DNA of 64,000 nt from Eledone cirrhosa (taxonomy: Eukaryota). The stretch is taken from the NCBI GenBank assembly GCA_964016885.1, contig CAXHJY010001204.1, positions 1 to 64,000 of the forward strand. Reading direction: 5' to 3'. Below the pieces are notes generated by a model. It did no database searches and had not been told where the DNA came from. It worked only from the letters and a program-made list of their open reading frames with translations. The position numbers were made by a program, and so were the translations under genes. This document shows, piece after piece, positions 1-64,000 of this stretch (positions are counted from its first letter, which is position 1; every line of letters starts with the position of its first letter).

Positions 1-20659: not shown

Positions 20660-20838
20660 ACATTGATTGCTAGTATCGGTAGAGCGTCTGACGCCATGCT
20701 TTGCAGCAAAGAGTTACGGCCCTTTATGGTCTGAGTTCAAATCCCGCCGAGGTTAACTTTGCCTTTCATCCTTACCATAATAAAGTACCAGTAATACACT
20801 GAGATAATTGCTGGCCTTGTGCCAAAAGTAGAAACAAT
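20660..20838 (+). mobile_element. SINE family A
   Basis: GAGTTCAAATCCCGCCGAGGTTAACTTTGCCTTTCATCC. Confidence 0.85.
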
Positions 20839-20849
20839 ATATATATATA

Positions 20850-20885
<36 letters not shown>

Positions 20886-21021
20886 TATATATTAAAGAGT
20901 TAAACAATATTCAATGAGTATATCAAAGAATGAGTTTTACAGTAGATTGGAAGCACTCTATGGAAAATAATTTTCCAGAGTTATTAATATTAAAATACAA
21001 ATATGTTCTTTTTATCAATTA

Positions 21022-21076
21022 CATTTTATTACACATATTTCAGATGTACAACATTACGTCCTCATCAGACAAAATA
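21022..21076 (-). ncRNA. Type I hammerhead ribozyme motif (family H2)
   Basis: ATTTTGT-CTGATGA-GGACGTA ATGTTG TACATCT-GAAA-TATGTG-TA-ATAAAAT, GUA triplet. Downstream 20890-21020 is homologous to 44350-44490. Confidence 0.65.
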
Positions 21077-21549
21077 TAATGATACATGACATACCCTGAG
21101 ATGTTAAATGGTTAAGATTTAATCAAGGTAGTGATTAACCTAAGAGAAAGTTTAACATTTATACCCTAATAATGAGGAAATGCGAAAACGTAATAAATTC
21201 AATAGAGAATGTGTGAGTAAGAAAAACGTTGCTTAATGTAACAGTTATAGAGATTTTAAAATGTATGATACTACAATTTATCAGGGAAAGCCGTCAATGA
21301 GAGCCGTTGGGATAGGATATATAGAGAGAGGGAAGATAAGTGGTAATATATGTAGAAGAAGATTTTCTGAAAGTTTGAAAATATTTAATTTATGCTATTT
21401 TAGGGTGAAGAATCAACATTTTAGGTTTTTTTTTTAAAATTGCAGTTTATTTATTAGTTTTGTAAATTCAATAAGTGTTTTAACATTTCTAAACTTCAGA
21501 ATTTTATGAGGATAACTTTTAATGGATTTAGCTGGCCAGCGGAAAAGAA

Positions 21550-22450
21550 AGTTTACACTGTCGAATATTTTTCTAAATGTAAACTTTACCGGAGATATTC
21601 ATTGTCAACATATATGGTATGTAAATGTTATGAAGTATTTATTGTTAGAAATATTTAAATAACTATTATATATATATATATATATATATATTAATGAGCC
21701 TGTATATTTTAGGTAAATGATAACGAAAATAAAAATAAAATAATAGATTTAGGCATGCTAAAGTTAAATATAAACGTATATATAAAAGGGTGTAAATGCA
21801 TTGATTATTCATAGTTCAAAATAAATGATAATCAATAGATTTAACTAAAAATTATGTATAGAATGATACATGGAGGTTTATATGGATATAAATTAGGTAT
21901 TATTGATACAGTATACTTTAGGTAAATGATAACGGTTATAATTTTATATAATTGTTTCTACTTTAGGCACAAGGCCAGCAATTACCCAGTGCATTACTGG
22001 TACTTTATTTTATCGACCCCGTAAGGATGAAAGGCAAAGTCAACCTCGGCGGGATTTGAACTCAGATCGTAAAGGAACGTAACTAAGCTGGAAAGCATGG
22101 CGTCCGACCCTCTACCGATACTGCCAATAAGGTTCGAAACGTGTTATAGTTTAAAAAAAATATATATATAAGAAAAGCAAGGAAAATTTACACTTGAATA
22201 TTTTCCTAAATGTAAACTTTACCGAAGATAATCAGATGTCAACATAAGGTACGTAAATCTTATGAAGTACTTATTGTTAGAAATATTTAATTAACGATTA
22301 TGTATATAGATATTTATTAATGAGCCAGTATATTTTAGGTAAATGATAACGAAAAAAATATAATAGATTGAAGCATGCAAAGTTAAATATATACCAATAT
22401 AACAAGGTGTAACTGCATTAATTATTCATAGTCCGAAATAAATAATAATC
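21550..22450. repeat. Diverged direct duplication (~290 bp: 21550-21840 vs 22185-22450)
   Basis: Shared TTTACACT..CTAAATGTAAACTTTACC..TTTTAGGTAAATGATAACGAAAA..CATGC.AAGTTAAATATA. Confidence 0.8.
21948..22128 (-). mobile_element. SINE family A, full length
   Basis: Reverse complement of the full A box/B box/core/tail. Confidence 0.88.
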
Positions 22451-22666
22451 AAAAACACATGAAAAATTTACCGTTAGAAATCAGTTCCATAAAAATGTAT
22501 GGGCTGGATATTAAACTAAAATTTAAACCTTAGATAGGAAGATAAAGATAGAGAAATAAAGAAATAATGGTATGGATCAAAGTTAATTTTAATATTATGT
22601 TATGTATATCAATGTTCGGGTATGTTATTGACATTTTATAGACATATATATATATGTCACACATAG

Positions 22667-22733
<67 letters not shown>

Positions 22734-22740
<7 letters not shown>

Positions 22741-22951
22741 ATGACATATATACATACATAAATATCTAATGATATAAAATGTACACTAGGACATATTAAA
22801 CTTTAAAAAGAGAATCTATATTTAAAATGTTTGTTAAATTTTGATATGATACTGTAACCAACTATCTATTCTTACATTCTATACAGATTGTCTCTTATTA
22901 AAGTTTGATATGTCCTATTATACATTTATATGTATATATGTCATTCACTAT
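22734..22951. repeat. Imperfect inverted repeat next to (TA)n
   Basis: ATAGTGAATGACATATATACAT..TAGGACATATTAAACTTTAA vs TTAAAGTTTGATATGTCCTA..ATGTATATATGTCATTCACTAT. Confidence 0.85.
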
Positions 22952-23130
22952 TATGTAATGATTAAATGCTCGGATTTATTCTTTGAATATTTTCTTTGAG
23001 CTATTTTGGGAGACAAGACATGTTTGAGATTATCTCAATCATGATATATATATATATATACACATATATTCGATATATATACACACATATATGTATGTAT
23101 GTAGGTAGGTATATATATATATATATATAA

Positions 23131-23210
23131 AGGGTGTCCCCCAAAATATATACGCACTTCAATAGCATTCGAACAAATATTGCCTGTACAGGTAATGAAA
23201 GCGTGTATTC
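23131..23210. mobile_element. Tc1/mariner-type MITE copy, right end truncated
   Basis: Similar to 15182-15280. Confidence 0.55.
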
Positions 23211-23674
23211 GTGTGTGTGCGTGTGCGTGCGTGCGTGCGTGCGTGTGTGTGTGGATATATATATATACACACACACAAACACACACAAACATTCAATATT
23301 ATTGAGAAAAGGCGAACGCAAAAGAAACAAAACTTTTGTTTCTGAGAGTTTGTCTCATATCGATTTTATCGAGCAAAAGAACAACACAAAATAAATCAAT
23401 CGATATTATCGGGAAAGGACAAAAGTAAAACGATGTAAGGATTTCTGAAGATGGAGTCCATCTATCTATTATTGATATCATCGAGGAAATACAGATCATA
23501 AACACTTTACCAATAGTATTGATACTCTGCTATCCTACTCGAAGATACGTGCTGATTCCTCGATATTCCTGTTCTAATTTTCTACTATCATATTTATACA
23601 TACATACACACGCACATAATACATACATACACACGCACATAATACATACACACACACGCACATAATACATACGC

Positions 23675-23722
<48 letters not shown>

Positions 23723-23948
23723 GTGTATACACACACACTATTTACAAAAGGACATTTTTCCTTTTAAGTGCAATATAGACGTCTTTTATGACAGCCTTTC
23801 AAAAGACACCCAACTGAACTAAACGCTCCTTTCAACAATTCTTTTCCAAGAGGTGGTGAAATGAACAAACCTGCTTTTTCTGCAAGAAAGCCTTTTCGTT
23901 TCTGCCACTCCTCAAACTCTTCCATTTCTTCTTTAATTTCTCATTCTA

Positions 23949-24070
23949 TTTTCTGACGAATGACTAGCGTCCGAAACGCTAAGTCTCGTTTCTTTCTACA
24001 TCCAGCGTAAAACTAATATATTTCTTCATTTTACTGTGTCGTTTGCTTTGTTATTTCTGTTTACTTTTGC
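23949..24070 (+). mobile_element. Penelope-like 3' module (family H3) with degenerate hammerhead
   Basis: CTGACGA-ATGAC TAGC GTCC-GAAACG. Homologous copy on the minus strand at 54098-54190. Confidence 0.5.
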
Positions 24071-24639
24071 GTATACACATACATAGACACACAGACACAA
24101 TATATATATATATATATCCGTATGTAGTTGCCGGCTGAGAGAAAAGAGTACTTAATACCGAAGTAGTGTTTTACAGACACACACGTGTGTGTGTAGGTGT
24201 GTGTGTGTGTGTAAATTATACACATTGTGTCAACTGGGTTATCGTCAGTTTCATGTGTGAAGTACACATTATCTTAGATCAGAGACTTAACATACAACTT
24301 ATCATCAAACACCAACTAGTACCTGCACCACACGCGAAACCGACGGTCCCCTACATAAATTTAGGTGTATACTCTTTGTGAGTGTATGTATGTGAGTGTG
24401 TGTATGCGAGTGTGTGTACGCGAGTGTGTGTACGCGAGTGTGTGTACGCGAGTGTGTGTACGCGAGTGTGTGTACGCGTGTGTGTATTGAGTGTATGTAT
24501 TGAGTGTGTGTATGTGAGTGTGTGTATGTGAGTGTGTGTATGTGAGTGTATGCGTCTTTACTCCCTTTACTCTGTTGAGATATGTGCGTGTATGTTTGCA
24601 AATTAGCATTGATGACTTGTAAGATGAGGAAGTTAATGA

Positions 24640-25610
24640 TTATTGTGGTGGTGATGTTCATGCTGAGGAAGATGATGATGTTGTAGGAGCTGATGATTGG
24701 TACTGTTGCTGATGATGCTGATGATCGTAACGATGATAACGAGCAGCATACTGATAATGATGATGATAATGATGGATGATGATGATGGTGCTAATGGTGA
24801 TGATAATGATGATGATAATGGTGATGATAATGGTGATGATGGTGCTAATGGTGGTGATGATGATGATGGTGCTAATGGTGATGATAATGATGATAATGAT
24901 GATGGTGCTAATGGTGATGATGATGATGGTACTAATGGTGATGATGATGATGATGGTGCTAATGGTGGTGGTGATGATAATGGTGATGATGATGATGGTA
25001 CTAATGGTGATGATGATGATGGTACTGATGGTGATGATGATGATGATGATGATGGTGCTAATGGTGGTGATGATGATGATGGTGGTGCTAATGGTGGTGA
25101 TGATGATGATGGTGGTGCTAATGGTGGTGATGATGATGGTGGTGGTGCTAATGGTGGTGATGATGATGGTGGTGGTGGTGGTGGTGGTGGTGGTGATGAT
25201 GATGATGCTAATGATGATGATGATGATGCTAACGATGATGATGATGATGGTGATGATAATGGTCATGATAATATATGATAATGATGATAATGATGATAAT
25301 GATGATGGTGATGATGATGATGATGGTGCTAATGGTGATGATTGTGCTAATGGTGATGATGATGATGATGATGATAATGATGATGATGGTGCTAATGGTG
25401 ATGATGATGATATGATGATAATATGATGAATGATGGTAATGATGATGATGATGATGATAATGATGATGATGATGATGATAATGATGATGATAATGATGAT
25501 GATAATGGTGATGATGATGATAATGATGATGATAATGATGATGATAATGATGATGATAATGATGATGATGATAATGAAGATAATGATGATGGTGATAATG
25601 ATGATGATTT
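24640..25610. repeat. (GAT/GGT/AAT)n array
   Basis: Directly visible. Confidence 0.92.
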
Positions 25611-25796
25611 ATATCGAAGTATGATTTATGGCATTATTTATTTTGATGTCACAATACATTATGATAATGATGATGATGATATACAATATTATATTATATG
25701 GCGATAATGACAATTATTATGAACATGTAACTCATCATTGTGTTCATTATGATGATGATGACATCATCATCATAAGACATGCCAAGATGTGTACAC

Positions 25797-25828
<32 letters not shown>

Positions 25829-25947
25829 GTTTATACATGTGTATGTATGCATGAATGTATGTGTATATATATATATGTTTAGAAATGTGTATGTATGCAT
25901 GAATGTGTGTGTATATATATGTTTATACATGTGTATGTATGCATGAA

Positions 25948-25999
<52 letters not shown>

Positions 26000-26150
26000 A
26001 ATGTATGTGTATATACCAATGCATGCATGTATCTACATGTATGTATGTATATGTATGTATGTAAGAATGCATGAATGTATGTTTGTATGTATGAATGTAT
26101 GTTTGTATGTATATATGTATGTATGCATGTATATATATATATATGTTTGC

Positions 26151-26199
<49 letters not shown>

Positions 26200-26331
26200 A
26201 TGTATGTATATATATATATATATGTATGTATTTTATGCATGTATATATGTATATGTATGTATATATGTATATATATGTATGCATGCATGTATATATATAT
26301 ATATATATATGTATGCATGTACAAATGTATG

Positions 26332-26362
<31 letters not shown>

Positions 26363-26372
26363 GCATGCATGC

Positions 26373-26404
<32 letters not shown>

Positions 26405-26749
26405 GTATGCATATAGAAAGATAGACAGAAACACTGGACGAACGTGATATATTGAATAAGATTGTCTGAGAAGAATGGTGTAGATGATGATTATGATGAT
26501 TATGATGATTATGATGATTATGCTGATGAAGAGGAGGAAGAGAAGAAGTAGAAAGAAATGGCGGAAGATGAAGTGTGAAAGGAGATATAAATCTTAGGAA
26601 ATTAATAACCTGTATCTTACGTAATTGCGGTCAGAGGCTAACGTAAGTTTGGCAAAGGTTAATGACATCATATGTGATGTGGATTGTGGATTTATAGAGC
26701 CTGTTGTGTGTTTAGAGAATCACATAAGTATCGTGTGAACACCTACCTA

Positions 26750-27540
26750 ATCTACATACCTGCCAATACACCTATATATTTGCCTAGCTACGTACCTAAC
26801 CATACACATATATGGTTGCCTAGCTACGTACCTAACCATACACCTATATGGTTGCCTAGCTACGTACCTAACCATACACCTATATATTTGCCTACCTATA
26901 TACCTACTCATACAACTATATGTTTGCCTATCTATATACCTACTCATACAACTATATGTTTGCCTACCTATATTCCTACTCATACACCTATATGTTTGCC
27001 TATCTATATACCTACTCATACAACTATATGTTTGCCTACCTATATTCCTACTCATACACCTATATGTTTGCCTATCTATATACCTACTCATACAACTATA
27101 TGTTTGCCTATCTATATACCTACTCATACAACTATATGTTTGCCTATCTATATACCTACTCATACAACTATATGTTTGCCTATCTATATACCTACTCATA
27201 CAACTATATGTTTGCCTACCTATATACCTACTCATACACCTTTATGTTTGCCTATCTATATACCTACTCATACAACTATATGTTTGCCTACCTATATACC
27301 TACTCATACACCTTTATGTTTGCCTACCTATATACCTACTCATACACCTTTATGTTTGCCTATCTATATACCTACTCATACAACTATATGTTTGCCTATC
27401 TATATACCTACTCATACAACTATATGTTTGCCTAACTATATACCTAACCATACACCTATATGTTTGCCTCTTAACTTATCTACCCGAACACCTATATTTT
27501 TGCCTACATACGTAACTATATTGATACCTACATACTTACC
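26750..27540. repeat. 36-bp minisatellite (~20 units)
   Basis: Unit TTTGCCTATCTATATACCTACTCATACAACTATATG. Confidence 0.93.
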
Positions 27541-27979
27541 TACCTAGCTGTATACCCAGTTATATAACTAGCTACCTACATTCCTATCTACCTAACTAGC
27601 TATCTACATAAGTAGGTATAAAGGTAGCTAGCTATCTAACGATCTAATTATATACCTTTAATCCAACCGACCTATGTACCTTCCCACCTACATATCTACC
27701 TACCTACCTATGTGCCCACCTATCTACCTACCTACCTATGTGCCCACCTATCTACCTAACTAATTATATATCCCATATTCCTACCTACCTCCCTATTTCT
27801 TGTAGGTAAGCTATCTACGGACTGGTTCATTCTGTAGAAATACAACTAAAAACAGACAATGTCATTCCAATTCATACTAAACATGAGTAAACGTGTTTCC
27901 TCATAACTTAAAACTCTTCATCTTATTTTAGTTACGAAGCAACAGAGAGACAAATATTTATGTATTGTGTCTATATATG

Positions 27980-28420
27980 GAGGCTGTTGATTGGTAGATA
28001 CATTAGGAGTTCGGGTAGATTAATGAGAGGTATTCGTTCTAACGCTTTACGTTCTCAGTTCAAATTTGCTTCTCATCCTTTCGTGGTCGATAAAACAAAC
28101 TGACACCTCCTGTGGTCGATATAATCAACTTCAGTTCCCCTCACACATACCACCAATAAAGTAATTGTTGACCTTGTGCCAGAATTAGAAACCATTAAAG
28201 CGTGGTGGATTGGCAGAATTGTCAGAGAATCGGATAAAATGCCATAATGGTGTTTGGTTCGATTCATTACATTTTGAGTTCCAATTCCGCCGACGAGGTC
28301 AATTTTGCCTTTCATCTTTCCGTGGTCGAAAAAATAAAGTACTAGATAAGTACTGGGGTCGATTTCATCAACATTGCCCTTCTCAAAAATGTATCGGCTT
28401 TGTATCGAAATTAGAACTTT
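27980..28420 (+). mobile_element. Two tandem diverged SINE family A-related copies
   Basis: CTTCTCATCCTTTCGTGGTCGATAAA and TTTGCCTTTCATCTTTCCGTGGTCGAAAAAATAAAGTAC cores. Confidence 0.75.
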
Positions 28421-28789
28421 TTATGCTGTCAATATATTTTCCTTCCTCGGTGAGAGATGGGGTGAGCGGGAGAGACGGGGTGAGCGGGAGAGACGGGGGC
28501 AATAACAGTGGGTGTCTGGTTCTTTTGGTGTATATATGTGTATATAAGCTTGTGGAGTTCTGCAACTGAATTTAGTGTCTGTGTCTATCTATCTAATCGG
28601 TATTAAATCACCTACCCTTCCTTATTTATTTCTACTGCCAAGTCCTTTAACATTCTCCTATAAAAAGTAAGGATAGGGGAATATTTCAATCTTTCAATCT
28701 TTTGTAAGTAATCTTCTAATATTTTAAGTGCGGCTCACCAAATCCTTTAGCAATTTGTTTAATACAATTTTCGTGGCTCCTGAAAAAGC

Positions 28790-29130
28790 ATTGCCGAAGA
28801 CTTAAGTGGTTCATTTCACAATCATTAGGCCCTGAATTCGACCCCGCGACGTGGCATATGGTGCAAATGTCATTTACTATAGCATGGGTCGACCCGTGCC
28901 TCGTGCGTAAAAGTGGGCACGCGGAAACTGTGGAAGCCTGTCGGAAGGACTGAATCAGTATTTCAAATGTCCAGCTTTATCACACCATCTCATGCTGAAT
29001 TTCACCATGGCTTACTTTATGGGTACACATGACTTTGTGATGCTCAGTTATTTACACATCAATTTCATGAGCAGGCTGTTCCATTGATCGAACCACTGGA
29101 ACACTCGTTGTCGAAGCCGACGGAAGTCCA
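28790..29130 (+). mobile_element. Diverged SINE (family C); 3' part shared with 45935-46170
   Basis: B-box-like GAATTCGACCCC, then TACTATAGC..CGGAAACTG..GAAGCC. The GTACACATG..AATTTCATGAGCAGG..ACTGGAACA block recurs at 46050-46140. Confidence 0.55.
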
Positions 29131-29579
29131 TCGAATCGCTGTTTCATTTATTACCGCTTCTTTCTCTCAATTTTTCCATCGTAAATTTACGTAAAAACTT
29201 ATTTCCCCCATATCCTCCCACTTTTCATATTTTTAGATCTTGTTTTAATGAGAAAAGGAAACTTTAAGTCATCTCTACACAATTTGTTAAAAGGAACCGG
29301 AAATAATTCGTGTTCATTGTTTTCCGTTATTATAAAGAGTTTCTCTCCATTACACACTTGATTTGTCTCTGTTTCCCCCTCATGAGATAAGCATGAGAAG
29401 GCTATTTTTTATAGGTATAGTCAGACGAAATGGGCAGTAACACTGACCTTCATAGACCCTCTTCATATTAAAATGAAATCCACTGTAAAGGAAAGACAAT
29501 AATAAAGAAGATAAAAGGAATAACATTTATTGTTGAACAAAAGTATATTCAACAACAATAACAATAAAAATATATTCAG

Positions 29580-30380
29580 ATAATTATTTCTACATTTGGC
29601 TCAAGGTCAGCAATTTGAAGGGGAAAGTGGAATAACTCGATCTCAGTGTGTTACTAGTACATTATTTTATAGACCACGTGAGGATGAAAGATAAAGCTAA
29701 TCCCGAGGTGATTTGAACACAAACGGTAAAAGGCCGTAATTATATATCGCAAAGCCTTTTGTCTGACGCTCTACCGATATTGCCAACTCAGCGCTCTTTG
29801 TTAATAATTGTTTACACTTTTGGCACAAGGCCAGTCGTTAAACAATGTATTACTGGTACTTTATTTTATCGACCCCGTAAAGATGAAAGGCAAAGTTAAC
29901 CTCGGCGGGATTTGAACTCGGATCATAAAGGGACGTAACTGTTTGCTGCAAAGCATGGCGTCCGATCCTCTACTGATACTGCCAATCCCCAGCCCTACTC
30001 TTTGTTAATAAATGGTTCTACTGTTGGCACAAGGCCAGCAATTTCCCAGTATATTACTGGTACTTTATTTTATCGACCCCGTAAGTATGAAGGGCAAAGT
30101 TAACCTCGACGGGATTTGAACTCAGACCGTAAAGGGACGTAACTATGCTGGAAAGTATGGTGTCCGACCCTCTACCGATACTGCCAATTCACCAATGATT
30201 TCTGATTTACCCTTAAGGTCAACAATTTTGGGAGAGAGGAAAGTCGATTAAATAGACCCCATTACTTTACTGGTACAATAATTTTATAAAGCCTGGAAGG
30301 ATGAAAAACAAAGTTGACAACTGCAGGATTTTGAACTCAGAACGTAAAGGGTCGTAACTAGATACATCAAAACACTTCGA
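29580..30380 (-). mobile_element. Four head-to-tail SINE family A copies
   Basis: GATGAAARGCAAAGTTAACCTCG-like core repeated at ~200-bp spacing. Confidence 0.85.
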
Positions 30381-30624
30381 TGTTTTCGAAATTTCTCTTC
30401 AGTTTCGACCCGACCAGCAATATCTCATTTGTAAGCCTAGTTCATCCCTCCTGAAGAAGGTGACTCGAGAGAGGAAATGGTAGATGCAGCGGGTGCCAAA
30501 GGCTATCCTCCGCGACAATACTTTCTTGTCCCCAGGAAGCAGCTGAGATATATCCCCTAGCGAAATCCCTATCGGGCTGTAGATGCATCATCGATTCTTC
30601 GCGTGTTTTAGCCAAAATCGATAT

Positions 30625-30759
<135 letters not shown>

Positions 30760-30761
30760 TG

Positions 30762-31516
30762 TGTCGACCATGAAAGGACGAAAAGCAAAGTTGACTTCGG
30801 CGGGATTTGAACACAGGGCGCACAAGCCACCCGGAATGCGTAGAGCAAAGGAGAGCATTCTATTTGATACCATAACAACTCTGCTAGTTGATTCACCAAG
30901 ACCTACATGTCCATCATTTCATGGCCCCTTATCTCCTGATCCAGTAGAAAAGGTATATAGATATGGTGGTGTCCATGATTCTGTAGGTCTGAACACAGCC
31001 AATTTCTTCTAGACAGAGAGAGGAGGTGGGGGAAATTGACCCCAGTCCCAAGCTGGAAAATTGTTTATCGACAACGAATGAATGGGTGAAAGACATATTT
31101 TGAACACGGATCACCGAGAGCCGAAATGAATACATCAAAACCAAACATTCTATCTTACTGTCCTATCGACTCTGCCAATTTCACACCTAGACATGTTACA
31201 TATACTGTATGTATGTATGGTCCAGTAATTGCTGATAGAGTCGGAGGGATGCCTCTTATTGACATGAAGCCTGGTGGAGCTCATCCCCCCTCTCCAGGCC
31301 TGAGTATAGCAGATTTCTTCCAGAGAAAATGAAAGAGAAGAAATGAGAAAGCGATATGGAGGAAGAATCCAACTCAGTCATTTTTTTTGAATCGACATCG
31401 AAAGGATGAAAGGCAAAGTTGACCTCGGCAGGATTTGAACTCAGGGAGCAGAGAGCCGGAACGAACACCATAAAACATTCGATCCGACGTTCTAACGACT
31501 CTGCTAATTCGCCGCC
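30762..31516 (-). mobile_element. Three diverged SINE family A-related fragments (30762-30895, 31020-31185, 31390-31516)
   Basis: AAAGTTGACYTCGGCRGGATTTGAAC cores. Confidence 0.65.
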
Positions 31517-31620
31517 TATATATACTTAACTACATCAATTCCGATTTGAAAGTCAATATTTATCTGTAGACAGAACATAAATCGTAAGTAAAAGTAAACA
31601 GTAAAATAAAGAGATATGAT

Positions 31621-31656
<36 letters not shown>

Positions 31657-31954
31657 CTTATTTTCCTATTTTAAGTAATAAGTACTAAAAGTCAGATGAT
31701 AGTTATTTGATTAGTATTTAGTTTTCTTCAAAGAAAAACAAACATGTTTATGTGTTATGAATGGTCGCCTGTGTGGATTCTGATAACTGCAGCTAATAAT
31801 GTTATATTTATTATAGTCATGTAAATACTACATAGAATATAGAATATCTTAATACTTTCTACGTATTATATATATATATATATATACATACATACATACA
31901 TATATATATATATGTATGTATGTATGTATGCTCGCATATATTTATATGTAAATG

Positions 31955-32090
31955 TCGAGATCATTCGGAGGTAACCATCATAAGGTACTCAATACGTTAG
32001 TAGAGTGGAAACATCATGTTTAATATAGAAATGGATTCTACATGATTAGAAGTTCTAGTCCTGTTGAAACCATTTCTATATTAAAGATGA
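31955..32090. mobile_element. Short hairpin element family E, copy 1
   Basis: GTACTCAATAC leader + hairpin TTTAATATAGAAATGG..CCATTTCTATATTAAA. Second copy at 32640-32775. Confidence 0.6.
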
Positions 32091-32098
32091 CACACACA

Positions 32099-32394
32099 CG
32101 AGGTTGACTTTGCCTTTCATCCTTACGGGGTCGATAAAATAAAGTACCAGTAATGTATTGGGTAATTGCTGGCCTTGTGCCTAAAGTAGAAACAATTATA
32201 TATATATTAGGCGGTGGATTGGCAGTATCGGTAGCGGATCGGACGCCATGCTTTAACGCATAGAGTTACGGCCCTTGCTATTCTGAGTTCAAATCCCGCC
32301 CAGGTTAACTTTGCCTTTCATCCTTACAGGGTCGATTAAATAAAGTACCAGTAATGCACTGGGTAATTACTGGCCTTGTGCTAAATGTAGAAAC

Positions 32395-32400
<6 letters not shown>
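32099..32400 (+). mobile_element. SINE family A: 3' half followed by a full copy
   Basis: Full copy 32209-32400 has A and B boxes and ends in (TA)n. Confidence 0.88.
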
Positions 32401-32422
<22 letters not shown>

Positions 32423-32425
<3 letters not shown>

Positions 32426-32631
32426 ACAAAAATAATGTGGTAAGGTACCAGGTGGACCATAACGCACCAGAGTACTCAATACTTAGGGTGGTAGAATGGG
32501 TAATAGGAACAGAATCAGGACCCCGGCAGATGAATTCCGGCCGTTTCGACAGCTACGTCTGACCGGATCCGATCGGATCTAGCTGTCGAAACAGCCGGAG
32601 CTTAGCCGTTGGGGTCCTGACTATTTTCCTA
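32423..32631. mobile_element. Short hairpin element family P, copy 1
   Basis: Leader GTGGTAAGG.ACCAG.TGGACCATAACGCACCA.AGTACTCAATA + ~60-bp-arm hairpin, TA-flanked. Confidence 0.75.
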
Positions 32632-32639
32632 TATATGTG

Positions 32640-32775
32640 TGAATCCTGAGTTCTATCGGGGGTAACCTCAGTAAGTAAGGTACTCAATACGTTAGTAGAT
32701 TGTAAACATGTTTAATATAGAAATGGATTCTACAGAATTAGAAGTTCTATTCCTGGAGAAACCATTTCTATATTC
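32640..32775. mobile_element. Short hairpin element family E, copy 2
   Basis: Homologous to 31955-32090. Confidence 0.6.
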
Positions 32776-34261
32776 ATTAAGCACGCAGACACACACATAT
32801 CAGTATTTAGTTGACGACTGAGAGAAAGGAGTCCTCGTACCAAATTTTAATATTCATTTAATTAGGCTGAATAGTGAGTTTCGTTATTCTGGTGTTTCAT
32901 CTGTTTATCACAGGGTCATCAGATAAGACTCACTACTCAGCTTTAATAAATGAACACACATATATTCTGTTTACGAATGCTGGGCTGGTGGACTGCTGAT
33001 TTGTCCGATAATATTGATCTTAGTACTGTGATGCTTATTTTATGTTATCACTATCAAAGACGTTCTGATAATAAAAGGGATCATAAGGTATTTTGTACGA
33101 CGTACCGATTTATCAATTTATTTATTTGGGAGTTCAACAGGTACCGTTAGTTGAGTGAAAATGTAAGCAATCAAAATGATTGAAAACAGACCGACATTGA
33201 TTTCAGTAAGACCTGAAGTCATACGAACACTCGTTAAATACACATTGCTCCCACTGTTTAAAAGAGTGTTGTACTAACTTCCCACGTTATAATTTTCTAG
33301 ATAGTTGCACGAATAAACAAGACAGCCTCTACAAGATTGCTCGACTTTGTAGAAATAGTAGTCAAATCATATTCAGTTTACGCTATTCCCCCTTGAAAGA
33401 GAGGCCTCCATCTCGTTACAGATAATCACAATGACGAACGAGATGACCTTTGCTGAAACACTTTGAGTCAATGCTAATCCTGTGTTAATCATCAACAACA
33501 GGAGTCGAAATCAGGTCGGACCAAGGAAACAATGTTTCCATTCATTATTTCGTTGATGATACTATTTGTCGGTTGCAAATCCTGCCAAATATAGCATTTT
33601 ACTCGAGAAAATAAGGCACCTCTAGGTCCAGGAATCGAACCCAAGGCCTTTCGATAGTGCGTACAAGTATCTAACCACTAGGCCGCATCAACAACAACTA
33701 TGAAATCATGCTGTGAATCCATGAATGTATGGACCAGAGATATTGTGAAGTGTCAGCAATAGAATACGAACCCCTACCTGTATAGATAATAGTGCAGTAA
33801 TACCTTACACAATTACCTAGTTTTTGAGGTCCTCGACCTCTCTTGTGTTTATGTGTGGAAATAGAACAGGAAGTAGTAGTAATCACTTCCGTAACCCGTT
33901 CACGCTCTCTTGAAGCGGAAGAGTAAAAAAGAAAATAATTTGGGTGTGGCAAGTGATATTGTAATGGTTATTAATGTGTAATGTTAAATGTGAAGTAGGT
34001 AAGTAGTTGTTTGAAATAAACGGATAAACTGTCAATGGCTAGACGTGAAGAGCTGATTTAAAGTTTTATTTAAATATTTAAGTATTTAAATATCCTAAAG
34101 TGGAGTACTGCCGGAGGAAGAGTGAGTGGTGGGTGGAGGAAGAAGATTTACGATAGTTTATTTTTGATGCCACATTTCTGGGTTCAATATGCAGAAGTAA
34201 ACTTTAATTTTTATTACACCTGAGAACAAACATAAAAGAAATTATAAAACAAATACCAGTC

Positions 34262-34573
34262 AACTATATATATAAAACTGAGGATGTCTGTCTGTGTGTG
34301 TGTGTGAGTTTGAATCCCTAAAATGCGAGAACCACCAAACCGACTGTTTTCAAACTTTACACATGTAATACTTATGTTTCAGGGAGTGTTCTGAGCAAAA
34401 AAATATTCAAAATTTCAATGCCCTAGGGACCGCATTAGGCGATTTAGCGATCTCTCTCTATAATTCTTAGTCTTTCTCTTTTTAGATAGATACATACATA
34501 TAACGAGCGCCTTTATAATATCTGTCTGTATGTCTGGCTGTCTGCATTACGTCACTTCCTTGAGGATGTCTCT

Positions 34574-34605
<32 letters not shown>

Positions 34606-47659: not shown

Positions 47660-48180
47660 GTCAGATTGCCTCTCTGTCTGTGTGTCTGTCTACCTGTGTC
47701 TCTGTGTGTCAGTCTGTCTGTGTCTGCAGCCTGTCTGTCTGTGTCTGTCAGTTTGTTTGACTGTCTGACTGCCTGACTGTCTATATGTCTGATAGTTTGA
47801 TTGTCTGTCTCTGTGTCTAATAGTTTGATTGTCTGTCTCTGTGTCTAATAGTTTGATTGTCTGTCTGCGTGTCTGACCGCCTGTAAGCCTAACTGCTTGT
47901 CTGTCTGTGTGTCTACCTGCCTGTTTTCCCGCGTGTCTGATACTCTGATTGTCTGTGTGCGTCTGACTACCTGTCTGACCGTGTGTCTGCCTGACTGCCT
48001 GTCTGTCCGTCCGTGTGTGTGTCTGATAGTCTGATGGTCTGTCTGTGTGTGTCTGTGTGTCTGCCTGTCCGTCCGTGTGTCTGCCTGTCCGTCCGTGTGT
48101 CTGATAGTCTGATTGTCTATCTGTGTGCCTGACTGCCTGCAAGCCTATCTGCGCGTCTGTCTGTGTGTGTGTGTGTGTGT
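47660..48180. repeat. Degenerate (GTCT)n/(GT)n array
   Basis: Directly visible. Confidence 0.85.
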
Positions 48181-48449
48181 GTAGCTTGGAGAGATAAAGC
48201 CAGTTAGGTGTAAAATACGAAGTGTCATGCGTGAATACTAGCTTAAACTGACCGAATTGAATTAACGTTTAGTCCGACAGTCGCAGCTAACTTATCGTTT
48301 TGGTGGCGGGCGAATGGTGGGATTGTGTTGTTACTACAGTGGACACTGCATTTAATATTATATCTGTGTATGTATATTTGTGTTTGTGCATGTATATAGA
48401 TGTGGGTGAATAAACGTACGGACACACCCACACACACACACACACACAT

Positions 48450-48481
<32 letters not shown>

Positions 48482-48533
48482 ATATATAGTGATGAAACAT
48501 AAGTCAATTGCATGAACTCATAATCCTTTATTT

Positions 48534-48589
48534 ACTGCTATATATATTTCGATGAGAGCCATTGAATGACTATGACCTCATCAGGCAGT
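48534..48589 (-). ncRNA. Type I hammerhead ribozyme motif, complete core
   Basis: ACTGC-CTGATGA-GGTCATAGTCATTCAATGGCTCTCATC-GAAA-TATATA-TA-GCAGT. Stem I differs in sequence from H2 but is fully paired. Confidence 0.7.
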
Positions 48590-48647
48590 TAGTCAGTTCT
48601 TAGATATGCCAGCTCTGTGTGTATAGTGTTGATGGTATCAGAGCCTT

Positions 48648-48681
<34 letters not shown>

Positions 48682-49273
48682 GTGTGTATCTTAGTCATAT
48701 ACATATATAAATATAATATTCAGATCTAGCAATCTTGGTAGTCCATACAGAGAGACAATATTCAACATATATTACATATATATCTACCTATCTACTTATT
48801 TATCCTCCTCCTCTGACTGCCCCTTTGTCTATCTGTCTATCTGTGTGTCTGTCTATCTAAGACTATATATTTTTATCTACCAATCTATCTCCCTTACTAC
48901 CTGTCAGTTCCATAGGGTCTCACTGTCTAACTAACTGAGATAGACTGACACACAAGCAAATGGATGGGTAGGTAGATAGATGGATAGATAGACAGACAGA
49001 TACAAAGGTAGAAAAATGTCATAATTTTGAGGATATATACTTGATAAAGATTAAAGAAATTATCGAAAAAAATGATTGTAATTAATTTAAATAAACGTAA
49101 AATGAAATACGGTGATTGGCGAAATTAGACGAGGTGGAAGGTAAAACAAAATCGAATATTTAAGTATCTTTACTGAGAATGGTGTAAATCAAGGAATTAT
49201 TAAATTATATATAATTTATTGCTTTAAATCCCATCGTTTGTGAAATGTACTATGCCAGTATATATATATATAT

Positions 49274-49402
49274 AAATAAGATGAAAGGACAAACAGGGGA
49301 CATTCCCTTCATCAGTTGTCTGCTGGAGATCACGGGCGTCCATGATCGCCAGAAGACAACTAATGAAGGGATTGTCCCCCGTTTGTGCTTGCCTCTTATT
49401 TT
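49274..49402. repeat. Hairpin, ~50-60-bp arms
   Basis: ACAAACAGGGGACATTCCCTTCATCAGTTGTCT / AGACAACTAATGAAGGGATTGTCCCCCGTTTGT. Confidence 0.85.
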
Positions 49403-49469
49403 TAAATATACTTTATCAAGTAGCCACACAGCACCCCCGTCTCTTCAAAAAATTATATATATATATATA

Positions 49470-49735
49470 ACAAGTTGGTGTAGGACAGAACAAAGGAGAG
49501 ACACAAAAATAACTGAGGAGGTCACAGAATGTTTGACGAAAGGGATTTGATAATAAACAAATAAACAGCCACCCGGTTATTAGACTAAGCTACTGGGAGT
49601 TTATAATAAATTGAAGTGAAAACCAACAGGTGCATGTGTTTTTATTGACGGCATGACCCTATCAAATTATAACAATATTTGTTTCAACACACGTTTTCAG
49701 ATAAGAAACCTTGCAAAACAAATACAATACCGAAG
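49470..49735 (+). mobile_element. Penelope-like module H1 copy
   Basis: CTGAGGA-GGTCACAGAATGTTTGAC-GAAA. Homologous to 15560-15850. Confidence 0.6.
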
Positions 49736-49746
49736 TATAGATATAC

Positions 49747-49817
49747 ATGATGTACCACCAAAATGTATATACATTCCAATAACTTCTAATCAAAGTTTGT
49801 ATACATTTTTTGGGTGG
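49747..49817. mobile_element. Tc1/mariner-type MITE copy, diverged
   Basis: CCAAAATGTATATACA..TGTATACATTTTTTGGG. Confidence 0.45.
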
Positions 49818-49818
49818 G

Positions 49819-49849
<31 letters not shown>

Positions 49850-50405
49850 TGTGGTGTGTGGTGTGTGTGTGGTGTGTGTGTGGTGTGTGGTGTGTGGTGT
49901 GTGTGTGGTGTGTGTGGTGTGTGTGGTGTGTGTGGTGTGTGTCAATATCGGCAGGTAGTTTGTTGATTAACAGACTCGTGTCTGAGGAGTACTCAAAATA
50001 AGTCAAAAGCTCATCGTCGAAACCTACGTATGACCCATCATTATAGGTGAATACATTTCAATATGAATGTGATTAACATCCACTCTGAAGGGTGGAGTCT
50101 AAAGTTCAGATGGAATCAGCTCTCACCGCTATGTATCTACTCCCTCAACTCTTTCTGTCTCTCCCTCCACCCCTCTCTTTCTTTTTCTCTCTCCTGTTAT
50201 GTTGTAATTTAAAACTTGCTGTTAATCTTACTGAAGCAACTCATCTTACGTAATTTCTTGAGCATCTCCAAATACCTTTATCATCATTCCAAACAAATCT
50301 CACAAATCATCAAATGTAGTTATAACGTTGAACCGGTTCTTCTTCCTTCCCATTGAAAACACCCCACCCATTTTAACTGCAATTACTTGAGAACAAGTAT
50401 GTATT

Positions 50406-50452
<47 letters not shown>

Positions 50453-50652
50453 GGTGTGTGTGTCTGTCTGTATATATGTGTGGATATAGATAAATATAGA
50501 TATATTAGATATATAAATGATCTATTTTTAGAACCGTTGACGGAATGATGAATTTTTGAAAATGAAGTTAACGGCTTCATCAAGAGAGAGATTGTCCCAA
50601 TTACAGAAGGATCTCCTTGTTAAGCCTCCCCATTAAATTGTATGCTAAGTAC

Positions 50653-50806
50653 CTGGCAAAGAGATGCAGGGAGATGGTCGATTACAATCCAGCTGTGAAC
50701 AGTACGGTTTCTGCAGGTCTTCGAGTAATCCTGGGAACATTACCAAGAGGTATGTTTTTGATTTGTAGACTACAAAGAAGCATATGAACCCGTTCCATGG
50801 GCCCTG
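50653..50806 (-). CDS. Candidate host-gene exon (possible start MFPGLLEDLQKPYCSQLDCNRPSPCISLP, ATG at 50740)
   Basis: Non-repetitive. CCTAAT branch-like site + TCACCCTCCACAG acceptor, CAG|GTACTT donor, one fully open frame. No family recognised. Confidence 0.3.
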
Positions 50807-50851
50807 CTGTGGAGGGTGAATTAGGTGCAATAAATACAGGAGCTGGTGTAA

Positions 50852-51036
50852 TAATTATTTCTACTTTTGGCACGAGGCCAGTAATTACCCCAGTGCCTTA
50901 CTGGTACTTTATTTTATCGACCCCGTAAGGATGAAAGGCAAAGTTAACCTCGGCGGGATTTGGATTTGAACTCAGATCATAAAGGGCCGTAACTCTATGC
51001 TGAAAAGCATGGCGTCCGACCCTCTACCGATATTGC
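50852..51036 (-). mobile_element. SINE family A, full length
   Basis: Reverse complement of the consensus. Confidence 0.87.
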
Positions 51037-51070
51037 CGCGCCAGCTTCAGGATTCGGTCTCAGAAGGCGA

Positions 51071-51227
51071 AAAAGCCAAAATCACTATTTTCAATTCAGT
51101 ATTCGTGCCCAGCCTTACCTATGGTCATGAAACTTGGGCAATGACCGAAACAATACAATAACGAATATAAGCGACCGAAATGGAATTCCCCCGAAAGGTC
51201 TTTAGAGTAACGTTACTCAATAGAGTG
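51071..51227 (+). pseudogene. Decayed fragment of a second RTE-clade (Expander/Rex3-like) LINE ORF C-terminal region
   Basis: Manual translation KAKITIFNSVFVPSLTYGHETWAMTETIQ*RI*ATEMEFPRKVFRVTLLNRV. Confidence 0.75.
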
Positions 51228-51384
51228 CCTATCTCAGAAGAAGAGGAATATCTAATAAACAAAGAAATGCATACACGAAACAAAAGGTTATTTAAGTGAA
51301 TTAAAATGTAATCAAACCCCTTAAATAATTTCAACAAATTATCAAATAGAATAGAAATAAACATGAATAAAAAAATTTACTCAC

Positions 51385-51450
51385 CTTATTTTCGACATGC
51401 TCACATCTCGACTGACTCGAAAAACTAAGTCACAGCGGAAGTAGACGAAG
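51385..51450 (-). other. Candidate first/5' UTR exon of a host gene
   Basis: Consensus donor AAG|GTGAGT at 51385/51384 and an ETS-like CGGAAGT at ~51436. The 5' boundary is unknown. Confidence 0.25.
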
Positions 51451-51644
51451 GGCACTGAACTCTGCCCTCTTCCTTCTTTTACAAAAGAGTTCATCACCCA
51501 AACCTTTGATACGAAAATCAATCAAATGTACTAAAAATATAATCCATGGCATATATCTATATAATTATATATATATATTATATATAAGTAGGTAAGTAAC
51601 AGCCGTACTAAGAGTGAGAAATGAAATTTCGTTTCATTTTTTCC

Positions 51645-51678
<34 letters not shown>

Positions 51679-51682
<4 letters not shown>

Positions 51683-52345
51683 AACATTTTCGCTCTACAT
51701 GGCTGAATACAATAAATGTAATCTGAGTTTTTCGAATATTAAAAATAACATTCGATTCGTTTGCAATTATACAAACAAGCCTCAATTTTATAGCCATGTC
51801 AGTTCTGTTCGCATGCCAACACAAGGGCAAGAATGAAGGGTTCATTCTACTGACATGGCTATAAAATTGAGGCTTGTTTGTATAATTGCAAACGAATCGA
51901 ATGTTATTATTAATATTCGAAAAATTCAGATTACATTTATTGTATTAAGCCATGTAGAGCGAAATTTTTCTTTTTTTATTTGAATTTGGCAAAGCCGGCC
52001 AATTATCGCTCGTATACAGGAAACTGACTGGCCAGTCTGCTGATATGCAAATCTGGCTGATCAGTGGATCTGCTAATATGCAAATCAGGACAATCAGTCA
52101 CTGTGTATTTTTGAAAGTAGCATATATTTTCACTAGCTCTGAAAGTTTGGCAGGTGAACAGTACTGATGAAGGGTGATACCCAGAAACATTAGTGTCTGC
52201 AGTTCTGTTCGCATGCAAACACAAGAGCAAGAATGAAGTGTTCATTCTACTGACATGGCTATAAAATGGAGGCCTGTTTGTATAATTGCAAACGAACCGA
52301 ATGTTATTATTAATATTCGAAAAACTCAGATTACATTTATATATA
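51679..52345 (+). mobile_element. Retrozyme-like/Penelope-like non-autonomous element: inverted arm + 400-nt unit + repeat of unit start
   Basis: Inverted arms 51679-51802/51850-51973, direct repeat 51801-51940/52201-52340, hammerhead at the junction, (TA)n on both sides. Confidence 0.75.
52156..52205 (+). ncRNA. Type I hammerhead ribozyme, predicted cleavage after C52197
   Basis: GAACAGTA-CTGATGA-AGGGT GAT ACCCA-GAAA-CA TTAG TG-TC-TGCAGTTC. 7/8-bp stem I, 4-bp stem II, 3-bp stem III, GUC triplet. Confidence 0.8.
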
Positions 52346-52379
52346 TATAAGTACACACACACATTATATATATATACAG

Positions 52380-52572
52380 ACTCTCCATCCCAACTCCACT
52401 TTTGAAAAGCAGAAGGACTGCGAAACCGGTAAAGGAACCAAATAAATATATATATATTTTTAAAAATAAGACTCCAGTTGCATTTTCGATTTCATCTTTT
52501 TTTCTTTATACTTTCACTCGTGTAGGACACCTCGGTTATTTTCATTTTGTAAAAAAAACCTCACTTTCTAAT
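52380..52572 (+). mobile_element. Penelope-like module (family H4) with U3-A8 variant minimal hammerhead
   Basis: CTT-TTGAAAA-GCAG AAGGA CTGC-GAAA-CCGG-TA-AAG. Homologous to 57780-57965. Confidence 0.6.
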
Positions 52573-52602
52573 ATATATATATATATATACATATCTATCT
52601 AT

Positions 52603-52746
52603 CTAAGGCGGGTAAAATTCACGAGATCCATGGACGAGTTCTCTCCAGCGGTCTCTGTCCCTCATTATCGCTGCCATGTCCTTCGTCTCCAACAGACCAG
52701 TGTCTGTCCTTAGGGCATCAACATACGTTAACCTTAGTCTTCCTCT
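52603..52746 (-). mobile_element. Very short 3' end of the RTE-type LINE
   Basis: [45 protein letters not shown]-rich flanks. Confidence 0.92.
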
Positions 52747-52989
52747 ATATATATGTATATCGGTCATGAGAAGGGATTGAAACAGAGTGTCCATACCACG
52801 GTCCTAACAGTTGTGTCATCTCCACCCCACTCGGTAAACATGAAATACAAAGTAAGCCTTACTGGTGACCTGAAATTTTTCCTGGTTTTATGTATGTTAT
52901 AAAGCTCTTTCTTTTGAAACATATTTATCTAAAACCTTCCATCATGATTTTATGTAAGATCGTTGTAGAGTTATGTTTCAAACACCCGA

Positions 52990-53577
52990 TTAATAATGTT
53001 TTTTTATCCTGACACATGGTGAACAATTTTTGGGGGAGGGGTAACTCGATTAGGTTGACCACAGTTCGTTACTGGTACGGCAGAGCTAACCTCAGCAGGA
53101 TTTGAACTCAGAACATAGAGGAACGTTAGTAAATGTCACAAAGCATGTTGTCCGACGTTCTACTGATACAGCCACTCCTCCGCCCTGTGGATACCTGATT
53201 AATAATTGTTTCTACTTTTGGAACAAGGACAGCAATTACCCAGTACATTACTGGTACTTTTTATTTTATCGACCCCGTAAGGATGAAAGGCAAAGTGAAC
53301 CTCTGCGGGATTTAAACTCAGACCGTAAAGGGACGTAACTATGCTGGAAAGCATGGCGTCCGACTTCTTATTTAGACACACGGCCAGCAATTTTAGGGGA
53401 GGGGAAATTCGATTAAATCGGCACCAGTTCGTTACTGGTACTTTATTTTATCGACCCCGTAAGAATAAAAGACAAAGCTAAACTTGGCGGGATTTGAAAT
53501 CAGAACGTAAAGGGTCGAAAATCTATGCTGTTAAGCATGTGGTCCGGCTCTCTACGGACACTGCTAAATCAGCGCCA
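52990..53577 (-). mobile_element. Three head-to-tail SINE family A copies
   Basis: Repeated TTACTGGTAC..GGATTTRAAC cores. Confidence 0.8.
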
Positions 53578-53887
53578 TATGGATAACTTAAATTATTGAT
53601 TAAATTCTTGATTATTTTCAAAATAATTTGAACGTCATAAGCAATGTCTTTCATTACATTTATGGAAACGAAAAGGTTGCTCCGTCTTTGAACCCTATGA
53701 CACTACCGCCAGTACAGTACTGTAGCAATCATATTACAATCACTCCTGGCCAAGTGGACAGAGTAGTAGGAGATATCGACTGTAGAATCAATAGTTCAAT
53801 TCCTACCACGGACCCAAGCGGATGTAGCTTGTGTCAACACGCGCACACACACACACACACACACACTATATATATATATATATATGT

Positions 53888-54084
53888 AATAAAAACTCGG
53901 GAGCCGACGGTTGAGCTCTTGCCATTTCAACAGCTAATCCCAGTCTGAACCATTTGCAGAAATGATAAGATCTCAGCCGTCGGGCCCCAACTCTTTATAA
54001 TAAACCCATACACTAATGGCCCAACAAGTATCAAGTATTCTGTTGAGGAATGGCCTAACTAGTTTTACACTGGTTCTATCCTGA
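53888..54084. mobile_element. Diverged hairpin element family P, opposite orientation
   Basis: CCGACGGTTGAGCTCTT..AAGATCTCAGCCGTCGG hairpin followed by a degenerate reverse complement of the P leader. Confidence 0.5.
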
Positions 54085-54429
54085 TATATATATATATGCA
54101 AAAGGTAAACAGAAATAACAACACAATCGGTACAGTATATGGAAGCAATATATTAGGTTAACCTTTCGGACGCTAGTCTTTTATCAGAAGAAAAAACGAG
54201 AAATTAGAAAGATTGAAGGGACGGGCGAGTTTGATTAAAATAAGAGCAGCCAGGGATCGGTGAGGTTCCCTTAAAGTTTTATTGTTGCAAAAACAAGATA
54301 ATAATATTTAACTCCATTCCGCACCACTCACAGGAATCAACATCAACGACGGATGTGTTGCGTAACGTTGAGTCCTTTTCTAACTTTATATCATGATTAG
54401 ATCTATCCAGTCGCGACCCAATAAATTTA

Positions 54430-54434
54430 AATGA

Positions 54435-54493
<59 letters not shown>

Positions 54494-55113
54494 GCATGAC
54501 TGCTACATTCATAAATGTGTATGTATGTTACATACTCTTGAGAGTGAGAGTGTGAGATATATATACCCGCCCCCATATATATATATATATATATATACAC
54601 ATATGTGTGTAAATATATATATATATGTATATGTATATATATATAAACGAAAAAAAATGGAACGTGTACATACTTATATATAAATACATATTTATATATA
54701 CATATTTATATATTTATATATATGTATTCATGTGTGTGTGTGTATATATATATATGTATATATTTATGTATATATATGTATAAATATGTACATATTTATG
54801 TATGTATATATATACATATATATAAATATATGCACATATTTATGTATATATATGTAATATATATATATATATATATATATATGTACGTATATATATATAT
54901 ATGTACATATTAATGTATATATATATGTACATATGTATATATACATATTAATGTATATATATATGTACATATGTATATATATATATATACATATTAATGT
55001 ATATATATATATGTACATATGTATATATATATCTATGTACATATGTGTATATGTATATATATATATACATATATGTACATATGTGTATATATATATGTAT
55101 ATATATGTACATA

Positions 55114-55183
<70 letters not shown>

Positions 55184-55417
55184 TATGTGTATATATATAT
55201 ATATGTATATATATGTACATATGCGTGTGTGTATATATATATATATATATGTACATATGTGTATATATATATGTATATTTATATGTATATATATATGTAT
55301 ATATGTATAAATATATGTATATATATATGTACATATTTATGTATATATATATATATGTACATATTTATGTATATATGTATATATATATATATATATACGT
55401 GAATATGTACATATTTA

Positions 55418-55449
<32 letters not shown>

Positions 55450-55575
55450 CATATATGTGTATATATATATATACGTGAATATGTACATATTTATGTATGT
55501 ATATATATGTATATATATATATAATATATATATATATGTACATATATATGTGTATATATATATATATATATGTAC

Positions 55576-55607
<32 letters not shown>

Positions 55608-55801
55608 GTACATATATATATATATGTATATATATATATATGTATATGTACATATTTATGTATATATGTATAGATATAGATATAGATATAGATATATATA
55701 TATATATACGTGAATATTTACATATTTATGTATATATATATATATATAAATGTATCACATTTGCAACAACGCAGCACGCCAATTTTCATTCCTATACATA
55801 C

Positions 55802-55869
<68 letters not shown>

Positions 55870-55900
55870 TATATTATATATATATATACGTGAATATATG
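54430..55900. repeat. (TA)n array with GTACA/TGTA interruptions
   Basis: Directly visible. Confidence 0.93.
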
Positions 55901-56968
55901 ACAGAGTGATATATGTGTATATGCCTGTGTGTTTGAGCGTTAGACGCCCAGATTAACGACATAGAGCAAGCAGGACCTACCCATGATAATAAGTATTTAA
56001 ATGTCATATCTCGACGACAATACAGATTGTCAGTCAGTGTTAAACATGTTTATGCTTGCTAGTCTTTTTCTCCTCCCGCCATCCTCTGTAATCGACGACA
56101 TACACGTAAATGTCAAAACACAGCCCTGGCTATCACATCTACATCCGGTTGTTGTTTGGTGAGGCACACTTCATATATAACCGAACCAACTTAATGGTGG
56201 AGGATGCTTGTGGACAGATCTGATAGATAGAGTAGATTTATTTCTTTTGTAAATATTTGTTGTTGTTTTGCGTGGGTGTTATTTTCGTCTCTTTCTTCCT
56301 CTCTAAATTGGTTGTCGGGTAGGAAGAATCCCCCCAAAGGAAAGAAATTAAGAACTGAATGAAGGTTCGGATTGAATTATGTTATGTAGCGTATATACAT
56401 TCATAAGTAAACATAATGATGATAAAGGCAACGATACCGAATTTCATGTTCTTTATTAACTTTAAAAGACCGTTGTCGAACAGTTAGTTTAGCTTGTTTG
56501 AAGACTGTTCTATTACTCTCTTTGTCTCTCTCTCTATATATTTATATATATATATATTTATTTATTAAAATAACAGATTAAAGATCCCGTCTGAAAGATC
56601 CCGTCTGAAAGCAGCGATTCTTTGCTTAAATTTTAATAAATATTTGTTCTACGGTTCTTATATATTTGATATATATTCATCCTTATCGAGCCCTCTTTGG
56701 ATTTGTCTTCAAAGTTATTATTATTACTATATATATATATATATACACATATATATATATACATATATATATATATGCGTTTGTTGCTCTCAATATAGTT
56801 TTTAAAGAATTCCCTTTTCTTTAAATCCATCAACCAATGACCTCCACCCATCCCAATCACCACCCTCTCCTGTCACCAGAAAATGTATGAATACTATCAT
56901 ATTACTTGGACAATCGGCTTTCTGATGATTTCTCCCGAATGAAACAGTCCCGTAGAAGCCATTTCTAT

Positions 56969-57026
<58 letters not shown>

Positions 57027-57265
57027 ATGGCCTAAAGGCAATATATGGTTGTAATTTTTCTGAAATATTTATTTCTGCGTCTACAGACTGATTTTTCTTA
57101 GATTCAGATGATCTCGTTTAGGGTGTAAGCAGAAATTTTACTAGTTTTTAATCTCTACTAATAATTAATATTTGGTTTATATATACTTATATATACCCTT
57201 ATCAAACCCTCTTTCGATTTTGGTCTTTGTATATAATTTTTATTACTATTTATAATATATAAATG

Positions 57266-57320
<55 letters not shown>

Positions 57321-57464
57321 CAGAAATCTATATATATGTAGACAAAGGCATAACAGTGGTTACAAAGTTATCTTTGCAATCATATCATACTCTGCTCCGA
57401 TGGAGCATAGAGTGCTCAACCGGCATACCGCCTATGGACGCACCCAAACAACCATACTACAAAT

Positions 57465-57692
57465 ATATATGGAAAAAAGATTAAATCGAAAATGCAACTG
57501 GAGTCTTTTTTTTTTTTTCTATATTTATTTGGTTCCTTTACCGGTTTCGCAGTTCTTGTGCTTTTCAAAAGTAGAATTGAGATGGAGGGTTTGTGGTTTT
57601 TTTCTCACATCATATATATATATATATATATATATGTAGATAAATCTACCAAGAGTTTACGGTAGTGTCCAATCCGTATGATATATATATAT

Positions 57693-57769
<77 letters not shown>

Positions 57770-57964
57770 GTTTTTCACAAACTCTCCATCTCAATTGTAA
57801 TTTTGAAAAGCACAAGAACTGCGAAACCGGTAAAGGAACCAAGTAAATATATATATAAAAAAAAGACTCCAGTTGCATTTTCGATTTCATCTTTTTCCTT
57901 CTACTTTCCCTCGTGTAGGACACCTCGTTTTTTTTTTCATTTTGTAAAAAAACCTCACTTTCTA

Positions 57965-57965
<1 letters not shown>
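57465..57965. mobile_element. Family H4 module as inverted (57465-57596) plus forward (57776-57965) copies around (TA)n
   Basis: CCTTTACCGGTTTCGCAGTTCTTGTGCTTTTCAAAA / TTTTGAAAAGCACAAGAACTGCGAAACCGGTAAAGG. Confidence 0.8.
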
Positions 57966-58001
<36 letters not shown>

Positions 58002-58003
<2 letters not shown>

Positions 58004-58203
58004 ACAAAGGAATTGTGGTAAGGAACCAGATGGACCATAACGCACCAGAGTACTCAATAATTAGGGTAGTAGAGTGGGAAATAGGAAAAAGTATGACCCC
58101 GACGGCAGAGGTCAAGCCGTTTCGACTGCTATTTCTGGACTTGAGTCCAGAAATAGCCGTCGAAACGGCTTGAGCTCTGCCGTCGGGGTCATATTTTTCC
58201 TAT
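58002..58203. mobile_element. Short hairpin element family P, copy 3
   Basis: Same leader. Arms 58081-58141/58144-58203. (TA)n on both sides. Confidence 0.85.
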
Positions 58204-58265
58204 ATATATATATTTTTTTCCTATATATATATATATATATATATATTTAAAATATATACACACAC

Positions 58266-58343
58266 ACAGTGTCCTTCCAAAATGTATATACTTCAACAGA
58301 ATTCTAATAAATATGTGTATATATTCTATAGGTACACACTCTA
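58266..58343. mobile_element. Tc1/mariner-type MITE copy, diverged
   Basis: CAGTGTCCTTCCAAAATGTATATACTTCAACAG..GTGTATATATT..ACACTCT. Confidence 0.45.
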
Positions 58344-58726
58344 TACACAGACACACATATGTATGTGTGTGTGTGTGTATATATATACATACAAACGAAT
58401 ATGGATACATTCATACAAACATAGATACATACATAGGTTCGTTCACAGCAGACTTTATAACCATTAAGACGGAAGATGTCAATGCAATGGTGTGACTTAC
58501 TAAATATGTTAAAATATCAAAGGTAACAGAATATTTATGAAGATTAAGAGAAGAAGACTGACTGCTAATCAGGATGAAGGCTGCTTCTTGGCTTTGTAAT
58601 CTAATATAATCCTGACTATATAGTCTTGTTTGGAAAGTATTTTCACCTTCTTAAGAACAACGTGACATGAACTTTGTTGCAGTTAAACCGTATAACGCAC
58701 ACATATTCAGAAAGAGACGCACCCTC

Positions 58727-58769
<43 letters not shown>

Positions 58770-58770
58770 A

Positions 58771-58801
<31 letters not shown>

Positions 58802-58877
58802 AATTCATCTATCTATCCTTCTGCCTACCTATCTATTTAACAATATATATGAATAATTATATATATATATATCTGAA

Positions 58878-58919
<42 letters not shown>

Positions 58920-59664
58920 TAATTATATATATATATATATTTTTTTTTTTAATTTCAATTGAGTTCTTAACACGTTGGATTGATAATGTTTTCGAATAAA
59001 CTGATTAACCCGCGTGTATATTATTTTTTTCCCTCCTTTCGTGGATCGTAGTTGTCTCCCCTTCCCGCTTAGTGACGCTATAACACTTCCTCAGTCAAAA
59101 ACTGCTGGAATTTCAAATTTGCCGGTCATTCGATGCGGGAAGGAGCAACATAACGGACACGATTTTTAACCGTGGTAAGAAATGTTTTACTTATATCAAA
59201 GTTTAATGGGCTTCCACTGATGATTTATAAGCGCCCACCTAAATATATTCTTACATGAATGTATATTAGGCTTCTACATAAACTGGAAATTTTCTCCGAA
59301 TATGTAGAAAACTTATAATGAAACAATTGTTTGGAAAGAGAGATATATTTTAACTTTAATTATATCTCATAAAATAATACAACTGGCTTTTCCACATAAT
59401 ACATATTGTTAGCACCCCAAACACTTAAATTGGGTTTATATTAAAATATAACCTAATGTTTGTTGAGTGAGATGGTTACCAGTCAGAGATTAGCTTTATA
59501 CTATCTCTGTTATTGTATTAATTATATATATATATTTATATAACGACTACAATTCCTTTCAGAATGATTTCTTTCCTAAAGGAACGCAACAGGTTTAGGC
59601 ATGTCGGAGTCATTTCTATATGGAATAGATATATAAATGTTCAAATAATATATATATATATATA

Positions 59665-59849
59665 ATTCGTTTATCTGAAAACGTGTGTTGAAACGGATAA
59701 TATTATAATTTGGCATGACAAAAGAGAGAAACAAAATTAGTCACTGAGGAGGTCACAGAATGTGTGACGAAACCAACCGGAAACATAATAAATTGAAGTG
59801 AAAACAACAGGTGCTTGTTTTTATTGGCATCATGACCCACCCAAAGTAT

Positions 59850-64000: not shown

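What the first reader, a model, noticed from the sequence alone, without database searches (positions are those of the whole stretch)
51679..52345. Retrozyme-like element recording its own mechanism: copy starts at the hammerhead cleavage site and folds back
Seen: a complete type I hammerhead (52156-52205, GUC, cut after 52197). The sequence just 3' of the cut (CAGTTCTGTTCGCATGC..) also occurs exactly 400 nt upstream. There it begins at 51800, within 2 nt of the equivalent cleavage position and without the ribozyme's 5' half. It is preceded by a 124-bp inverted copy joined through CAG/CTG microhomology. The unit has no convincing ORF, contains two ATGCAAAT octamers (52045, 52078) and is bounded by (TA)n. 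Established: metazoan non-LTR retrozymes are short hammerhead-bearing repeats processed into monomeric and circular RNAs, and Penelope-like elements make inverted 5' ends. Inference: a self-cleaved ~400-nt-unit RNA was reverse transcribed to its cleaved 5' end, the cDNA snapped back and self-primed, and the product integrated in (TA)n. I do not know of this family being described.
Basis: partly seen in the sequence, partly recalled or inferred. Interest (0 to 1): 0.85.

Follow-up and report, generated by a model that had tools for sequence, protein, structure and literature searches.

The report
Ribozyme repeat copied from both ends
This is one old copy of a 400-base, protein-free repeat that carries a predicted self-cutting RNA motif and occurs thousands of times in an animal genome; the shapes of its many insertions suggest that a borrowed Penelope-type enzyme likely copied RNA from both sides of a DNA cut and joined the two copies, often stopping near the predicted cutting site.

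Summary
The geometry is real. The element is a new family of a known kind: a non-LTR retrozyme, that is a non-autonomous Penelope-like element (406-nt unit, type I hammerhead, at least 2,135 exact motif hits). This copy's hammerhead lacks 7 nt of stem I and is probably crippled. Across 174 loci, outer ends sit at two fixed sites about 35 nt apart in (TA)n, the Penelope 'tail'. Inner ends are enriched in the 25 nt after the predicted cut (67 of 227 against 13 of 160 upstream), but 152 of 260 arms read through the cut and the zone is also a long helix, so cleavage is supported, not shown. Snap-back is not supported: in 32 of 71 two-armed insertions neither arm contains the other, arm lengths are independent, and one insertion joins two different ribozyme families. 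Best reading: two target-primed cDNAs joined by microhomology. No autonomous partner and no RNA data were found. The scan already reported the same two-armed layout for other retrozyme families of this genome.

The parts
51648..51679 (.). (TA)16, left target microsatellite
51679..51803 (-). Inverted arm, unit positions c52-c176 (c1 = first base after the predicted cut); its outer end carries the Penelope-type tail
51800..51803 (.). 4-nt microhomology joining the inner (5') ends of the two arms
51800..52340 (+). Forward arm, 541 nt = 1.35 units, from c3 to c143 of the next unit; tail-less outer end
51941..51975 (+). Tail segment (about c144-c181) between the two inferred initiation sites; present at the outer end of the inverted arm only
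   Evidence: PMC11167929
52036..52098 (+). 33-nt tandem module with ATGCAAAT octamers at 52045 and 52078; copy number varies in the family; promoter role untested
52154..52212 (+). Type I hammerhead motif: core 52164-52197, predicted cut after 52197, A.A at the base of stem II, short self-complementary helix III; this copy lacks 7 nt of stem I
52338..52375 (.). (TA)n/(CA)n, right target microsatellite
51557..51650 (+). Neighbour, separate insertion: 3' piece of a second hammerhead repeat family ('family B')
52376..52605 (+). Neighbour, separate insertion: terminal-repeat piece of an RT + GIY-YIG Penelope-like element (91-93% to L152, L154, L163); no sequence shared with the unit

Best explanation
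This is one copy of an abundant, protein-free 406-nt repeat with a hammerhead motif, likely mobilised by a Penelope-like reverse transcriptase/endonuclease that would cut (TA)n, prime one cDNA from each target strand and join the two by microhomology, using RNA that was likely cut at the hammerhead in a part of the cases. Shown: copy number, (TA)n targets, two fixed outer ends (c143/148 and about c181), head-to-head two-armed layout, 1-4 nt microhomology, independence of the arms, excess of inner ends in c1-25, precise read-through of the cut site. Inferred: (1) tandem loci are transcribed, perhaps from the octamer module; (2) the hammerhead cuts inefficiently, probably as a dimer, giving a pool of cut and uncut (multimeric or circular) RNA; (3) a Penelope-like protein in trans nicks both strands and starts internally at two U-rich sites about 35 nt apart, one for each strand; (4) each cDNA stops at random or on nearing a cut 5' end; (5) the two cDNA 3' ends anneal and are filled in. 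For the window copy: one cDNA began at c143, read through one uncut hammerhead and stopped 2 nt short of the next cut site; the other began at about c181 and stopped at c52.
For: Outer ends: c143 (36), c181 (29), c148 (27) of 157 arms in set 1; c143 (30), c148 (18), c165 (15), c181 (7) of 137 in set 2; 229 of 260 such ends have (TA)3 within 30 nt. 107 of 174 loci are two-armed; 69 of 71 scorable ones have one tailed and one tail-less end. Neither arm contains the other in 20 of 43 and 12 of 28. Inner ends uncorrelated, no excess of short loops. Microhomology of 2 nt or more in 41 of 85 insert-free junctions against about 18% expected. L004 joins this family to family B head to head; 8 of 87 inverted pairs differ at two or more subfamily sites. 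Inner ends: 39 of 113 against 5 of 74 in set 1, with the strongest step of a whole-length scan exactly at the cut; 16 of 94 against 5 of 78 in set 2; second lap 12 of 20 against 3 of 8; pooled Fisher p=1e-7. Stop rate 1.2% per nt in c1-25 against 0.44% in other predicted helices and 0.36% elsewhere. Helix III pairs as a dimer (-8.8 kcal/mol), not as a monomer hairpin. An anole Penelope protein cuts and extends both strands, is predicted to be a dimer and starts internally at two sites that bound the tail (PMC11167929). The genome holds RT + GIY-YIG elements with open frames up to about 950 aa.
Against: c1-25 is also the 3' strand of the longest predicted helix (extended stem I), so stalling predicts the same edge. 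Ends exactly at c1 number 7, tied with c9, c16 and c21, and c1-4 adds little beyond c1-25 in a regression. In set 2 the edge is blunter: 3 against 2 within 6 nt, four ends at -1 to -8, and the strongest step lay elsewhere (an alignment artefact at the 33-nt module). A second hot zone as strong lies in the U-rich c160-181 (1.4% per nt). The predicted minimum-energy fold closes the catalytic core, and 10.1/11.1 is A.A. In vitro, hammerhead mutants did not affect Penelope insertion and no RNA reads ended at the cut (PMC11167929). About 90% of arm pairs share a subfamily, which one template would also give. No autonomous partner among 65 Penelope-like loci.
Confidence: 0.55

Rival explanations
1. 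Same two-ended Penelope-type insertion, but all templates are uncut (circles or multimers). The excess of inner ends in c1-25 comes from the enzyme stalling in the extended stem I helix, whose 3' strand begins at the cut site by construction.
For: c1-25 pairs with c345-372 in linear and circular folds. No single peak at c1. 152 of 260 arms at risk pass the cut (74 of 143; 78 of 117), 117 of 121 with exact spacing. Uncut RNA is the substrate in vitro (PMC11167929).
Against: Other predicted helices raise the stop rate only about 1.2-fold; the c1-25 term stays after a structure term (log-likelihood gain 10). 16 ends in c1-6 against 2 in the 6 nt upstream. Arms are short (longest 692 nt in the two samples; 900 nt in L019), and 6 of 47 tandem pairs differ at two or more subfamily sites, which one monomeric circle would not give.
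Confidence: 0.28
2. One reading: one cDNA runs to a cleaved 5' end, snaps back, primes on itself and the hairpin product is integrated. A variant is the published self-priming on an antisense template, or a free hairpin resolved by the endonuclease.
For: The window's inverted arm lies within its forward arm and differs from the first repeat at 2 of 90 sites, from the second at 4. 39 of 71 insertions are compatible. A few junctions sit in natural hairpins (L050, L074, L099). Self-priming was proposed for Penelope inversions (PMC3846280). Later loss of a unit or re-copying of a composite could hide containment; an antisense or free-hairpin variant escapes the containment test.
Against: 32 of 71 not contained; tail on either arm at random; loops of median 135 nt with no excess of short ones; cross-family and cross-subfamily arm pairs. 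Repeated junctions are few (4 pairs among the junctions), so re-copied composites are rare.
Confidence: 0.12
3. A DNA-level repeat (satellite or replication template-switch product), or a mere fragment of a longer coding element, with the hammerhead incidental.
For: No RNA evidence here; no autonomous partner found.
Against: Dispersed copies with fixed 3' ends and variable 5' ends; precise 400-406-nt periodicity; hammerhead core 92-99% conserved per column; monomer fold z = -5.7 and -6.9; no sampled arm runs on into a shared coding sequence.
Confidence: 0.03

Closest known systems
Metazoan non-LTR retrozymes (Cervera and de la Pena 2020, PMC7229834; Li, Clavereau and Pollet 2026, bioRxiv 10.64898/2026.07.22.740005)
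   Same: Non-coding unit of a few hundred nt, low G+C, type I hammerhead, tandem periodicity, many copies, coexistence with Penelope-like elements, proposed mobilisation by them.
   Different: Here copies are mostly dispersed, under two units per arm and two-armed; no expression, cleavage or circle was tested; in the parts read, those papers do not map insertion ends against the cut site.
Canonical EN+ Penelope-like elements (Craig et al. 2021, PMC8557442; Arkhipova et al. 2013, PMC3846280; Cervera and de la Pena 2014, PMC4209133)
   Same: Partial tandems, inverted 5'-truncated copy, 30-40 bp tail at one end only, microsatellite targets, microhomology junctions, hammerhead with an unpaired base at the 5' end of stem II and a dimer-type helix III.
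   Different: No ORF; no autonomous element sharing the repeat was found; the data favour two cDNAs over the self-priming proposed in PMC3846280.
Poseidon element of Anolis carolinensis in vitro (Frangieh et al. 2024, PMC11167929)
   Same: Two internal initiation sites downstream of the hammerhead that bound the tail; AT-rich targets; both strands extended.
   Different: There hammerhead cleavage was dispensable and no reads ended at the cut; here inner ends are enriched up to the predicted cut.
LINE-1 twin priming (recalled, not from a call)
   Same: Both target strands prime cDNAs that are joined by microhomology, giving a 5' inversion.
   Different: In twin priming the two cDNAs cover different parts of one RNA; here they overlap and sometimes come from different families.

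Membership tests
Non-LTR retrozyme | Type I hammerhead in each unit | tested here: met
   Core conserved at 92-99% per column over 110-140 aligned segments; this copy has a 7-nt stem I deletion; no Rfam match
Non-LTR retrozyme | Short non-coding unit, repeated head to tail | tested here: met
   406-nt unit, partial tandems up to 900 nt; no credible ORF
Non-LTR retrozyme | Two consecutive complete hammerheads (the 'active' criterion of Li et al.) | tested here: inconclusive
   Not met by the window copy (one hammerhead); met by other copies such as L020 and L030
Non-LTR retrozyme | Self-cleavage; monomeric linear and circular RNA in tissues | not testable with these tools
   Needs bench work; no RNA holder listed
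Penelope-like element (non-autonomous) | Partial tandem with inverted 5'-truncated copy | tested here: met
   107 of 174 loci two-armed
Penelope-like element (non-autonomous) | 30-40 bp tail at one end only | tested here: met
   69 of 71
Penelope-like element (non-autonomous) | Bias for microsatellite / AT-rich targets | tested here: met
   229 of 260 outer ends
Penelope-like element (non-autonomous) | Terminal repeat shared with an autonomous RT + GIY-YIG element | tested here: inconclusive
   None among 65 loci out of 10,597 GIY-YIG candidates
Penelope-like element (autonomous) | RT + GIY-YIG ORF | tested here: not met
Plant LTR retrozyme | Type III hammerhead in LTRs, PBS/PPT, 4-bp target duplication | tested here: not met
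   Type I topology, no LTR layout

The most novel reading that the evidence does not exclude
The family is a fossil record that settles two open steps of Penelope/retrozyme transposition: the head-to-head inversion is made by a dimeric enzyme priming two separate RNAs from the two strands of one cut (even RNAs of different families), and hammerhead-cleaved RNA serves as template in vivo, against the published self-priming model and the in vitro finding that cleavage is dispensable.
Probability: 0.4. Interest if true: 0.7.

Novelty: new member of a known kind. Interest (0 to 1): 0.45.

Why it matters
How Penelope-like elements form their inverted ends, and what their hammerheads are for, are stated as open in PMC8557442 and PMC11167929. 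A short family with thousands of insertions lets both be tested from genome sequence: the arm statistics argue against self-priming and for two-ended priming, and the inner ends tie the copying process to the predicted cut site. It also supports the idea that animal retrozymes ride on Penelope machinery. The element itself is an ordinary, roughly 3% diverged member of a known class, and this copy's ribozyme is damaged.

Tried and rejected
Rfam scan: no hammerhead family among 111 matches, which were mostly microsatellite-driven miRNA models. RNA runs: no RNA holder listed; this says nothing on expression. Contigs of three coded runs (one study, kind not on record) hold the family with the same variable sites but no listed piece spans this insertion. 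Autonomous partner: 30 GIY-YIG loci, 20 longer stretches and 15 loci of the element joined to L065 share no terminal repeat with the unit; family copies seen there are separate insertions. A recalled Pfam accession was not in the library. The first 30 loci were left out of the end statistics because the query favoured full units. The pile of ends at c238 is an artefact of the variable 33-nt module; c230-300 was left out. A SINE-bearing subfamily was considered; variable 5' junctions favour repeated SINE insertion at one site. A direct parent-daughter link between the window copy and L059 was not supported (no shared flanks, different variants). A clade name for the autonomous elements was not tested. 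PMC5850863 was not held. The search by sequence in earlier findings gave nothing.

Full report
Observation. The hammerhead core lies at 52164-52197 and the octamers at 52045 and 52078. Rfam listed no hammerhead match. A loose hammerhead pattern has 7 hits in the window against 0.48 expected, so such motifs are common here. The window is a 64-kb contig of a 3.0-Gb genome; its repeats look like those of an octopus to me, which is recalled and comes from no call.

Family. The unit has 3,287 first-look candidates; two non-overlapping exact patterns give 1,350 and 785 hits. I number the 406-nt family unit from c1, the first base after the predicted cut, using natural locus L003 as reference. The core is conserved at 92-99% per column. 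The family has a long stem I with a bulge; the window copy lacks 7 nt of it (2 of 93 motifs) and folds out of register when the core is held open. Position 10.1/11.1 is A.A; an unpaired base at the 5' end of stem II is described for Penelope hammerheads (PMC4209133, first quarter of the text read). Helix III forms only as a dimer in prediction, and the minimum-energy fold closes the core. The unit folds far better than shuffles (z -5.7 and -6.9; 40 shuffles). Copies differ by about 6% pairwise at non-polymorphic sites, so the family is not young.

Samples. Set 1: 95 of the first 100 listed hits, all on contig C1, as 90 loci, 3 duplicates dropped, 87 kept; L056 and L057 share flanks and were both counted. 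Set 2, an older subfamily: 94 of the first 100 listed hits as 90 loci, 3 overlaps with set 1 dropped, 87 kept. Pieces behind a SINE (12 and 4) and arms with outer ends outside c100-190 (10 of 157 and 14 of 137) were left out of inner-end counts. The 30 loci were not used for end counts.

Outer ends. They cluster at c143, c148 and about c181 (92 of 157 in set 1), with c165 added in set 2; 229 of 260 run into (TA)n. 107 of 174 loci are head-to-head pairs, and 69 of 71 scorable pairs have one long and one short outer end. This is the Penelope tail (PMC8557442, passages; PMC3846280, passages), which in vitro marks two internal initiation sites of a protein that cuts and extends both strands (PMC11167929, main text read, supplements not). 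The window copy fits: tail on the inverted arm, none on the forward arm.

Inner ends and the cut site. In set 1, 39 of 113 arms stop in c1-25 against 5 of 74 in the 25 nt upstream, and a scan of all positions puts the strongest step exactly at c1. Set 2 agrees more weakly: 16 of 94 against 5 of 78, with four ends at -1 to -8 and its strongest step at an artefact of the 33-nt module. In the second lap 12 of 20 stop in c1-25 against 3 of 8. Pooled: 67 of 227 against 13 of 160, p=1e-7. Against a simple reading: 152 of 260 arms pass the cut, 117 of 121 with exact spacing; c1 has 7 ends, as do c9, c16 and c21; c1-25 is the 3' strand of the longest predicted helix; and the U-rich c160-181 is as hot. 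Other helices raise the stop rate only from 0.36 to 0.44% per nt against 1.2% in c1-25. So cut templates are likely in part, but stalling is not excluded.

How the inversion forms. Snap-back from a target-primed cDNA needs one arm to lie within the other. That fails in 20 of 43 and 12 of 28 pairs. The tail is on the 5'-longer arm in 32 of 69, the two inner ends are uncorrelated, and short loops are not in excess (22 observed against 16.5 expected at 30 nt or less, p=0.07). Microhomology of 2 nt or more is enriched (41 of 85; about 18% expected); 22 of 107 junctions carry inserted letters. L004 joins an arm of this family head to head with an arm of another hammerhead family; L037, L084 and L114 abut another repeat and L065 a 5'-truncated Penelope-like frame in the same way, less clearly. 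8 of 87 inverted pairs and 6 of 47 tandem pairs differ at two or more subfamily sites, against 57% of random pairs: most pairs come from one lineage, some do not. L059 has the window's junction with arms c52-176 and c3-143 and unrelated flanks. The window copy itself is compatible with both models. Caveats: later loss of a unit, re-copying of composites, or a free hairpin intermediate could evade the containment test.

Partner. The genome has 10,597 GIY-YIG candidates and RT + GIY-YIG frames. None of 65 loci examined shares the repeat. The window's right neighbour is a terminal piece of one such element.

Prior knowledge and novelty. Animal non-LTR retrozymes and their proposed dependence on Penelope-like elements are in print (PMC7229834, passages and Discussion; bioRxiv 10.64898/2026.07.22.740005, parts 1-3 of 5, supplements not seen). 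Self-priming is the published proposal for the inversions (PMC3846280). Six searches listed no description of this family nor a mapping of insertion ends against the hammerhead cut; an octopus repeat annotation does not mention ribozymes in its main text (PMC13282606, passages; supplements and repeat libraries not seen, and they may hold the family). The library lacks most subscription papers. Earlier notes of this scan describe 310-, 445-, 467- and 595-nt families in the same genome with the same two-armed layout, several favouring circles; my reading was recorded before that look-up, and I did not test those families. This family differs in short arms and a stop zone at the cut.

Verdict. 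Real; a new member of a known kind. Interest 0.45, carried by the mechanistic tests and not by the element.

Noticed in passing
L004:822-1370: Head-to-head insertion whose two arms belong to different hammerhead repeat families, joined by a short microhomology; direct sign of two templates in one event.
   Followed up: partly
L002, L010, L016, L017, L034, L042, L047, L057, L070, L108, L211, L236, L237, L272 (unit c109-126): The host SINE sits at the same ATT-rich site of the unit in at least 14 of 204 loci, with a fixed 3' junction and variable 5' junctions: a likely insertion hot spot.
   Followed up: partly
window 51557-51650 and 52376-52605: Pieces of a second hammerhead family and of an autonomous Penelope-like terminal repeat flank the finding in the same (TA)n cluster.
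   Followed up: yes
window 23953, 32876, 44292, 49982, 56922: Further hammerhead-core pattern hits in the window, probably other Penelope or retrozyme families.
   Followed up: no
L003:941-1450 (family B): Family B also has an ATGCAAAT octamer upstream of its hammerhead (3 of 5 motifs); most other hammerhead families seen here have none.
   Followed up: partly
L065:1083-2620: A family arm is joined head to head to a 5'-truncated, decayed Penelope-like frame; telomere-like repeats lie near the other end. That element has its own, different hammerhead.
   Followed up: partly
L118:1062-1629; L008:1386-1951: Consecutive units within one arm carry different subfamily variants, pointing to mixed multimers or template changes (L118 seen only).
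   Followed up: partly
unit c160-181 (window 51957-51975): A second hot zone of inner ends in the U-rich tract, as strong as the zone at the cut; unexplained.
   Followed up: no
L157, L158: Autonomous Penelope-like elements in this genome show the same head-to-head layout of two truncated frames.
   Followed up: no
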